Part shown: in pieces, positions 1 to 64,000 of the stretch
Numbering within the stretch: the stretch's first letter is position 1
Layout of the letters: every line of letters starts with the position of its first letter
NCBI GenBank assembly: GCA_045863335.1
Contig: BTVY01000002.1
Location: 192,562 to 256,561, forward strand
DNA: 64,000 nt
Direction of reading: 5' to 3'
From: Candidatus Hydrogenedentota bacterium
Lineage (GTDB): Bacteria; Hydrogenedentota; Hydrogenedentia; Hydrogenedentales; SLHB01
Translations under genes and position numbers: made by a program
Notes under the pieces: model-generated
What the model was told of the DNA's origin: nothing
Database searches by the model: none
Seen by the model: the letters and a program-made list of their open reading frames with translations, nothing else

Positions 1-29
1 CGGTTGGCTGAAGGTCTTACCCCTTTTCG

Positions 30-1181
30 CTACGGCACGTAGTGATACGATTCTCCCCACGTCATCACCAGTACCGGGTACTCCGATTCGAGCAACTGCG
101 GGAGTGTCAGGTGCAGGTATTCGGAGTCGCCCCAATAGGGAACGCGATCCCAGATTTGGTGACCCAACTCGTTCTGGTGACCCAACAACACCAATTTAGG
201 GTCGAACCCGCGTGTAAAACGCATGTGATCGTTCATCCAGCAATTGGACATGACGACATCCACCTTGTGATGTTCGTGGACGCGGTCGATCCACTTGTAA
301 TCTTCCTGGTACTCGGGATAGGGATCGTTGATCTGATCGCCGTTGTGCGCGAAGGACATGCCTTCGGGCGTGAAAACCAATACGACGTTGTTTGGAATGC
401 CGTTGTCCTGGTACTGCTGACCGGGATACACCACGAGGTTCAATTCCTCGGCGCCGTCCTTGATCGTCAGTTGCTGCAGTTCGTGGGCTACGCGCTCCAA
501 GTGGGTGATGCTTGCGTGGATCGGTTCGTCCTTAAACACTTCCTCCGGGGCGACGACCGGCTTGCCGCGATCGACAAAGGCTTGGGCAAATGGCGGGTCC
601 GCGTGGTCCCCGTGACGGTGGCTGATAAACAGCACATCACACTGGTCCGCGATGCGGTTTACGACATCTTCGGATACCGGGAAACCCGGGCTGTCCACCG
701 CGCTCTTTCCCTCCACCGGGTCAACCACCCGAAACCGCTGCACGCCCCGATGAAGGTCGAAACCGAGTGTCACGGACGCAGTGCGGATAATGAACCCATG
801 GTTGTAGAGTTTCCAGATGATGGCGCCCTCCTCGGGCGTGCGCTGTTCGAGTTCATCGGCGAGCCGTTTCAATCGCGTTTGGTAGAACGACTGTACCGCC
901 GCCCGGTTCGGAGCGTATACATCGTGCAATACGGCGTCGAGTAGATAGAGCGCGAGCTTCCGCTCATTCGGTTCCGGGACCTGTGGCGGAACGCGCGTCA
1001 AGGTGGCATCCACCTCGTGCAGCAATGCTTCGGCTTGACGGTCCATATAGGCATTATCATTCTCATCAAGATTCGGGTCCGTCAGCACCGCGGGGGACTC
1101 GGTTTCCTGCGCCAATGCAGTGCAGGCGCACAGCAGAAGTACGAGCGTGCAGTACACGTTGCGATTGCCTCGAATAAACAT
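30..1181 (-). CDS. Secreted metallo-beta-lactamase-fold hydrolase
   Basis: Signal peptide; LYNHGFIIRT..LGFD and SHRHGDH (HxHxDH) motifs; HNGD downstream. Confidence 0.8.
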   Translation of the reverse strand: MFIRGNRNVYCTLVLLLCACTALAQETESPAVLTDPNLDENDNAYMDRQAEALLHEVDATLTRVPPQVPEPNERKLALYLLDAVLHDVYAPNRAAVQSFYQTRLKRLADELEQRTPEEGAIIWKLYNHGFIIRTASVTLGFDLHRGVQRFRVVDPVEGKSAVDSPGFPVSEDVVNRIADQCDVLFISHRHGDHADPPFAQAFVDRGKPVVAPEEVFKDEPIHASITHLERVAHELQQLTIKDGAEELNLVVYPGQQYQDNGIPNNVVLVFTPEGMSFAHNGDQINDPYPEYQEDYKWIDRVHEHHKVDVVMSNCWMNDHMRFTRGFDPKLVLLGHQNELGHQIWDRVPYWGDSEYLHLTLPQLLESEYPVLVMTWGESYHYVP

Positions 1182-1339
1182 GGTGTCTACCTTTCAAATG
1201 GGACTCTGAAGATCGGGGGCGATCCGCCAATTGGCCCGCAGAAATGCTAGCATAGATGCGGCGAGGTAAACGAGGGTCGCGCCGGAGGATTCGTGAGAGC
1301 TCCAAGCTCCCGGCCACAAGGCCGCTCGCCCGTCGGAAA

Positions 1340-2314
1340 ATGGAGATGCCACAACGTATGTCACCGCCACGCTGGACGGCTTCACCGAAACATGGACTCA
1401 CCCAGTGGTACGGTCACGTGCACCTCTTGCGAGACTTGGTGGTTGGCCAATGGTTTGCGGCGCGACGAACAGATGGGACGCTGTTATGGGAACAACGCCA
1501 CCCTCGCGCGAACACCGTACGCGATATCTCCGAAGCGAACGGCGTCATTCTCGCGACAGAGACGCGGTCGGACGGACCTTGGACGGCGGACTTCGGCTGC
1601 TATGCGATATCGCTCGAAACGGGCGAACTTCTTTGGTGCAACCACGGTCGCGGCGCAGGTGGCGGATTGCTACGCATTCTGGATTTCGTGCCGGGGTTCA
1701 CCAACGAATTCCGGGACACCGCCTGCGCCATTCGTGACGGGCAGTGTCTCTGTGAAAGCGGTCGCCTTCTGGATCTGCACTCGGGCGAACCGTTGGGGCA
1801 ACTTTCCAAAAAAGAGGTCGAGGTGATTCGACAAGAGCGTCTGTTGGCCCGCGCGGAACCGCTCTACCACTCCGGCGAGGTCGATCTGCCGGAATTCGGC
1901 CTCCGGCTGTCCAACCATACGCGTGAGGCGGACGGTGGCGTGCGGCGTCAGCGAGGAACTTTACGGCTTGAAGCGTTCGATGGGAACGGGGCGAGTCGAT
2001 GGAACTTCGATATCGCTACAACGAATTACCACATTGACGGCAACTTCTATTCCTATCGATTGGTTCCCCCTTACATCTATCTTGTAGTTTCGGAATCGGC
2101 GCAGCGGAAGGACCATCCGAAACGGCCGCACACGTCACTGCCGAACCCCTCGCCCTATCACATCTTGGTGCTGGACATCCGCAGTGGCGAACTCGTCCAG
2201 GACACGCGCATCCAGAATGCCCCGTGTGAAACCGCGCGCATCGAAGACGTGGACGATACCGGCTTGTTAATCGGTGTGGACGGCAAAACGCTGTTCTACT
2301 TCGACCTCGTCTGA
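1340..2314 (+). CDS. Hypothetical protein, possible PQQ/BamB-like beta-propeller
   Basis: Repeated blade-like motifs (DGTLLW, YAISLETGELLW, LDLHSGE, LDIRSGE); start codon uncertain (1340/1346/1358). Confidence 0.55.
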   Translation: MEMPQRMSPPRWTASPKHGLTQWYGHVHLLRDLVVGQWFAARRTDGTLLWEQRHPRANTVRDISEANGVILATETRSDGPWTADFGCYAISLETGELLWCNHGRGAGGGLLRILDFVPGFTNEFRDTACAIRDGQCLCESGRLLDLHSGEPLGQLSKKEVEVIRQERLLARAEPLYHSGEVDLPEFGLRLSNHTREADGGVRRQRGTLRLEAFDGNGASRWNFDIATTNYHIDGNFYSYRLVPPYIYLVVSESAQRKDHPKRPHTSLPNPSPYHILVLDIRSGELVQDTRIQNAPCETARIEDVDDTGLLIGVDGKTLFYFDLV

Positions 2315-2388
2315 ATTGTTCCACACCCTATCTACGCCGTACCATGCTGCATGACGTAGGAAGAAGATCTTCGAAAGGGGGTTGGGCT

Positions 2389-5300
2389 ATGCGCGTGGGT
2401 GCGTCTGTCGCGGCACTGGTGATCTTCATTGCCTTCTCGGCTACCGCGGAGCAGACTCCGCAGGAACGCTGGGTCGCGCGTTTTGGGCAGCAGGAACCGC
2501 GGGTGGCGAGCGAGGGCGTCTGCGAAGGGGTCGTGGGCGCGCTCCCCGCGTTCACCGTAACGCCGGACCGGCCCGGCACGCGGCTGGTGCGCGTGTCGCT
2601 TCCCTTTCCCCCGGCGAGTCTACCGGTACAGCTTGGCCTTACTGCGCGAACGGGCCAGGAGGAATTCCCGGTTGATCTTCGTATCCTGACACGACATCCG
2701 GGACAGCCCGCGAGCGTGCGGCGGGGTGTCGTGACCTTTCCATATGCCTTCGAGTCGGCGGAACCAGTCGCTTTTTCGTTGGCCCTGCGCGAGGACGTGT
2801 CCCCCACTTCACTTGAGCCAACGCGTGACGGCAACGCCTACCATGTGAAATTCGGTGGCACCGTTATATCCGTCGCGCCGAGCAAAGTGGCGGTCGAAGA
2901 ATCCGACGGTCTATCCTGGAACGCGGAAATAGTCGCACCGTCGATAACGGAACCTAACGAAGGCGCGTTTGAAGTAGTCGAATCGGGCACGCATTACCTC
3001 TGGGTACGTTTGCTGGTTTCCGACCCTGCGTGGCCGCGTATCATTGAGGTGCGGACGGACAGCGAAGGCACGGTGACAATCCAGGCGCATGTGCAGCGCA
3101 TGGCAGAGGGCGATGCGTATGCACCGGAGTTAGGCTGGCGCGTAACGGGTCTGGACGTGCCCCCGTCTGACAAGCATACCTTTGCCGAAGGGAAACCATG
3201 CCGATTGCTGACCCGCGATCAGGCGATGGAAGTGTCGTTTCCGGTTGCCCCGTTGACGCTGAAGGGCGGAGTTTCCGTAGCGAGCGAAGGCGGCGAATCG
3301 CCGATCACTTATCTGCGTTGCAGGGAAGACGACCGAGTACCGTTTCAATGTACCGCGTGGCGTCGAGCCGCTGTTACCGTTGGACCCGCGGGGCACACGC
3401 CGGTAAATGCCTTGCTGGAACCCGATCTGGCTGTGCAGGTCGCGCCGGATGCCTTTGATGCCATTTACGAAATGGGTCTCGCGCCGGACCTGGCGTTGTA
3501 TCCGGTGCTGGACAACGCGCAGGAATTCCATCGCGAAGCGATCGCTTTCAGCGCGTTGCGTGGCGACGATTATGGAAACGTGACGGCGTTCAATCCTGGA
3601 GGCCCGGCGAGTTACTACGGCATGAACCGGCTCAATCATTGTCCCGCCATCTTCGAGGAATCCTACCGTGCATCGAGCGATGCTTTGCGCGAGACGGCCG
3701 TGCTTTGGTGCTCGAACATGTACGACCTGAGCATCTGGTGGGGTGATACGCCGGACTTCGGCGGCACGCGCTACAACGCCGCCGTCGCCGCGGGTGAGAA
3801 GGAGCATGAAGGCGACACGAGTTACCTGTGGCGCACGAACTGGTCGTCCCATTTCTGCACGAAGGGGTACGACGCCTTCTTCTACGCCTACGAAGAAACC
3901 GGCGACCCGCGCATGCTCGCCGCGTTGAACGCGCAGGTGAATTACGCCAACGAGTTCATTCACACCAATACCGGCGAATGCCGGAACATCGGCGACGTGA
4001 CGGATTACATGCGGCTGTTCCGGTTCACCGGCGATTCCATGTACCGCGATGAAGCCTTGCGACTGTTCCGGGAATTGACGGAGAAGTTGTCCACCGGCGA
4101 TCTCTTCGATCAAGGGGGCAAGCCGATTCCCGAGGAACTGCCTTTTATCGATGATGACCAAGCTGGACTCGCCGTTGGCTACGCGAAGCCGTACATCATC
4201 GGCTACGCCCTCGCGGGACTGCCGGATCTACTGCGTGAGTTCCCCGACGAACCGAAGCTGCGCGACGTGGTGCGGGCCGTCGCGGTCTTCATGGCGGAAT
4301 CGCAGGACCCGCTCGGCGGCTGGCGGTACCCGCATCCGCGCAGCAGCGGACTACTGCTCAGTCAGGCGTTGGAGCATGCCACGCAATTGACGCGAGCGGC
4401 TACGGTATTGGAATCTCGCGGCGAGAAGATCGGCAATCTGTTGGACGCCATCGAACGCGTTCTGCAATGCCGTATCGAGGGCTACCGAAGAACGGGAGTC
4501 GTGCTCGGTGGCCTGTCGGGTTGGGAGCGCGCGACGGGCGCTATTCCGGAAGGCAAAACGATTTATGACCTCTATGCGAAGCCGGAGGATCGCGATCTTT
4601 CGCGGGACTACACGGAGGGCAGTATCGGTGTCGGGGGCTCGCCCCCGGAAGGACTCGTGTATTGGGGCGAGGTGTTGCAGTTCTATCTCGCCCACCGGCC
4701 CGCGGAGCGTCTGTTCAATCGAAACGAGCCGCTGCAAACGGTGCTCGCGCGCGTAGACGATCGGCGGTTGCGCCTCACGCCGCAAGACGCGGGCTCGTAT
4801 CTGCGGGTCGAGCATCCTGCGAACCCAGCGGCAGCGTTTACGCTGTGGGCGCCGGAGTGGGCGTCCTTTCCGAATCTCGGATATGGACCGGAGGAACTCG
4901 GCGGCATGCCGCTCGACTGGAAGCGGGATGACCATACGGGCGCGGTGTCCTACACGATCGAGCGTCCGGACGCCACATTCACCGCGCAGTTCACGCCGCA
5001 CATCGATTATCTGGAGTGCGCGTATACGGTCTGGCCGAAGCCGGAAGCAGAGGCTCCGGGGGCCTACGCGGTGGGGCCGTGCCTGCAATTGAAAGGCGGC
5101 GCCTTTGAAGGCGAAGAGGCGGATCTCATGAGCCGCATGTGGTTTCTGTCAGACGACGCTTGGACGTCGCTTGGCTTGTGTGCGAATGGCAATCCGCGAA
5201 ACGTCCAATACGTGAAGGGAAACGACTCGCCAGAGATGTACGGCGCCATGGCGGAGAGTGGATGGAAAACGATTCAAGATCCGCGGCCGGATGTGCCGCT

Positions 5301-6657
5301 CTTGGCCTGCGTAAGCACCGATGGGAAATGGGTAGCCGCGACGGCGACGGAACACGCGAACACCGTCTGCAACAACGCGGGGGCGTCGCATCGGTGCATG
5401 CATTCGCAAGGCCCGATGCCCCTGAATCCAGAGGGGCCGACGACGCAACGGGCAGTCGTGTACCTCTTCCAGGGAACGCTGGCGGATGTCAAAGCGCGGT
5501 ATGCGCGTGATGTTGCGCGTTGGGAGCGAGCGGCGCCATCGACCCCGCAACACGTGGAGCGCACCGCGGACTACGGGGTGCGCGACCTATTGCCTACCTT
5601 CAATGCGCCGCGCGTGCGCCGCATGGACTATTCCCTCGCGTGGGCGAACACGGAAATTCCTTTCACCAGCTGGCGCGAGCAGGCACGCGCCGCGTACCTG
5701 GCAACGCTGCAAACGCCCCCGCCCCGCGCGCCTTTCGCGGCCGAAGTCATTGGCGAGGAGGATCGCGGGTCATACGTGTCCAGAAAACTCGCGATGGACA
5801 TCTCTGCCGACGAACGGGTTAAGGCCTACCTTCTCATTCCGAAAGGCGACGGCCCCTTCCCCGCTATCGTCGCATTGCACGATCACGGAGCACACTTCTC
5901 CATCGGAAAGGAGAAGGTGATTCGGCCCTTCGACGAGCCGGCGGAACGGATCGCCGACGCCGAAGATTGGGTCAAACAATGTTACGGCGGAAACTATATC
6001 GGCGATGAGATGGCAAAGCGCGGGTATGTGGTGTTTGCGACGGACGCCTTGTTCTGGGGCGACCGCGGTCGCTACGGCGGCGTAGAGTACGAAGACCAGC
6101 AAGGGCTCGGCGCGAACATGCTGCAACTCGGCCAATCCTGGGCGGGCACCATCGTGTGGGACGATATCCGCAGCGCGGAGTTTGTGCAGAGCCTGCCGGA
6201 GGTCGACCCCGGCCGCATCGGATGCATGGGCTTGTCCATGGGATCCCACCGCACGTGGAGTCTCGCCGCGGCGACGGACATCGTCAAGGCGGGCGCGGCC
6301 ATCTGCTGGATGGGCGACACGCCCACGTTGACGAGTCCGGGCAATAATCAAACCAAAGGCTACTCGAGCTTCAGCATGATCCATCCCGGCATCAGGGAGA
6401 TCTTGGATTACCCGGACGTAGCATCGATCGCGTGTCCGAAGCCCATGCTGTTCTTCAACGGCACAGAGGATGGACTCTTCCCCGTGCCGGGCGTGGAAGC
6501 GGCGTACATGAAGATGCGGGGCGTGTGGGAATCGCAGAACGCCGGCGATCGGTTGGTCACGAAACTATGGCCCGTGCCGCACGAGTTCAACGCGGAAATG
6601 CAGGCGGAAGCGTTTGATTGGTTGGATCGATGGTTGACGGTGAAACTTACTGATTAA
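2389..6657 (+). CDS. Large secreted multidomain protein: beta domains + (alpha/alpha)-barrel + C-terminal alpha/beta hydrolase (Abhydrolase_7/dienelactone hydrolase-like esterase)
   Basis: Signal peptide after AAAGGGGG RBS; YEETGDPR/FRFTGDSMY toroid repeats; C-terminal ALHDHG, GLSMG nucleophile elbow, EDGLF and PHEF. Confidence 0.75.
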   Translation: MRVGASVAALVIFIAFSATAEQTPQERWVARFGQQEPRVASEGVCEGVVGALPAFTVTPDRPGTRLVRVSLPFPPASLPVQLGLTARTGQEEFPVDLRILTRHPGQPASVRRGVVTFPYAFESAEPVAFSLALREDVSPTSLEPTRDGNAYHVKFGGTVISVAPSKVAVEESDGLSWNAEIVAPSITEPNEGAFEVVESGTHYLWVRLLVSDPAWPRIIEVRTDSEGTVTIQAHVQRMAEGDAYAPELGWRVTGLDVPPSDKHTFAEGKPCRLLTRDQAMEVSFPVAPLTLKGGVSVASEGGESPITYLRCREDDRVPFQCTAWRRAAVTVGPAGHTPVNALLEPDLAVQVAPDAFDAIYEMGLAPDLALYPVLDNAQEFHREAIAFSALRGDDYGNVTAFNPGGPASYYGMNRLNHCPAIFEESYRASSDALRETAVLWCSNMYDLSIWWGDTPDFGGTRYNAAVAAGEKEHEGDTSYLWRTNWSSHFCTKGYDAFFYAYEETGDPRMLAALNAQVNYANEFIHTNTGECRNIGDVTDYMRLFRFTGDSMYRDEALRLFRELTEKLSTGDLFDQGGKPIPEELPFIDDDQAGLAVGYAKPYIIGYALAGLPDLLREFPDEPKLRDVVRAVAVFMAESQDPLGGWRYPHPRSSGLLLSQALEHATQLTRAATVLESRGEKIGNLLDAIERVLQCRIEGYRRTGVVLGGLSGWERATGAIPEGKTIYDLYAKPEDRDLSRDYTEGSIGVGGSPPEGLVYWGEVLQFYLAHRPAERLFNRNEPLQTVLARVDDRRLRLTPQDAGSYLRVEHPANPAAAFTLWAPEWASFPNLGYGPEELGGMPLDWKRDDHTGAVSYTIERPDATFTAQFTPHIDYLECAYTVWPKPEAEAPGAYAVGPCLQLKGGAFEGEEADLMSRMWFLSDDAWTSLGLCANGNPRNVQYVKGNDSPEMYGAMAESGWKTIQDPRPDVPLLACVSTDGKWVAATATEHANTVCNNAGASHRCMHSQGPMPLNPEGPTTQRAVVYLFQGTLADVKARYARDVARWERAAPSTPQHVERTADYGVRDLLPTFNAPRVRRMDYSLAWANTEIPFTSWREQARAAYLATLQTPPPRAPFAAEVIGEEDRGSYVSRKLAMDISADERVKAYLLIPKGDGPFPAIVALHDHGAHFSIGKEKVIRPFDEPAERIADAEDWVKQCYGGNYIGDEMAKRGYVVFATDALFWGDRGRYGGVEYEDQQGLGANMLQLGQSWAGTIVWDDIRSAEFVQSLPEVDPGRIGCMGLSMGSHRTWSLAAATDIVKAGAAICWMGDTPTLTSPGNNQTKGYSSFSMIHPGIREILDYPDVASIACPKPMLFFNGTEDGLFPVPGVEAAYMKMRGVWESQNAGDRLVTKLWPVPHEFNAEMQAEAFDWLDRWLTVKLTD

Positions 6658-6681
6658 TCGTCGACGTCGACCGTTGTGTCC

Positions 6682-6898
6682 AAGATGGGTCCCCGCGTTC
6701 GCGAGGATGACGGTGTGGGGCGATGTGCGGGTTGAGGTTTAATCTTACGTGGTCTCAAGAGCAAGAATACATCGTGAAGGGCGGGTAGGACGCCGCGATG
6801 TCGAAAGCACACACGAAATGGGTCGGAACTTCATAAGAACCAGAGCCGTCATCCTCTGTCACCCTCGCGAAGGCGGGGGGAACGCGGGGACCCATCTT
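6682..6898. repeat. Inverted pair of REP-like palindromic elements
   Basis: AAGATGGGTCCCCGCGTTCGCGAGGATGACGG (6682-6713) is the reverse complement of 6846-6898 except for a 23-nt replacement inside the right copy. Confidence 0.8.
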
Positions 6899-6947
6899 CG
6901 GCCTACAATCGAGCGTTGACCCGTTTGTGCAAACAGGGAGCTATGCC

Positions 6948-9900
6948 ATGTCGTCACATGTTCGACTCACGATTCATATACTCGCCATCCTTGCGGCCTC
7001 CGCGAGCGTGCAGGCTGCGGACGATCCGGCACTGTATGAGCGGCCCTCGGACAACATCGCCCGAGGCAAGCTCTACACCCTCTCCCCCACCCCGGGCTAC
7101 CGTTACTGCACCGATGACGGTGACGCGACGCAACTGACCGACGGCGACTACACGGAGGATTACTTCTGGGCGCAGACGTCGACGGTAGGTTGGCAGCATG
7201 CGAAGCCCGTGGTAATTACAGTGGATTTGGGATCGGACCAGCCGATTCGCGGGGTCTCGTTGCGCACGGCGGCAGGAACCGCGGGCGTGTTCTGGCCGGT
7301 GGGGATCTACATCTTCGTTGCGGGCGAAGATCAAGAGTTCCACTGGATCGGCGATCTGGTGTCCATGAGCGCCGCGCACTCGTCACCGCCGAGTGACGCA
7401 TACGCGACGCATCGGTATTGGACCGATGCTATGCAGACGCATGGACGCTACGTGGCGTTTGCCGTGCTGTCGGAGCCGTATTCCTTCGTGGACGAAGTCG
7501 AGATTTACGCGGGCGATACCGCCTGGACCGAGTCTCCCCTGCCCGGCGAGAGCGTTGGCGACATTCCGGCGTACATGAAGCGGCTGAGCGTTCGGACCTC
7601 CGTAGTACGGCGCATATCCGAAGGTGTGGCGCGAATGCGGGAGGCCGTCGCAGCCTCGACGATTCAGGATTCGGGGAAAAGCGAGCTTAACACGGCGCTA
7701 AGTGAAATTGCTGCCGGGATTGAGGGCATCCCTGCGGATTTGGGTCCTGATTTCCGCGCTGTGCTGCCCTTGAACGATCTGCATGCACGGGTGTTCGCCG
7801 TGCAGGCGCGGTTGTGGGAATCGGCAGGTCACGATGGGTTGACCCTGTGGCAATCGCCCACGTGGGACGCGTTGCCGCATCTCGGTCCCTTGCCTGAATC
7901 AACAGGCGCAAAGATCGATGTCTGGATGATGAACGATGAGTACCGCGCAGGCGCGTTCAATTTGAGCAACGCAACGACGGAGCCCATTCGCGCAACGCTT
8001 GGCTTCGACGGCTTACCGGGCGGGGCGATGCCGTCGTACGTAACGGTCCACAAAGTGGTGTGGACCGACACGAAAACGCTGAACCCGGTAGCCGCGGCCT
8101 TGCCGGAGGCCGAGCGCGGTGCAGAAGGTTACGAGCTGACGATCAAACCCGGATTGACGCAGCAAGTCTGGTTAACCTTCCATCCGGCCGATCTGGAGCC
8201 GGGCGTGCACGAGGGCACGATCGTTGTCGAGGCGAACGGCGTTTCTCCTCTGCGCGTACCAGTGACCTTAGAGATGTTTCCCTTCCGCTTTCCGGACCAG
8301 CCGCGCCTCAACGTAGGCGGATGGGATTACACCGATCAGCCGAGCATGTACATGGTGACGCCCGAGAACCGGGAACCACTCATCGCGCATCTTCGTGAAC
8401 GGTTCGTGGACTCCCCGTGGGCGACGCGGGCCGCACTTCCCTACGGCACGTTCGATCCCTCGGGCGCGATGACGGCGCCGCCGGATACCGCGCATTTCGA
8501 TGCGTGGATCGACCGTTGGCCGGGCGCGGCGCAGTATTGCGTGTTTGCGGCGGTCAGCGAGCATCTCCACTCGATCCCCATGGGCACGCCCGAGTTCAAT
8601 CGCGCGGTGAAGGAGTGGATTGCGTTTTGGGAGGCACACATCAAAGAACGGGGCTTACAACCGGAACAATTCGCCATGCTGCTCTTCGATGAACCGCACG
8701 CGCCGGAACACGATGCCATCATTATCGCGTGGGCGAATGCCTTGCGCGAAGCGAATACGTCTATCCGAATCTGGGAAGATCCAACCTACCGCGAGATCAC
8801 GGAAGCCAACCCAGAGATGCTGGCACTGTGCGACGTGCTGTGTCCGAACCGGCCGATCTTCCTCCGGTGCAGCGATGCGTCGCGGCAACTCTACATCGAC
8901 CAGCGCGATGCCGGGCGCACGCTCGAGTTTTATTCCTGCAGCGGGCCGATGCGCCTGCTTGACCCCTACCTGTACTGCCGCTTGCAGGCGTGGACCTGTT
9001 GGCAGTACGGAGCGACGGCCTCGTACTTCTGGGCATTCGGCGATGACGGACAAGGCTCGTCGTGGAACGAATACGGGGCGGAACGCACCGCCTACACGCC
9101 GGTGTTTCTCGATGGCACGTCGGTCACGGCGGGCAAGCACATGGAAGCGATCCGCGAAAGCGTCGAGGACTACGAGTACCTGGCGATGCTGGGAGAGGCT
9201 ATCGAGAGCGCGACCGATCGAGGGATCGATGCGGCGATCGTCAACGGCGCACGGAAACTTCTGGATGAGGCACCGGAGCGCGTGTGCGCCGCGTACGAGG
9301 CCGACCCGGGATTCTGGTGGAAAGCCGAGTGCGACCGGACGGTGGCGGATATGGTGCGCAGGGAGATTCTGGAAGTCCTGGTGGCGTTGGAATTCTCATC
9401 TCCGCGAAACACCTCCGGCGAAGGCGAGGAACAGACGGATTCCAGCCGCGCTGAGGGGTTACCGCCATTTGGCGCGCACGTGCGGGTGGAACTGGATACG
9501 TACCAGATCCTGGATTCGAGAGAGCTTCTCCGTGGAACCATGGTTCCTTCCTCACCATCTGCATTGACCCAACTCGCCGATGGCCATCCAGATGCAACGG
9601 TGGATCTGTACGTGAGTGCCCTCGGGCCAACAAGACCAGACTGGGCCACAGAGAATATACCCATCAACGAAGTTGGATCCGGCTCCGCTGCAATCACGAT
9701 TCCGGTCCACTCGTTCAACGGCGGTTACTATCGTATGTGGGGACAAATCATGTCTTCGGACAATCTGCTGTCAAAAGGAGACGTGCTCGACAAAAACGGT
9801 AGTGCCGTGACGTTTTGTGTGCCGGAGTTTCGGTCATCTCCGGAAGAAACGCCCGTTGCGAATCCCATTGAGTTCGTTGCCCGGACCGTCAACTCGCTGA

Positions 9901-11369
9901 GGGGTTTTCAATCGGCCAGAATCGATGGTAATCCTTACGGTACACCGTTCCTGACGGTCACGCGTCCGGTCTACGCAAGTTACCGTTCCATTGGGTACAA
10001 GCGGGGAGACACGTTCGAGAACTACTGGTTCCCCGAGAGACCGATGGATCTCGCGCCATTCTTGTGCGATTTTGAGTTGTGGCCGATTCTGGATAAGTTG
10101 TCGGAGTTGACTGGCGATGGAACTTACAGTGCCATCGTTTCGTCTATGGCGGCCGCTTTCACCGAACACGGTTTCCATCCCACTTCAGGCCTGGGATATC
10201 TCGGCGAGGAAGCAGGATTTGACGTGTGGAACCGGGCCGTTGCATCAACCAAGACGGGAACCGCGCCCCCTGCATTCAAACCGAAGAATACCGGAACAAT
10301 CCCCGAACTACCGCTGGATCGATTGTGGAGCGTCGCTCCCGACAAGATGCACCGTATGGGTCGTTCGATGTTCCTGGGATTGGTGACCAATCCCGAGAAC
10401 ATGGACTTCAATCGCTACTGCGCGTACGACTGGGATGATTCGAACCAAGCGCACGTCATGACGCAAAACACCGCGCACTGCGCGTTCGACTCGGTGGCGG
10501 GGCGCATGATCCATTGGTGGGCGTCCTGTTACGCTCGGACCGGCGACGAGGACTGCCTGCTATGGGCAGAGAAAATGACCGATAAGTGGGCTGCTGTCCA
10601 ACATCCTGAGTCGGGTCTGGTACCGAACTTCTTCGGTGCGGTGGCGCCGCAGGAGCACGTGCCCATGCCACCCGGGGAATGGGCCGAACCTCGCGCGACG
10701 ATCCTCATGGCGGTGGCGCTTACGGACGCAGCGAATGAACTCCACCAGCGTGACGGTGGCAGCGCGTTGGCGGACCGACTCATCGATATGGCGCGTCGCA
10801 TTGCCTTGGGTGTCGCACGGTATGACTACGATCGCGAGCGCCGCGTATTTCGCGAGTATCTCCACCTGGATGGTCGGCCCTACGAGGGGACCGCGCGATA
10901 CACCTTTCCGACGCAAGAACAGAAAGATGCCGCGGTCAAGTCGGATCCCCAATTGGCGCAAGTGAAAGTTTACGACGGCGCGGGATTCTACACGCCGGGA
11001 ACCTATTGGGAACTTTGCGCGGGCAGCACGATACCGCTGGACCTGGCACAAGTTGCGACGCGCGTAAATGATCCCGAGTTACTCGACTTAATACACGGGA
11101 TCTGCGAAGACATGGTCGACGAAGCGCGCAGGCAGACGGGGCCAGTGACGGACGAAGGGACGTGGACATTTCGCGCAAGTGGCGAGTATATCCAGGCGCT
11201 GGTGTTGCTGTATCGGTCGTCAGACAAGACACAGTATTTGGAATGGGCGCGAGAGGTTGCGGACCGGGAAATGCGACACCTGGATCAGGTCGTTTATCCG
11301 CAATGGTGGCGTATGCCGGAGCGCGCGGCTTTGTTGAACGGATTGCTGGAGTTGGCCGCGGCAACGTAG
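6948..11369 (+). CDS. Large secreted multidomain protein: discoidin-like N-terminus + GH123/DUF4091-like region + C-terminal PL2-like (alpha/alpha) barrel
   Basis: Signal peptide; NIARGKLY..QLTDG..ITVDLG discoidin-like motifs; MEAIRESVEDYEYL (DUF4091-type); LSELTGD..SGLGYLG..HPESGL resembles PL2 pectate lyases. Confidence 0.7.
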   Translation: MSSHVRLTIHILAILAASASVQAADDPALYERPSDNIARGKLYTLSPTPGYRYCTDDGDATQLTDGDYTEDYFWAQTSTVGWQHAKPVVITVDLGSDQPIRGVSLRTAAGTAGVFWPVGIYIFVAGEDQEFHWIGDLVSMSAAHSSPPSDAYATHRYWTDAMQTHGRYVAFAVLSEPYSFVDEVEIYAGDTAWTESPLPGESVGDIPAYMKRLSVRTSVVRRISEGVARMREAVAASTIQDSGKSELNTALSEIAAGIEGIPADLGPDFRAVLPLNDLHARVFAVQARLWESAGHDGLTLWQSPTWDALPHLGPLPESTGAKIDVWMMNDEYRAGAFNLSNATTEPIRATLGFDGLPGGAMPSYVTVHKVVWTDTKTLNPVAAALPEAERGAEGYELTIKPGLTQQVWLTFHPADLEPGVHEGTIVVEANGVSPLRVPVTLEMFPFRFPDQPRLNVGGWDYTDQPSMYMVTPENREPLIAHLRERFVDSPWATRAALPYGTFDPSGAMTAPPDTAHFDAWIDRWPGAAQYCVFAAVSEHLHSIPMGTPEFNRAVKEWIAFWEAHIKERGLQPEQFAMLLFDEPHAPEHDAIIIAWANALREANTSIRIWEDPTYREITEANPEMLALCDVLCPNRPIFLRCSDASRQLYIDQRDAGRTLEFYSCSGPMRLLDPYLYCRLQAWTCWQYGATASYFWAFGDDGQGSSWNEYGAERTAYTPVFLDGTSVTAGKHMEAIRESVEDYEYLAMLGEAIESATDRGIDAAIVNGARKLLDEAPERVCAAYEADPGFWWKAECDRTVADMVRREILEVLVALEFSSPRNTSGEGEEQTDSSRAEGLPPFGAHVRVELDTYQILDSRELLRGTMVPSSPSALTQLADGHPDATVDLYVSALGPTRPDWATENIPINEVGSGSAAITIPVHSFNGGYYRMWGQIMSSDNLLSKGDVLDKNGSAVTFCVPEFRSSPEETPVANPIEFVARTVNSLRGFQSARIDGNPYGTPFLTVTRPVYASYRSIGYKRGDTFENYWFPERPMDLAPFLCDFELWPILDKLSELTGDGTYSAIVSSMAAAFTEHGFHPTSGLGYLGEEAGFDVWNRAVASTKTGTAPPAFKPKNTGTIPELPLDRLWSVAPDKMHRMGRSMFLGLVTNPENMDFNRYCAYDWDDSNQAHVMTQNTAHCAFDSVAGRMIHWWASCYARTGDEDCLLWAEKMTDKWAAVQHPESGLVPNFFGAVAPQEHVPMPPGEWAEPRATILMAVALTDAANELHQRDGGSALADRLIDMARRIALGVARYDYDRERRVFREYLHLDGRPYEGTARYTFPTQEQKDAAVKSDPQLAQVKVYDGAGFYTPGTYWELCAGSTIPLDLAQVATRVNDPELLDLIHGICEDMVDEARRQTGPVTDEGTWTFRASGEYIQALVLLYRSSDKTQYLEWAREVADREMRHLDQVVYPQWWRMPERAALLNGLLELAAAT

Positions 11370-11412
11370 AACGCGGAGCTTTGGGGCGGCCGAACGAGGG
11401 ATCTGCAGAAAC

Positions 11413-11451
11413 AATCGGACCGACCCGACTGATCGGACCGATCCGTCCGAT
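11413..11451. repeat. Degenerate 9-bp tandem repeat (GATCGGACC-like) between convergent genes
   Basis: aatcggacc gacccgact gatcggacc gatccgtcc gat. Confidence 0.65.
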
Positions 11452-11462
11452 GAATTGATCAC

Positions 11463-13553
11463 CTACGGCATCGGCGCGACTTGCGTGAATTCCACACCAG
11501 CGCCATTGGGTTGGGCGACGCGCAAATTGAAATTCCAGCCGCCGCCGCCCTGGCTGATCTTGACGAGGATACGATTGACGCCCTTTACCAAATGGACGTC
11601 GGCGATGTCCTGGTCGAGGGCCGCGCCTCGGTCGATCCGGTTCTCCCAGACGACCTCGCCGTTCAGCCAGACCTTGTTACCGTCGTCGGAACCGAGCCGC
11701 AACTGGGCGTCCGTTTCCGCGGGCACCTCGATTTCGGCGTAGGCATAGGCGAACTTGCGATCGAACTGGCCCACCTCGCCAATGAGGTTGACCATGCCGA
11801 GGGGATCGGGCGTGTTCACCGTCTTCCACTGCAGCGATTGGTCGCCGGCGGAAACCGCGGTGGTCGCGTCCACCTTGGGCTCGTTCACGAAGGCGCGATC
11901 CCAATCGGCCTCGTCCTTCCAGTCGAAGGGGCCAATTACGTACCAGCTCCGCACGAAGCCCAGCAGGTTCGCGAAATCCGCGGGAACGCCCGCGCCTTGG
12001 AGACGCTGCGCCAACTGGACCAGCACCTCGGGGGACGCATTGGAACTGCGTACCACATCGATCGCTTCTTTCGCCCGATCCTTGTCTTCCGCGGCAAGCG
12101 CGCCCGCCACGGACACAATGGCATTGCCGGCGGCGTCTTTGAGCGCAGGCTGCTCCATGGCCGCTTTCACGAGGTCGTAGGCCTGCGCCACCGGATATCG
12201 TGCGAGCCCTTGGAGACAGGTGTTGCGCAAGGCGTCGTCTTCGGCAAGATCATATAGTTGCATGAAAGCCAGCCCAGCGGCCTGGGCGTTACCGGCGTTG
12301 CCGAGAGACCCGGCCATCTTCTTCACCGAAGCCAGCGCGAACTCCTTCTCCTCAGCCGAACCGTTGCGCGCCACTTCCACCAGCGGCGCGAATGCCTGCA
12401 TGCTCTCCATGGACGCGAGCGCTTTCAGCGACGCGTCGCGCAACGCGGGAACGCCGCTGTTCAATTCTTCCTTCATGAGATCCAGCGCAGCCATGTCCTT
12501 GCGCTGGCCCCACACATTGATCAACGCCACGCGCATCGGCTCGGCCAGACTCGGATAGGCATCAAGCACCGCCAACTTCGCTTCGTGCCCTTGCAGGCTG
12601 GTTAATGCCTGCACGCAGGTATCCGCCATGTGCGGGTCGCCAGACATCGCGGTCGCGACGATGGCGTCCACGACCGTCGCATCGCCGTACCGCGCGAGCC
12701 CCATCACCGCACCCGCCTGGATGATGCCCGAGGGCGCTGCGTCGAGGACCGATTTGTAGACCGACATGGCAAGGTTCCAGTTGCCGCCGTTGATCGCGAT
12801 ATTGTCGGCCAACCGCAGCAAGGCGTCGTACGCGACGAATTGCGTTTCCGGCGTCGATTTCGCTGCGACATCCTGCAACACCGGAGCCAACTCAGGGTCG
12901 CCGGTCCAGCTCAGTGCCATGGCTGACGCGGCGCGGACCGCCGGGTTGCTGTGGGAAGCGAGCACGCGTAACGAATCAACCGATTCCGGCTCTTCCAGCT
13001 TGCCGATGGCGTTCAGCAAGGCAACCTTGAAGTCATCGTCGGCGTCTGGAACCGCTGTCAACATGGCCACGCAGGCATTCCGCGTGCCGGTTTCCTGCAG
13101 ACACTCCCGGGCTTTCTCTTTCCACTCGTCATTGGCGAGCAACGCGGCCACAGGCCCCACGTCGAACCCTTCGGGCACGACAATCGGTACCAGCCGGAGA
13201 ACTTGCCGGATCTGCTCGTGCTGCGCATCAGAACCTAACTCGTCCAGCAAGAGCCGGGAAGCGACCAATTGATCGGCCTCGTGTCCGGGCGCGGCTGCCG
13301 CATTCAGAATGTCCGCGATTACGTTACGCGCGGTGTAGCGGATGCCCTGATCCTCGTGGGACAACATGGGCAACAGCATCGGCAATGCTTCGACGCCTTC
13401 TCGCGGAAGCAGCTGCCGTGCGCGAATGCGCTTCGTCATATCCGGCCCGGATATATCGGCCACAAGCTGGCGCATGTCTTCGGCGGCGGACGTGGACGCA
13501 AGTATCAACGCAAAAGCCATGAATGACCAATGGCGTTTCAAGGCCAGTAACAT
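11463..13553 (-). CDS. Secreted HEAT-repeat protein with C-terminal PA14-like beta-sandwich
   Basis: Signal peptide; many HEAT repeats (VRAASAMAL etc.); C-terminal WYVIGPF..AYAY..LGSDDGNKVWLNG..GVNRILVK. Confidence 0.8.
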   Translation of the reverse strand: MLLALKRHWSFMAFALILASTSAAEDMRQLVADISGPDMTKRIRARQLLPREGVEALPMLLPMLSHEDQGIRYTARNVIADILNAAAAPGHEADQLVASRLLLDELGSDAQHEQIRQVLRLVPIVVPEGFDVGPVAALLANDEWKEKARECLQETGTRNACVAMLTAVPDADDDFKVALLNAIGKLEEPESVDSLRVLASHSNPAVRAASAMALSWTGDPELAPVLQDVAAKSTPETQFVAYDALLRLADNIAINGGNWNLAMSVYKSVLDAAPSGIIQAGAVMGLARYGDATVVDAIVATAMSGDPHMADTCVQALTSLQGHEAKLAVLDAYPSLAEPMRVALINVWGQRKDMAALDLMKEELNSGVPALRDASLKALASMESMQAFAPLVEVARNGSAEEKEFALASVKKMAGSLGNAGNAQAAGLAFMQLYDLAEDDALRNTCLQGLARYPVAQAYDLVKAAMEQPALKDAAGNAIVSVAGALAAEDKDRAKEAIDVVRSSNASPEVLVQLAQRLQGAGVPADFANLLGFVRSWYVIGPFDWKDEADWDRAFVNEPKVDATTAVSAGDQSLQWKTVNTPDPLGMVNLIGEVGQFDRKFAYAYAEIEVPAETDAQLRLGSDDGNKVWLNGEVVWENRIDRGAALDQDIADVHLVKGVNRILVKISQGGGGWNFNLRVAQPNGAGVEFTQVAPMP

Positions 13554-13591
13554 TAGCTATTCTCCTTATGGACGCTGGTCCCCAAGAATTC

Positions 13592-13759
13592 ACATCCCCC
13601 TAGACCCTTCGGGTCTGCCCCCTTCAAAGGGGGAATTTGTGCGCACGCTTCGCGGCGCATTGCGGGGGCGAGATCCGTACATTTTGCAGAAGCTCTATAG
13701 CAACAACCAAGACTAGGCTTCGCGCCACTCCCCCTTTGAAGGGGGATCAAGGGGGATGT
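13592..13759. repeat. Inverted pair of REP-like elements (CCCCCTTCAAAGGGGG core)
   Basis: ACATCCCCCT..CCCCCTTCAAAGGGGGAAT (13592-13636) and ACTCCCCCTTTGAAGGGGGATCAAGGGGGATGT (13727-13759). Confidence 0.8.
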
Positions 13760-13850
13760 TTCTTCGGCAATTCCGTGGACGCTTCCGATATCCGGCCGGC
13801 CACGTAATGCCCCAAAGGTATGTCGTGCAAACGTCCACATGAGCGTTGTC

Positions 13851-15131
13851 CTAGAAGCGCCACGGGGAGCGGTAGGCGCGGGTCAGGTAGCGGTTGCCTT
13901 CTTCGTCGTCGATGAACTGTTCGGCGTCGCCGTCCCAGATCATCTTCCGGCCGGTCTTCAGCGCGATACCGCCGAGCAGGACCGCCGTAGTGGATCGCAC
14001 GCCCTGTTCGATTTCAGCGACGGGCCGCTTACGCGTCTTCACGCATTCGAAGAAGTTGTTGTGGTGATCGTCATTTGCCCAACTCAGCTCCGGCGCGCCG
14101 ATTTTTTCGCCGTAACCGAGATCGGCCGGCTCGACGAGGTACCGGTTGCGATCGACGTATAGGATGCCTTTATCGCCCTGGAAGCGGATGCCGTAACTCG
14201 CGCCCGCGCGGATGTCGGCAGGGCGCTGTTCCCAGGTCACGTTACAGCCTTCGTATTCGAGGATGCATTCGATGACGTCATAATTGTCACCCCCGGGAGA
14301 ACCGCGGTACGTACCGCCGACCGATTGCACGTTAAGCGGCTTGTCCTGTCCGATGCCCCAATGGACAATATCCATGAGGTGAACGCCCCAGTTGGTGAAT
14401 TGGCCGCCGCGGGCGTAGTCGTGGCAGCCCATGAATCCGGAAAAGCGCTGCGGACTGAAGGGTTCATACGGCGCGGGGCCCAACCAGAGGTCCCAATCGA
14501 GACCTTCGGGCACGTCGCGCGTTTCGTAGCCTTCCCCCCATCCATTGACGCCAACCCAGGCGCCGGCGGAGGTGACCTGGCCGAGGGCGCCGCTTTTCAC
14601 GATCTCGATGGCTTCCTGAAAGATGGGCATGGAACGCTGCTGCGTACCAAGCTGAACGACCCGGCCGTAGCGGCGGGCGGCGTTGACCATGGCCCGGCCT
14701 TCGGCGACGGTCGGGCATGCCGGTTTCTCGACATATACGTCTTTCCACGCCTCGCAACCGTGAATCGTGATCAGGGGATGCCAGTGGTCTGGCGTGGGCA
14801 CGAAGATAGCGTCCACGTCTTCACGGTCCAGCACGTGGCGATAATCCTGATATCCGTCCGGCGTGACGCCGGTGGTCTCCCCGACCGCCTTGCACGCGTT
14901 CATATAGCGCGGCTTGTATACATCGCACAAGGCGACCATCGTACAGTTTGGGTTCTTCGCCAGCGCGGCAATATGCCGGCTGCCCATCCCCCCGCAGCCG
15001 ATGACCCCAAGCCGAACTTTTTCATTAGGCCCCACGGTGGCCCGGGCCACGCGGGACCCCATTACGCCCGTCGCGAGACCCGCCGCGCTCCGGGCAATAA
15101 ACTGTCGTCGACTCAATCCATCTCGTCGCAT
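13851..15131 (-). CDS. Tat-exported Gfo/Idh/MocA family oxidoreductase
   Basis: SRRQF twin-arginine signal; GVIGCGGMG; TPDHWH; DVYVEKP; GTQQRS; WGVHLMD. Confidence 0.92.
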   Translation of the reverse strand: MRRDGLSRRQFIARSAAGLATGVMGSRVARATVGPNEKVRLGVIGCGGMGSRHIAALAKNPNCTMVALCDVYKPRYMNACKAVGETTGVTPDGYQDYRHVLDREDVDAIFVPTPDHWHPLITIHGCEAWKDVYVEKPACPTVAEGRAMVNAARRYGRVVQLGTQQRSMPIFQEAIEIVKSGALGQVTSAGAWVGVNGWGEGYETRDVPEGLDWDLWLGPAPYEPFSPQRFSGFMGCHDYARGGQFTNWGVHLMDIVHWGIGQDKPLNVQSVGGTYRGSPGGDNYDVIECILEYEGCNVTWEQRPADIRAGASYGIRFQGDKGILYVDRNRYLVEPADLGYGEKIGAPELSWANDDHHNNFFECVKTRKRPVAEIEQGVRSTTAVLLGGIALKTGRKMIWDGDAEQFIDDEEGNRYLTRAYRSPWRF

Positions 15132-15325
15132 TGCGACTCCCTCCAGAGAACCTGATTGCCAAGGTCAGGAGCGTAACACGTGCGAGAGACGGAATGCATC
15201 TGGCCGGATTACTGGAGGACGACGGGGGAATTGTAAGCGGCACGAAATGAGCAACATGCAACCCCCAGTCGAAGACGGGGATCGACAGGTATAGCCCGTT
15301 CCCCGCACCGGATGCAAAAAGTCTA

Positions 15326-15354
15326 TTGCCTTACATCCGGAAGTGAGGTAGAAT
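15326..15354 (+). promoter_or_regulatory. Putative sigma70 promoter of the kinase-WD40 gene
   Basis: TTGCCT-N17-TAGAAT. Confidence 0.6.
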
Positions 15355-15472
15355 GAAGCTAACGGTGGGGTCAAGTAGCTAATCTCTTGGTTGTGGTTCC
15401 TTCCGAACTGTCGGGGTCGTAGTTCGCTACTCTAGGTCTGTGACGCGCGAGCGTTATTGCGAGCGAGGGTGT

Positions 15473-18400
15473 ATGAACAACGATCGAAATCTCCTCTTTG
15501 GAATTTTTGCGGTACAACTGCGCAAAGTCACGCCCGCGCAACTCGTCGAAACAGCGGCAGCGTGGACGATGGATCCCTCCAAGGACTTGTCACAACGCCT
15601 CATTGAGGCGCAGATAATCAACGAGTCCGACCGCGATCGCATCAACATGTATGTCAATGACGCGGTCGCTGCGCACGAAGGCGATCCTGTGGCAGCGCTG
15701 AGCAGCCTCGATGCAGCGCATCGCGCGCATGACACGATTGAATCCATGAAGAAATCCCTGAAGTCGGTTTCGCCGCTGGATCAAACCAAGCTTTCTCCGC
15801 AACGTTGGCTGGAACTGGGACCCGTCGAGGACGTGCCGGCGGTGGACGAAACCCCGGGGCGCTACACGCGCTCGAGCGAATACGCTCGCGGCGGCATTGG
15901 GCGTGTCTTGCTCGTCCACGATCAGTATCTGGGACGAGAGATTGCGTTGAAGGAACTGCTCCCAATCGTGAGCACGGATGACGCCACGCTGGACGTAAAT
16001 GAACCGACGCCGGTACAGGCGAGCACGTCCCTGGTATTTCGATTCTTGCAAGAGGCCCGCATCACCGGGCAGTTGGAACATCCATCGATCGTGCCGGTAT
16101 ACGAATTGGGCCGCCGCAAAGACGGCACGATCTACTACACGATGAAGCTGGTGCGTGGGCGAACCTTTGCGCAAGCACTTCGGGAAACCGGGTCGCTCCA
16201 GGAGCGGCTGAAACTACTGCCGCACCTAATCGATCTCTGCCAGGCAATCGGTTACGCGCACAGCCGTAATGTCATCCACCGGGATATCAAACCGAACAAC
16301 GTGATGATTGGGGAGTTCGGAGAGACCGTTGTACTGGACTGGGGGCTGGCCAAGGTACGGGGCCAGCAGGATTATCAGGCCAGCCAGATCGAGCACACGC
16401 TCAAGACGCTGCGTGTTTCCGATGAGGCGGAAGCTGAGGCAACGGTCGAAGGACAGATCCTCGGAACGCCGACATTCATGCCGCCCGAGCAGGCGCAAGG
16501 GGATCTCAAGAATATCTCGGAACGTTCCGACGTGTACTCCCTCGGTGCGGTCTTGTATTCGTTACTGACGGGGCAGTATCCGTTTGGGGGCAGAAACGCC
16601 AAGGAGATTCTCGAACAGGTTTTGCACCAAGAACCCGAACCTGTCGAGGCGATCGTGCCAGATGCCCCGCCCGAACTTATCGCCATTTGCCGGCGCGCGA
16701 TGCAGCGCGATCCCAGAAAGCGGTACGCCAACGGCAGGGAACTGGTGGACGAACTGGCGCGATTTCAGGCGGGCGCGCTTGTCAGCGCCTACAGTTACAG
16801 TTTCCGCGAACACTTGTGGCGCTTCGCGAATCGGCACCGGGCTGTCCTGTCCACGGCGGCCGCGTCTCTGATTATTTTGCTTGGCACCGCCGTGTTTTCT
16901 TACGTCCAGGTGTCTCGCGATCGCAATGCGGCCATCGCGGCAAAAGAGCGCGAATCCGAACAACGGTTGCTGGCGACACAAGCCCGCGACGCCGAGCGGG
17001 TGCAGCGCGAACGGGCGGAAAAGCAACTCTACCTTTCAAACATCCTCCTCGCACAGAGCCGAATCGACGAACGACGATTTGATGTGGCTGAACGCGTGCT
17101 GGACGCCGCGCCTGCGTCGCTCCGCAATTGGGAGTGGAATCACCTGAAACGCCTGTGCCACCAGGAAGAGTGGACCTTCGCAGGGAGCGGGGTACCCGTC
17201 GAAGACGTCGCGGTATCTCCGGATGGTTCGTTAGTACTCACGGCGTCGGACGACGGAATTGTGCACGTTGTGGACGCGGCGACCGGACAACAAACGCAGA
17301 CGCTGGGACCTGTCGAAAGTAAGATTCAGCGAGTTTGGGTTAATGCCGACGGCTCGCGCGCGCTGACCACTGTGCTTGAAGGGGCGCCGCGCCTGTGGAA
17401 TGTGGCGACTACGGAGCTTGTCGCGATTCTGGAGGCGCATCCCATTCCCGCTAGCAGCGCCGGCTTCAGTCCGGATGGCAAGCAGGCCGTCACTGGATCT
17501 TCAGACGGCACCATCAAGGTGTGGGACGCAACAACCGGCTCGGAAACCACGACGATCGCGGGCGATCCTCACCTCGTAGAAGTCCTGTTTAACGCTGACG
17601 GGTCGCAGGTGGCGGAGCGTTGCACGACTGGACCGGTTATCCTCTTCGACACGGTTTCGGGTGACCGGGTGGCAACCTTGGAATCACCGGAAGGTTCCGT
17701 GCAGCAAGTGGAATTCAGTGCAGACGGCCGATTGATCGCCCTCGCAGCCGGGAACTCGACAACGCTCTGGAACGGGATTGACTTCAGCCGCGCCTTCACG
17801 CTTTCCGGTCACGAGGCTGAGGTATCGGCCATCGCGTTCAATCCGGACGCCAGCCAATTGGTGTCGGGATCGGAAGACGCAACCCTTCGACTGTGGGATA
17901 CGGCAACCGGATCAAGTCTGCTCGTTAGCGACGGCCATGGCGACACAATCACCGACGTGGCGTTCGTCGACATGCCGAATCGGTTCATTTCGGCTTCACT
18001 AGACCATACGGTCCGCGTGTGGGATGGGGTGAACGGTGCGGAAGTTCGCCGGCTCGAAGGCCACAGCGGCCCGGTGCGTCGTCTCCTCGCGGATGCCGAC
18101 GGGCGGAGTGTGGTGACGTGTTCCGATGATCGCACGGTGAAGCGATGGTCGATTCCCGTGCCACCCGGTTCGCCGCAATTGGTGTTGCGGGGGCATTCGG
18201 ATGCAATTCGATCCATTCAGTTCAATCCAATCGGGGAGACGCTCTTGAGCGTTTCGTACGACGGAACGGCGCGGGTGTGGGACGGCAATACCGGCGGAAT
18301 TACTCAAACGATCGCGCTGGAAAGCGGCAAAATCTTCTGCGCGGATTGGAGCCCTGACGGACGGGTAATCGCGACAGGCTCCAACGACAGGATTGCGCGC

Positions 18401-19168
18401 ACCTGGGACGCCATAACCGGCGACGCCGGCTTGGAACTGGAAGGCCACGATGGCCCGGTGAGCGGCGTCTATTTCTCGCCTGATGGATCGAGCCTGCTCA
18501 CAATATCCTGGGACCAGAACGGTATTCTCTGGGATTTGCGGACCGGCAGTGCTGTCCACCACATCGAACACGCGGACGGACGCCGGGGACTGGCGGCCTT
18601 CAGCCCGGACGGCTCGCTCGCCGCAACCGTGACCGGGGATCACAGTGTGACCCTGTGGAACGCGGACACGGGGACGGCGTCGGCCGTGCTCCAAGGGCAT
18701 ACCAATCGAATCAGCGCGATTCGTTTTAGTCAAGACGCATCACGTGTGTTAACGACGTCTTTGGATGGAACCGCCCGGGTTTGGAACGGCAAGACCGGAG
18801 AACCCGTGACCGTGTTGGATGGACAGCACGAGAGCATCCAGGACGGCGCACTCAGTCCAGACGGATCGCGTGTGGCTACCGCCTCAGACGACGGGACCAT
18901 CCAGCTATGGGACGCATCGACGGGTGACCGACTTGGCGATCTGCTTGGGCATCGGGATTCCGTGACGACGGCCTTGTACCTGGATGACGGAGCGCGAATC
19001 CTGAGTGGTTCGGTCGATGGGACCGTACGACTATGGGATGCCGACACGGGCACCACCGTGCTGACCCTGACCGGGGCCGAGTTCGGAACCGGAGAAGTCG
19101 TTACGGCCGGCAGAACACAGCTCGCCGGCGCGATGCCTGACGGGCCCATTGTACTTTGGTCAAACTAA
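15473..19168 (+). CDS. Hanks-type Ser/Thr protein kinase with TM segment and C-terminal WD40 repeats
   Basis: ARGGIGRV, IALKE, HRDIKPNN, DWGLAK, GTPTFMPPEQ, DVYSLG; hydrophobic segment; many GH...WD repeats. Confidence 0.95.
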   Translation: MNNDRNLLFGIFAVQLRKVTPAQLVETAAAWTMDPSKDLSQRLIEAQIINESDRDRINMYVNDAVAAHEGDPVAALSSLDAAHRAHDTIESMKKSLKSVSPLDQTKLSPQRWLELGPVEDVPAVDETPGRYTRSSEYARGGIGRVLLVHDQYLGREIALKELLPIVSTDDATLDVNEPTPVQASTSLVFRFLQEARITGQLEHPSIVPVYELGRRKDGTIYYTMKLVRGRTFAQALRETGSLQERLKLLPHLIDLCQAIGYAHSRNVIHRDIKPNNVMIGEFGETVVLDWGLAKVRGQQDYQASQIEHTLKTLRVSDEAEAEATVEGQILGTPTFMPPEQAQGDLKNISERSDVYSLGAVLYSLLTGQYPFGGRNAKEILEQVLHQEPEPVEAIVPDAPPELIAICRRAMQRDPRKRYANGRELVDELARFQAGALVSAYSYSFREHLWRFANRHRAVLSTAAASLIILLGTAVFSYVQVSRDRNAAIAAKERESEQRLLATQARDAERVQRERAEKQLYLSNILLAQSRIDERRFDVAERVLDAAPASLRNWEWNHLKRLCHQEEWTFAGSGVPVEDVAVSPDGSLVLTASDDGIVHVVDAATGQQTQTLGPVESKIQRVWVNADGSRALTTVLEGAPRLWNVATTELVAILEAHPIPASSAGFSPDGKQAVTGSSDGTIKVWDATTGSETTTIAGDPHLVEVLFNADGSQVAERCTTGPVILFDTVSGDRVATLESPEGSVQQVEFSADGRLIALAAGNSTTLWNGIDFSRAFTLSGHEAEVSAIAFNPDASQLVSGSEDATLRLWDTATGSSLLVSDGHGDTITDVAFVDMPNRFISASLDHTVRVWDGVNGAEVRRLEGHSGPVRRLLADADGRSVVTCSDDRTVKRWSIPVPPGSPQLVLRGHSDAIRSIQFNPIGETLLSVSYDGTARVWDGNTGGITQTIALESGKIFCADWSPDGRVIATGSNDRIARTWDAITGDAGLELEGHDGPVSGVYFSPDGSSLLTISWDQNGILWDLRTGSAVHHIEHADGRRGLAAFSPDGSLAATVTGDHSVTLWNADTGTASAVLQGHTNRISAIRFSQDASRVLTTSLDGTARVWNGKTGEPVTVLDGQHESIQDGALSPDGSRVATASDDGTIQLWDASTGDRLGDLLGHRDSVTTALYLDDGARILSGSVDGTVRLWDADTGTTVLTLTGAEFGTGEVVTAGRTQLAGAMPDGPIVLWSN

Positions 19169-19351
19169 TCGGAGGAGTGATTTCACCAGTGCACGCCAAC
19201 TTTCTCTACTGCGCCAGTGCGTACCATGACAAGGGCTCGGCCAGGTTCGGGGTGTTGCGTTCCAAGTGCGAGACGGCGCCCCTATCACGCAAATCTAAAC
19301 TACGACAGATGACAAGTAGTGCATTTCAAAACAACCAGGAGAGGAGCACAC

Positions 19352-19702
19352 ATGTCGAAACCGGACAAGAAGAAAACAGCCAAAGAAATCGCGGAACCGG
19401 CAACCAAACCAGATAACAAATTCGTGGTTGATTTGATTGTACATGTCAAAGACGCGGATGGCGATTACATCACTGATCAACTCGCCAACGTGGCGGTCGA
19501 TACCCGGTCCAGCGGTGACGAGGATCCTCCCGACAAGCCATCCGATGCCACTGGGAAGGCGGAATTCCTGAACCTCGACACGACCGGGTCCGTGACCTAT
19601 GAAGTGTACGTTGATCATCCCAACTACTACCCGGAACTCATCTCGCAGTATTACGGCACGGGAGGGACGAAGAACATCTACTTTTACCTTGAGCCTGCGT
19701 GA
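19352..19702 (+). CDS. Small hypothetical protein, possible prealbumin/carboxypeptidase-regulatory-like beta-sandwich
   Basis: Strong RBS (AGGAGAGGAG); LIVHVKDADG..SDATGKAEF pattern. Confidence 0.6.
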   Translation: MSKPDKKKTAKEIAEPATKPDNKFVVDLIVHVKDADGDYITDQLANVAVDTRSSGDEDPPDKPSDATGKAEFLNLDTTGSVTYEVYVDHPNYYPELISQYYGTGGTKNIYFYLEPA

Positions 19703-19769
19703 GTTGCTCCGAAGTGCCTGAACAATCGAACGAAGCGACCTAACCTATCGAATAGATTGGAGCCAATCG

Positions 19770-20147
19770 ATGCAGAAACCAGGAAAAGGAAAATGTAAGA
19801 AGTTTGAAAAGGCGGTGCGTCCATACCGAATTCGGCTGACCGTTTCCGTCCGATACGTTGAAGATCCGACGGAGACCCCGCCGACCCTCACGAATGCGGT
19901 AGGAGCAATAGTGCATCTATCGAACGATGGTCTCTTCGGCGAGTCCCACATTCGGCTGACGAATGCCAGTGGAGATGCACATTTCGACATTGAGTCCATT
20001 AGCCCTAGCACCTCATGGAGTATTCACGTTACAGGCGTACACGGAACCCCCCCAAAACTGTACGATCGCACCCGGTTCATCGAACTGGACCAGACGGGAA
20101 ATCAAAAGTCGGTCCGTTTCGTCATTGCGCCCACCGATCTGTCGTGA
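19770..20147 (+). CDS. Small hypothetical protein, possible prealbumin-like beta-sandwich
   Basis: GGAG RBS; LTVSVRY..GAIVHL..TNASGDAHF pattern like the upstream ORF. Confidence 0.5.
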   Translation: MQKPGKGKCKKFEKAVRPYRIRLTVSVRYVEDPTETPPTLTNAVGAIVHLSNDGLFGESHIRLTNASGDAHFDIESISPSTSWSIHVTGVHGTPPKLYDRTRFIELDQTGNQKSVRFVIAPTDLS

Positions 20148-20543
20148 ACTTCCGCAAACGAGGGCCGGGAATCCACGGCCATTCACGAAGGTGAACCAAA
20201 TGGATCGGCCATGCCATCGCCGGGACTTGAGCAACATTCCAGTTGCCCGGCTGGGGAAAACGCGGCCCGGAACGTGTCGCACGGAACTTCGCTGAAGAGG
20301 AATCGGCGAACGCCCTGAAACCCAGTCGGGCATTTGAGGCGGGTCGGCTGCCCATCCGACCGCAGTCGATGACGCAGTGGCGCAACTCGTCTCCCGGTCT
20401 AATTGTCATCGACGACACGCTTCTCGTCGTGTCGCCGCTTCGTCCAGAGAACCCGATGCCCACCTCTGGCATTGTCTTGCGATGTGCGGTGGGCTGAATG
20501 CATCTGCTAGGCTGCCCTCCGTCATTAATGGAGGGCCACGGTT

Positions 20544-22007
20544 TTGAAAGTGCTTTACATCGCCACGGAATGCAAGCCGTTTTCGAAGGCCGGAGGAATC
20601 GGGGACGTCGCGGGAGAATTGCCGCCCGCCCTGAAGAAGCGCGGCGTCGACATTGAAATCGTCACGCCCTGGTACGGATCAATGAACGTGATTGATCGAG
20701 GAATTCCGTGTCACGGAAAGGACGACATCCCGGTAGGCGTTGTCCCCTCCCACCTCCACGGCGTGCCTCTCAACTTTATCAAAGCTCCCCAGTATTTCGA
20801 GGGTAAGTACGGCAGCGTCTACGTGGACAGCAAGCACGTCCCCTTCTACGATGACACCCTGCGTTTTTCCTTCTTCTCCAAGGCCTGCCTGGAACTGATT
20901 CGGCAGAAGAAACCGGATATCGTTCACGTAAACGATTGGGGACTTTCCTATATCTTCGCCTTCATGGAACTGGCCGGGCTCACGGCGGGTAAAGTTATTA
21001 CGATTCACAATATTGGCTATCAAGGCAATATGGCCCGCTCGCGCGTTCCGGGAACGGAGATGGAGCGGATACTCGACTCATCAACACTCGAACGCCTCTA
21101 CCACGATCCGCGGCCGGAGTGGCATAGCGTCAACGCGTTGCGCTTGGGACTGGAACTGTGCGACTGCGCCCATACCGTTAGCCCGCAATATGCGAAGGAG
21201 ATGCTCGAGCCGGAGGACAGGAAGCGCTACTTCGAGGGCGGCAAGGGATTGGAAGAAGTGGCGAATCGACTTCATCAGCAAGGCCGGCTGGCCGGAATTC
21301 TCAACGGCTTCAACTACCGGTTCAAACCGACCGCTGAGGAATTCGAACGCTGCCTGAAAGATAAGGCCCGGTGTCGCAAACAAATCGCCTCCGATTTCGA
21401 TAATCCCCAATCGTTCCTTATCGGGTTCGTTGGGCGTGCGGTAGAGCAGAAGTTTAAGTTGCTGACGGAGAAGCTCGACGGGCGGCCCGTACTGGAACAC
21501 CTCCTCGAATTGGACGGCGTGAACGTTTGCGTCTTGGCGACGGGACTGCCGAAGTATGAGCGGTTCATCAAGCGCTACAACCGCAGGAGAAACTACTCCG
21601 CGACGGTGGATTTTCTCCCGGACAAGGCGCGGGCGATCAGCCTGGGCAGCGATCTCTTCCTCATGCCGAGCCTGTACGAGCCCTGCGGGATCACGCAGAT
21701 GGAGGCCCTCAGTAACGCGACGCCCCCGCTGGTACGCGCCACTGGCGGTCTCGTGGACACGGTCATCCCCCACACGGCGCGTAACGGTACGGGGTTCATG
21801 TTTGACGGAACCACCAAGAAGCGGGTGCTTCGGAATCTCGTTGAAACCGTCCGCGAGGCCCGTGACCTGTATTTCAATGAACCGGACCAGTATCGCGCGT
21901 TGCAACAGCGTGGATTCAAACAGCGCTTTACTTGGGCCAAGGCCGCCAAACAATACATCTCAGAGATCTATGAACCCGTGATGCGCGGAAAGCTTTCCAG
22001 GGGTTGA
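20544..22007 (+). CDS. glgA: Glycogen/starch synthase-like glycosyltransferase (GT5)
   Basis: KAGGIGDV (KxGG), HVNDW, TIHNIGYQG, TVSPQYAKE, GILNG, MPSLYEPCGITQM, ATGGLVDTV; TTG start after GGAGGG. Confidence 0.85.
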   Translation: MKVLYIATECKPFSKAGGIGDVAGELPPALKKRGVDIEIVTPWYGSMNVIDRGIPCHGKDDIPVGVVPSHLHGVPLNFIKAPQYFEGKYGSVYVDSKHVPFYDDTLRFSFFSKACLELIRQKKPDIVHVNDWGLSYIFAFMELAGLTAGKVITIHNIGYQGNMARSRVPGTEMERILDSSTLERLYHDPRPEWHSVNALRLGLELCDCAHTVSPQYAKEMLEPEDRKRYFEGGKGLEEVANRLHQQGRLAGILNGFNYRFKPTAEEFERCLKDKARCRKQIASDFDNPQSFLIGFVGRAVEQKFKLLTEKLDGRPVLEHLLELDGVNVCVLATGLPKYERFIKRYNRRRNYSATVDFLPDKARAISLGSDLFLMPSLYEPCGITQMEALSNATPPLVRATGGLVDTVIPHTARNGTGFMFDGTTKKRVLRNLVETVREARDLYFNEPDQYRALQQRGFKQRFTWAKAAKQYISEIYEPVMRGKLSRG

Positions 22008-22166
22008 TTCGCCGTGCGCGCCTGTAGACTGCTCGTACGCGATGCGGACGCGAACCTCAGTGCACAATCCCAGACGTAACCCTCCCGCCGGGATCGGTGT
22101 CTTTCCATGTGAATGGCGACGTGCACCGGCTACCACGCAGCCGCGAAACCCTCGGGAGGTGCAGTG

Positions 22167-23339
22167 ATGACCGATTTCATCAATCGACGGCGATTTATGC
22201 AAGGCGTCGCGGCAATGGGTTTGGCCACCGCACTACCGGACGCTAACGCGGCACCTGACGCGCGCGAATACGGCGGGCCAAACGTTGTCGTCGTACGCTT
22301 CGGCGGCGGGGTGCGGCGGCGGGAGACCATCGACCCGCAACATACGTACAGTCCATACTTTCTCCACAGTCTGGCGAAGCGCGGCACACTGTTCACGAAC
22401 ATGGAGATCGAGCAACTCGCGGGCGTTGAGACCAGCCACGGCCAGGGCACGCTCTACACAATGACCGGCCGCTATGAGCGCTATCAGGATGTAGGCGGCA
22501 AGTTTCTGGGACAGCGCTTTGAATCAAAGTTTCCGACCATGTTCGAGTATCTGCGCCGGGAATACAACGTGCCGCCGCACCAGGCCTTGATCGTTAACGG
22601 CGAGGATCGCACCGACGAGGAATTCTATTCCTTTAGCAACCATCATCTTTTCGGCGTTGAGTATCGTTCCAATGTGTTGAGCCTTTATCGATTCAAAACC
22701 TATCTCTTACGCAGACAGATTGAAGAGGGCGCATTCAAGGACAGTGAACGCACCGAGAATACGAAGGAACTCGCGAAACTGGAAGCCCTGGACTATCGCG
22801 CGGGCAGTGAAAACCGGCAGTCGCGGGAGATCGAAGCGTTCTGGGAACGATGGCGGCAATTCTACGGGGAAACCGGCTTCGTCAATCCGCGAGGAGATCG
22901 GCTGCTAACCGAACTGAGCCTCCGCGCCATGCGCGAATTGCAGCCACGGCTGTTGATGATCAATTACAACGACCCCGACTATGTCCACTGGGGCGATCCG
23001 ACGTTCTACACGCGAGGCATTGCGGTCATCGATGAGGGACTGCAACGGCTCACAGCGGCTGTCGAGGCGGATCCCTTCTACCGCGACAACACGGTGTTCG
23101 TCGTCGTGCCGGACTGCGGGCGCGACAACAATCGCCTCATGCCCGTGCCCTTTCAACACCATTTCAATTCGAAGTCGTCGCACGAGATCTTCGCACTGCT
23201 CCTTGGACCCGGCATTGCGCGGAGCGTCACGGTCGACCGGCTCGTCCAGCAGGTCGACGTGCTGCCCACAATCGGCCACATCATGAATTTTGAAACGCCT
23301 TACGCGGAGGGCCGTGTGCTCGAGGAGGCCATTGCATGA
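22167..23339 (+). CDS. Tat-exported alkaline phosphatase/sulfatase superfamily protein
   Basis: NRRRF Tat signal; NVVVVRFGGGVR, DPDYVHWG, VVPDCGR, QQVDVLPTI. Confidence 0.7.
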   Translation: MTDFINRRRFMQGVAAMGLATALPDANAAPDAREYGGPNVVVVRFGGGVRRRETIDPQHTYSPYFLHSLAKRGTLFTNMEIEQLAGVETSHGQGTLYTMTGRYERYQDVGGKFLGQRFESKFPTMFEYLRREYNVPPHQALIVNGEDRTDEEFYSFSNHHLFGVEYRSNVLSLYRFKTYLLRRQIEEGAFKDSERTENTKELAKLEALDYRAGSENRQSREIEAFWERWRQFYGETGFVNPRGDRLLTELSLRAMRELQPRLLMINYNDPDYVHWGDPTFYTRGIAVIDEGLQRLTAAVEADPFYRDNTVFVVVPDCGRDNNRLMPVPFQHHFNSKSSHEIFALLLGPGIARSVTVDRLVQQVDVLPTIGHIMNFETPYAEGRVLEEAIA

Positions 23340-24520
23340 GCGCCGACACCCGGTCGATAGCATCGCTTTGGGAAGCACGCGTCCGCCGCGTGGGTGGAAT
23401 TGCAGCACGTTTCTTAGCCGGCGTCATCTTCTGTCAGCGCGCAATACTTTCGCTTGCCGTCGTCGGCTGGACGTACCGGTTCATGCAGGGAAGCGCAGCG
23501 CGGTACTGGTATCGCGCGACTGGCGGGCCGTTGAAGTGCGGCTCGTTTTCCGAATTCGCGCAGAGCGATAGCGCAACAAAGTGTCTCGCGACGACGCCTC
23601 GCTTTGTCTTCGCTGAAAATGGTGATGAACTGCCCGCGAGCTTCGGGAGAGTTCGACGCGCCGCCCGGACGCTGACAGGCTCTCTTGTAAAGAACCTCAA
23701 GATCGGTCTGCTCGGTTTTGCTAACACCTCGGTGCTGGTTGCGCCTGCGGAAGTGCTGTGGTACTTCGGCTGGTTCGCGGGATGGCACATCTCCTTCAAC
23801 AAGGTCTACGAGCAACACGCAATTGGTCTAACCATCTCGTGGATCGGCATCGCGTGGTTCATCGCGGCCATGTTCTACGTGCCCCTGGCGCAGGCCCGGC
23901 AGGCGGTGACCGGAGACTGGAAACGCTTCTACGACTTTCGTTTGATTCGGACTCTGGTCGCGCGCCACCGACTTGCCTGCTTGATGCTCGCCGCGTTCTA
24001 CGCTGTGGGTTCGCTGCCGCTCCTCATATTCAAATTCGCACCCTACTCCCTTGGCGGCATGAGCGCGGCCATGGAGACGATGCCGAATGCCGCGCTCCTT
24101 GCGCGACTCAACCAATACTTTTTCCTGACCACCTTTGTCGCCTTCCCCATCTACGTGGGCATGCGTTTGCTGGCGACACGTATCTACGCGCGCGCCCTGC
24201 TACAGGCCGTCGCGGACGGCGCGGTTGAAATTGATTCGCTCGAAACCTTCGAGCGCGACGTACTAAGACGTTTGGGCGTCACGCAACCTGCCGCTCGAGC
24301 GATGCCAGAACCGATCGTGCGCCGGGTACCGCGCAAGGCGTGGCGCGCGGGACTCGTCACGGCGACGATCGTGCTGTGGTTCGCCGTGGTGGCGCAGGTC
24401 TACGTGAGCGAGTTCTTCGTCTATCGCGGCGCGCGCGGCTGGTTGAATCAGCCCCTGGTGCAATTGCCCTGGTTCCGCTATGTACCGGCGCACCTGGAGA
24501 ATCCGGACGGTGCGCTGTAG
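23336..24520 (+). CDS. Multi-pass membrane protein of unknown function
   Basis: Several hydrophobic helices; ATGA overlap with upstream gene. Confidence 0.7.
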   Translation: MSADTRSIASLWEARVRRVGGIAARFLAGVIFCQRAILSLAVVGWTYRFMQGSAARYWYRATGGPLKCGSFSEFAQSDSATKCLATTPRFVFAENGDELPASFGRVRRAARTLTGSLVKNLKIGLLGFANTSVLVAPAEVLWYFGWFAGWHISFNKVYEQHAIGLTISWIGIAWFIAAMFYVPLAQARQAVTGDWKRFYDFRLIRTLVARHRLACLMLAAFYAVGSLPLLIFKFAPYSLGGMSAAMETMPNAALLARLNQYFFLTTFVAFPIYVGMRLLATRIYARALLQAVADGAVEIDSLETFERDVLRRLGVTQPAARAMPEPIVRRVPRKAWRAGLVTATIVLWFAVVAQVYVSEFFVYRGARGWLNQPLVQLPWFRYVPAHLENPDGAL

Positions 24521-24613
24521 GACGGGAATGATTCCCGTCCTACTGGAACCGAATATGGATATCGATGCGCGCGCACAGATATACTCCGCGAACGCAAGGC
24601 GGAGTTTGTCCCT

Positions 24614-25657
24614 ATGCCAATTTCGCGACGACAGTTCATGGCTGGAATGGCGGCGGCCGCGTCCGGTTTAGTTTCTCTGGCCGCTTCTGACGTAGCAGCT
24701 CCGCGGTTCGCGACGCGTGGTGCGATCCTCGGCGTTCGCGACATGGAGACCTACGATTGGCCCGCGCTCGCCGCGTCGGCGGGATTGACAACGCTCGCTA
24801 CGCACGTGACCCCTTCCGAAGTGGCGGCATTTATGAATACGGAAAAGGGGCAACAGTTCCGTGAAAACTGCACCAAGTATGGCATCGAAACCGAACACGA
24901 ACTGCATGCGCTCGGCGATCTTCTCCCCCGCTCCCTCTTTGACAAGAATCCTGCGATGTTCCGCATGGACGATGCCGGCAATCGCGTGCGTGACTACAAT
25001 CTGTGCGTCCACTCGTCGCAAGCGCTGGAAGTAGCGGCGGAGAATGCGGCGCGGTACACGCGACTCCTGCCTTCCTCGACCGGCCGCTACTTCTACTGGA
25101 TCGACGACGCCGTGCCCATGTGCCGGTGCCCGGAGTGCCGGGCGTATTCCGACAGCGACCAAGCGCTGATTCTCGAAAACCATCTTTTACGCGCGATTCG
25201 CTCCGTGGACGCGCGCGCGACGCTTGCGCACCTGGCATACGTCAATACGCTCGACCCTCCGACCACGGTCAAGCCTGAGGCTGGCGTGTTTCTGGAGTTT
25301 GCTCCGATCGAGCGGAGCTACGATTCACCACTGAGCGCGCGCAATACTGCCGGTGCGATGCACGATGTAACTCACGGCCGCCTGCTGGATGCGCTCGACG
25401 CGAATCTGGAGTGGTTTGGCGCGGAGAGCGCGCAGATTCTGGAGTACTGGTTGGATGTTTCCCGGTTCTCCGGATGGAAACGCGAGAATGTATCGGCCAT
25501 ACCGTGGAGTGATGAAGTCTTTCGCGATGACGTAAAGACGTACGCAGACCGCGGCATTCGGCATGTCACGACTTTCGCGGTATGGATTGATGAGGATTAC
25601 GTGGAACAATACGGCGTCGAGTCCGTCATGGCTTACGGCAGCGGCCTGAACGCATAA
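24614..25657 (+). CDS. Tat-exported DUF4838-like protein
   Basis: SRRQF signal; NLCVHS, WIDD..CRCPEC, LAHLAY..PP, LEFAPI, ILEYWLD. Confidence 0.7.
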   Translation: MPISRRQFMAGMAAAASGLVSLAASDVAAPRFATRGAILGVRDMETYDWPALAASAGLTTLATHVTPSEVAAFMNTEKGQQFRENCTKYGIETEHELHALGDLLPRSLFDKNPAMFRMDDAGNRVRDYNLCVHSSQALEVAAENAARYTRLLPSSTGRYFYWIDDAVPMCRCPECRAYSDSDQALILENHLLRAIRSVDARATLAHLAYVNTLDPPTTVKPEAGVFLEFAPIERSYDSPLSARNTAGAMHDVTHGRLLDALDANLEWFGAESAQILEYWLDVSRFSGWKRENVSAIPWSDEVFRDDVKTYADRGIRHVTTFAVWIDEDYVEQYGVESVMAYGSGLNA

Positions 25658-25660
25658 CCG

Positions 25661-26449
25661 ATGAGGAAACGTATGAGCGAGTCCATTGCAGTCACTCACG
25701 AAGACATGGTGTCGACCGTGACGTACACGAATCCGCCGTTCAATTTGCTTGATATCGAAATCATGGATGCGCTGGTCACCGCGCACCAGGAGGCGGACGC
25801 GCACCCGGACACGCGGGTTATCGTGACGCGCTCGGGCTTGGATGGCATGTTCTGCAATGGGTTGAATCCCATGACGGTGCTGGAAGCGGACCTCGACGGC
25901 CGCTCGGCAATCTTCGCCGGTGTCGGACGGATGATTCACGGACTCTACTCGCTCAGGAAACCGCACATCGCCGTGTTGAATGGCCCCGCCATGGCCGGCG
26001 GCGCGGTCTTTGCAATCACGGCGGACTTCCGATACTTGGACCAGGATCGCGGCGCCCTCTGTTTTGCGGAAGCCAAGGTGGGCGTACCCGTGCCGGAGGA
26101 GCTTGCGGCCATCATCGCTGGAGTGTGCTCGCCCGCGATGTTGCGCGAAGTCGTCATGCTCGGCAAGAACCTGAAACCCGAACAGGCCCTCGCCGCGGGA
26201 TTGGTCGATGGGATTGCGCCCGCAGACGGCCTGGAGGAACTCGTGTCCACGCAGGTGGCGCGCTTGTCGCGATTGAGTTGCGACGTTGTGAAGGCCTGCA
26301 AAGCCAGTATTCGCGCGCCTATCTTGCATAAGACCGCGGCTTCGCTCGATGTGGAGAACGCGGCGTTCACGCGTTTCCTCTCGGACGAATATCTGGGCGA
26401 AGGCTTGAAGGCGTTTCTTGAAGGACGTCAACCGGTTTTCACGAAGTAA
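25661..26449 (+). CDS. Enoyl-CoA hydratase/isomerase (crotonase) family protein
   Basis: NPPFN, FCNGLN, KPHIAVLNGPAMAGG, AEAKVG, EGLKAFLEGRQPVF. Confidence 0.9.
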   Translation: MRKRMSESIAVTHEDMVSTVTYTNPPFNLLDIEIMDALVTAHQEADAHPDTRVIVTRSGLDGMFCNGLNPMTVLEADLDGRSAIFAGVGRMIHGLYSLRKPHIAVLNGPAMAGGAVFAITADFRYLDQDRGALCFAEAKVGVPVPEELAAIIAGVCSPAMLREVVMLGKNLKPEQALAAGLVDGIAPADGLEELVSTQVARLSRLSCDVVKACKASIRAPILHKTAASLDVENAAFTRFLSDEYLGEGLKAFLEGRQPVFTK

Positions 26450-26557
26450 TCGGGCCTATAATCACGCGACCCGGGAGTATTGCATCCCCCCTATTTGAAT
26501 TTCGAGCGACGAGGGCGCAAGTTCCGAATGAGAGACGCTCGTCGGCGCGAAACGGTG

Positions 26558-26589
26558 AGGCCCGGAGGAGAATCGACTGCTCCGGGCCT
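26558..26589. terminator. Putative bidirectional terminator hairpin between convergent genes
   Basis: AGGCCCGGAG-N12-CTCCGGGCCT perfect 10-bp stem. Confidence 0.5.
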
Positions 26590-26629
26590 TTACCGTCGTC
26601 TAGCCATGGCGACGGACACGCGACCTTGT

Positions 26630-27427
26630 TTAGGCCGCTGTCAAAGTCGTTAGCCATTCCTGTTCGCACAGTTCCGCGATTGACGGCACGATTACATCCG
26701 GCCGGTACGCGAACCGGCTCAGGTCCGCTTCGCTGGTACCACCGGACAAGACCAGCACGGTGCGATACCCCATCTGGACGCCGCCGAGGATATCGGTCTC
26801 CATGGTATCGCCGATCATGACCGTTTCCTCGGCGGAAAGCCCCAGCTCTTTTCGCGCGGCGCGCATCATCACCGGGCTCGGTTTGCCGACGCTGAACGCT
26901 TCGATCCCCGTGGCGCGTTCGAGCATGGCAACGATCGCGCCGCAACCGGGGCGCAACCCTTCCGAAGTGGGGCAGTTGGGATCGGGATTCGTCGCAACGA
27001 GTTTCGCGCCGCCTACGATCATGCGAACGGCTTTCTCAATATGCTCGAAGGTAAACGTGCGTCCTTCGCCCACGACAACGTAGTCGGGATCGCTGTCCAC
27101 GATCGAATAGCCGTTGTGGTGCAAGGCCTGCGTGAGCCCGCCTTCGCCGATGATGAAGGCAGTCCCATGCGGTTTCTGATGGGCAAGAAACCGCGCAGTC
27201 GCCATGGCACACGTGAAGATGTGCCGCTCCTCGACGGGTATCCCCATGCGGCGCAGCCTCGTGGCCACGTCGCGTCCGGTACGCTGACTGTTGTTGGTCA
27301 GAAACAGAAATGGGATCTCCCGTTCCAGCAACTTACGGACGAACGTATCCGCTCCGGGGATCATTTCGTGTCCCCGGTAGATAACACCGTCCATGTCAAT
27401 AAGGAACCCTTGCCTCATTCGCTTCAA
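26630..27427 (-). CDS. HAD-IIA hydrolase (NagD-like)
   Basis: DMDGV, LTNNS, ATNPD, GKPS, MIGDTMETDI, VLSG. Confidence 0.92.
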   Translation of the reverse strand: MKRMRQGFLIDMDGVIYRGHEMIPGADTFVRKLLEREIPFLFLTNNSQRTGRDVATRLRRMGIPVEERHIFTCAMATARFLAHQKPHGTAFIIGEGGLTQALHHNGYSIVDSDPDYVVVGEGRTFTFEHIEKAVRMIVGGAKLVATNPDPNCPTSEGLRPGCGAIVAMLERATGIEAFSVGKPSPVMMRAARKELGLSAEETVMIGDTMETDILGGVQMGYRTVLVLSGGTSEADLSRFAYRPDVIVPSIAELCEQEWLTTLTAA

Positions 27428-27898
27428 TCCTTTCCGGCACGGGGTGCAACCGTACCTTCATTTCGGTGTTGGTTTGGTTTTGCGTCAACAGCACGCGGTC
27501 AGACTGTACCGCGCGAAAGTTTGAATCGGGTTATCGATCGATGAGTTTCCCGCGTAGCCCGGATCAGCGGTGGGATTGGCCTCGAAAGCGGCTCCTCCAG
27601 TCGCATGGAATTGCGCAAAGTTCTGTACTCGCTTGCCGTATCTTTTCGGTCTCCCCGATCAGGATCCGCACGCGCGATCCGGCGTACAGGCTTCATTGCG
27701 GCACCTTCCTGAGCACTGAGCCGCGCGCGTCCAAAGCAACATCAGGAGTGAAGGACACTGACTCGACTGCCGCATCACCTGAAGGAGTAGTCCGGCAAAT
27801 ACGTATGCGTGGTGAATGGCGAGATCGCTGTGCATAATGACGTACCCTTTATCTCCGTGGACCGTGACTTGTGAAATCCGGATACACATGAGCGTATG

Positions 27899-27914
27899 GC
27901 AATCGCCATGCCAA
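27899..27914 (-). promoter_or_regulatory. Putative sigma54 (-24/-12) promoter facing the HAD gene
   Basis: Minus strand TTGGCATGGCGATTGC, GG-N10-GC. Confidence 0.55.
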
Positions 27915-28227
27915 CCCACAGGATCAGGAAATAGCCACGCAATCCATTACGATCAGATGCGTTACAGCAATGGTCAGCAAAGCAACAAACCCGCCAAAGC
28001 GACATTCCTGTAATTGCGAACACAAACAACGACGTATTCGTATCTTTTCAGCATGAAGTGTGGTGGAATCGCTCGAACACCACCGGCACGCGGAAAGGGC
28101 AAGTCGCATTGAGTCGTGTCAATCATTACAATGGGCAACTTCTTGCGGGTTGTTTGCCGGGTTCGCGTTCTACGTGGCCGACGGCGCTGGGGACGAATCC
28201 ACGATCAATATCATTGAAGGAGGCACG

Positions 28228-29031
28228 ATGGCGGAAGGGTTGTTAAAGGGAAAACGCGGGGTCATCCTCGGCGTTGCGAACGAGAAGTCTATCGCATGGG
28301 GATGCGCGCAGGCCTGCGCTGCGGCCGGCGCCACGTTGGCCTTTAATTATCTCGGCGAATCCTTGGAGCGCCGCGTACGCAAGCTCGTGGACGAAAGTTT
28401 GCCGGGGTCGCCCGTGTTTCAGTGCAACGTGCAGAACGATGACGAGATCGCCGCCTACTTCGAGTCAATCAAGAAGGAATGGGGCACCATCGATTTCGTA
28501 ATCCATTCCATCGCTTTCGCGAACAAGGAAGACCTCACCAATCAATTCATCTCCACGAGCCGCGAGAACTTCGCGCTGGCCCTGGACATCTCGGCCTACT
28601 CGCTGGTCGCTGTTGCGCGCGAGGCCGCGCCGATCATGAATGAAGGCGGCAGCATCGTCGCCATGTCGTACTACGGCGCTGAGAAAGTTGTGCCGCGCTA
28701 CAACGTCATGGGCGTGGCCAAGGCCGCCCTCGAGAGTTGCTCAAAATACCTCGCCTGGGATCTCGGCGAGAAAGGCATTCGCGTAAACTGCATCAGCGCG
28801 GGGCCCATTCGCACCCTTTCGGCAAGCGCCATCGCGGGCGTACGCTTGATGCTGCGCACGACCGAGAAGTTTGCGCCGCTGCGCCGCAACGTGACGCAGG
28901 ACGAGGTGGGCCAGTCCGCCGTGTATTTGCTTTCCGATCTGTCGTCGGGCGTCACGGGCGAAGTGTTGCATGTGGACAGTGGATACAACATCATGGGCAT
29001 GTACGGCGTGGACGAGGGCGGTCAGGATTAG
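28228..29031 (+). CDS. fabI: Enoyl-ACP reductase FabI
   Basis: GVANEKSIAWG, HSIAFA, DISAYS, YNVMGVAKAALE, ISAGPIRTL; AAGGAGG RBS. Confidence 0.95.
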   Translation: MAEGLLKGKRGVILGVANEKSIAWGCAQACAAAGATLAFNYLGESLERRVRKLVDESLPGSPVFQCNVQNDDEIAAYFESIKKEWGTIDFVIHSIAFANKEDLTNQFISTSRENFALALDISAYSLVAVAREAAPIMNEGGSIVAMSYYGAEKVVPRYNVMGVAKAALESCSKYLAWDLGEKGIRVNCISAGPIRTLSASAIAGVRLMLRTTEKFAPLRRNVTQDEVGQSAVYLLSDLSSGVTGEVLHVDSGYNIMGMYGVDEGGQD

Positions 29032-29081
29032 CTGAGGAGCCCAGCCTCGCCAAGTCAAGCGTCGAACTCGGGGGAGTCGAT

Positions 29082-30404
29082 ATGATTTTGCGGTCCGTGG
29101 TAATCCGCTCGTTTTTCATCCTGAGCCTGCTTGCATTCAGTTGCGGCGCGTTGGCCGACGATGCGCCGCCCCACAATCTGCCGGATCGCGAGGAATGGTT
29201 CAGCGATCTCGGTTTGGGGCTGTTCATCCATTGGAGCGTGGATTCCCAACTGGGATCGGTGATCAGCCACTCGCTGGTGGGGTCGTCCGAGGAGTATGCC
29301 GACCGGTTCTTCTCGGAGTTGCCGACGACCTTTGAGCCAAAGCAATTCAATCCGGAGGACTGGGCGCGGCTCGCGCGCGTCGCCGGAATTCGTTACGTCA
29401 TGTTCACGGCGAAGCATCACAGCGGTTTCTGCATGTTCGATACGAAGTCCACGGACTTCTCGATCATGCACACACCCCTCAAGCGCGACATCACGGGCGA
29501 GGTGATGGACGCGTTTCGCGCGGAAGAAATCGCAACGGGCATCTACTTCTCCCCCGAAGACGCGTGGATCATGCATAAGCAAGGGCATGTCGTGGCGCGG
29601 AGGCGTCCCTACGCGCTCCCGTCAAACAATCCGGAGATGCTCGAGCACAATCGCCGGCAATTGACAGAGTTATTCACAAACTACGGCGCCATCGATCTGG
29701 CCTTCCTGGACAGTCCCGACGCGGCCGATGCGGTCAAGACAATCTGGGACATTAACCGGAACGTCGTCATTACGCGCGGCGTCATGGAAACCCCGGAGCA
29801 GACGACGCCCGATGCCCCACTCCCGCCGCCGTGGGAGGCCTGCTACACGCTGGGATCCCAATGGCAGTTCAAGCCGACCAACGAAGACTACAAGTCCGGC
29901 ACCGAATTGATAGAGATGCTCATCGAGATCCGGGCCAAGGGCGGCAATCTGTTAATCAACGTTGGCCCGGAGCCCTCGGGGGTCATCCCGTTCGAGCAGG
30001 AGCGTATCCTGCGCGAACTGGCGCTGTGGATGTTCGTCAACGGCGAGGCGATATACGAGGTGCGGCCTTGGCACGTCATCCGGGAAGGCGACATCTGGTT
30101 CACCAAGGCGAAGGATGACGATACGGTTTACGCCTTCCTGACAAAGCAGCATCCCTGGAAACGGGGCGAACGGCGCGAGTTCGTATTGAAGACAGTGCGG
30201 GCCACAACGGCGACTACCATCGACGTGCTTGGACACAGCGGAACCTTAATCGAATACCAACCCGATGCCGACGCCAAGCCGCGCGCGGAGCAGCGAGATG
30301 ACGGCCTCCATATCAGCGTCGTGCGCGGCCAACGGTTGTATAACAATCACGAGTGGCCTAATCCGGTGGTGGTGCGAATGAGGAAGGTGGAGGAGAGTCT
30401 TTAG
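29082..30404 (+). CDS. Alpha-L-fucosidase (GH29)
   Basis: Signal peptide; GLFIHW, FNPEDW, TAKHHSGF, WEAC, GGNLLINVGP. Confidence 0.88.
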   Translation: MILRSVVIRSFFILSLLAFSCGALADDAPPHNLPDREEWFSDLGLGLFIHWSVDSQLGSVISHSLVGSSEEYADRFFSELPTTFEPKQFNPEDWARLARVAGIRYVMFTAKHHSGFCMFDTKSTDFSIMHTPLKRDITGEVMDAFRAEEIATGIYFSPEDAWIMHKQGHVVARRRPYALPSNNPEMLEHNRRQLTELFTNYGAIDLAFLDSPDAADAVKTIWDINRNVVITRGVMETPEQTTPDAPLPPPWEACYTLGSQWQFKPTNEDYKSGTELIEMLIEIRAKGGNLLINVGPEPSGVIPFEQERILRELALWMFVNGEAIYEVRPWHVIREGDIWFTKAKDDDTVYAFLTKQHPWKRGERREFVLKTVRATTATTIDVLGHSGTLIEYQPDADAKPRAEQRDDGLHISVVRGQRLYNNHEWPNPVVVRMRKVEESL

Positions 30405-30473
30405 TCTGGAGTCTTGAAGTCGGGAAACCAGCCGGTTGGTCAGCCGCCCGTGATAAGGGTCAGAGCCGGCAAT

Positions 30474-30563
30474 CTGTAGCGTCCCGGCTTCCACGCCGGG
30501 CGATACTCGCAGCCGAAGTTCTATGAGGGGAATCACGCCCGGCGTGGAAGCCGGGCGCTACAG
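30474..30563. repeat. Inverted pair of GTAG-type REP elements
   Basis: CTGTAGCGTCCCGGCTTCCACGCCGGGCG (30474-30502) and CGCCCGGCGTGGAAGCCGGGCGCTACAG (30536-30563). Confidence 0.85.
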
Positions 30564-30652
30564 GAACGTTTTCTACTATTGGCCGACGGTTAGGAAGGAC
30601 AACCGACATTTCGATCGCGTTCGACACGCCGGAGAAGCCCTCCCTATTTTAC

Positions 30653-30694
30653 CTCCAGCCTCCAGCCTCCAGTCTCCAGTCTCCAGTCGCCAGC
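30653..30694. repeat. Heptamer tandem repeat (CTCCAGY x6)
   Basis: ctccagc ctccagc ctccagt ctccagt ctccagt cgccagc, abutting the stop codon at 30695. Confidence 0.85.
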
Positions 30695-31480
30695 CTACAA
30701 TCCCAGATCGTCCATCGCCTGTTCTTGACGCTGGGTCTGCTGCGATCCGATATCCCGGGCGCCGCCGCGCGCGCGGCTGCCCGCGGCGCTCGAACCCGCA
30801 CTGCTCATGCTATTGAGTTCATTCTGAATGCCGATGCCGGTCATGGTTTCACCCATGAGTCCCCCGCCTCCAACACCCGGCTGTCGCGTGCCGGTTTGCG
30901 CGGTCTGCCCGCCGTAAGGCGCAACCTGATTGGGCGACTGACCCTGGGGTTCGTAGAGCGCGCCGGTCTGCGGGTCGTAAATAAACGGCATCCCGTTGTT
31001 CGCCTTCGGAACTTCTTTCAAATAAGTTGGTGCCAGTTGGTCCAGCGAAGTCGGATAGTATCCCGTCGCCATTCCATACTGATTGATGGCGCCACGGATT
31101 CGCGCCATCTTGTCGGTGTTGGATTCCTGTGAACGTGCCGGCTGCGGCGCAACAGGTCCGTCGAGCAGCACTTTACCAGTGGATGGATCATACCCGTAGG
31201 GGCGACCATCGGGCTGCGTCGGCACCTGGGTGAAGTACTCGGGTACAAGTGCCTGCAATGACGCGGGGTACTCGCCATGTTCCGCGGCGTAGGCCTGGAT
31301 TGCGTGATTGATTTCGATGTCCGAGGTCGTTTGCTGGGCGTTTTCCAACTGCCGCTGCAGGGTACCGAGCTGTTCGGCTTGCAGTTCGCTCTGAATCGCC
31401 GTCGACATCAGCATGTCGAGCATACAACCGGTCGTCATGAGCGGAACGAGGCTCAATACGATGAGTTTGAAGTGTCGCAT
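30695..31480 (-). CDS. Putative lipoprotein with two tandem GspG/pilin-head-like repeats
   Basis: Lipobox-like MTTG|C; twice AI..Y....G.YP.SL..L.P.Y...VP....G.P..YDP.TG; AGGAGG RBS. Confidence 0.7.
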   Translation of the reverse strand: MRHFKLIVLSLVPLMTTGCMLDMLMSTAIQSELQAEQLGTLQRQLENAQQTTSDIEINHAIQAYAAEHGEYPASLQALVPEYFTQVPTQPDGRPYGYDPSTGKVLLDGPVAPQPARSQESNTDKMARIRGAINQYGMATGYYPTSLDQLAPTYLKEVPKANNGMPFIYDPQTGALYEPQGQSPNQVAPYGGQTAQTGTRQPGVGGGGLMGETMTGIGIQNELNSMSSAGSSAAGSRARGGARDIGSQQTQRQEQAMDDLGL

Positions 31481-31648
31481 GACACATCCCTCCTGTCCTT
31501 CATTCAGTATATCATAGGTGGCGCTGAGCCGTTCGAACGAGTCAGGGCATGCAATCCCCGAACTTGGGAGCCAGAAATGGACGCGGCGCGGAATCCCGTT
31601 TGGGTTCCGCGCCGCTTTCCTGCCTTGCAGCTTGAATTTACGTTGAAG

Positions 31649-33034
31649 TTACAGGTTGTAACCCGCTTCTTCGTGCAGACTGATATCGAGACCCTGGGTC
31701 TCCTGCTGTTCACTCACGCGAAGCCCAACCACGACATCCACTATCTTGAGCAGGATGAAGCTGAGCACGCCACAGTAGACGATGGTCACCAGCGCGCCCT
31801 TGACCTGCTGGATGAACTGCGCACCGATGCTGATCTCTTCCCAGCCGCCGAGACTGGTCGAGGCGAAGACACCGGTCAACAGCGCGCCCACAAGGCCGCC
31901 GATACCGTGCACGCCGAATGCGTCCAGGGAGTCGTCATAGCCCAGCGCGCGCTTCAGGGACGTGGCACCGAGGAAACAGATGCCGCCGGACGCGAGCCCG
32001 ATGACCAGCGCGCCCATGGGGCCAACGGTGCCAGATGCAGGGGTGATCGCAACCAGGCCGGCAACGGCGCCCGTCACGGTACCAAGGGCGCTGGGTTTGC
32101 CATGTTTGCCCCATTCGATGAACATCCATGCCAGAGCCGCGGCGGCGGTCGCAATCTGCGTCACGAGCATGGCCATACCCGCGGAACCGTTCGCGGCAAC
32201 AGCACTGCCGGCATTGAATCCGAACCAGCCGACCCACAGCATCCCCGCCCCGGTGACCGTCATCGTGAGGTTATGCGGGGGCATGGGCGTCGTGGGATAA
32301 CCGCGGCGTTTGCCTACCAGGATGGCGGCGATCAGGGCCGCAACACCCGCATTGATGTGTACGACCGTGCCGCCGGCAAAGTCGAGCACGCCCCAGAGGT
32401 CGCCCATGAGCGAACCGCCGCCGGACCACACCATGTGGCACACGGGCGCGTAGACGAAGGTGAACCATAGCGCGGTGAACAAGAGCACCGCGGAAAACTT
32501 CATGCGTTCCGCGAACGCGCCCGCGATCAGCGCCGGGGTGATGATTGCGAAGGTCAACTGGAAACACACGAAGACGGACAGGGGGATCGTGCCGGACAGC
32601 TCGTCCGGGGATACGCCTTTCAGGAAGAGATAGGAGAACCCGCCCACGAAGGATCGCAGATTCAATACCCCCTCCTCCATACCCGTCGTATCAAATGCGA
32701 GACTGTACCCGTAAATGACCCACAGAATTGTCACCAACGCCGTGATCGCGAAACATTGCATCAGGACGGACAGCACGTTCCGGGTTCGCACCAATCCACC
32801 GTAGAACAACGACAGTCCGGGGATCGTCATGAACAAGACCAATGCCGTAGCCGTCAGCATCCACGCGGTATCGCCCGTGTCCAGTACCGGCGCTTCCTCC
32901 ACGACCTCCACGGCCGGCACCGCTTCTTCCTGCGCGACCGAAGTCAACACAGGGACGCACAGGAACGCAAGAAGCAGCGCGATGCGCAGGTATGGTGTGG
33001 CTGCCGCCTCACTTACTCTTCCAAACAAACCCAT
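31649..33034 (-). CDS. amt: Ammonium transporter
   Basis: FYGGLVR, FQLTFAIIT, DFAGGTVVH, LWVGWFGFNAGS, DDSLDAFGVHG; start at 33034 after AGAGGAG. Confidence 0.95.
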   Translation of the reverse strand: MGLFGRVSEAAATPYLRIALLLAFLCVPVLTSVAQEEAVPAVEVVEEAPVLDTGDTAWMLTATALVLFMTIPGLSLFYGGLVRTRNVLSVLMQCFAITALVTILWVIYGYSLAFDTTGMEEGVLNLRSFVGGFSYLFLKGVSPDELSGTIPLSVFVCFQLTFAIITPALIAGAFAERMKFSAVLLFTALWFTFVYAPVCHMVWSGGGSLMGDLWGVLDFAGGTVVHINAGVAALIAAILVGKRRGYPTTPMPPHNLTMTVTGAGMLWVGWFGFNAGSAVAANGSAGMAMLVTQIATAAAALAWMFIEWGKHGKPSALGTVTGAVAGLVAITPASGTVGPMGALVIGLASGGICFLGATSLKRALGYDDSLDAFGVHGIGGLVGALLTGVFASTSLGGWEEISIGAQFIQQVKGALVTIVYCGVLSFILLKIVDVVVGLRVSEQQETQGLDISLHEEAGYNL

Positions 33035-33141
33035 TACCCGATCTCCTCTTTCGTGCGGTATCGAGCGCTGCCGCGCCCGGAACTCCCTTTCAACCGGCTC
33101 ACTCCGTGTTCGATAACACTGGGCCGAGCACCAACCAACCA

Positions 33142-33525
<384 letters not shown>

Positions 33526-33586
33526 CTAGATTACTTACACTAGATTCAGCGCTATCGAAACCCGTGCACGTGTCGATATGGGCAAG

Positions 33587-33603
33587 AGCAAACCGTATGC
33601 CAA
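33587..33603 (-). promoter_or_regulatory. Putative sigma54 promoter of glnK-amt
   Basis: Minus strand TTGGCATACGGTTTGCT (GG-N10-GC), about 100 nt upstream of glnK. Confidence 0.75.
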
Positions 33604-34002
33604 CTGGATTCCGGCATACATCCCGGCCCGGCAGCGGGAACCCTCCGATCCCCATGTAAGGAACGTTCCTGTAGACGCTTACGACGGTTGAACCGATAAA
33701 TAATACGCCCACGAACTCCGGGAATACCTGATCGACACCCAGGTGACACGCCGAGACAAAACATACATTTTGGTAATTCACACCGCAGAGGTTTCTACCA
33801 TCCGGTATCTTTCCTTGCCATTTGGGACGGCCAAGAAAGGTCCGACTCTGGTTTAGCGGATTTCTGGACCAACCGCGCTGAATCCTCGATATCCGGGAAA
33901 AACTTAACCACTGCTACGGGTGCGAAGCATCCCATTCGTGCGGCATAACCAAGCGACGAAGCGTAGCGATGACCCAGAATACGCAGCGGAATTAGAAGCG
34001 AG

Positions 34003-34031
34003 TTGACACTGATGACTACGATCTGTATACT
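34003..34031 (+). promoter_or_regulatory. Near-consensus sigma70 promoter
   Basis: TTGACA-N17-TATACT. Confidence 0.75.
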
Positions 34032-34106
34032 GTTGGCGATCGATAGAGTTAGAACGGATTGCACATCTCACGCAGTTGGTATGGGTCAAGGGGTACCGTT
34101 GGGTCG

Positions 34107-34712
34107 ATGACAGCCCAGAAACGGGAAAACGCATTGAGCGTCGCGTTGGCGACCCTGTTGGGGTCCAAAGCGCGTGCCGCGATTCTTCGGCTCTTCCTGG
34201 CCGACCCGACTCGGGCCTACTACCAGCGACAGATTGAGGCGGCAACCGGGCTTCCTATCCGGGCGGTCCAACGCGAATTGGAACGTCTCCAGTCAATTGA
34301 ATTCCTCTATCGGCATACGGAAGGGAACCGGACCTACTACCAGGTTGACATGTTGTTCCCCCTGTTTCAGGAACTGCGCGCCCTCGTATTGAAGGCGGCA
34401 AGCCCGCTGGACCGACTCCGGGGAGCCGTGGCGGTCAACCCGAGTGTTTTGATCGCGCTGCTCGACGAGGACGCAAACCAAGTGCTCCTCGTGACCACGG
34501 GGCCCGAAGCACCGCCGATACCGCCCATGGAACCGTACGCCATTGAAACCATGTCGCGCGAAGCGTTCGCCAGGGAATTGGCGGAGCGCTCCGCGCGTAT
34601 TGATAGCCTGCTCACACGGAGCGTGGATTTGCTCGGAAGAAGGGAAGACGTCGTCTGGCGTCGGATCGAAGCCGCAGGCTATTCGATCCAGAAAGGGAAA
34701 GGTGTGGCTTAA
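34107..34712 (+). CDS. Winged-helix protein with degenerate minimal nucleotidyltransferase-like C-terminal domain
   Basis: LLGSKARAAILRLFL..YYQRQI..VQRELERL..GNRTYYQ..PLFQELRALVLK is typical of wHTH-MNT proteins; the GS/DxD motif is absent. Confidence 0.7.
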   Translation: MTAQKRENALSVALATLLGSKARAAILRLFLADPTRAYYQRQIEAATGLPIRAVQRELERLQSIEFLYRHTEGNRTYYQVDMLFPLFQELRALVLKAASPLDRLRGAVAVNPSVLIALLDEDANQVLLVTTGPEAPPIPPMEPYAIETMSREAFARELAERSARIDSLLTRSVDLLGRREDVVWRRIEAAGYSIQKGKGVA

Positions 34713-34713
34713 C

Positions 34714-36144
34714 ATGCGGACAACCAGCGCAATTCAGCGGTTGTGTGAATCGTGGTGGGAGAAGCTCGCGGATTCCACGCGGGAAGACCAGCACCTGTAC
34801 GCGGAGAAATTCCTCGCGCTCCTCGGATGGAACGAGTCCGACGAACTCGAGCCGGCCGCGGTCCCGGGCCATCCCACGACCCTGGCCTATATCATCCGGT
34901 CGGGCGAACAGACGAGCATGGTCGCGTACTTCGTGCTGCCCGGGGTGCTGGAACCGCCCAGCAACGCGATCAAGCGAAGCCTGGACTTCTGCCCCATCAC
35001 CCGCGCCCTCGTCGACATGAACCGCGTCTTCGGCGCGCCCTACGCTTATGTGACCGACTTGTTCCGATCCTACTTGTATGATGCCAAGACCGACGAACTG
35101 CTGTTGGTGGCCGATACGCCCGCGGCGTTCACGTCCGAGTTTGGGGACGTTCTGCTGCGATCGAACGTGGAAGCGGGCTCGCTGGACGACGTGCGGCGGC
35201 AACCCCGCAGCTATGTGGCGCGGCAATTGCGCGAATGGATTCATCGCTGGACCGAAACCCTGATGAGTGAGTGGCGGGCGCCGGAAGAGGCTGCCTGGCT
35301 CGCCATGGACCGTATGGTAACCCTGCGGTTTCTGGCCGAGCACGACATCCTTCGGAGGCCCGGCGCCTCGCCCAACCCCATCAAACGCCGTCTCACCCCG
35401 CCGCCCAGCGGGTCGGAGGAAGGCTGCGGTCATGCGTTAACGTCACTATGCAAAGACATATTTGAGCAGTGGGGCGCGGGCCTCTTCGCACCGCAGCCTC
35501 CGGTAGAGGCGATCCTCGCGCAGGACGCGGTTGCGGGTCCGCTCGTCAACGAGTTGGCCCTCCAGTCGCGCGGCAAGTTCAGTCTCGCCACGGTGCTCGA
35601 AAGCTTCAACTACGGCGACGCGGCGGAGAAGGCGCGCGTTCGCATGATTCCCGAGGATAACGAGGAACGGCAGGCGTACCTCGCGCAACAAACCTGCGCG
35701 ACCATCGACGAGGCGCGCATTGAACTCGATCTTGCCGATGAAGGTTACCGCGCGATCTTCCGCTGGTTCGATCAGTTGGTCGAACTGTACGCCCGGCTCG
35801 GCGCAGAGTTCGAAGCCGCCACGCAGGCGGAACAGACCGGTGCTTCAGACCTGGACCTATTCGATTGGTCGGAGATCAATGCGAAACGGCCCAGCGCCTT
35901 CAGCGATGGACTCCGCCACGCCATCGAGCAAGGCCTGACGATCTACTGCAGTTCGCCGCGCCAATTCCGCACCGCGCGGTTGATCCTGTACTTGCACCTC
36001 GCCACGCGCTACGAACACGGCGATGCCCGATTCGAGATATTCCCCACCGTGGAGACCGCGCTTCAACGCCGTCCTCACATGCTCGATTCCGACCGGCGCC
36101 GCATCTTCCAGGGTTCGTCCGAAGACGAGTGGGAAGTGATCTAG
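34714..36144 (+). CDS. Hypothetical protein resembling a catalytically degenerate, truncated type IIG (Eco57I-like) restriction-modification enzyme
   Basis: Collinear motifs FLALLGW, YVTDLFRSYLYD, VEAGSLD, MDRMVTLRFL, WGAGLF; no ExK, DPACGSG or NPPY. Confidence 0.55.
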   Translation: MRTTSAIQRLCESWWEKLADSTREDQHLYAEKFLALLGWNESDELEPAAVPGHPTTLAYIIRSGEQTSMVAYFVLPGVLEPPSNAIKRSLDFCPITRALVDMNRVFGAPYAYVTDLFRSYLYDAKTDELLLVADTPAAFTSEFGDVLLRSNVEAGSLDDVRRQPRSYVARQLREWIHRWTETLMSEWRAPEEAAWLAMDRMVTLRFLAEHDILRRPGASPNPIKRRLTPPPSGSEEGCGHALTSLCKDIFEQWGAGLFAPQPPVEAILAQDAVAGPLVNELALQSRGKFSLATVLESFNYGDAAEKARVRMIPEDNEERQAYLAQQTCATIDEARIELDLADEGYRAIFRWFDQLVELYARLGAEFEAATQAEQTGASDLDLFDWSEINAKRPSAFSDGLRHAIEQGLTIYCSSPRQFRTARLILYLHLATRYEHGDARFEIFPTVETALQRRPHMLDSDRRRIFQGSSEDEWEVI

Positions 36145-36324
36145 CAGGATACGCACTTACCATAGCGTTAACCTTCCGGCGCTGACTTGACTCAGCCCTC
36201 GTTTACGCATAGCGTAACGCAGGGGACAGACCGGCGTTTCCCGCCGGTTCCGGGTGCGGCCACGTGTCCAAGGCAGTCTACCCTTCCCCCATGACCGGCT
36301 ACAGAGATAAACAGAGGGAGACGT

Positions 36325-37470
36325 ATGACCATGAAACCATTCGGAATCGCATTTCTCGCGTTCGCGTTAATCGCGCCCATCGTTTCGGCGCAAGGTGCGG
36401 GGTTGGACCAGCTTTACCAGCTCAACGACGCACAATCCCGCTCCATTAGCCCGGAGAACTTCACGGGCGAAAAGGGCAAGGGCGGCATGGCGACCCTGGA
36501 AGAGGGCACCGCAGCGAAGGCCGCGCGCGAACTCGGCCAGGGCTGGAAGGTCAACCCGTACGTGCACATCAAGCCGGGTGAAACATTCACGATGGGCGAG
36601 ATCGACGGCTCCGGGATCATTCGTCATATCTGGATGACGCCCGTCGGCGATTACCGGCTCATGATCTTTCGCATCTATTGGGACGATGAAGAAGCGGCCT
36701 CGGTTGAAGTGCCCGTGGGCGACTTCTTCGCAGCCGGTTGGGGCATCGGCAACGAGCCGCAGATTGCCTCGCTGGCCGTGTGTGTGAATCCCCGCAGCGG
36801 ATTCAACTCGTACTGGAAGATGCCGTTCCGCAAGGGCGCGAAGATCACCATGGAGAACCTGGGCGAGAAACAGGCTACGGTCTACTACCAGATCGATTAC
36901 TCGCTCGAAGACGTGGCGAAAGACACCCCCTACTTCCACGCCCAGTTCCGCCGCACCAATCCGCTCCCGTACAAGGAAGTGTTCACCATCGTCGATGGCA
37001 TCAAGGGCAAGGGCCAATACGTGGGCACCTACCTCGCCCACGGCGCAAACAGCCCGGGCTGGTGGGGCGAAGGCGAAATCAAGTTCTTCATCGACGGTGA
37101 CGGCGAGTTCCCCACCATCTGCGGCACCGGCGAGGAAGATTACTTCTGCGGCTCCTACGGCTATGAGGAACAAGAAGAAAACGGCAAATACACCTACACC
37201 AGTTTCAGCAGCCCCTACACGGGCTTCTACCACGTGCCCTTCGAGGGCGAGCAACGCCGCTTCGGCCAGTACCGCTGGCACATCACCGATCCCGTCCGAT
37301 TCGATCAGGATCTGAGGATCACGATCCAGGCCTTGGGTTGGCAGAGCGAAGGCCGGTACCTGCCCTTGCAGGACGACCTGGCCGCGGTCTCCTACTGGTA
37401 CCAGATGGAGCCGCACGCGCCCTTCCCCGCCCTGCCGGCGAAAGAAGCGCTGGTGATTACGAACGAGTGA
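36325..37470 (+). CDS. DUF2961 / GH172-like glycoside hydrolase
   Basis: SRSISPENFTGEKGKGG, IRHIWMT, VPVGDFF, NSYWKMPF, WWGEGEIKFFIDG, GTGEEDYF. Confidence 0.9.
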   Translation: MTMKPFGIAFLAFALIAPIVSAQGAGLDQLYQLNDAQSRSISPENFTGEKGKGGMATLEEGTAAKAARELGQGWKVNPYVHIKPGETFTMGEIDGSGIIRHIWMTPVGDYRLMIFRIYWDDEEAASVEVPVGDFFAAGWGIGNEPQIASLAVCVNPRSGFNSYWKMPFRKGAKITMENLGEKQATVYYQIDYSLEDVAKDTPYFHAQFRRTNPLPYKEVFTIVDGIKGKGQYVGTYLAHGANSPGWWGEGEIKFFIDGDGEFPTICGTGEEDYFCGSYGYEEQEENGKYTYTSFSSPYTGFYHVPFEGEQRRFGQYRWHITDPVRFDQDLRITIQALGWQSEGRYLPLQDDLAAVSYWYQMEPHAPFPALPAKEALVITNE

Positions 37471-37484
37471 CCGCGTAGCGGAGC

Positions 37485-37687
37485 GAGAATAGGACCTATA
37501 GGACCTACAGACTGATAGGACGAACAGGACGTAGACGCGTATGCCACGGGACATTCCGGGGCCGGATTCGGTTCCAGAGATCTCGGTTCGGAAACGATGA
37601 AGCGGATCGCGCCGTCGGTTGAGGAATAATCGTCAGCTACGCGTTGCGTGTCCTATCGGTCCTATTCGTCCGATAGGTCCTATTCTC
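37485..37687. repeat. Two inverted arrays of 9-bp (A/T/G)ATAGGACC repeats between convergent genes
   Basis: gagaataggacc tataggacc.. (37485-37531) versus tgtcctatc ggtcctatt cgtccgata ggtcctattctc (37649-37687). Confidence 0.75.
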
Positions 37688-37712
37688 CATCTTCCGGAGT
37701 AGCACTTCGCAC

Positions 37713-38396
37713 TCACGCCCGCGTGACCACCACTTCCCGGGGCCGCTTCCGCGTCGTGGCGAACTGGGCTACCGCGCCGGAGATGGCCACGAGAGCCCAG
37801 CAGGTGATCAGCACCTGCCGGTCTTTGCCGAGTTCGACCGGCTGTTGAAGTATGTCGAGAAACGAGGGGCCTACAAGAAAGAAGGCAATCCCGCATACGA
37901 CGATCCACGCCCCCAAGGCGGCCGTGGCGAGCACCATGATGCCGCGCTCCAGCGCGATGGCGATGAGGCCGCCCGCCAGCGCACAACCGAAGACAATCCA
38001 GATCGCGTACGGATTGGTGGAATCCGCCATCACCGTGTAGGTGACCAGCGCCGAACCCAAGAAACCCACTAGGAATACGCCGAACTTGTAGAGAAAGAAG
38101 AGCGCCATGGCGCCGCAAACGCCACCCACCAACCCGGCGATCGCCGCTACTGCCGTTTGCTCGGGAAACAACCAGACGATCAGCAATCCAGCCACTCCGC
38201 CCGCGAGGATGAATCCCGTGAGACCGATGACGACCTTCAAGGTCTTGTACCCCAGGAAGCAATACAGGGTGCCCACCGCGATGGCAATAGCTACCACGCC
38301 GTTAATTGTCGTTTCCGGCATCTGACTCAGTTCGGGAAAAGTTTCCACGCGCAACTCCGACTCGTTCTCGGACGATCTTGCGACTGCCCGACCCAT
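37713..38396 (-). CDS. DUF4203 / TMEM198-like membrane protein
   Basis: YCFLGYK..GFILAG glycine-rich TM helices; true start may be internal (MPETT). Confidence 0.75.
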   Translation of the reverse strand: MGRAVARSSENESELRVETFPELSQMPETTINGVVAIAIAVGTLYCFLGYKTLKVVIGLTGFILAGGVAGLLIVWLFPEQTAVAAIAGLVGGVCGAMALFFLYKFGVFLVGFLGSALVTYTVMADSTNPYAIWIVFGCALAGGLIAIALERGIMVLATAALGAWIVVCGIAFFLVGPSFLDILQQPVELGKDRQVLITCWALVAISGAVAQFATTRKRPREVVVTRA

Positions 38397-38547
38397 TTGT
38401 CAAGTGTTTACTAACGCGCACTGATTCGCCGAATGCGTTAAATAATTACTTTGCAACGTTTTACAACAACGCCTGATTTCCGGACGTGTCTCTCGTTTGC
38501 GATGCACAACGCCCTCTGCACTATTCCCCCTCGTACTTGCTATCGCG

Positions 38548-38576
38548 TTGATTTCCAACGGGAAACCTGATAAATT
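38548..38576 (+). promoter_or_regulatory. Putative sigma70 promoter upstream of the zinc-ribbon gene and arg cluster
   Basis: TTGATT-N17-TAAATT. Confidence 0.5.
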
Positions 38577-38697
38577 ATGCGCCTCTCCGCGACGTGGACG
38601 GTAACTTGTTCCATCCCACGCGGCCTGTCCATCGTGCTGATCGACAGGGATTTTCAGATGTTGCTGGAACCCGAGTTGTCAGGGAGCGACCTGAGCA

Positions 38698-39018
38698 ATG
38701 CCAACCTATTCATATCAGTGCCAGAAGTGCGAGACCGTCCGAGACGTCTTCCATAGCATGTCCGCAACGCCACGTCTCACGTGCGAGAGTTGTGGCAGCC
38801 GCCGAATGAAGCGGCTCCTCGGCACCGGAGCGGGAATCATTTTCAAAGGTTCCGGCTTCTACGAGACCGACTACAAGAACGGCTCGAAGAAGAAGAACGG
38901 CGAATCCAGCGGATCGGAGTCCAAATCCGAAAGCAAGTCTGAAAGCAAAACAGAAACGGCCAAGACCGAATCGAAGTCCAGTACGAAGAAATCGGCGGGG
39001 AGCGGCTCGGCCGCCTAA
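38698..39018 (+). CDS. FmdB-family zinc-ribbon protein
   Basis: MPTYSYQCQKC..CESCG..GIIFKGSGFYETDY with Ser/Lys/Glu-rich tail. Confidence 0.9.
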   Translation: MPTYSYQCQKCETVRDVFHSMSATPRLTCESCGSRRMKRLLGTGAGIIFKGSGFYETDYKNGSKKKNGESSGSESKSESKSESKTETAKTESKSSTKKSAGSGSAA

Positions 39019-39208
39019 GCAATCCATTCCGGGCGCGTTCGAGACTGTCTCGACCGCGCTCGAATTGTTTATAGCAGTGGGGACGAAATCCGGGCACTTC
39101 AGATCCGGGGAGCAACCTTCCCGAAGGGCGGTAAGTGCGCATAGCGTGTCTTCTTCACATATTCAGGACACGCGGCAGCACGACCAACCAAGGGGAGCGC
39201 GAAAGACC

Positions 39209-40396
39209 ATGAACACCATCGAAATCAAAACCCTCGGCGAAGAGCACATCATCAACACGTACGGTTCGCGGAACCTCGCGTTCGTACGGGGCGAAGGGAC
39301 CGCCCTCTGGGATGCGGACGGCAGGGAGTACCTGGACTTTTTCGCCGGCATCGCGGTGGTCGGGTTAGGTCATTGCCACCCCGCGGTCACGAAAGCCATC
39401 TGCGAGCAAGCCAAGACGTTGGTCCACGTATCCAACCTTTACCACACGCAACCGCAGGTCGAACTCGCCGCGTTGCTCTGCAAGCACACCTTCGCGGATC
39501 GGTGGTTCTTCAGTAACTGCGGCGCGACGGCGATCGAATCCGCCATCAAAATCGTCCGGCGGTACTGGCATCAAAAGGGCACGCCGAAGCCCGAGATCAT
39601 CGCCATGAATCAGTCCTTCCACGGCCGGACCATGGCGGCCATCACCGCGACCGGCCAGCCGAAATACCACGAAGGTTTCGCCCCCATGCTGCCGGGGATC
39701 AAGCACGTGCCGTACAACGACCTCGACGCATTGCGGAACGCCGTGACGAAGGAGACCGGCGCAATCCTGATGGAACTGATCCAGGGCGAAGGCGGCGTAC
39801 GGGTCGCGGACGAGGCATTCGTCAAGGGCGCGCGGAAACTCTGCGACGAGAAAGGGATTCTACTCGTATTCGATGAAGTGCAGACCGGCATGGGCCGGAC
39901 CGGCAAACTCTTCGCCCACGAACATTACGGCATCACGCCCGACGTCATCTGCATCGCGAAAGCGCTTGGCAACGGTGTTCCCATCGGCGCGATGGGTTGT
40001 ACGGAAGAAGTGGCGACCGGTTTCAGTGTGGGTTCCCACGCGACGACCTTTGGCGGTAATCCGCTATGTACCGCCGCCGCAAAGGCTACGTTGGAGACCA
40101 TGGTTCAACCGGGATTCCTCGACCACGTTGCCGAAGTCGGCGAATACTTCCTGAACCAACTCAGAGGTTTATCCCAAAAACACGAGCAGATCGTAGAAGT
40201 CCGGGGCAAAGGACTCATGATCGGCGCCGAACTCAACGATGCCGTAGCGCCGGTGGTCCAGAAAATGCTCGCCGCCGGCATCGTGTGCGGACCCGCCGGA
40301 CCCAACGTGCTCCGCTTCGTTCCCCCACTCATCGTGACGTCTGAACAGGTTGACCGGGTGGTGGCCGCGCTGGACGCGGCACTTGGAGAGAGTTGA
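39209..40396 (+). CDS. argD: Acetylornithine aminotransferase
   Basis: YLDFFAGIAV..LGHCHP, HVSNLY, SFHGRT, IQGEGG, FDEVQTGMGRTG, AKALGNG, TFGGNP. Confidence 0.92.
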   Translation: MNTIEIKTLGEEHIINTYGSRNLAFVRGEGTALWDADGREYLDFFAGIAVVGLGHCHPAVTKAICEQAKTLVHVSNLYHTQPQVELAALLCKHTFADRWFFSNCGATAIESAIKIVRRYWHQKGTPKPEIIAMNQSFHGRTMAAITATGQPKYHEGFAPMLPGIKHVPYNDLDALRNAVTKETGAILMELIQGEGGVRVADEAFVKGARKLCDEKGILLVFDEVQTGMGRTGKLFAHEHYGITPDVICIAKALGNGVPIGAMGCTEEVATGFSVGSHATTFGGNPLCTAAAKATLETMVQPGFLDHVAEVGEYFLNQLRGLSQKHEQIVEVRGKGLMIGAELNDAVAPVVQKMLAAGIVCGPAGPNVLRFVPPLIVTSEQVDRVVAALDAALGES

Positions 40397-40397
40397 C

Positions 40398-41315
40398 ATG
40401 CTCCACGATCTCATTTCGCTCGCCGATCTCACCACGGAAGAAATCCAGGGCCTCCTGGATCTGTCCGCAAAACTGAAGAAGGACCTGAAGGAAGGCAAAT
40501 CCGCGCGCCCGCTCGATGGCAAAACGGTTGCCATGATTTTCGAGAAGCCGAGTCTGCGCACGCGCGTCACCTTCGAGACCGGGATCTTTCAGCTCGGCGG
40601 CCATGGGATTGTGCTGGAGTCCGGCCAGATCAAGTTGGGCGAACGCGAATCGGTACCCGATATCGCGCGCAACCTCGAGCGCTGGGTTGATGGCATCGTC
40701 GCGCGCACCTACCGTCATGAGTCCGTCGTCGACTTGGCGGCCTTCGCGTCGGTGCCGGTGATCAATGCCTTGACGGACAAGCTCCACCCTTGCCAGGTGC
40801 TTGCCGACGCGCAGGCTTTGGTCGAGTGCAAGGGGGATCTGAGCAGCCTGAAACTCGCATTTGTCGGCGACGGAAACAACGTATGCGCTTCGTGGTTCAA
40901 CTTCGCGGCGAAGATCCCTCTCAACGTGACCTTGGTCTGCCCGGAAGGGTATGAAATCGAGCAGGATATCCTGGACTATGCCCAGCGGCATGCGAAAGGT
41001 ACCGTTGAGGTAACGCACGATATCGAGGCCGGTCTGAAGTTCGCCGATGCCGTCTACACCGATGTCTGGGCCAGCATGGGCCAGGAGGACGAAACGGAAG
41101 CGAGGAAGAAGATCTTCGCGCCGTATCAAGTGAACACGAAGTTGATGGCACTCGCCAAATCGGACGCCGTGTTCATGCACTGCCTCCCCGCGAAGCGCGG
41201 TCTGGAGGTCACGGACGAAGTCATCGACAGCGAACGCTCCATTGTATTCGACGAAGCTGAGAATCGGCTTCATGCCCAAAAGGCAATCTTGGTCTCCCTA
41301 CTGGGTGGCGCATAG
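40398..41315 (+). CDS. argF: Ornithine carbamoyltransferase
   Basis: FEKPSLRTR, HPCQ, DVWASMG, HCLPA, AENRLH. Confidence 0.95.
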   Translation: MLHDLISLADLTTEEIQGLLDLSAKLKKDLKEGKSARPLDGKTVAMIFEKPSLRTRVTFETGIFQLGGHGIVLESGQIKLGERESVPDIARNLERWVDGIVARTYRHESVVDLAAFASVPVINALTDKLHPCQVLADAQALVECKGDLSSLKLAFVGDGNNVCASWFNFAAKIPLNVTLVCPEGYEIEQDILDYAQRHAKGTVEVTHDIEAGLKFADAVYTDVWASMGQEDETEARKKIFAPYQVNTKLMALAKSDAVFMHCLPAKRGLEVTDEVIDSERSIVFDEAENRLHAQKAILVSLLGGA

Positions 41316-41385
41316 CATTGGCAATACCGCGTCTGAAGCCCGCGTTTGGGCGGACGTGGTTTGAGGTGAGAAAGGGAATCAGAAC

Positions 41386-42603
41386 ATGGCGTCAGATGTA
41401 AAGAAAATCGCACTTGCCTATTCGGGCGGTTTGGACACCTCGGTAATTCTCAAATGGCTCCAGGAGACTTATAAAGCCGACATAGTGGCGTATATTGCCG
41501 ACATCGGCCAGGGCGAAGAGACGGCCCCCGCCGTGGAGAAGGCCAAAAAGACCGGGGCCAGTTCGGTCCATTGTCTCGATCTCCGCGAAGAGTTTGTTCG
41601 CGACTATGTATTCCCCGCCATGCGGGCCAACGCCATTTACGAGGGCTGCTACCTGCTGGGAACCAGCATCGCCCGGCCCCTCATCGCGAAGGGCCAGATC
41701 GATGTACTGCGGAAGGAAAAGGCTGACGCAGTATCCCACGGCGCGACGGGCAAAGGCAACGACCAGGTCCGCTTTGAGCTGACCTATCTCGCCCTCGAAC
41801 CCAATGTGACGATTATCGCCCCCTGGCGGGATCCGAAGTGGGATCTGACGAGCCGCACCAAGATGCTGGACTACGCCGAGAAGCACGGTATCGAGGTGCC
41901 GGTCACGGCGGCTAAGCCGTACTCCATGGATGCCAACCTGCTCCACATCTCCTATGAAGGGGGCATTCTCGAGGACCCGTGGAACGAGCCGCCCATGGAT
42001 ATGTTCCGGCGCACCGTGGACCCCTCCCAGTCACCTGACGAGCCGACCTATGTCGAGATCGACTTCGAGGAAGGTACACCGGTGGCCGTCGACGGCAAGC
42101 GCCTGGGTCCGGTGGAATTGATGGAGACGCTCAACAAGCTCGCCGGCGCCAACGGCGTGGGGCGCGTGGACTTGGTCGAGAACCGGTTTGTGGGCATGAA
42201 ATCGCGCGGCGTGTACGAGACTCCGGGGGGCACCGTGCTGTACGCGGCCCATCGAGCGGTCGAATCGCTGACGATGGATCGGGAAGTCATGCTCGAACGG
42301 GATCGCCTCTCCCCCAAGATCGCCCAGCTCATGTACAACGGATTCTGGTTCGCACCGGAGATGAAGGTCCTGAAGGCCTTCGTCGACAAGACGCAGGAAG
42401 ATGTGACGGGCACGGCCCGCATCAAGCTCTACAAGGGGAACTGCACCGTGGTCGGCCGCAAGGCGCCGAAGTCGCTCTACGACCCGCAGATTTCGACCTT
42501 TGAGGAAGATGAAGGGGCGTATGCGCAGAGCGACGCGGGAGCGTTCATCCGCCTGAATGCGCTGCGGCTCCGGGTGCGGAAGAACGCCGGGTTGGAACCG
42601 TAG
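41386..42603 (+). CDS. argG: Argininosuccinate synthase
   Basis: [41 protein letters not shown]. Confidence 0.97.
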
Positions 42604-42638
42604 GAAGCGAATCAGTCCAACGCGGGAAGGCAGTTCAC

Positions 42639-44012
42639 ATGGCGAAACAATGGGGCGGACGGTTCGAGGCGAAGACCGACGCGCTCGTGGAGAAACTGGG
42701 CGAGTCGGTTTCCTTCGACGCGCGGCTAGCGCCGTGGGATATCCGGGCGAGCCTGGCCCACGCGCGCATGCTCGGGGAACAGGGAATCCTGACCAAGAAG
42801 GACGTGCGCGCGATCCTCTCCGGGCTAAAAGGAATCGCGACAGAAATCGAGTCGGGTGCATTTCACTTCGATCCCGCGCTGGAGGACGTTCACACCAACA
42901 TTGAAGTCGCCCTGGTGAAGCGCATTGGCGATGCCGGCAAGCGGCTGCACACCGGCCGCAGCCGGAACGATCAAATTGCGACCGACGTCCGTCTCTGGAC
43001 GCGGGACCAAATTGACACCGTGCTCAGCCTTCTTCGTGACTTGCGGGGCGCTCTGGTCGATTTCGCCGAGGCGCACATCGACGTGATTCTCCCGGGATGC
43101 ACGCACCTGCAACACGCGCAACCGGTACTCCTCGCGCACCATTTCCTTGCCTATTTCGAGATGTTCAGCCGCGACGCACAACGCTTCACTGAACTACGGC
43201 GGCGCGTGAACGTGCTGCCGCTCGGGTCGGCAGCGCTTGCCGGTACCCCCTACCCCATCGATCGAAAAATGGTCGCGAAGGAACTGGGCTTCGAAGCGGT
43301 TTCCGCGAACAGCATGGACGCGGTCTCGGATCGGGATTTTGCCATCGAGTTTTGCTCTTGCGCGTCGCTGACCATGATGCACCTGAGCCGGTTCTGTGAA
43401 GAGATGATTCTCTGGTCCACGCCGGAGTTCGGGTTCATCGAGATTGGGGATGCCTACACCACCGGTTCGAGCATCATGCCCCAGAAGAAGAACCCCGACG
43501 TGGCGGAGTTGGTTCGGGGCAAGACCGGCCGGGTCTATGGTAGTCTGACGGCGCTCCTCACGTTGATGAAGGGATTGCCAATGACTTACAACCGGGATCT
43601 GCAAGAGGACAAGGAACCGCTATTCGACGCGTCGGACACGATCCAGCTTTGCGTGGCGGTTGTGGCCCGCATGATCCCCTCGATCAAGGTTCGCCCCGAT
43701 GCCATGATTGCGGCGGCGCGCGAAGGATTCTTGGAAGCCACAGACGTGGCGGACTATCTGGTGGGCAAGGGAATGCCGTTTCGCGAAGCCCACGGCGTGG
43801 TGGGCCGCATCGTGCTGCACTGCGAAAAACACGGAAAACGCTTGCCAGACTTGACAACTCAGGAATTCCAGACTTTCAGCCCGCGTTTCTCTGCGGATGT
43901 CCATCGGCTCCTGGACTCGGAATCCATCGTGAATCGGCGCGACAACCTTGGCGCCACAGCCCCAACACGGGTGCGGGCGGCGCTCCGCGCAGCGCGTAAA
44001 ATGCTGCAATAG
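42639..44012 (+). CDS. argH: Argininosuccinate lyase
   Basis: WGGRF, LHTGRSRNDQ, GSSIMPQKKNPD, YNRDLQEDK. Confidence 0.97.
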   Translation: MAKQWGGRFEAKTDALVEKLGESVSFDARLAPWDIRASLAHARMLGEQGILTKKDVRAILSGLKGIATEIESGAFHFDPALEDVHTNIEVALVKRIGDAGKRLHTGRSRNDQIATDVRLWTRDQIDTVLSLLRDLRGALVDFAEAHIDVILPGCTHLQHAQPVLLAHHFLAYFEMFSRDAQRFTELRRRVNVLPLGSAALAGTPYPIDRKMVAKELGFEAVSANSMDAVSDRDFAIEFCSCASLTMMHLSRFCEEMILWSTPEFGFIEIGDAYTTGSSIMPQKKNPDVAELVRGKTGRVYGSLTALLTLMKGLPMTYNRDLQEDKEPLFDASDTIQLCVAVVARMIPSIKVRPDAMIAAAREGFLEATDVADYLVGKGMPFREAHGVVGRIVLHCEKHGKRLPDLTTQEFQTFSPRFSADVHRLLDSESIVNRRDNLGATAPTRVRAALRAARKMLQ

Positions 44013-44081
44013 TGGTTTGTTAGGCATTCCGTCCCCCCGTGTGGTACCATTCCGAATGTGTCGACTTCTTTGGGCGGCTCT

Positions 44082-45563
44082 ATGAAAAGTACGAACAAGA
44101 TTCTCGTCGTTGACGATGAAGCGGTAATTAGAGAACTCTTGACGGATATCCTTGAAGACGACGGATATCCGGTAGAAGCCATGCCCAACGCGCCTTCCGC
44201 GCTCAACCTCCTTAAAGACCGCGACGATTTCGTTCTCCTGTTCACCGACATCATGATGCCGGATATGGACGGTATTCAGTTGATTCGGGAAGCGCGCAAG
44301 ATTCGCCCCACCATAATCCCCATCGTGATGACGGGGTTCGCCACCCTGGAAACCGCGCGCGCCGCCGTCAAAGAGGGCGCATACGATTACGTCCTCAAGC
44401 CCTTCAGCTTGAGCGAGGTCAAGCTCGCCGTGGCCAATGCCATTGAGCGGTACCGGCTCGCCACGGAGAATGCGCGGCTCAGGGAACTGACAGAAATTTT
44501 CAGCATCAGCGAATCCATGGCCGGGATACAGGACGAACGAAGGCTCCTCGACTTCGTGTTACAGGCGGCCCTCAACCAGGTCGGCGCCTATCGCGGCTCC
44601 TTGATGGTTGCCGGTGAAGACGGCAGAACGCTGGAGGTGGCATCGAGCGCGGGCCTGTCCGAGGAGGCCGTTTCCACGATCGTCGAGTTTGGGAAAGGGA
44701 TATCGGGTAAGGTGGCCGAGAGCGGCCAATCCATTTTGGTCGAGAATATGGCGGAACGGCCGGAAGTGGAGAAGATTAGCCGGCGCCTCACGGAGACCTC
44801 GTTCGTATCTTTACCCCTGAAGGCATCAGGATCGCCCAATGGTCCCGAGGCCGCCCAGGTGCTCGCCGTTTTGAACGTCTGCGGCAAGCACGGGAACGGT
44901 TCGTTCACCGAGGCGGACCTGAAAACACTCGATATCGTCGCCAACCATGCGGCGGCTGCGCTAGGGAACGTGCGGCGCTTACGCCGTGTCGAACGAGCAC
45001 ACCTTGCCACCCTCGAGCACATGGCGCAACTCCTGGAAGCGCGCGACGACTATCTAGCTGGGCACAGTGCGCGGGTTCGCGATGTGGCGATGCGGCTCGC
45101 GGCCAGCCTGGAAGTGTCGCCCGCGGAATGCGAGCAGTTGGGAGTGGTTGCCTTGTTCCACGACATCGGTTACATGGGTGTCGATCCCACACTTCTTAGC
45201 AAGCCCGGAGAATTGAGCGACCACGAACAAGAGCAAGTCCGCCAGCACACGGTGATCGGAGATACGATCATACAGTCGGCCGAGATGCTGACGCCGGAGC
45301 AACGGCGCCTGGTTCGGAATCACCACGAGCGGGTCGACGGGTCGGGATATCCTGACGGGCTGTCTGGGGACGAGATCCCGTTGGTGGTACGCATCCTGAG
45401 TGTGGCCGAGGCCGTCGTCGCCATGGCCAGCGATCGGCCCTATCGGAAAGCCCTGGCCCCTGATGTAATCGTGACTGAATTGCAGTCGAAGCGTGGCGAA
45501 CAATTTGATCCCGCCATCGCGGACAAGACAATTCACCTGATTCAGAACGGCGGTCTCTTCTAG
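44082..45563 (+). CDS. Response regulator REC-GAF-HD-GYP
   Basis: ILVVDDE..TDIMMP..KPF receiver; GAF; GHS, FHDIG, HHERVDGSGYP. Confidence 0.9.
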   Translation: MKSTNKILVVDDEAVIRELLTDILEDDGYPVEAMPNAPSALNLLKDRDDFVLLFTDIMMPDMDGIQLIREARKIRPTIIPIVMTGFATLETARAAVKEGAYDYVLKPFSLSEVKLAVANAIERYRLATENARLRELTEIFSISESMAGIQDERRLLDFVLQAALNQVGAYRGSLMVAGEDGRTLEVASSAGLSEEAVSTIVEFGKGISGKVAESGQSILVENMAERPEVEKISRRLTETSFVSLPLKASGSPNGPEAAQVLAVLNVCGKHGNGSFTEADLKTLDIVANHAAAALGNVRRLRRVERAHLATLEHMAQLLEARDDYLAGHSARVRDVAMRLAASLEVSPAECEQLGVVALFHDIGYMGVDPTLLSKPGELSDHEQEQVRQHTVIGDTIIQSAEMLTPEQRRLVRNHHERVDGSGYPDGLSGDEIPLVVRILSVAEAVVAMASDRPYRKALAPDVIVTELQSKRGEQFDPAIADKTIHLIQNGGLF

Positions 45564-45582
45564 CGCGAGCCGCCCCCCCTGC

Positions 45583-46437
45583 CTAGAAATTCCGAACCAG
45601 CGCTTCAACCACCGTGCCACGGCGATCCGCGCGGCTGTTCACCAATCGCGTTGCGTTGACCGATTCCACCTTGAACCCGCGGTACAAATTCTGAATGAAC
45701 TTTGTCATCGAATTCGAAAGAATGAACTTCACGCCCTTCGCGTCCAGGGTACGTGCAACGTCTGCCAGACGTTGCTGCTCCGCGCGCCCAAACCCGCCAC
45801 GGTCGTAGGCGGTGAACGATGCGGTCTTCGACACGGGATCGTAGGGCGGATCGAAGTACACGAGGTCCCCCGCTTTCGCGCGGCCCACGACCATCTCGAA
45901 CGACTGGACGGAAATGTCGGCACGCTGAAGCGCTTCCGACGTGGCGCGGAGATTTACCTCGTCGCAGATGCGGGGATTTTTGTATCGCCCGAAGGGGACG
46001 TTGAAGATGCCTCGGCTGTTCTCGCGGAACAACCCGTTGTAGCAGGTCTTGTTCAGGTAGATGATGCGAGCCGCGCGTTCAAAGAGGTCCTCGGGCACCG
46101 CATCGCGCAGGGCGTAGTAATATTCTTCGGAGTGTTTTTCGCGATGGCGCTGCAAATGGTCGATCACCCGCTCGACATCTTGTTTCACGCCAAGGTACGC
46201 GGCGATCAGCCGCTCGTTGTTGTCGCTGAGATACGCGCGCTTGGTATTCCGGCGCAACCGATTAGTTCGTACGAGTTCGAAGAACAACGCGCCACCGCCA
46301 ACGAAGGGCTCGTGGTAACGGCCGAAATCGCCCGCTCTTTCGACTTGGGCGATGAGGGGGCCCAAGAGTTGCCCCTTCCCTCCCACCCACTTCAGAAATG
46401 GACGCGGGACCTCCAGCTTCCGGCGGGTGTAACTCAT
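45583..46437 (-). CDS. dam: Dam/D12-class DNA adenine methyltransferase
   Basis: PFLKWVGGK, EPFVGGGA, YNGLFREN..FNVPFG, YFDPPY, LSNS. Confidence 0.9.
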   Translation of the reverse strand: MSYTRRKLEVPRPFLKWVGGKGQLLGPLIAQVERAGDFGRYHEPFVGGGALFFELVRTNRLRRNTKRAYLSDNNERLIAAYLGVKQDVERVIDHLQRHREKHSEEYYYALRDAVPEDLFERAARIIYLNKTCYNGLFRENSRGIFNVPFGRYKNPRICDEVNLRATSEALQRADISVQSFEMVVGRAKAGDLVYFDPPYDPVSKTASFTAYDRGGFGRAEQQRLADVARTLDAKGVKFILSNSMTKFIQNLYRGFKVESVNATRLVNSRADRRGTVVEALVRNF

Positions 46438-46823
46438 AGTCCGAAGTACAACTCCAACCAGTCCCGGAGATCGATCAGATTTACGGCCATTCCAGTGGAC
46501 AGCAGGTACGACTCCATGTTGCTCGAGAATCCCCGGCCCGAATACACGACGATTCCGCGAATGGGCCACGCGCGGATATCTTCCAAGGTTGCGGGGATCT
46601 TCTCTTCCGCACTCCCTTGGCCGTCTTGAAACTTGCACTCGACGCCCAGGCTCACGCGGGTTTCGGGATGCTTGAGCACGACGTCGATCCGCCGCTTCGC
46701 GCCCCAGATGCGCCGCCCGACCGGGACCTCCAATTCAACGACGAGACCCAAGGTTGCGCCCAAGGAGGCGACTTCCGTTTGTAGTTCCTTGCCGGAAGCG
46801 ACGGCCTGCTGTTTACCTGGCAT
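46434..46823 (-). CDS. Small PD-(D/E)XK nuclease (putative cognate endonuclease)
   Basis: RRIDVV..GVECKFQ..GSAEEK; ATGA overlap with the methylase. Confidence 0.8.
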   Translation of the reverse strand: MPGKQQAVASGKELQTEVASLGATLGLVVELEVPVGRRIWGAKRRIDVVLKHPETRVSLGVECKFQDGQGSAEEKIPATLEDIRAWPIRGIVVYSGRGFSSNMESYLLSTGMAVNLIDLRDWLELYFGL

Positions 46824-46939
46824 GATTCCTCGGAGAACGTGTGAACAACGATGGGCGAGTATGCCTGATGGGTGCGAGGGGATTCAACGAATGCAGGGTG
46901 CATCTCGCGTCGCAGGCGGACTCCGCGCGCTTCCGTGAC

Positions 46940-46968
46940 TTGCGGGTGGCCTATGCCTGTGGTACGAT
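46940..46968 (+). promoter_or_regulatory. Putative sigma70 promoter with extended -10
   Basis: TTGCGG-N17-TACGAT preceded by TGn. Confidence 0.5.
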
Positions 46969-47084
46969 TGGCCAAGGTTCCGGCAGAGGCACTTCTCGCC
47001 GGGGCATTCGGGGACGCTGACCTGGAAGAAAGGGTACACCATGTATCTTATGCGGTACAGGGGTTCTTATTGCGCGGGGTGGCA

Positions 47085-48293
47085 ATGGCTTCCTTGAATA
47101 CGCCAAGCGCCGGTTTCAGTCGCGACAAGCCGGTGATCCTGGTCGTCGACGACATGCCGGAGAACATCTCGTTGATGCGGCGGCTGCTGGCGCCGAAGGG
47201 GTATACCATCGCGGAAGCGCTGGGCGGAGTCGCGGCTTTGGAGGTGGTCGCTACGGACCCGCCGGACGTGATTCTCCTCGACCTCATCATGCCCGACATG
47301 AATGGATTCGAGGTCTGCGACCGGCTCAAGCGCGACCTGAGCACCCGGCACATTCCCATCATCATCATTACGGGCGTGGCCGAGCACGATGCGAATATCC
47401 GTGCGCTGGAAGCCGGCGTCGACGATTTCCTCATTCGGCCCATCGACCCCGTCCTGCTGGATGCGCGCATCCGTTCGTCCGTGAAGTCCAAGGCGCTTCA
47501 AGACCAGATCATCAAGTACCAGCGGCGGCTCGAAGACGACAATCTGGCGCTGGAGGAACGGGTCCGGGAGCGCACGGCGCAGTTGGAGCGGACTCAACAG
47601 GTCACCATGTTTTCGATGGCACGGCTGGCCGAATCTCGCGACCCGGAAACCGGAGAACATCTCGAGCGGATGCGGCGGTACGTTCGCGAAATCGCGATCG
47701 AAATGGGGTCTTGGACCAAGTATGACGGGATCATCGATAGCGGGTTCGTCGAGATCCTCTACTATTCGAGCCCGCTTCACGATATCGGCAAAGTGGGCAT
47801 TCCCGATCAGATCCTGTTGAAACCTGGAAAGCTGAGTCCGGAAGAGTTCGACATCATGAAGACCCATACGCTCGTGGGAGGTGACACGCTCAAAGCGGCT
47901 GACGAAGAGGCCGGGGGCAACTCATTCCTTACCATGGGCCGTGATATTGCGTACTACCATCATGAGAAGTGGGACGGCAATGGCTATCCCTACGGGTTGA
48001 AAGGGGAGGACATTCCCTTGCCGGCGCGTATCGTGGCGTTAGGAGACGCCTACGACGCGCTCACGTCGAAACGCCCCTATAAAGAGCCGTTTTCCCATGA
48101 GAAGTCGCGCGACATCATCCTGGAAGCTGCCGGAGCGCACTTCGACCCGGATGTCATCGAGGCCTTCAAAGCGAGGGATACGCGGTTCATCCGGATACGG
48201 GATCAATATCAGGATTCCGGGCACCTGACGCACATCGAGCAGATCAATCAGACACTCGAGCGGTTGCGCCAACTCCAGGATCGGGCCCCGTGA
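47085..48293 (+). CDS. Response regulator REC-HD-GYP (RpfG-like c-di-GMP phosphodiesterase)
   Basis: ILVVDD..LDLIMP; RDPETGEH, LHDIGK, HHEKWDGNGYP, GDAYDAL. Confidence 0.93.
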   Translation: MASLNTPSAGFSRDKPVILVVDDMPENISLMRRLLAPKGYTIAEALGGVAALEVVATDPPDVILLDLIMPDMNGFEVCDRLKRDLSTRHIPIIIITGVAEHDANIRALEAGVDDFLIRPIDPVLLDARIRSSVKSKALQDQIIKYQRRLEDDNLALEERVRERTAQLERTQQVTMFSMARLAESRDPETGEHLERMRRYVREIAIEMGSWTKYDGIIDSGFVEILYYSSPLHDIGKVGIPDQILLKPGKLSPEEFDIMKTHTLVGGDTLKAADEEAGGNSFLTMGRDIAYYHHEKWDGNGYPYGLKGEDIPLPARIVALGDAYDALTSKRPYKEPFSHEKSRDIILEAAGAHFDPDVIEAFKARDTRFIRIRDQYQDSGHLTHIEQINQTLERLRQLQDRAP

Positions 48294-48299
48294 CGCTGA

Positions 48300-51200
48300 T
48301 CAGGTGTTTGCAGCGCGTTCCCGCACGACGCGGCTGACCATCTCGATCAATGCAATCGTTGTGTACGGCTTTTGGATAAATGGAAGCACTTTGAGTTCGT
48401 TGTACCGGTCGGAAGCTTCAATCTCCGAATACCCGCTCGAAAGTATGACCGGCACCTTCGGATCACGCTTGCGAATCTCGGCGAAGGCTTCCGCACCGTC
48501 CATGACCGGCATCGTCATATCGAGTAGTACGCAACCGATGGACCCTTGGTGGGCCTCGAACACCTCGACCGCTTCGCGACCGTCCTCCGCCAGGAGAACT
48601 TCGTATCCGAAGCGCTCGAGAGTCAGGCGAGCGATGCGGCGCACCACCGGTTCGTCGTCGACAACGAGGACGACGCTCCCGCCCACTTCGTACTCGATAT
48701 CTTCCGTCGTCTCCTGGGGAACTTCCGTCGCGGCGCGGCAGGGGAACAGAACGCGAATGACCGTGCCCTCGCCCAAGGTGCTGTCCACTTTGATGGCCGA
48801 TCGGTGCGCCCGGGCGATGCCGAGCACTGCGGCCAGGCCGAGACCTCGACCCGGGAACTTTGTGCTGAAGAAGGGATCGAAAATGCGGCTCTGAATCTGC
48901 GGTTCCATTCCACATCCGGTGTCAGCCACCTCGATGAACACGTACTGGCCCTCTTGGAAGTCATCCTGTATGTACGTCGTGCCGAGGTATGCGGCGTCGG
49001 CCTTCATCACCCCCGTCGTAACGCGGATGTTCCCTCCGGTAGCCTCGACCGCGTCCGACGCATTAGTCACAAGATTGAGGATGACCTGCCGCAACTGTCC
49101 GGAGTCGCCCTCGATTTCGGGAAGGTCGTGATTCAAACGAACGTTGAGAAACGCACGCTTGGAAACGGCCGCCTCGATGAGATGCATCATCTCCTCCACC
49201 ACGCGGGTGAGATCGACCGGGCGGAAACTGAACGCTCCCTTGCCTGAATACGCGAGAAGCTGAGTAGTCAGTTCCGCGGCATGGTGAGCCGCCTGCTCGA
49301 TGTGAACGATACACTCCCGTACCGTGGAGTCTGCCGGCAATTCGAGCATGGCAAGCCCCGCGTTGCCGATGATACCCATCAGAAGGTTGTTAAAGTCATG
49401 GGCGATCCCGCCGGCCAAAACGCCGAGGCTCTCCAGCTTCTGGGCATGCTGCACCTGCGCTTCCAGGTGCTGCCGCTCGCTTTCCGCTTCCTTGCGGAGC
49501 ATGGCGTTCCCGAAGATCTGGCCGATGATGGTCGCCATGACGACGTCGTCATCCGACCAAGGCTGCACGCGAGAGACCGTTTCAAACCCGAAGATACCAA
49601 TGAGTCGCCGGCTGACCATGATGGGCACGTTCAGGAGGGATCGGATGTGTTGATTCTCCATCAATCGGCGCTCCCGGCCGGCGACGTCCGGAAGGTCGTC
49701 GAGCGTATGAAGCACGAGAGGATTGCCTTGCCCGAATTGGCCGACTGCCCAGGGAAACTCCTCCACCAGGATTACGTCGGAAATGACGCTCTTAAAGGAC
49801 TGTATTCCTTCCGCACACCATTCGAAAGAGTCGATCAGTGTTCCCGTCTCGTCGGAGATCCAGTTCAGGTAGCATCGATCCACCCGGAGGAACTCACCAA
49901 CGGTCCGCAGCGCCGACTCGACTGCGTCATCAATTTCATCAGGCGCCACGCCGATGAACTGGCTGGATACGGCGGTCACGATACGTTCGAATTCGACCCT
50001 TCGTAGCACTTCTTTCTCGGCATTTCGCCGGCTTACGACGTTGGCGATGATCTCACCGACGATTCGCACGGCGTTCTCGATATGTTCGCTCCACTGACGG
50101 GTCTCGTCCTCCGACCACAGCGCGAATACGCCGATGGTCTCTTCATTGTGTCTCACAGGTGCGACGAGCACATTGCCTTCTCGCATGAATTCGAGATTGA
50201 TGACCACTCCGGGCGCATTCTGCACGTCGTCCGGAAGCCCGCGAAACGTCACCGTCCGTCCATCTCCAAGGCGATCGACAAGAAACCGGTACTGCTCAAC
50301 CGAGCTGCCAACGAGCGGATGAAAGACGGGAGGAGTCGGGGTTTTCCACCATTCGAAGACGTGTTTTACGAGACCACGGGGCAAATCCGCAAGTATGAGC
50401 ACCGCGCACGCCGCATCGGCAAACGTGCCGAGGCCGGCAAGTGCGGCGGTGATCGAACTATCCAAGTCGTGGGCTATGCGGCTCACAAGTTGTGTCGAGA
50501 TGCGAACGATCAGGCGCTCGGTTTCGACGCGCTTGCGCAGCTCTTCTTCAATCCGCTTCTGTTCCGAAATGTCGATACACGAAACCATGAAGCAGAGCGG
50601 CGAACCGTCGGCATCCAGAACGCGCGTCGCCGCGAGATGGACCTCGAAGTGGGTTCCATTCTTGCGCTTGGCCGTAAGTTGGCCCGACCAGTGGTTGTGC
50701 TGCACAAGACGAATGCCGACGTAGCGCGCCATTCGTTCGTCCGCCCAGAAGTCTTGGGCGAACTGACCGATCACCTCCTCGACCTTGCCGTACCCCCACA
50801 GCCCCGCCAAAGCCTCGTTGGCGTACGTGATCGTTCCATCCAGATCGGCCATCGCGACCGGGCTGATGGACGAATCGATCGCCATCTGACGAATCCGATC
50901 CAACTGAAGCGCCCGGCGGCGTTGGGTCACGTCTTGCAGCACGAATTGAAGATACTCCTTGCCGGACTCCGGGTCACGCACCAAGTAGCAGTCGAACTGA
51001 ACCCATCGCTCCGTCCCGTCGGAGGCAAGAAAAGACACCTCCTCACGGCGAATGCGAGCGGATCGGCGTAACTCGTCAACAAGTCTATCCACCGGGATTG
51101 GGCAGGCGGTCAGATCTGGGAGTTTGCTGTTGGGTGCAAGAGAAGGCGCGCCCCCACGATGTGCCACATCAAGCACCTTGAGCGCGGTTTCGTCTACGGA

Positions 51201-51308
51201 AGCAATGACGCCCGACGCCGCGACCCGGAGCAATCCGATCCCGGCAAAGCCCAAAGCTTCCTGACGAATATGGTCCATATCATCCAATGGAGGATGGCTG
51301 AAGTCCAC
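48300..51308 (-). CDS. Hybrid sensor histidine kinase (PAS, GAF, HisKA, HATPase, REC; CckA-like)
   Basis: LAGGIAHDFNNLL, NLVTNA, DTGCGM, FSTK..GRGLGL, C-terminal receiver; GTG start after GGAG chosen, start uncertain. Confidence 0.92.
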   Translation of the reverse strand: MDFSHPPLDDMDHIRQEALGFAGIGLLRVAASGVIASVDETALKVLDVAHRGGAPSLAPNSKLPDLTACPIPVDRLVDELRRSARIRREEVSFLASDGTERWVQFDCYLVRDPESGKEYLQFVLQDVTQRRRALQLDRIRQMAIDSSISPVAMADLDGTITYANEALAGLWGYGKVEEVIGQFAQDFWADERMARYVGIRLVQHNHWSGQLTAKRKNGTHFEVHLAATRVLDADGSPLCFMVSCIDISEQKRIEEELRKRVETERLIVRISTQLVSRIAHDLDSSITAALAGLGTFADAACAVLILADLPRGLVKHVFEWWKTPTPPVFHPLVGSSVEQYRFLVDRLGDGRTVTFRGLPDDVQNAPGVVINLEFMREGNVLVAPVRHNEETIGVFALWSEDETRQWSEHIENAVRIVGEIIANVVSRRNAEKEVLRRVEFERIVTAVSSQFIGVAPDEIDDAVESALRTVGEFLRVDRCYLNWISDETGTLIDSFEWCAEGIQSFKSVISDVILVEEFPWAVGQFGQGNPLVLHTLDDLPDVAGRERRLMENQHIRSLLNVPIMVSRRLIGIFGFETVSRVQPWSDDDVVMATIIGQIFGNAMLRKEAESERQHLEAQVQHAQKLESLGVLAGGIAHDFNNLLMGIIGNAGLAMLELPADSTVRECIVHIEQAAHHAAELTTQLLAYSGKGAFSFRPVDLTRVVEEMMHLIEAAVSKRAFLNVRLNHDLPEIEGDSGQLRQVILNLVTNASDAVEATGGNIRVTTGVMKADAAYLGTTYIQDDFQEGQYVFIEVADTGCGMEPQIQSRIFDPFFSTKFPGRGLGLAAVLGIARAHRSAIKVDSTLGEGTVIRVLFPCRAATEVPQETTEDIEYEVGGSVVLVVDDEPVVRRIARLTLERFGYEVLLAEDGREAVEVFEAHQGSIGCVLLDMTMPVMDGAEAFAEIRKRDPKVPVILSSGYSEIEASDRYNELKVLPFIQKPYTTIALIEMVSRVVRERAANT

Positions 51309-51550
51309 GAAGGCTACTCCGTCGTATGACGCGCGGAACTGCGAGGACGGGTTCGGATAGTTGTCGAAACAGGGTCCGCCGGGCAAGTCATTAATCGCTA
51401 TCGAAGTTTGAAAGTTCCACGACCAAACTCGGATGGTAGCAAAAGACTACACTTGGAACAACCGCTATCCGCTCGGATCGGTTGCCCGAAGTCGCTCACC
51501 CGGACGGGTCGTTGAATCGACATTACGCCCGCTGGCCGTTTTCCGGCCGC

Positions 51551-52477
51551 TCAGGAGCCCGCGGCTCGAATATGGCCGACCGTCTTCTCAAGACCTTCTT
51601 GAAGCGAAATGGAAGGTTGCCAGCCGAGGACACTCCGCGCCCGATCTCCCGTAATATAGATTTGACGGACTTCCCCCGGGCGGAGTTCCTTGAGAATGGG
51701 CTCATGGGGAAACCCGAGGATTTCCCGAAGTGTGTCAAAAATGGTCCGAACCGATGTTCCCACACCCGACCCGAGGTTCAGGGTCTCTCCCGAACCGTGC
51801 TCGACCGCAAGCAGATTGGCTCGGGCGATGTCCCCCACGTACACATAATCGCGCAATGGTTCACCGAAACCAAAGAGGGTCGGGGCTTTGCCTTCCAGCA
51901 TGAGGCCGATGAGAATGGAACACACGCCCGCCTCGCCATGGGGGTTCTGGCGGGGTCCGTAAACGTTAGGATACCGAAGGATGGTGAAGTCCAATCCATA
52001 CAGATGCCGGTAGAGATAGATATAGTGCTCCACCGAGTATTTCGCGGCGCCGTAATGGCAAATTGGCTTGGGCCAATACGCCTCCGACACGGGAAGATCG
52101 GGCGGTTCGCCGTAGATGGCCCCGCCGGTGGAGGCGAAGATGAACTTCCTTGCGCCACACTTCACAGCGCATTCGAGCACATTCAGAGAACCGCGGATGT
52201 TGACGTCGGCGTCGAATGACGGCTCTTCCACGCTCCGGCGCACGTCAATCTGTGCGGCGAGGTGATTGACCACGTCCGGCTTCACTTCGTCGAATATCGC
52301 GCAGAGGCCTTCCGAGCGCACGTCCATTTCGTAAAAGGTAGCGTTGGAATTCACGAAGTTGCGAAACCCCGAACTCAAGTTATCGACAACCGCGACATCA
52401 TGCCCCGCGTTGATATAGGTATCGACGACGTGGGACCCGATGAAACCGGCTCCACCGGTGACGAGAATCTTGCTCAT
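51551..52477 (-). CDS. NAD-dependent epimerase/dehydratase (UDP-glucose 4-epimerase-like)
   Basis: TGGAGFIGSH, STGGAIYG, YGAAK, NVYGPRQ. Confidence 0.92.
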   Translation of the reverse strand: MSKILVTGGAGFIGSHVVDTYINAGHDVAVVDNLSSGFRNFVNSNATFYEMDVRSEGLCAIFDEVKPDVVNHLAAQIDVRRSVEEPSFDADVNIRGSLNVLECAVKCGARKFIFASTGGAIYGEPPDLPVSEAYWPKPICHYGAAKYSVEHYIYLYRHLYGLDFTILRYPNVYGPRQNPHGEAGVCSILIGLMLEGKAPTLFGFGEPLRDYVYVGDIARANLLAVEHGSGETLNLGSGVGTSVRTIFDTLREILGFPHEPILKELRPGEVRQIYITGDRARSVLGWQPSISLQEGLEKTVGHIRAAGS

Positions 52478-52586
52478 AGTACCTCGCAGAACAGAAAGTG
52501 AAAACGATTACCGTTGCTATTGGGATGATTTGGGCCGGGTCAGTATGACGCGACTGGCGCATCATGGAGGATCGAGCTGGCGCGAG

Positions 52587-53327
52587 TCAATGCGGACGAA
52601 GAGGGCCGAAGGAAGCGCCAACTCTAAGTTGTTCCCCAGGTTGCGTCTCGTCCGGCGGAGCGCCGATCTCCGCGGCGGAGGGGTCGACGTATTCCAGACT
52701 TTCCACCAGCTGGGGGAGATTCCGGCCCGCCCACGCCGCCGTATTCAAAAACGATACCGTGCCATCCATCCAGAGCACGTTGCCGCCACCGGGAATGTGA
52801 TTGGAATTCACGACGGGTCCGCGTTCTCCGGTTTCCCCTTCCGGCCAGCCGCTGAAGGCATCCCACATGATCGGTATACGCGGTATACTACGGTCCGGCG
52901 GTGGAAGAAGGATGGGCGCACTGGTGTATACCCCGAGATAATCGTAGCTGCCGCGCAAGCTGTGCTCAGCCATGAGGTAAGTGCTTGGATCGACTGGATT
53001 GCCCTCCCGGTCGGTGAAGTCGGAACCCATCGGATTGGAAGGGCAAACGAACGACAGCGTATGGGGAAGGTAGTCCGGAAACAAGAAACGCACGCAGCGC
53101 GCGTCACCGTTTCCGCCGCTCCAGGGGAACGCGCCATTATTCTCCTTGGCATACATGTGGAGGGCCATCCCAAGTTGCGAAAGGTTGTTGAAGCAACTGG
53201 CCCGCCGCGCCTGCTCCCGCGCGCGCGCGAGAGCCGGGAGCAAAATAGCGGCCAGGATGCCAATGATGGCAATCACCACAAGCAACTCAATCAAGGTGAA
53301 TCCAGCTTTCACCCGCGCACATTTCAT
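52587..53327 (-). CDS. Prepilin-type protein, DUF1559 / H-X9-DG family
   Basis: G|[38 protein letters not shown]; C-terminal [14 protein letters not shown]. Confidence 0.92.
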
Positions 53328-53743
53328 GAGTACGCCTCCTGCCAGCGAAGAACCCGTACGGCACCACCATGACTGATCTCCGCCTCTACCGAGACTGTGG
53401 CGCGTATCGACGAGTCGGCGTGGGCGCTCCCAGTGCTCTCAACAAGGAACCGTCCCTCACTGGCGGGCGTCACGACAACGGAGAAAGCGCCGCTGCCAAA
53501 CGGGACTTCACTTCCGCCGGAGCTAAAGCCCGAGCCTTTCTGCAACTGATAGAGCGCCAGTTCGATCCCCGCCTCTGCGATGTAAAGGGCCTGGATCTCA
53601 GTTTCTCGATCGTTGGCGCGGTCGAGGCTCTGATGAAAACTACTCACCAGCACGGTGGCGATTATGGAGAGCGCGACCATCACGCCCAGCGCGAGTAGAA
53701 GCGCCATTCCTTCCCTGCCGCCAGAACCGGGATGGGAACTCAT
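53324..53743 (-). CDS. PilX/GspK-like minor pilin
   Basis: G|MALLLAL (no Glu5); [11 protein letters not shown]. Confidence 0.75.
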
Positions 53744-54312
53744 ACTGCACCTCCCGACGGCCGGATCGACGCCACGCACTGCAAACCACTACCGGTCCGG
53801 TTATCTAGCCGATCCGCGAACAAGCGCAGGTCCAGATGCACCGTGCGCGTTCCTTGTCCCGGACTACGATCATATGTGAATTCCACGACCTCAAATGGAA
53901 CGGCATAGCGCCTGCTCCGGTCCACTTCGAGAGCGCCATTTCGCAGCACATAGCGATTCATGTATGGGAATCCGTCCTCGGATGTAGCAAACAAGATAAA
54001 CGGAATCGCGCCGGGGTCGTCCGGATTCGACGGCATTCGGAGAACGACTTGCGCACTGCCCGATACGAAACCTGAGCGTTCAGCCTCGACGGAGACTGCC
54101 TCACGAACGGCTTGGGTAAAATCGCGTTGTATCGCAGAGGCAGCGTTCATGCGAAGCAAGGCCGTCTCGCCCACTTGCATCAACCGGTTTCCCTGAATGA
54201 AAGCCACCGCGCAGATATTGATGAAGATCGCCAGCCCCGCTATGTATGCCAGCATTTCCAGGAGCGTCATGCCTTCGGTTCGCGCAGCCGATCTGAATGC
54301 GGATGCACTCAT
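53740..54312 (-). CDS. PilW/GspJ-like minor pilin
   Basis: G|MTLLEML class III signal; ATGA overlaps on both sides. Confidence 0.7.
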   Translation of the reverse strand: MSASAFRSAARTEGMTLLEMLAYIAGLAIFINICAVAFIQGNRLMQVGETALLRMNAASAIQRDFTQAVREAVSVEAERSGFVSGSAQVVLRMPSNPDDPGAIPFILFATSEDGFPYMNRYVLRNGALEVDRSRRYAVPFEVVEFTYDRSPGQGTRTVHLDLRLFADRLDNRTGSGLQCVASIRPSGGAV

Positions 54313-54743
54313 CGCGCACCTCCTCGGTCGCCAACGAGCGTAGCCGCCGATTTTTCCATGGCACGGCCCTGGTCGCCTGTCCAACGAACGACGACCTCGG
54401 CCACAAGCAATCCCGAATCTCCCGAATTGAAGGGGCGCAACTCAACCGTCGCCGTGACATCCGCCAACTGTTCCAAGCCCGGCGAGCGCTCGGCGAACTC
54501 GTGGGTTCCCGTAGCGAGCAGCGAAAAGTCCGTTCCGCGCAACGTCTCCATCTCGTTCTGAATGGCCCGCATCGCGATGCCGTCCTCCTTGAGCACCCGC
54601 ATCCGGGAAAGCGTGTAGTGGAAAGTCTGGAACGCTCCCATCATGCCGACCGAGAAGACGAACAGCGCCGCCGTCAGCTCGAGCATCGACGTGCCAAGTT
54701 TGTCCGTACGTTCCCGGTGTGTATGTGTCGTTATCATGCTCAT
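54309..54743 (-). CDS. PilV/GspI-like minor pilin
   Basis: G|TSMLELTAAL class III-like signal; A..AIQNEMETLR; VVVRW. Confidence 0.7.
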   Translation of the reverse strand: MSMITTHTHRERTDKLGTSMLELTAALFVFSVGMMGAFQTFHYTLSRMRVLKEDGIAMRAIQNEMETLRGTDFSLLATGTHEFAERSPGLEQLADVTATVELRPFNSGDSGLLVAEVVVRWTGDQGRAMEKSAATLVGDRGGAR

Positions 54744-56017
54744 GTCATCCCCGCTGGAAGCACGCGGCGCATTTCATCCAGCGTCGTTATGCCGGTCTCG
54801 GCACACGCCAAGGCTGCATCCTCAAGGGACGTCATCCCCGCTACGACGGCCGCACGGTGAATCGTCGCCGTCCTGGCACGACTCAAGATCAACTCTGCAA
54901 CCGTCTCGTCGGCCATCAGTAGTTCCCCGACGGCCGTTCGGCCGCGAAATCCTATGCCTTCGCAGTTTGGACAACCCGCGCCCGCGCGGAACGTGCCGGA
55001 TTCTGGAACGACGCCGAATCGCGCACACAAGCGCTCGTCCGGAACGACAGGCGCGCTGCAAGCGGGACAGTTGACGCGTACCAACCGCTGCGCAAGAACG
55101 CCCGTCACGGATGACGCGATCAGGAAGGGCTCGATGCCCATGTCCAGCAGGCGCGTGAACACCCCGGCGGCCGTGCCACTGTGTATCGTGCTGATAACCA
55201 AGTGGCCTGTAAGCCCAGCCTGAATTGCGGCGTGCGCGGTGGCCGGATCGCGGATCTCCCCGAGCATGATCACTTCGGGATCCTGACGAAGGACAGCCCG
55301 CAGCGCTTCCTCGTAGGTGAGGCCCGTGTGGGGATTGATTTCGGTTTGCGTAATCTTGGGCATCCGGTATTCGACTGGGTCTTCGATGGCGACTACGTGG
55401 GGCGCGGGATCGCGCGATTGCACGATGGCCTGAAGCAACGCGTAGATCGTCGTAGTCTTGCCGCTCGAACTGGGACCGGTCAGCAAGAGCGTGCCGCTGG
55501 GCCGCCCTATCAATTCCCGGAGCGCGCCGGCCAGATCGGCGTCGAATCCGAGCGCGTCCAAGGCCAGCATTCCGTCCGGCGTATCGAGCATCCGGACGGT
55601 CACCTTCTCCCCGTTCACCGTTGGAAATGTGGACACGCGCATCGCGCGCCCGGATGGCGTGGCGTCGGGTTCGATGCGGCCGTCTTGAGGTACGTCCCGG
55701 TGATAGGTTGCGATGCGGGCGATGACTTTCAATCGCGTCGTGATCCACGCGTGAAATTCTCGCGGAAGCTGCGCCACGTCGTGGAGAATCCCGTCGATGC
55801 GATAGCGGATGGTCAGAGAATCCCGCCAGGGTTCGAAATGAATGTCACTTGCGCGATGTGGCACGGCTTGCATGAGGATCAAGTCGACGGCGTCAACGGC
55901 GGCGGAATCGCCGCCACGGGCCAAGCGCTCCCGCAATCGGGCTTCAATCGCCTCGAATGGTTCGCGGCCGGACGACTCCCCGTCGCTGTCGCGTTCTATG
56001 ACTCGCAATGACGTCAT
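54740..56017 (-). CDS. GspE/PilB family assembly ATPase (short, lacking N-terminal N1 domain)
   Basis: ASDIHFEP, RYRIDG, PQDGR, GPSSSGKTT, IEDPVE, LRQDP..GEIRD, TGHLVISTIH, CxxC...CxxC. Confidence 0.92.
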   Translation of the reverse strand: MTSLRVIERDSDGESSGREPFEAIEARLRERLARGGDSAAVDAVDLILMQAVPHRASDIHFEPWRDSLTIRYRIDGILHDVAQLPREFHAWITTRLKVIARIATYHRDVPQDGRIEPDATPSGRAMRVSTFPTVNGEKVTVRMLDTPDGMLALDALGFDADLAGALRELIGRPSGTLLLTGPSSSGKTTTIYALLQAIVQSRDPAPHVVAIEDPVEYRMPKITQTEINPHTGLTYEEALRAVLRQDPEVIMLGEIRDPATAHAAIQAGLTGHLVISTIHSGTAAGVFTRLLDMGIEPFLIASSVTGVLAQRLVRVNCPACSAPVVPDERLCARFGVVPESGTFRAGAGCPNCEGIGFRGRTAVGELLMADETVAELILSRARTATIHRAAVVAGMTSLEDAALACAETGITTLDEMRRVLPAGMT

Positions 56018-56049
56018 ACCACCGCCGTTCCTGACACGCACCGCATGGT

Positions 56050-57231
56050 TTAGACCCCTCCTCCGATCGCGTCCGCAAGGGTTGTTAACAAGGTAAACAC
56101 GGAGAGTTCAAAGAAAAGGACACCAAGGGACAGCACCAACACCCCGCAGGGGCACACGGTATCGACGAGAATGCGCGTCGTCTTCAGCGTCTGGGCCTCG
56201 TACAATGCCGCGATACGTTCAAAAGCCGCAGCTAGCCGACCACTGGATTCGCCGAGCGCGATAAGCGCGTGGAAGGAATCGGGGAAACGGTTATCCTCCC
56301 GCACGGCCTGGCTGAGCGACATGCCTTCTTCGACCTTTCGTCTCACCGCGCGCAGCGCTTCCCGAAGACTGGAAACGATTTCCAGGTCTTCACTGTCGCG
56401 GAGCGCGTCGTTGAGTGGAACGCCCGCGTGAAGCAGTCGCGCCAGCACACGGGCCGCTAGCCCGAGATCGTTTTTAGCGATAACACCGCGCACCAACGGG
56501 ATCGTACTGCCCAAACCTTTCAATCGATACCGCGACATTCCGGAAAATGTCACGCTGATCAGCATCAACACGGCGGCAACAACGAAGACGCCGCCTACCA
56601 CCGACCCGACAATTCGAGTCCGATCGTCCGCCGTGGCCTGGCCGACGGCCATCATGGGATCCAGCACAGCCGGAATGTCATCGGTGAAGTAACCAATGGT
56701 GTCGGCAAACTCGGGAAATACAAGAAGCGAGAGGACCAGGAACGTTGCCAATTGTATGAACAGGACGAGTGCAAGGTACGCAGCCCATCCCCAAATCTTC
56801 GTCGCGTGCTTCTTCTCCTCGGCCAGATGGTCCTGAAGTTGATCCAATGTATCCGGCAAGGAACCGCTCATTTCCCCTACTTTGATTAAATCTACATAAT
56901 ACGGTGGAAAGAACCGATTCCGCTGGGCCATGGATTCGTGGAGCGCCATCCCCGAGGCCAGGTTGTCCCGCAAGGCCTGGAGAACAAGCTGCACCTTGCG
57001 GCGCGGCGCATCCCAGGCGGCGAGTTCCAATCCCTGAATCAGGGGAGCATTGCACTTTACGATGGCCTGCACCTGCGAAGTGACCAGCATGAGGTCCCGC
57101 CGCCAGAACGATCGGTGTATATAGCGCGGACCCGCCCATCGGTGGCCGCGGCGCGCGTGATACACATGGGGCGGCACAAAACCGCGAAACACGGTCGTTA
57201 CGTCTGTTTTGAGTATCTGTTTCCAGTTCAT
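56050..57231 (-). CDS. GspF/PilC family platform protein (copy 2)
   Basis: Two T2SSF repeats (GEMSGSL, GESSGRL) and TM helices. Confidence 0.88.
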   Translation of the reverse strand: MNWKQILKTDVTTVFRGFVPPHVYHARRGHRWAGPRYIHRSFWRRDLMLVTSQVQAIVKCNAPLIQGLELAAWDAPRRKVQLVLQALRDNLASGMALHESMAQRNRFFPPYYVDLIKVGEMSGSLPDTLDQLQDHLAEEKKHATKIWGWAAYLALVLFIQLATFLVLSLLVFPEFADTIGYFTDDIPAVLDPMMAVGQATADDRTRIVGSVVGGVFVVAAVLMLISVTFSGMSRYRLKGLGSTIPLVRGVIAKNDLGLAARVLARLLHAGVPLNDALRDSEDLEIVSSLREALRAVRRKVEEGMSLSQAVREDNRFPDSFHALIALGESSGRLAAAFERIAALYEAQTLKTTRILVDTVCPCGVLVLSLGVLFFELSVFTLLTTLADAIGGGV

Positions 57232-58448
57232 TGTCCGCTGATCACATCTGCCAGGCTAAACATGGGCAGGTAAATGGATGCGATGATGGACACGACGATC
57301 ATCCCGAGAAAGACCACGAGCAACGGGGGCACCACGGAGGTCAGCAAACGAGTCGTTCTCTGCCCCCCATGCTCATAAGTCTCCGCAAGGTGAAACAGGG
57401 CATCGTCCACTTCATTCCGTTCCTCCGCGAGGCCCAGCAGCCAGCCAAAGGAGCCGTCGAAATACCCTGTCGCGTCGAACGCGCCGGCAAGGCTCGAGCC
57501 CTGCTGAACGTGGCGGGTCGCCGCGCTCACGGCACGGGACAAGACCGCATTCTCCGCCGTAGCTGAGGCGATCTCCAGGCCTTCCGGCAGCGGCACGCGC
57601 GCGCGCAACAAGATACCAAGTGTCCGGCAGAAACGGGCCAGCGATCCCTGGCGGAAGGCCTTTCCAAACCCCGGCACCCGTAGCTTGATCCAGTCGAGAT
57701 AGTAAGGGCCGTTCGCGGTGCCACGGGCGAATTTCATACCGAAGTGCCATGCGATGACCAGAATCGACACGAAGATAAGTATATTCGGATAGCGATAGTT
57801 AAGGGTTTCCGACACGTCCAGCCAGAATCGCGTCAGCGCCGGCAATCCCGCGCCAAAATCCTGAAAGATTTCGCCAAACTGGGGGACGACAATGCCGAGA
57901 AGCAGCATCAGAACAAGCGCGCATACCACCACTACCAATGCCGGATATGCCAATGCCATCTGCATGCGATTGCGGTACTCGGCCATCTCGCCCGTGTACG
58001 CGCACATGTGATCGAGCACCGCAAGCAGGTTGCCCGACTTGTCGCCCGCAACGAGCGAAGCCCGGTAGACGGGTGGAAGTTTGTCGGCGACAGGTTCCAG
58101 CGCCTCTTCCAGGCTCTTTCCCTGTTCCAGGGAACCGCGGATCGACTCGAGCACGCTTTGGAGCCTGGGACTTCGCAGTTCCGTGGAGATCGCTTTGAGC
58201 GCGGGCGCGAGCGGGAGTCCGCTGCGGACGATGGCGTGGAGTTGCTGATTGAGCAGCTCGACCTCGTCCCAAGACAGCGCCCCGGTTCGGGACGGGGCCG
58301 GGACGGTCTCTGTCACCTGCTCGATGGAAGAAACCTGGAGCCCCTGCTCCTCGAGGATGGCCGATACGCGGACCGCGGAATCCTCGCTCATCGTGCCGCT
58401 GACGTCGCTCCCCTTGTCGTCGACCGCGCGGTACCGGTACTCGGGCAT
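57228..58448 (-). CDS. GspF/PilC family platform protein (copy 1)
   Basis: MPEYRYRAVD..G, SGLPL, GDKSGNL, YP..VPQF..LPALT, IYLPMF. Confidence 0.9.
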   Translation of the reverse strand: MPEYRYRAVDDKGSDVSGTMSEDSAVRVSAILEEQGLQVSSIEQVTETVPAPSRTGALSWDEVELLNQQLHAIVRSGLPLAPALKAISTELRSPRLQSVLESIRGSLEQGKSLEEALEPVADKLPPVYRASLVAGDKSGNLLAVLDHMCAYTGEMAEYRNRMQMALAYPALVVVVCALVLMLLLGIVVPQFGEIFQDFGAGLPALTRFWLDVSETLNYRYPNILIFVSILVIAWHFGMKFARGTANGPYYLDWIKLRVPGFGKAFRQGSLARFCRTLGILLRARVPLPEGLEIASATAENAVLSRAVSAATRHVQQGSSLAGAFDATGYFDGSFGWLLGLAEERNEVDDALFHLAETYEHGGQRTTRLLTSVVPPLLVVFLGMIVVSIIASIYLPMFSLADVISGQ

Positions 58449-58550
58449 CGTGCCACTCCTTTGCAATTGGGCGTAAGGGAAGGGCAGGTCAAGCGCTGAG
58501 CGTCCTCTTCCCCCATTCCGTGGATCGATGACAAAAAGGTGCCAAACCGA

Positions 58551-59078
58551 TCAGCCTGGGGGCGTACGAAGATCGTCCTTTGAACGCACATCGGCCACAA
58601 AAACCGATTCGGCGAGTTGCGCCTGCTGTTCAAGCTCGTTCTTTCGCAAAATAAACGGGACGGTGACAGTGAGAACTTCGCGAACGTCTCCTCCGCCATC
58701 CGCGTGGGTACTGCCTCCCTCCGAGAACGATCTCGCCAGACGAACCCACGGCGCGGTTACTCCAAGGACGAACAGCACCACGGCGGCAATCGCGAGTTTT
58801 CGGATAGCATTGCGGGTGTTTTCGGCCCCCCATACACCGACGGATTGCATCGCGGCTTCACGCACGGCAATTCGTTCGCGAAGCGCGGATACCCCCTGCC
58901 CCAATCCCGGGTAGGTCAGTGCGGCGCGGCACACATTCTGCAAGGCGATTAACTCATCCAATTCTTCACGGCACGCGTAACACCGAGCTACGTGCACTTC
59001 GACGGACACGCGTTCCGAGAAGCGGACGTCGTCATCGATGTAGTCGACGAACCTCTCTCGAACCTTTGAGCATTTCAT
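58551..59078 (-). CDS. Zinc-binding (ZAS) transmembrane anti-sigma factor
   Basis: MKC..YID..HVARCYAC (HxxxCxxC) plus one TM helix; follows the ECF sigma. Confidence 0.85.
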   Translation of the reverse strand: MKCSKVRERFVDYIDDDVRFSERVSVEVHVARCYACREELDELIALQNVCRAALTYPGLGQGVSALRERIAVREAAMQSVGVWGAENTRNAIRKLAIAAVVLFVLGVTAPWVRLARSFSEGGSTHADGGGDVREVLTVTVPFILRKNELEQQAQLAESVFVADVRSKDDLRTPPG

Positions 59079-59139
59079 GGGTCGCAGTCTCCACGTATGA
59101 ATCGATGAATTCCTGAAACAAATGTCCAAACTTGCGCAC

Positions 59140-59709
59140 TCAGATCACCAGAAGTCCTTTCAAGGTCTCCCGAAGCTTCTTAATCGCCAACAACTTCCGC
59201 GAACGAACCGTATTGACCGGACACTGGAGTACTGACGCGATATCGTCCAGAGACAGTCCCTGAATGGTCCGCATCACGAAAACCATCCGCTGCTCTTCCG
59301 GCAGTTCGGCGATGGCGGCGAGGATTCGCTCCTCAAGCTCCGATCGGGACGCCGACTCGTCCGGTCTCGACAGGATGCCCGCCGCAATTTCGATATCTTC
59401 GGCCTCGATGGAACGGGCAGAGCCCAATTTCCACTGGCGGCCCAGATAACGGCACTTTTCCAGCCAGATATTGCGCGCACAGGTAAACAGGTACGCGGGG
59501 AAGGATCCGGTAGCCGCGTACTTGCGGCGCAGGTGCCAGATTCGCGCGAACGTCTCGAGACAAAGGTCCTCGGCAAGCAGGGGATCCCGGCTCATCCCGT
59601 AGAAGAAATCAAGCAGCCTGCGGCTGTAGCGGGCGTACAACTCGGCGAAGGCAGAGTCGTCCCCCCCGCGGACCTTCAGCATGAGTTCGGTGTCCCGCAT
59701 CTGTGACAA
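59140..59709 (-). CDS. ECF sigma-70 factor
   Basis: DTELM..GDDSAFAELY, AEDL..ETF, LPEEQRMVF..GLS..IA..PVNTVRSR. Confidence 0.92.
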   Translation of the reverse strand: MSQMRDTELMLKVRGGDDSAFAELYARYSRRLLDFFYGMSRDPLLAEDLCLETFARIWHLRRKYAATGSFPAYLFTCARNIWLEKCRYLGRQWKLGSARSIEAEDIEIAAGILSRPDESASRSELEERILAAIAELPEEQRMVFVMRTIQGLSLDDIASVLQCPVNTVRSRKLLAIKKLRETLKGLLVI

Positions 59710-59806
59710 CGGATTACTCCACGTGGTCGTCTATCCAGTATATGCCAGATTGGGTGGAAATCGATCACCGGCCTGCGGACTTAAGCTCCGCGGTGAGGCA
59801 GTATCC

Positions 59807-60586
59807 CTATTCGAGCCAGGCGTCTGCGCAATGCGGAGCGCCATTGGCCGCGTTCCCCGAAGCGCATACGGCGCCAAAGCGGCGTTCCCGGCCACGGTAG
59901 TCTTCGAGCGCCTGGTCCAGGTCGGCGGGACCGAACTCGGGCCAGGAAACCGGCGTGAAGTACATTTCGGCGTACGCGCATTCCCAAAGCAGGAAGTCGC
60001 TCAAGCGGCGCTCGCCCCCAGTCCGAATCAACAAATCCACGTCGGGCGCAGGTTCGGCGGCATTTGACAGGAGCACGGCGAAATCCCGCCGGCTCCTGAC
60101 CGTGGCCGCCTTGGGATGTGCGGCCGCAGCCAGAATGGCGTCCCTCGATGAGTAATTCAGCGCGATTCGCAGCCATAACCGGGTGCCCTTACTCGTGGCG
60201 CGCTCCGCATTGGCGATCCCTTCGCGCAGGGAATCGCTCAGTCCTTCCCGGCGCCCGATGGCTGAAAACCGAATGCCCCGCTGGACGCAGGTTGGCGTCT
60301 CGACGGCGAGGTACTCACCCATGAGGTCAAAGATCGCGGTCACCTCTTCGCGAGGCCTCCGCCAATTATCGACGGAGAATGCAAAGAGGGTAAGTACACC
60401 AATGGATCGCCGGAGCGCGGCGCGCACGATGGATCGTACCGACGCGACTCCGGCGCGGTGGCCGAAGGATCGGGGTTGACCTTGGTCCGCGGCCCAGCGC
60501 CCGTTCCCATCCATAATAATGGCGACGTGCAACCTATTATTACTTAACAACGCGTCTTTCCTTTCTCTATGCAAAGAACTTTTCAT
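59807..60586 (-). CDS. uppS: Undecaprenyl diphosphate synthase (cis-prenyltransferase)
   Basis: HVAIIMDGNGRWA, GHRAG, FAFSVDNWRRP, DLLIRTGGERRLSDFLLWE, RERRFG. Confidence 0.92.
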   Translation of the reverse strand: MKSSLHRERKDALLSNNRLHVAIIMDGNGRWAADQGQPRSFGHRAGVASVRSIVRAALRRSIGVLTLFAFSVDNWRRPREEVTAIFDLMGEYLAVETPTCVQRGIRFSAIGRREGLSDSLREGIANAERATSKGTRLWLRIALNYSSRDAILAAAAHPKAATVRSRRDFAVLLSNAAEPAPDVDLLIRTGGERRLSDFLLWECAYAEMYFTPVSWPEFGPADLDQALEDYRGRERRFGAVCASGNAANGAPHCADAWLE

Positions 60587-60594
60587 AACAAAGT
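60578..60594. promoter_or_regulatory. Palindromic operator overlapping the uppS start codon
   Basis: ACTTT-TCATAAC-AAAGT; second copy at 61670-61686. Confidence 0.7.
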
Positions 60595-60619
60595 TAATAA
60601 ACAAGAAAAAGAGCCCCTG

Positions 60620-61024
60620 CTAGGGACTGCTACCTGCCTCATCTTCGCGCACTTTCCGAATCAACGCTTCCATGTGGTTCAGGTATCGTTCGAGCGCATC
60701 CCGGCCTTCCTGGGTCAACCGGTACACCGTCCGCGGCGTCCGTCCCTGAAAGAACTTGTCGCAATGAATATAGCCCGCGTCCTCGAGCTTGCGCGCATGG
60801 ACGCTGAGATTGCCGTCGGTGGTCTTGAGCACCCGTTTCAATTCATTGAAGCTCAACGAAGGATTGACCGCCAACGCGCTCACGACGGCCAACCGCATGC
60901 GCTCATGAATGACGCGGTCCAGGTTCGTTGCAACGACCGGGTTGCTGACCGGGGTCTCGTCCTGATCCGCAGGCACTTCGGTGGCTTTCAAACGCCGGCT
61001 GTCTGCTGTATTCTGTTTACCCAC
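60620..61024 (-). CDS. Winged-helix transcriptional regulator (HTH_34/MarR-like)
   Basis: LDRVIHERMRLAVVSAL..SFNELK..TDGNLSVHARKLEDAGYI..LTQEGR. Confidence 0.9.
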   Translation of the reverse strand: MGKQNTADSRRLKATEVPADQDETPVSNPVVATNLDRVIHERMRLAVVSALAVNPSLSFNELKRVLKTTDGNLSVHARKLEDAGYIHCDKFFQGRTPRTVYRLTQEGRDALERYLNHMEALIRKVREDEAGSSP

Positions 61025-61631
61025 CGTAGCGCCTCGCTATAATGATTCCGAACACGATGTGGAATCCGCCAAAGCCAGCGGCCATGATAGCGTTTGCCCA
61101 GTGGGCGGGAAACGCAAATGCCGCAACGCCCAAGGTCATGAAACATAGACCCATCACCGGGACGATGCGTACGCTGTACGCGCCGCCGGTGACCACACCC
61201 GCGCCATAGAGGAGCAGCCACATGGGGGGCATTAGTTCGTACAGGCCCAGACGGAAGAACACAAATGTGAGCGCCATGCCTGCGACAACGGGCGGCAGCA
61301 TGCCTAGCGCGAAACGCCGGCCGGCGCCGTCGAAGAGGGATTCATTCACCAAGCGGGCCTTTCGCACGAGGGCGACCGTACCGACGGTTATGGCAGCAGT
61401 CGCGGCGCTCACCCAGACGGCCAGCCAGGCTACTTGCGAGGGAACAAGTGTCGCGGCCACAGCACCGGGCAGGGCGAGGAGTCCCATACAGGCGGTGCCC
61501 CATCCCGGAACCGCCGTGAAGGAGGTGGACCGCTCCATGGTTTCGCGGATAAACCGGAGATTCTCCATGGCGTGGGCATGGAGACGCACGGGCTCCTGGG
61601 CTGGAATTCGGGAATCGCGGGTGGCGTTCAT
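61017..61631 (-). CDS. Membrane protein of unknown function
   Basis: AMENLRFIRETMERS..FTAVPGWG followed by about 6 TM helices ending HIVFG..IARRYGG. Confidence 0.8.
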   Translation of the reverse strand: MNATRDSRIPAQEPVRLHAHAMENLRFIRETMERSTSFTAVPGWGTACMGLLALPGAVAATLVPSQVAWLAVWVSAATAAITVGTVALVRKARLVNESLFDGAGRRFALGMLPPVVAGMALTFVFFRLGLYELMPPMWLLLYGAGVVTGGAYSVRIVPVMGLCFMTLGVAAFAFPAHWANAIMAAGFGGFHIVFGIIIARRYGG

Positions 61632-61637
61632 AGCGTC

Positions 61638-61686
61638 AATGTACCGCAGTCCAAGTTAATTTGTCAAGTACTTTTCGCAACAAAGT
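61638..61686 (-). promoter_or_regulatory. sigma70 promoter (probably leaderless) with adjacent palindromic operator
   Basis: Minus strand TTGACA-N18-TACATT-N6-ATG; ACTTT-N7-AAAGT at 61670-61686 next to the -35 element. Confidence 0.7.
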
Positions 61687-61757
61687 TGATCGCATAAACC
61701 CTAGCCCCTGCTGGGGCGCATCGGCACATTGCACCGGAACCCCTGGAAAGGACATTC

Positions 61758-62990
61758 ATGACGCTCCTGTTTCTAAGCATTACTATCGCGTTACTCCTAT
61801 CGGCCATTTGCTCGCTGCTGGAGGCGACGCTACTGAGCATTACGCCGGTTCAAGTCGCGGAACTGGCCAAGCGGCACCCTGTAGCGGCCCGCGCTTGGCA
61901 ACGGCACAAGTCTGAGATTCAGCGACCCATTGCGGTGATCCTCATCGTCAATACCCTTGCCCATACCATCGGTGCCACGGTGGCCGGCGCCGAGTTCGAA
62001 CGGCTTTTCGGAACCCAATGGCTCGCCGCCTTTTCCATCATCCTCTCTTTTGCCATTCTCCAGTTCACGGAAATTCTGCCCAAGACGTTGGGAGTACGCT
62101 ACAACGTACGTTTGGCCCCGGTTATTGGACAACCGCTGGCGTGGACGGTGAAACTCATGACGCCGGCGATCTTCCTGGTTCGCTTGATCAACCGGCCATT
62201 TGAGGGCCGGAAGACCGGGGGCGAACGGCACGGCGGAACACTCGAGGAGATGATCGCCTTGACCGGCATGGCGCGCCTGTCCGACCTGATTGGTCCCTAT
62301 GAAGAGAACATCATCAAGCGGGCGGTGAATATGTCTGATACCCCCGTAGGCGATGTCATGATTCCGGTTGAACAGATCACGTTCATTTCGACCAAACAAA
62401 CCATGACCGATGCAATTCTGACGGCCCATTTCGACCCGCACACGCGATTCCCCATCATCGAGTCGGATAACCAGGACAACGTTCTGGGGTACGTCAACTT
62501 CAAGGAGATGATCTATCGGGCGCGAACGAATCCCGAGGACCCCAGCCTGCGCGGCATCATCCGGCCGGTTCGTTTCGTAGCGCCGGAAACCTCTTCGGTC
62601 GAGCTGCTGAAGGCCTTTGTCGAGGAGCACGTGCATATGGCCGTGGTCCGCAGTTTGGATGGCAAGACGTTGGGGCTTGTGACGATGGAGGACCTGGTCG
62701 AGGAGCTTGTGGGTGAATTAGAGGATGAGTTCGACCGCTTGCCGCGTATGTGCCACGCTCTCAGCGGAGGAACCTGGATGGTCGGTGGCGGGTATCCGGT
62801 CGGCAAGTTGCAGCAGACGATGGGATTGAAACTACCTGACGCGCACGGGAGCACTTCGTCGTGGTTGATCGAGCAGATGGGCCGGCTCCCGGCGCCAAAC
62901 GAAGTTTTCGAAACGAATGGGCTCGAGTTCGCAATCCGGCGCACACGGCGGGGGAAGATCTTCGAAGTTGCAGTCAAACGCGTCGGGTAG
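61758..62990 (+). CDS. CNNM/CBS/CorC (hemolysin family) protein
   Basis: CSLLEATLLS, EILPKTLG, HTRFP, GLVTMEDLVEELVGELEDEFD, C-terminal CorC-like domain. Confidence 0.92.
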   Translation: MTLLFLSITIALLLSAICSLLEATLLSITPVQVAELAKRHPVAARAWQRHKSEIQRPIAVILIVNTLAHTIGATVAGAEFERLFGTQWLAAFSIILSFAILQFTEILPKTLGVRYNVRLAPVIGQPLAWTVKLMTPAIFLVRLINRPFEGRKTGGERHGGTLEEMIALTGMARLSDLIGPYEENIIKRAVNMSDTPVGDVMIPVEQITFISTKQTMTDAILTAHFDPHTRFPIIESDNQDNVLGYVNFKEMIYRARTNPEDPSLRGIIRPVRFVAPETSSVELLKAFVEEHVHMAVVRSLDGKTLGLVTMEDLVEELVGELEDEFDRLPRMCHALSGGTWMVGGGYPVGKLQQTMGLKLPDAHGSTSSWLIEQMGRLPAPNEVFETNGLEFAIRRTRRGKIFEVAVKRVG

Positions 62991-63004
62991 AGACGGCAAG
63001 TCCG

Positions 63005-64000
63005 TCAGCGAATTCGGGTTCTCGTTCTACCGCCCGGTATGCGTGTGCGCGTGCGATCCGGATCGCCGCTCCCTCCCTGCCGCCGGCTGAACGTCAACAG
63101 GTTTTCCGTCACGGCCCCCTGCCCTGCCAACCCTCCTGCGATGAGAACGTAGATGGGATTGAACATATTGTTTACGGCATTGTCGATCATCCAAAGCGCG
63201 AGAACCAATGCAAGCGTCGGCACCGCCACTACCATCGGGTGAAACCACAGGCGGGGGGGTATGCGCCAGGGCACTAGGAATATTGGGATGATCACCGTTG
63301 CCGCGGCAGCGGCGAGTCCAAGCAGCCCGTTCACACCATATCGAATCACCCATTGGCTGTCCGTGATGCTGATATCGTTCCCCATGGCGTCGGTGATTCG
63401 GGAGCGGCCCCATCCGCCCCAACCGAAGAGAGCCCGCTGCGACGCCCGGCCCACGAGCGCGTTTTCATTGGTAACCCGCACTTCGATTGATGCGCCGCGG
63501 TCTGGCCCAAAGACGTTCGTGGTCGCGTCCACCAGTTCCCACCCCGACCATGCGCCGCTGACCCGTAATGCGACATAAACGACGTAAACCGAGGTGAGGG
63601 CGATAAGCGGGAGCGCGTTGCGCAAGTAGCGGGTCGCCGCCATGACGCCGAGCCCTATCACCAGAAGCAAGGCGGCGGCGGTCGATTTACAAAGGACCGC
63701 CGTGATGACAACGAGACCGACCAAAACACTGACGGGCACGCCTCGAAACGACCGCAGGCTGCCCGTCGCCCACAACGCGACCCCCGCAAGCGACGCGGTC
63801 GTCATCCACATGCCGACCATGAGCCCGTGCTCAAGAAAAACCATGGGCCGGTAGCCACCGTATCGAATCGTTTGTACAAAGCCATGCTGATGGTAGCCGT
63901 ACACAATTCGGTGCAATTGGGGGCTGAACCGAAGTTCAATCCAGCATAAGGGGACATAGATGATTCCGCCGATGAACACGCCGATGGCGAGTTCGCGCAT
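63005..64000 (-). CDS. O-antigen ligase/Wzy-like membrane protein (5' end beyond window)
   Basis: RYGGYRPMVFLEHGL, LCKST, FGWGGWGR, TDSQW; multiple TM helices. Confidence 0.75.
   Translation of the reverse strand: MRELAIGVFIGGIIYVPLCWIELRFSPQLHRIVYGYHQHGFVQTIRYGGYRPMVFLEHGLMVGMWMTTASLAGVALWATGSLRSFRGVPVSVLVGLVVITAVLCKSTAAALLLVIGLGVMAATRYLRNALPLIALTSVYVVYVALRVSGAWSGWELVDATTNVFGPDRGASIEVRVTNENALVGRASQRALFGWGGWGRSRITDAMGNDISITDSQWVIRYGVNGLLGLAAAAATVIIPIFLVPWRIPPRLWFHPMVVAVPTLALVLALWMIDNAVNNMFNPIYVLIAGGLAGQGAVTENLLTFSRRQGGSGDPDRTRTRIPGGRTRTRIR

What the first reader, a model, noticed from the sequence alone, without database searches (positions are those of the whole stretch)
34003..36144. Operon of two apparently dead defence enzymes: wHTH-pseudo-nucleotidyltransferase + pseudo type IIG restriction-modification protein
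Seen: a TTGACA-N17-TATACT promoter followed by two intact ORFs 1 nt apart (201 and 476 aa), with host-like codon usage by eye and no frameshifts. Gene 1 has the wHTH of wHTH-MNT proteins, but the (F/Y)GS..G......DxD catalytic segment reads IALLDEDANQVLLV. Gene 2 follows, in order, my recollection of the N-terminal half of Eco57I-like type IIG enzymes: FLALLGW ~ FFEALGW; YVTDLFRSYLYD ~ ILTDFEEFAVYD; SNVEAGSLD ~ EAVLKGSFD; MDRMVTLRFL ~ IDRIIFLRIC; WGAGLF ~ YNSGLF; RTARLILYLHL ~ EVTKLSLLLKV. It has lost the PD..ExK nuclease site (AYFVLP) and the DPACGSG SAM motif (DLADEGY), and ends before NPPY and the target-recognition domain. Inference: two defence-island families were co-opted as a non-catalytic, expressed module (regulator, DNA-binding scaffold, or decoy/sensor for phage anti-restriction proteins), divergent from glnK-amt. 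I know of no described system with this architecture.
Basis: partly seen in the sequence, partly recalled or inferred. Interest (0 to 1): 0.85.

Follow-up and report, generated by a model that had tools for sequence, protein, structure and literature searches.

The report
Domesticated dead restriction-enzyme and antitoxin pair
Two neighbouring genes descend from a phage-defence restriction enzyme and from a toxin-antitoxin regulator, have lost their catalytic residues, and are kept together under strong selection across a whole order of uncultivated bacteria, so they now seem to do an unknown, non-defence job.

Summary
Gene 1 (34107-34712, 201 aa) is a winged-helix protein fused to a nucleotidyltransferase (NTase) fold with no catalytic GS/DxD residues. 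Gene 2 (34714-36144, 476 aa) is homologous to the N-terminal half of type IIG/IIL restriction-modification enzymes: nuclease-like domain, helical domain, and the first three strands of the methyltransferase (hhalign E 1.3e-15; MmeI Z 13.8). D..ExK and DPACGSG are replaced, and the protein ends before NPPY and the target-recognition domain.

New here:
- Gene 2 is a nearly single-copy gene in 130 of 133 genomes of the order.
- Gene 1 lies directly upstream in 110 of 111 genomes that have it, with no other conserved neighbour.
- dN/dS is 0.02-0.16.
- No relative was found in the plasmid, phage or viral collections.
- An equally truncated, very divergent relative without gene 1 is in 59 of 75 Sumerlaeota genomes.
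- A 17-bp palindrome-like motif, GACTAC-N5-GTATAC, sits in the promoter. It recurs upstream of gene 1 in 22 of 34 loci and in 0 of 10 loci that lack gene 1.

Best reading: a domesticated pseudoenzyme pair, in which gene 1 represses its own operon and gene 2 is an acidic non-catalytic factor of unknown role. The pair is not a defence island and is not decaying. No Pfam family covers either protein.

The parts
34003..34008 (+). -35 hexamer TTGACA
   Evidence: Consensus scan. Read in the sequence.
34014..34030 (+). 17-bp operator-like motif GACTAC-GATCT-GTATAC. It lies in the promoter spacer and overlaps the -10 hexamer. It is the candidate binding site of the gene 1 wHTH dimer.
   Evidence: With at most 1 mismatch it occurs upstream of gene 1 in 22 of 34 loci from at least 6 families; shuffles give a mean of 0.04. 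It is the only intergenic copy in the 6.75-Mb genome. It is absent from 10 of 10 loci that lack gene 1. Binding itself is inferred.
34026..34031 (+). -10 hexamer TATACT
34107..34418 (+). Gene 1, residues 1-104: ArsR/SmtB-type winged helix-turn-helix, basic (pI about 10)
   Evidence: The recognition-helix residues are invariant in 32 sequences.
34419..34712 (+). Gene 1, residues 105-201 plus stop: nucleotidyltransferase-like alpha/beta domain without the GS..DxD catalytic residues, with a very conserved C-terminal tail
   Evidence: 3c18_A Z 8.7. hhalign with real wHTH-MNT paralogues ends at the GS motif. Invariants are L127 and V129.
34714..35199 (+). Gene 2, residues 1-162: PD-(D/E)xK restriction-endonuclease-like fold without D..ExK
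   Evidence: HsdR nuclease domain 3h1t Z 8.8-9.0, EcoR124I HsdR Z 7.3-7.7. hhalign maps the ExK position onto P76 plus a gap.
35200..35598 (+). Gene 2, residues 163-295: helical domain like the MmeI helical spacer, the PglX N-terminal domain and the HsdM N-terminal domain
   Evidence: M.EcoKI residues 6-117, Z 8.5, rmsd 3.0, 107 aligned. PglX residues from 1 onward, Z 11.1-11.8.
35599..36144 (+). Gene 2, residues 296-476 plus stop: relic of the N-terminal part of a gamma-class N6-adenine methyltransferase domain (three strands). Motif I reads DLADEGY, and the domain ends before motif IV.
   Evidence: MmeI Z 13.8 over residues 124-476; CamA Z 7.7-8.8 over residues 296-459. hhalign pairs DPACGSG with DLxDEGY and ends at IIG consensus position 504 of 1174. 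Secondary structure.

Best explanation
This is a domesticated two-gene operon made of two pseudoenzymes.

Gene 2 descends from the N-terminal half of a type IIG/IIL restriction-modification enzyme. It keeps the nuclease-like, helical and partial methyltransferase folds. It has lost the D..ExK nuclease triad, the SAM-binding glycine loop, the NPPY catalytic motif and the whole DNA-recognition half. It is an acidic, non-catalytic protein with a cellular, non-defence role, inherited vertically as a nearly single-copy gene through the order (and, in very divergent form, through Sumerlaeota).

Gene 1 descends from a wHTH-nucleotidyltransferase antitoxin of the MNT-HEPN (PDC-M05A) type and has lost its catalytic carboxylates. 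It acts as the dedicated repressor of the operon. As a dimer it binds the 17-bp element GACTAC-N5-GTA(T/G)(A/T)C, which overlaps the -10 box (and, in many relatives, a second copy over its own start codon), and so holds the dose of gene 2.

Shown by computation: homology, loss of motifs, conservation, linkage, purifying selection, and conservation of the motif.
Inferred: DNA binding by gene 1, lack of any catalysis, and everything about what gene 2 acts on. Gene 2 may use its inactive nuclease fold or its methyltransferase relic as a binding or sensing module, and its HsdM-like helical domain to dimerise.
For: Descent of gene 2:
- Foldseek's top hits are BpuSI, DrdV, PglX/BrxX, BsaXI and MmeI.
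- VIA-align gives MmeI Z 13.8 (269 aligned, rmsd 4.3) and PglX Z 11.1-11.8. All 11 chains with Z >= 8 among 48,161 representatives are RM components.
- The family profile reaches Pfam-verified Eco57I/N6_Mtase/TaqI_C enzymes at E 8e-10 and weaker.
- hhalign gives E 1.3e-15 over 398 columns.
- ESM Atlas neighbours are MmeI_N + MmeI_hel clusters.

Loss of motifs.

Core-gene status and vertical inheritance:
- Present in 130 of 135 phylum genomes and 130 of 133 genomes of the order, mostly one match per genome.
- On a 46-row tree the family labels need 10 changes (minimum 9, shuffled mean 19.3).
- No relative in viral contigs, plasmids or phages.
- The neighbours are housekeeping genes, and none is conserved across 13 other genera or families.

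Selection: dN/dS is 0.016-0.138 for gene 2 and 0.091-0.157 for gene 1.

Linkage: 110 of 111 genomes.

Descent of gene 1.

Operator:
- The motif is in 22 of 34 gene-1 upstream regions, against 0.04 in shuffles.
- It is the only intergenic copy in the genome.
- It is in 0 of 10 loci that lack gene 1.
- The wHTH is basic and its recognition helix is invariant.

Gene 2 works without gene 1. It stands alone in at least 10 verified genomes of the order. In Sumerlaeota, none of the 11 loci examined holds a gene 1 homologue, and the gene 2 relative is found in 59 of 75 genomes.

Literature: inactive REase domains as sensor modules, and the PglX N-terminal domain as an HsdM-like dimerisation domain, are described in PMC12839542 (passages read).
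Against: - No experiment and no direct binding evidence exists.
- The function of gene 2 is unknown.
- Many invariant polar residues sit at or near the relic sites (D91, R97, D115, R118, D123; E296, N299, E305, K306, R308, R310; D339, E343, G344, Y345, R346). They would suit a new ligand-binding or catalytic site as well as an interface.
- The motif overlaps the -10 hexamer, so part of its conservation could be promoter conservation. 12 of 34 loci lack it at one mismatch or fewer, and related genomes are not independent samples.
- The NTase-fold match of gene 1 is a single row at Z 8.7.
- Gene 2 is missing, by profile search, from one 97%-complete genome of the order (G061) and from the two genomes outside the order, so it is not strictly essential.
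- Transcription is supported only by contigs of one RNA library, which may contain DNA.
Confidence: 0.55

Rival explanations
1. Gene 2 is still an enzyme or a specific small-molecule binder. The canonical motifs are gone, but the order-wide invariant residues in the nuclease-like domain (D91, D115, D123, R97, R118) or around the relic Rossmann strand (D339, E343, Y345, R346, Q417, R419, R422) form a new active or ligand site.
For: 52 invariant columns in 39 sequences that share about 50% identity, many of them charged. Very low dN/dS of 0.016-0.047 in the unsaturated pairs. The protein is acidic, unlike a plain DNA binder.
Against: Most of these residues, including the ESFNYGDAAEKARVRMIPE and DEGYR motifs, are not conserved in the Sumerlaeota and other distant relatives that share the same architecture. 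The Rossmann fold is cut after the third strand. No family or solved-structure sequence match suggests an activity.
Confidence: 0.15
2. The pair is a chromosomally fixed immune guard. Gene 2 is a decoy that mimics a type IIG / BREX PglX surface and is bound by phage anti-restriction proteins (Ocr-like DNA mimics). That event releases or alters the gene 1 repressor. This is one of the first reader's options.
For: Both parts come from defence-type families. PglX/BrxX and type I methyltransferases are known Ocr targets: 8q56, 9ex7, 7bst and 7eew are among the structural matches.
Against: The gene is near-universal, single-copy and vertically inherited, with a housekeeping neighbourhood and strong purifying selection, which is unlike arms-race genes. 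The gene 1 motif has no second intergenic target in the genome, so no effector regulon is visible. Gene 2 occurs without gene 1 in many genomes. No PADLOC hit for gene 2.
Confidence: 0.1
3. The 17-bp motif is not a gene 1 operator. It is a lineage-specific promoter element, or (for the start-codon copies) an RNA hairpin acting on translation, and gene 1 regulates something else or nothing.
For: The right half of the motif overlaps the -10 hexamer. The start-codon copies, GACUAC-N5-(A/G)UAGUC, could form a 6-bp stem. Loci L034-L036, which lack gene 1, keep a 2-mismatch relic (GACCAC-AAAAT-GTATAT) in what looks like the same promoter.
Against: The GACTAC half lies in the spacer, which sigma-70 does not read. 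The same dyad occurs at two unrelated positions (promoter and start codon). The 6-5-6 geometry suits a wHTH dimer. The motif at one mismatch or fewer is found only where gene 1 is present: 22 of 34 against 0 of 10.
Confidence: 0.15
4. The pair is a toxin-antitoxin-like addiction module, with gene 2 as toxin and gene 1 as antitoxin and autorepressor.
For: Gene 1 derives from MNT antitoxins. The operon order (regulator first, tight spacing) and the autoregulation signal resemble type II/VII TA loci.
Against: Gene 2 persists alone in at least 10 genomes of the order and in Sumerlaeota. Its nuclease triad is gone. It is one copy per genome with no link to mobile elements. Gene 1 lacks the AMPylation residues.
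Confidence: 0.04

Closest known systems
Type IIG / IIL restriction-modification enzymes (Eco57I family, MmeI, BpuSI, DrdV)
   Same: The N-terminal domain order is the same: PD-(D/E)xK-fold domain, helical spacer, then the start of a gamma-class N6-adenine methyltransferase domain. Homology is detectable by sequence profile (hhalign E 1.3e-15) and by structure (MmeI Z 13.8).
   Different: About 476 aa instead of 950-1300 aa. D..ExK, DPACGSG and the motif II acid are replaced. The protein ends after the third strand, so it has no NPPY and no TaqI_C-type target-recognition domain. No Pfam RM model matches. It is a vertically inherited, near-universal, single-copy gene and is not mobile.
BREX methyltransferase PglX/BrxX
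   Same: The helical N-terminal domain plus the start of the methyltransferase domain superpose (Z 11.1-11.8, 255-262 residues aligned).
   Different: PglX has no N-terminal nuclease-like domain in the aligned part (its chain range starts at residue 1 against model residue 164). It is an active methyltransferase with a TRD and works with the BrxA/B/C/L/Z partners, none of which is nearby here.
wHTH-MNT antitoxins of MNT-HEPN modules (PADLOC PDC-M05A; MntA/HepT type)
   Same: The same length (about 200 aa), the same wHTH, linker helices and first NTase strand (hhalign E 1.2e-26). The NTase-like fold of the C-terminal half. First-gene position in a two-gene operon.
   Different: The GS...DxD segment is shortened and its aligned positions are hydrophobic (L127, V129). 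The downstream partner is not a HEPN protein. Genuine wHTH-MNT + HEPN-like pairs exist elsewhere in related genomes. PDC-M05 composition is taken from passages of PMC12988326.
ArsR/SmtB-family autorepressors
   Same: The fold of residues 1-104 (CzrA Z 13.3, SmtB Z 12.4). The proposed mode of action is a dimer on a dyad that overlaps its own promoter.
   Different: The NCBIfam score of 19.8 is far below the cutoff of 55. Metal or sulfide sensing sites were not examined. It carries an extra C-terminal NTase-like domain.
Inactive REase-fold sensor domains (for example in BrxHII and RapA-type helicases)
   Same: A PD-(D/E)xK fold with a degenerate catalytic motif, retained under selection and proposed to bind rather than cut (PMC12839542, passages read).
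   Different: Those are domains fused to helicases inside defence systems and are described there as fast-evolving. Here the domain is part of a slowly evolving stand-alone protein with a methyltransferase relic.

Membership tests
Type IIG/IIL RM enzyme (Eco57I / MmeI type) | N-terminal PD-(D/E)xK fold domain | tested here: met
   Residues 18-162 against the HsdR nuclease domain 3h1t: Z 8.8-9.0, rmsd 3.6, 112-113 aligned. Profile alignment to the HSDR_N/MmeI_N-bearing N-termini of type IIG enzymes.
Type IIG/IIL RM enzyme (Eco57I / MmeI type) | Catalytic D ... (D/E)xK residues in that domain | tested here: not met
   In hhalign the D position falls on a variable column, E on P76 and K on a gap. 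The family consensus there is AAxFVMPG.
Type IIG/IIL RM enzyme (Eco57I / MmeI type) | SAM-binding motif I (DPACGSG-like glycine loop) | tested here: not met
   The aligned segment reads DLADEGY. D339, E343, G344, Y345 and R346 are invariant in 39 sequences.
Type IIG/IIL RM enzyme (Eco57I / MmeI type) | Catalytic motif IV (NPPY/F) and a complete seven-stranded methyltransferase fold | tested here: not met
   The alignment ends at consensus position 504 of 1174, before GNPPY. The model has only three strands after residue 296, and the protein ends at residue 476.
Type IIG/IIL RM enzyme (Eco57I / MmeI type) | C-terminal target-recognition domain (TaqI_C type) | tested here: not met
   No such region is present: the protein is 476 aa, while the verified enzymes carry TaqI_C at about residues 750-990. 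Orthologues are 456-516 aa.
Type IIG/IIL RM enzyme (Eco57I / MmeI type) | Match to the curated family models (Eco57I, N6_Mtase, MmeI_N/hel/Mtase, HSDR_N) | tested here: not met
   No Pfam, NCBIfam or PADLOC hit for P0002, even at E <= 10, except an unrelated DUF7528 at E 0.16.
wHTH-MNT antitoxin (PDC-M05A / MntA type) | N-terminal winged helix-turn-helix | tested here: met
   PDLC04368 at E 5.4e-19 over residues 13-109. CzrA Z 13.3. hhalign with the paralogues, E 1.2e-26.
wHTH-MNT antitoxin (PDC-M05A / MntA type) | Pol-beta-type nucleotidyltransferase fold in the C-terminal half | tested here: inconclusive
   One structural row: 3c18_A, Z 8.7, rmsd 3.0, 92 aligned, model residues 99-192. No Pfam NTP_transf_2/Polbeta hit for gene 1, whereas the paralogues hit both. 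The domain was not folded and searched on its own.
wHTH-MNT antitoxin (PDC-M05A / MntA type) | Catalytic G-S ... D-x-D motif | tested here: not met
   The paralogues read AFVFGSIANG...SDxDLMV. Gene 1 reads IALLDEDANQVLLV, with L127 and V129 invariant and no conserved carboxylate. hhalign stops at this point.
wHTH-MNT antitoxin (PDC-M05A / MntA type) | HEPN partner encoded next to it | tested here: not met
   The downstream gene is the type-IIG-like gene 2, which has no HEPN or PDC-M05B match. The paralogues do have a HEPN-like neighbour of about 146 aa.
ArsR/SmtB metalloregulator | Score above the curated family cutoff | tested here: not met
   NF033788 scores 19.8 bits against a cutoff of 55. 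The fold itself is shared.
Toxin-antitoxin module | The toxin gene is not maintained without its antitoxin | tested here: not met
   Gene 2 has no gene 1 upstream in L015, L024, L031-L036, L038 and L040, and those genomes gave no gene 1 match. The Sumerlaeota loci have no gene 1 either.

The most novel reading that the evidence does not exclude
An RM enzyme fragment was domesticated long ago. A catalytically dead N-terminal half of a type IIG/IIL enzyme became a vertically inherited cellular factor in at least two candidate phyla (Hydrogenedentota and Sumerlaeota). In one order it then captured a dead wHTH-nucleotidyltransferase antitoxin as its private autorepressor. If so, this would be a case of both an RM enzyme and a TA antitoxin being turned into non-catalytic core genes, and gene 2 would define a new family of pseudoenzyme adaptors or sensors built on REase and methyltransferase folds.
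Probability: 0.4. Interest if true: 0.75.

Novelty: new variant of a known kind. Interest (0 to 1): 0.62.

Why it matters
RM and TA genes are usually treated as mobile, fast-turnover defence or selfish elements. Here derivatives of both have been fixed, stripped of catalysis, and kept under strong purifying selection across a whole order of uncultivated bacteria, and for gene 2 across a second phylum.

- It gives a concrete, testable case of exaptation of defence proteins into cellular roles.
- It defines two protein families that Pfam and NCBIfam do not cover.
- It offers a predicted repressor-operator pair for a phylum with almost no known regulators.
- It warns annotation pipelines: gene 1 hits the PADLOC model PDC-M05A at E 5e-19, yet it is neither a nucleotidyltransferase nor next to a HEPN protein.

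My six literature searches found no description of this architecture.

Tried and rejected
- Complex prediction of gene 2 with gene 1 gave 'no answer' (score 0.00). It says nothing for or against binding.
- Sequence searches of both proteins, and of the gene 2 profile, against PDB sequences found nothing meaningful.
- Pfam and NCBIfam gave only sub-threshold wHTH hints for gene 1 and nothing for gene 2.
- Foldseek alone gave no match at E <= 0.001 for either model. The relationships became clear only with VIA-align and profile comparisons.
- Functional link to nitrogen regulation: glnK lies divergently upstream in 16 of 30 loci of the same family, limited by 1.5-kb flanks. However, none of 13 loci from other genera or families shares any neighbour besides the pair. 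Rejected as local synteny.
- Regulon of gene 1: the strict motif occurs 4 times in the genome (2.1 expected), and the other three copies lie inside long ORFs. No regulon was seen.
- Mobile origin: no relative in viral contigs, plasmids or phages.
- RNA evidence: only assembled contigs were available. In RNA library X1, contigs about 98.7% identical cover 34504-35537 and 35896-36557, and also amt/glnK. The bins 33840-34307 had almost no cover there. Contigs cannot show strand, starts or levels, and DNA may be present in the library, so this is a weak hint of transcription at most.
- Rfam found nothing in the window.
- The profile search found no gene 2 in G001, G002, G061, G017 or G080. The tool notes that an empty answer proves little, and G017 and G080 are 82% and 63% complete.
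- I could not map conserved residues onto the model, because no coordinates are given to the script box.
- The tree used 46 of the 54 gene-2-bearing loci held from the order. Left out: L002, L005 and L011 (close relatives in the same genera as rows already included, by my choice); L014, L025, L037, L039 and L041 (partial or fragmented gene 2).
- The operator count used 34 upstream regions. L027 was dropped because it has only 4 nt of upstream sequence. L002, L005, L011, L014, L025 and L055 were not included.
- Supplementary files of the papers were closed. They may hold lists of PDC-M05 or BREX-related hits that bear on novelty.


Full report
**What is there.** The window holds two intact ORFs on the + strand: 34107-34712 (201 aa, P0001) and 34714-36144 (476 aa, P0002), with 1 nt between the stop and the start. 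A TTGACA-N17-TATACT site (11 of 12 positions) lies at 34003-34031. It is the only sigma-70-like site in 33000-36500, but shuffles give 0.8 +/- 0.9 sites, so alone it is no more than chance. GC3 (0.70 and 0.79) and codon frequencies fall within the range of 11 neighbouring ORFs. The neighbours are ordinary genes: P-II/GlnK and an ammonium transporter lie divergently upstream; DUF2961, a TM7S3/TM198-like membrane protein, a zinc-ribbon protein and a class-III aminotransferase lie downstream. Rfam finds nothing in the window.

**Gene 2 is a truncated, motif-less relative of type IIG/IIL enzymes.**
- Pfam, NCBIfam, PADLOC and PDB sequence searches find nothing.
- An AlphaFold2 model built from 39 orthologues is confident (pLDDT 87, pTM 0.86).
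- Foldseek's best rows, though weak (E 4e-3 and above), are BpuSI, DrdV, PglX/BrxX, BsaXI and MmeI.
- VIA-align gives MmeI Z 13.8 (model 124-476 on chain 156-605, 269 aligned, rmsd 4.3). It gives PglX/BrxX Z 10.2-11.8, HsdR nuclease domains Z 7.3-9.0 for residues 1-162, and the M.EcoKI N-terminal domain Z 8.5 (rmsd 3.0) for residues 170-286.
- In the unbiased search of 48,161 representative chains, all 11 with Z >= 8 are RM components.
- At sequence level, a profile of the family against 1.84 billion representatives reaches proteins of 950-1300 aa at E 8e-10 to 1e-3, aligned over query positions 27-292. Six of six that I tested carry the Eco57I, N6_Mtase, TaqI_C and HSDR_N/MmeI_N Pfam domains.
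- Profile-profile comparison with 16 of them gives Prob 98.6, E 1.3e-15 over 398 columns, pairing residues 26-432 with consensus positions 33-504 of 1174.
- In that alignment the nuclease D falls on a variable column and ExK on P76 plus a gap. GIYYTP pairs with MIP, DPACGSG with DLxDEGY, and the motif II acid with S/P. The alignment stops before GNPPY.
- The model has only three strands after residue 296.
- The ESM Atlas neighbours are MmeI_N + MmeI_hel clusters (a lead only).

**Gene 1 is a wHTH-nucleotidyltransferase derivative without the catalytic segment.**
- The model (pLDDT 91.5) has an ArsR/SmtB-type wHTH at residues 1-104 (CzrA Z 13.3).
- Its C-terminal alpha/beta domain (residues 99-192) matches a nucleotidyltransferase-like protein (3c18_A, Z 8.7, rmsd 3.0, 92 aligned). 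This is one row, at rank 50, because wHTH hits fill the list.
- The PADLOC model PDC-M05A matches at E 5e-19, but only over residues 13-109.
- PDC-M05 is described as a nucleotidyltransferase plus a HEPN protein, TA-like, with its antiviral role unconfirmed (PMC12988326, passages read).
- Related genomes hold true paralogues of about 196-220 aa. The two that I scanned (of six) have Polbeta/NTP_transf_2 Pfam hits above cutoff. All six carry the FGS...SDxD motif and a HEPN-like neighbour of about 146 aa; one neighbour scanned hits HEPN_SAV_6107 at E 3e-5, below cutoff.
- hhalign of the gene 1 family against these paralogues gives Prob 99.7, E 1.2e-26, pairing residues 10-120 with 2-109 and ending exactly at the GS motif.
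- There gene 1 reads IALLDEDANQVLLV. L127 and V129 are invariant in 32 sequences and no carboxylate is conserved.

**Distribution, linkage and selection.**
- All named homologues are 'Candidatus Hydrogenedentes' hypothetical proteins or unclassified 'bacterium' records, except one filed under 'Nitrospiraceae bacterium'.
- Gene 2 is found in 130 of 135 genomes sampled from the phylum: 130 of 133 of the same order and 0 of 2 outside it, usually with one match per genome. A profile search still finds nothing in the five negatives, one of which is 97% complete.
- Gene 1 orthologues are in 111 genomes. In 110 of them gene 1 lies directly upstream of gene 2 on the same strand, with a gap of 2-265 nt between aligned ends (median 17). 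The exception has both genes at contig ends.
- Nineteen genomes have gene 2 but no gene 1 hit. In ten loci that I inspected, gene 2 has other neighbours and no gene 1.
- Across 13 loci from other genera and families, nothing but the pair is shared. glnK adjacency is seen in 16 of 30 loci of the window's own family.
- Nei-Gojobori dN/dS over nine pairs is 0.016-0.138 for gene 2 and 0.091-0.157 for gene 1 (two gene 1 pairs were saturated). In the two pairs with dS of about 0.25-0.3 it is 0.016 and 0.047 for gene 2, and 0.106 and 0.119 for gene 1.
- A tree of 46 gene 2 sequences needs 10 changes of family label (minimum 9, shuffled mean 19.3, 0 of 200 shuffles as low). Family f3 forms one clade (99) and f7 nests among f1. 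Related genomes share labels, so this shows clustering, not proof of strict vertical descent.
- No relative is found in IMG/VR contigs, PLSDB plasmids or GenBank phages.

**A wider superfamily.**
- The profile search also finds proteins of 430-470 aa at E 1e-24 to 1e-3, with none of the four that I scanned matching a Pfam family.
- They share LGW, Y.L..D....LYD, RELxxWxxLW, LLSxxKFS, QxDLF and a C-terminal FPxL, but not the core family's ESFNYGDAAEKARVRMIPE or DEGYR motifs.
- One subgroup maps to 11 loci. Nine are titled Candidatus Sumerlaeota or Sumerlaeia and two only 'bacterium'.
- hhalign of that subgroup with the core family gives Prob 99.4, E 1e-21, end to end, so the truncation is shared.
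- These loci hold no gene 1 homologue.
- The subgroup profile finds one locus in 59 of 75 genomes of that phylum sample.

**A conserved operator-like element.**
- Aligning the regions upstream of gene 1 revealed GACTAC-N5-GTA(T/G)(A/T)C. In the window it is at 34014-34030, in the spacer and overlapping the -10 box, 93 nt before the ATG.
- With at most one mismatch it occurs in 22 of 34 upstream regions, and exactly in 16 of 34. Dinucleotide shuffles give a mean of 0.04 and a maximum of 1 in 300.
- The loci with the motif come from families f1, f3, f6, f7 and f10, plus f12 through a start-codon copy. Their flanks range from GC-rich to AT-rich.
- In several lineages a better palindrome (GACTAC-N5-(A/G)TAGTC) overlaps the gene 1 start codon. 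This also explains the conserved N-terminal 'MTxxxSQ' peptide.
- In the 6.75-Mb genome the strict motif occurs 4 times (2.1 expected), and only the gene 1 copy is intergenic.
- None of 10 loci that lack gene 1 has it within 400 nt upstream of gene 2. Three keep a two-mismatch relic.
- The 6-5-6 dyad, the basic wHTH (pI about 10) and its invariant recognition helix fit a dimeric autorepressor. Binding is inferred, not shown.

**What it most likely does.**
- Gene 2 is acidic (pI 4.95 here, family median 5.7). It lacks every canonical catalytic motif and all DNA-recognition parts, yet it is one of the most constrained genes one could expect (dN/dS down to 0.016). I read it as a pseudoenzyme that binds a protein, a nucleic acid or a small ligand.
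- It may use the inactive REase fold as a sensing module. Published BREX analyses propose this for other inactive REase domains, and describe the PglX N-terminal domain as an HsdM-like dimerisation domain (PMC12839542, passages read).
- Gene 1 is a later, order-specific addition that sets the dose of gene 2 by autorepression. Gene 2 works without it in Sumerlaeota and in several lineages that lost it.
- What gene 2 acts on is unknown.

**Rivals.**
- A new catalytic or ligand site built from the many invariant polar residues (0.15).
- A fixed immune decoy for anti-restriction proteins (0.10). This is disfavoured by universality, vertical descent, slow evolution and the absence of an effector regulon.
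- The motif is a promoter or RNA element rather than an operator (0.15).
- A TA module (0.04). This is contradicted by gene 2 standing alone.
- Ordinary decay is excluded by the dN/dS values and the intact frames in about 130 genomes.

**Novelty.**
- Six full-text searches found no description of a truncated inactive type IIG homologue conserved as a core gene, nor of an inactive wHTH-MNT paired with one. For most papers I saw only search listings. I read passages of PMC12988326, PMC8987985 (which names no RM-derived exaptation) and PMC12839542.
- The searches cover open-access papers and preprints only. Supplements were closed, and the scan's own earlier findings were not available.
- The parts belong to known superfamilies, so I rate this a new variant of a known kind. 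It has a fair chance (about 0.4) of being a real case of ancient domestication of RM and TA components into cellular genes.

Noticed in passing
window 31652-33483 (- strand): A glnK (P-II) and amt (ammonium transporter) pair lies divergently upstream of the operon. The stop and start overlap at 33142. glnK is also the divergent neighbour in 16 of 30 loci of the same family, but not in other families.
   Followed up: partly
window 33594-33620 (- strand): A terminator-like hairpin (10 pairs followed by a T-rich tail) lies in the long 520-nt intergenic region about 110 nt upstream of the glnK start, on the glnK strand. It could be a leader or attenuator element, or the end of an unseen small transcript.
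   Followed up: no
L066 753-1340 (-), L067 1004-2003 (+), L068, L069, L070 959-2024 (+), L071: Related Hydrogenedentota genomes carry genuine wHTH-MNT (Polbeta/NTP_transf_2, FGS..SDxD) genes, each followed by a HEPN-like gene of about 146 aa that overlaps it. These are PDC-M05-type TA modules and the likely source family of gene 1.
   Followed up: partly
L044 299-3415 and L045 319-3444 (Sumerlaeota loci): In two of the Sumerlaeota loci the gene 2 relative follows a DnaE-like ORF of about 1040 aa that starts with a PHP-domain-like N-terminus (judged by eye). Other Sumerlaeota loci have different neighbours.
   Followed up: no
L018, L019, L020, L023, L054, L063 and others, first about 25 nt of gene 1: The conserved N-terminal peptide of gene 1 (MT...SQ) coincides with a DNA palindrome, (AT)GACTAC-N5-(A/G)TAGTC(AA), so the amino-acid conservation there may be driven by the nucleotide element.
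   Followed up: partly
L034, L035, L036 (genomes without gene 1), about 100 nt upstream of gene 2: A TTGACA-type promoter with a two-mismatch relic of the motif (GACCAC-AAAAT-GTATAT) sits directly before gene 2, as if gene 1 had been deleted cleanly and the promoter kept.
   Followed up: no
window 36325-37467 (+) and 30698-31480 (-): A DUF2961 protein with a signal-peptide-like N-terminus lies just downstream of the operon. A 261-aa protein with no Pfam match lies beyond amt; it has an N-terminal hydrophobic segment and repeated 'YP.SL..L.P.Y' motifs.
   Followed up: no
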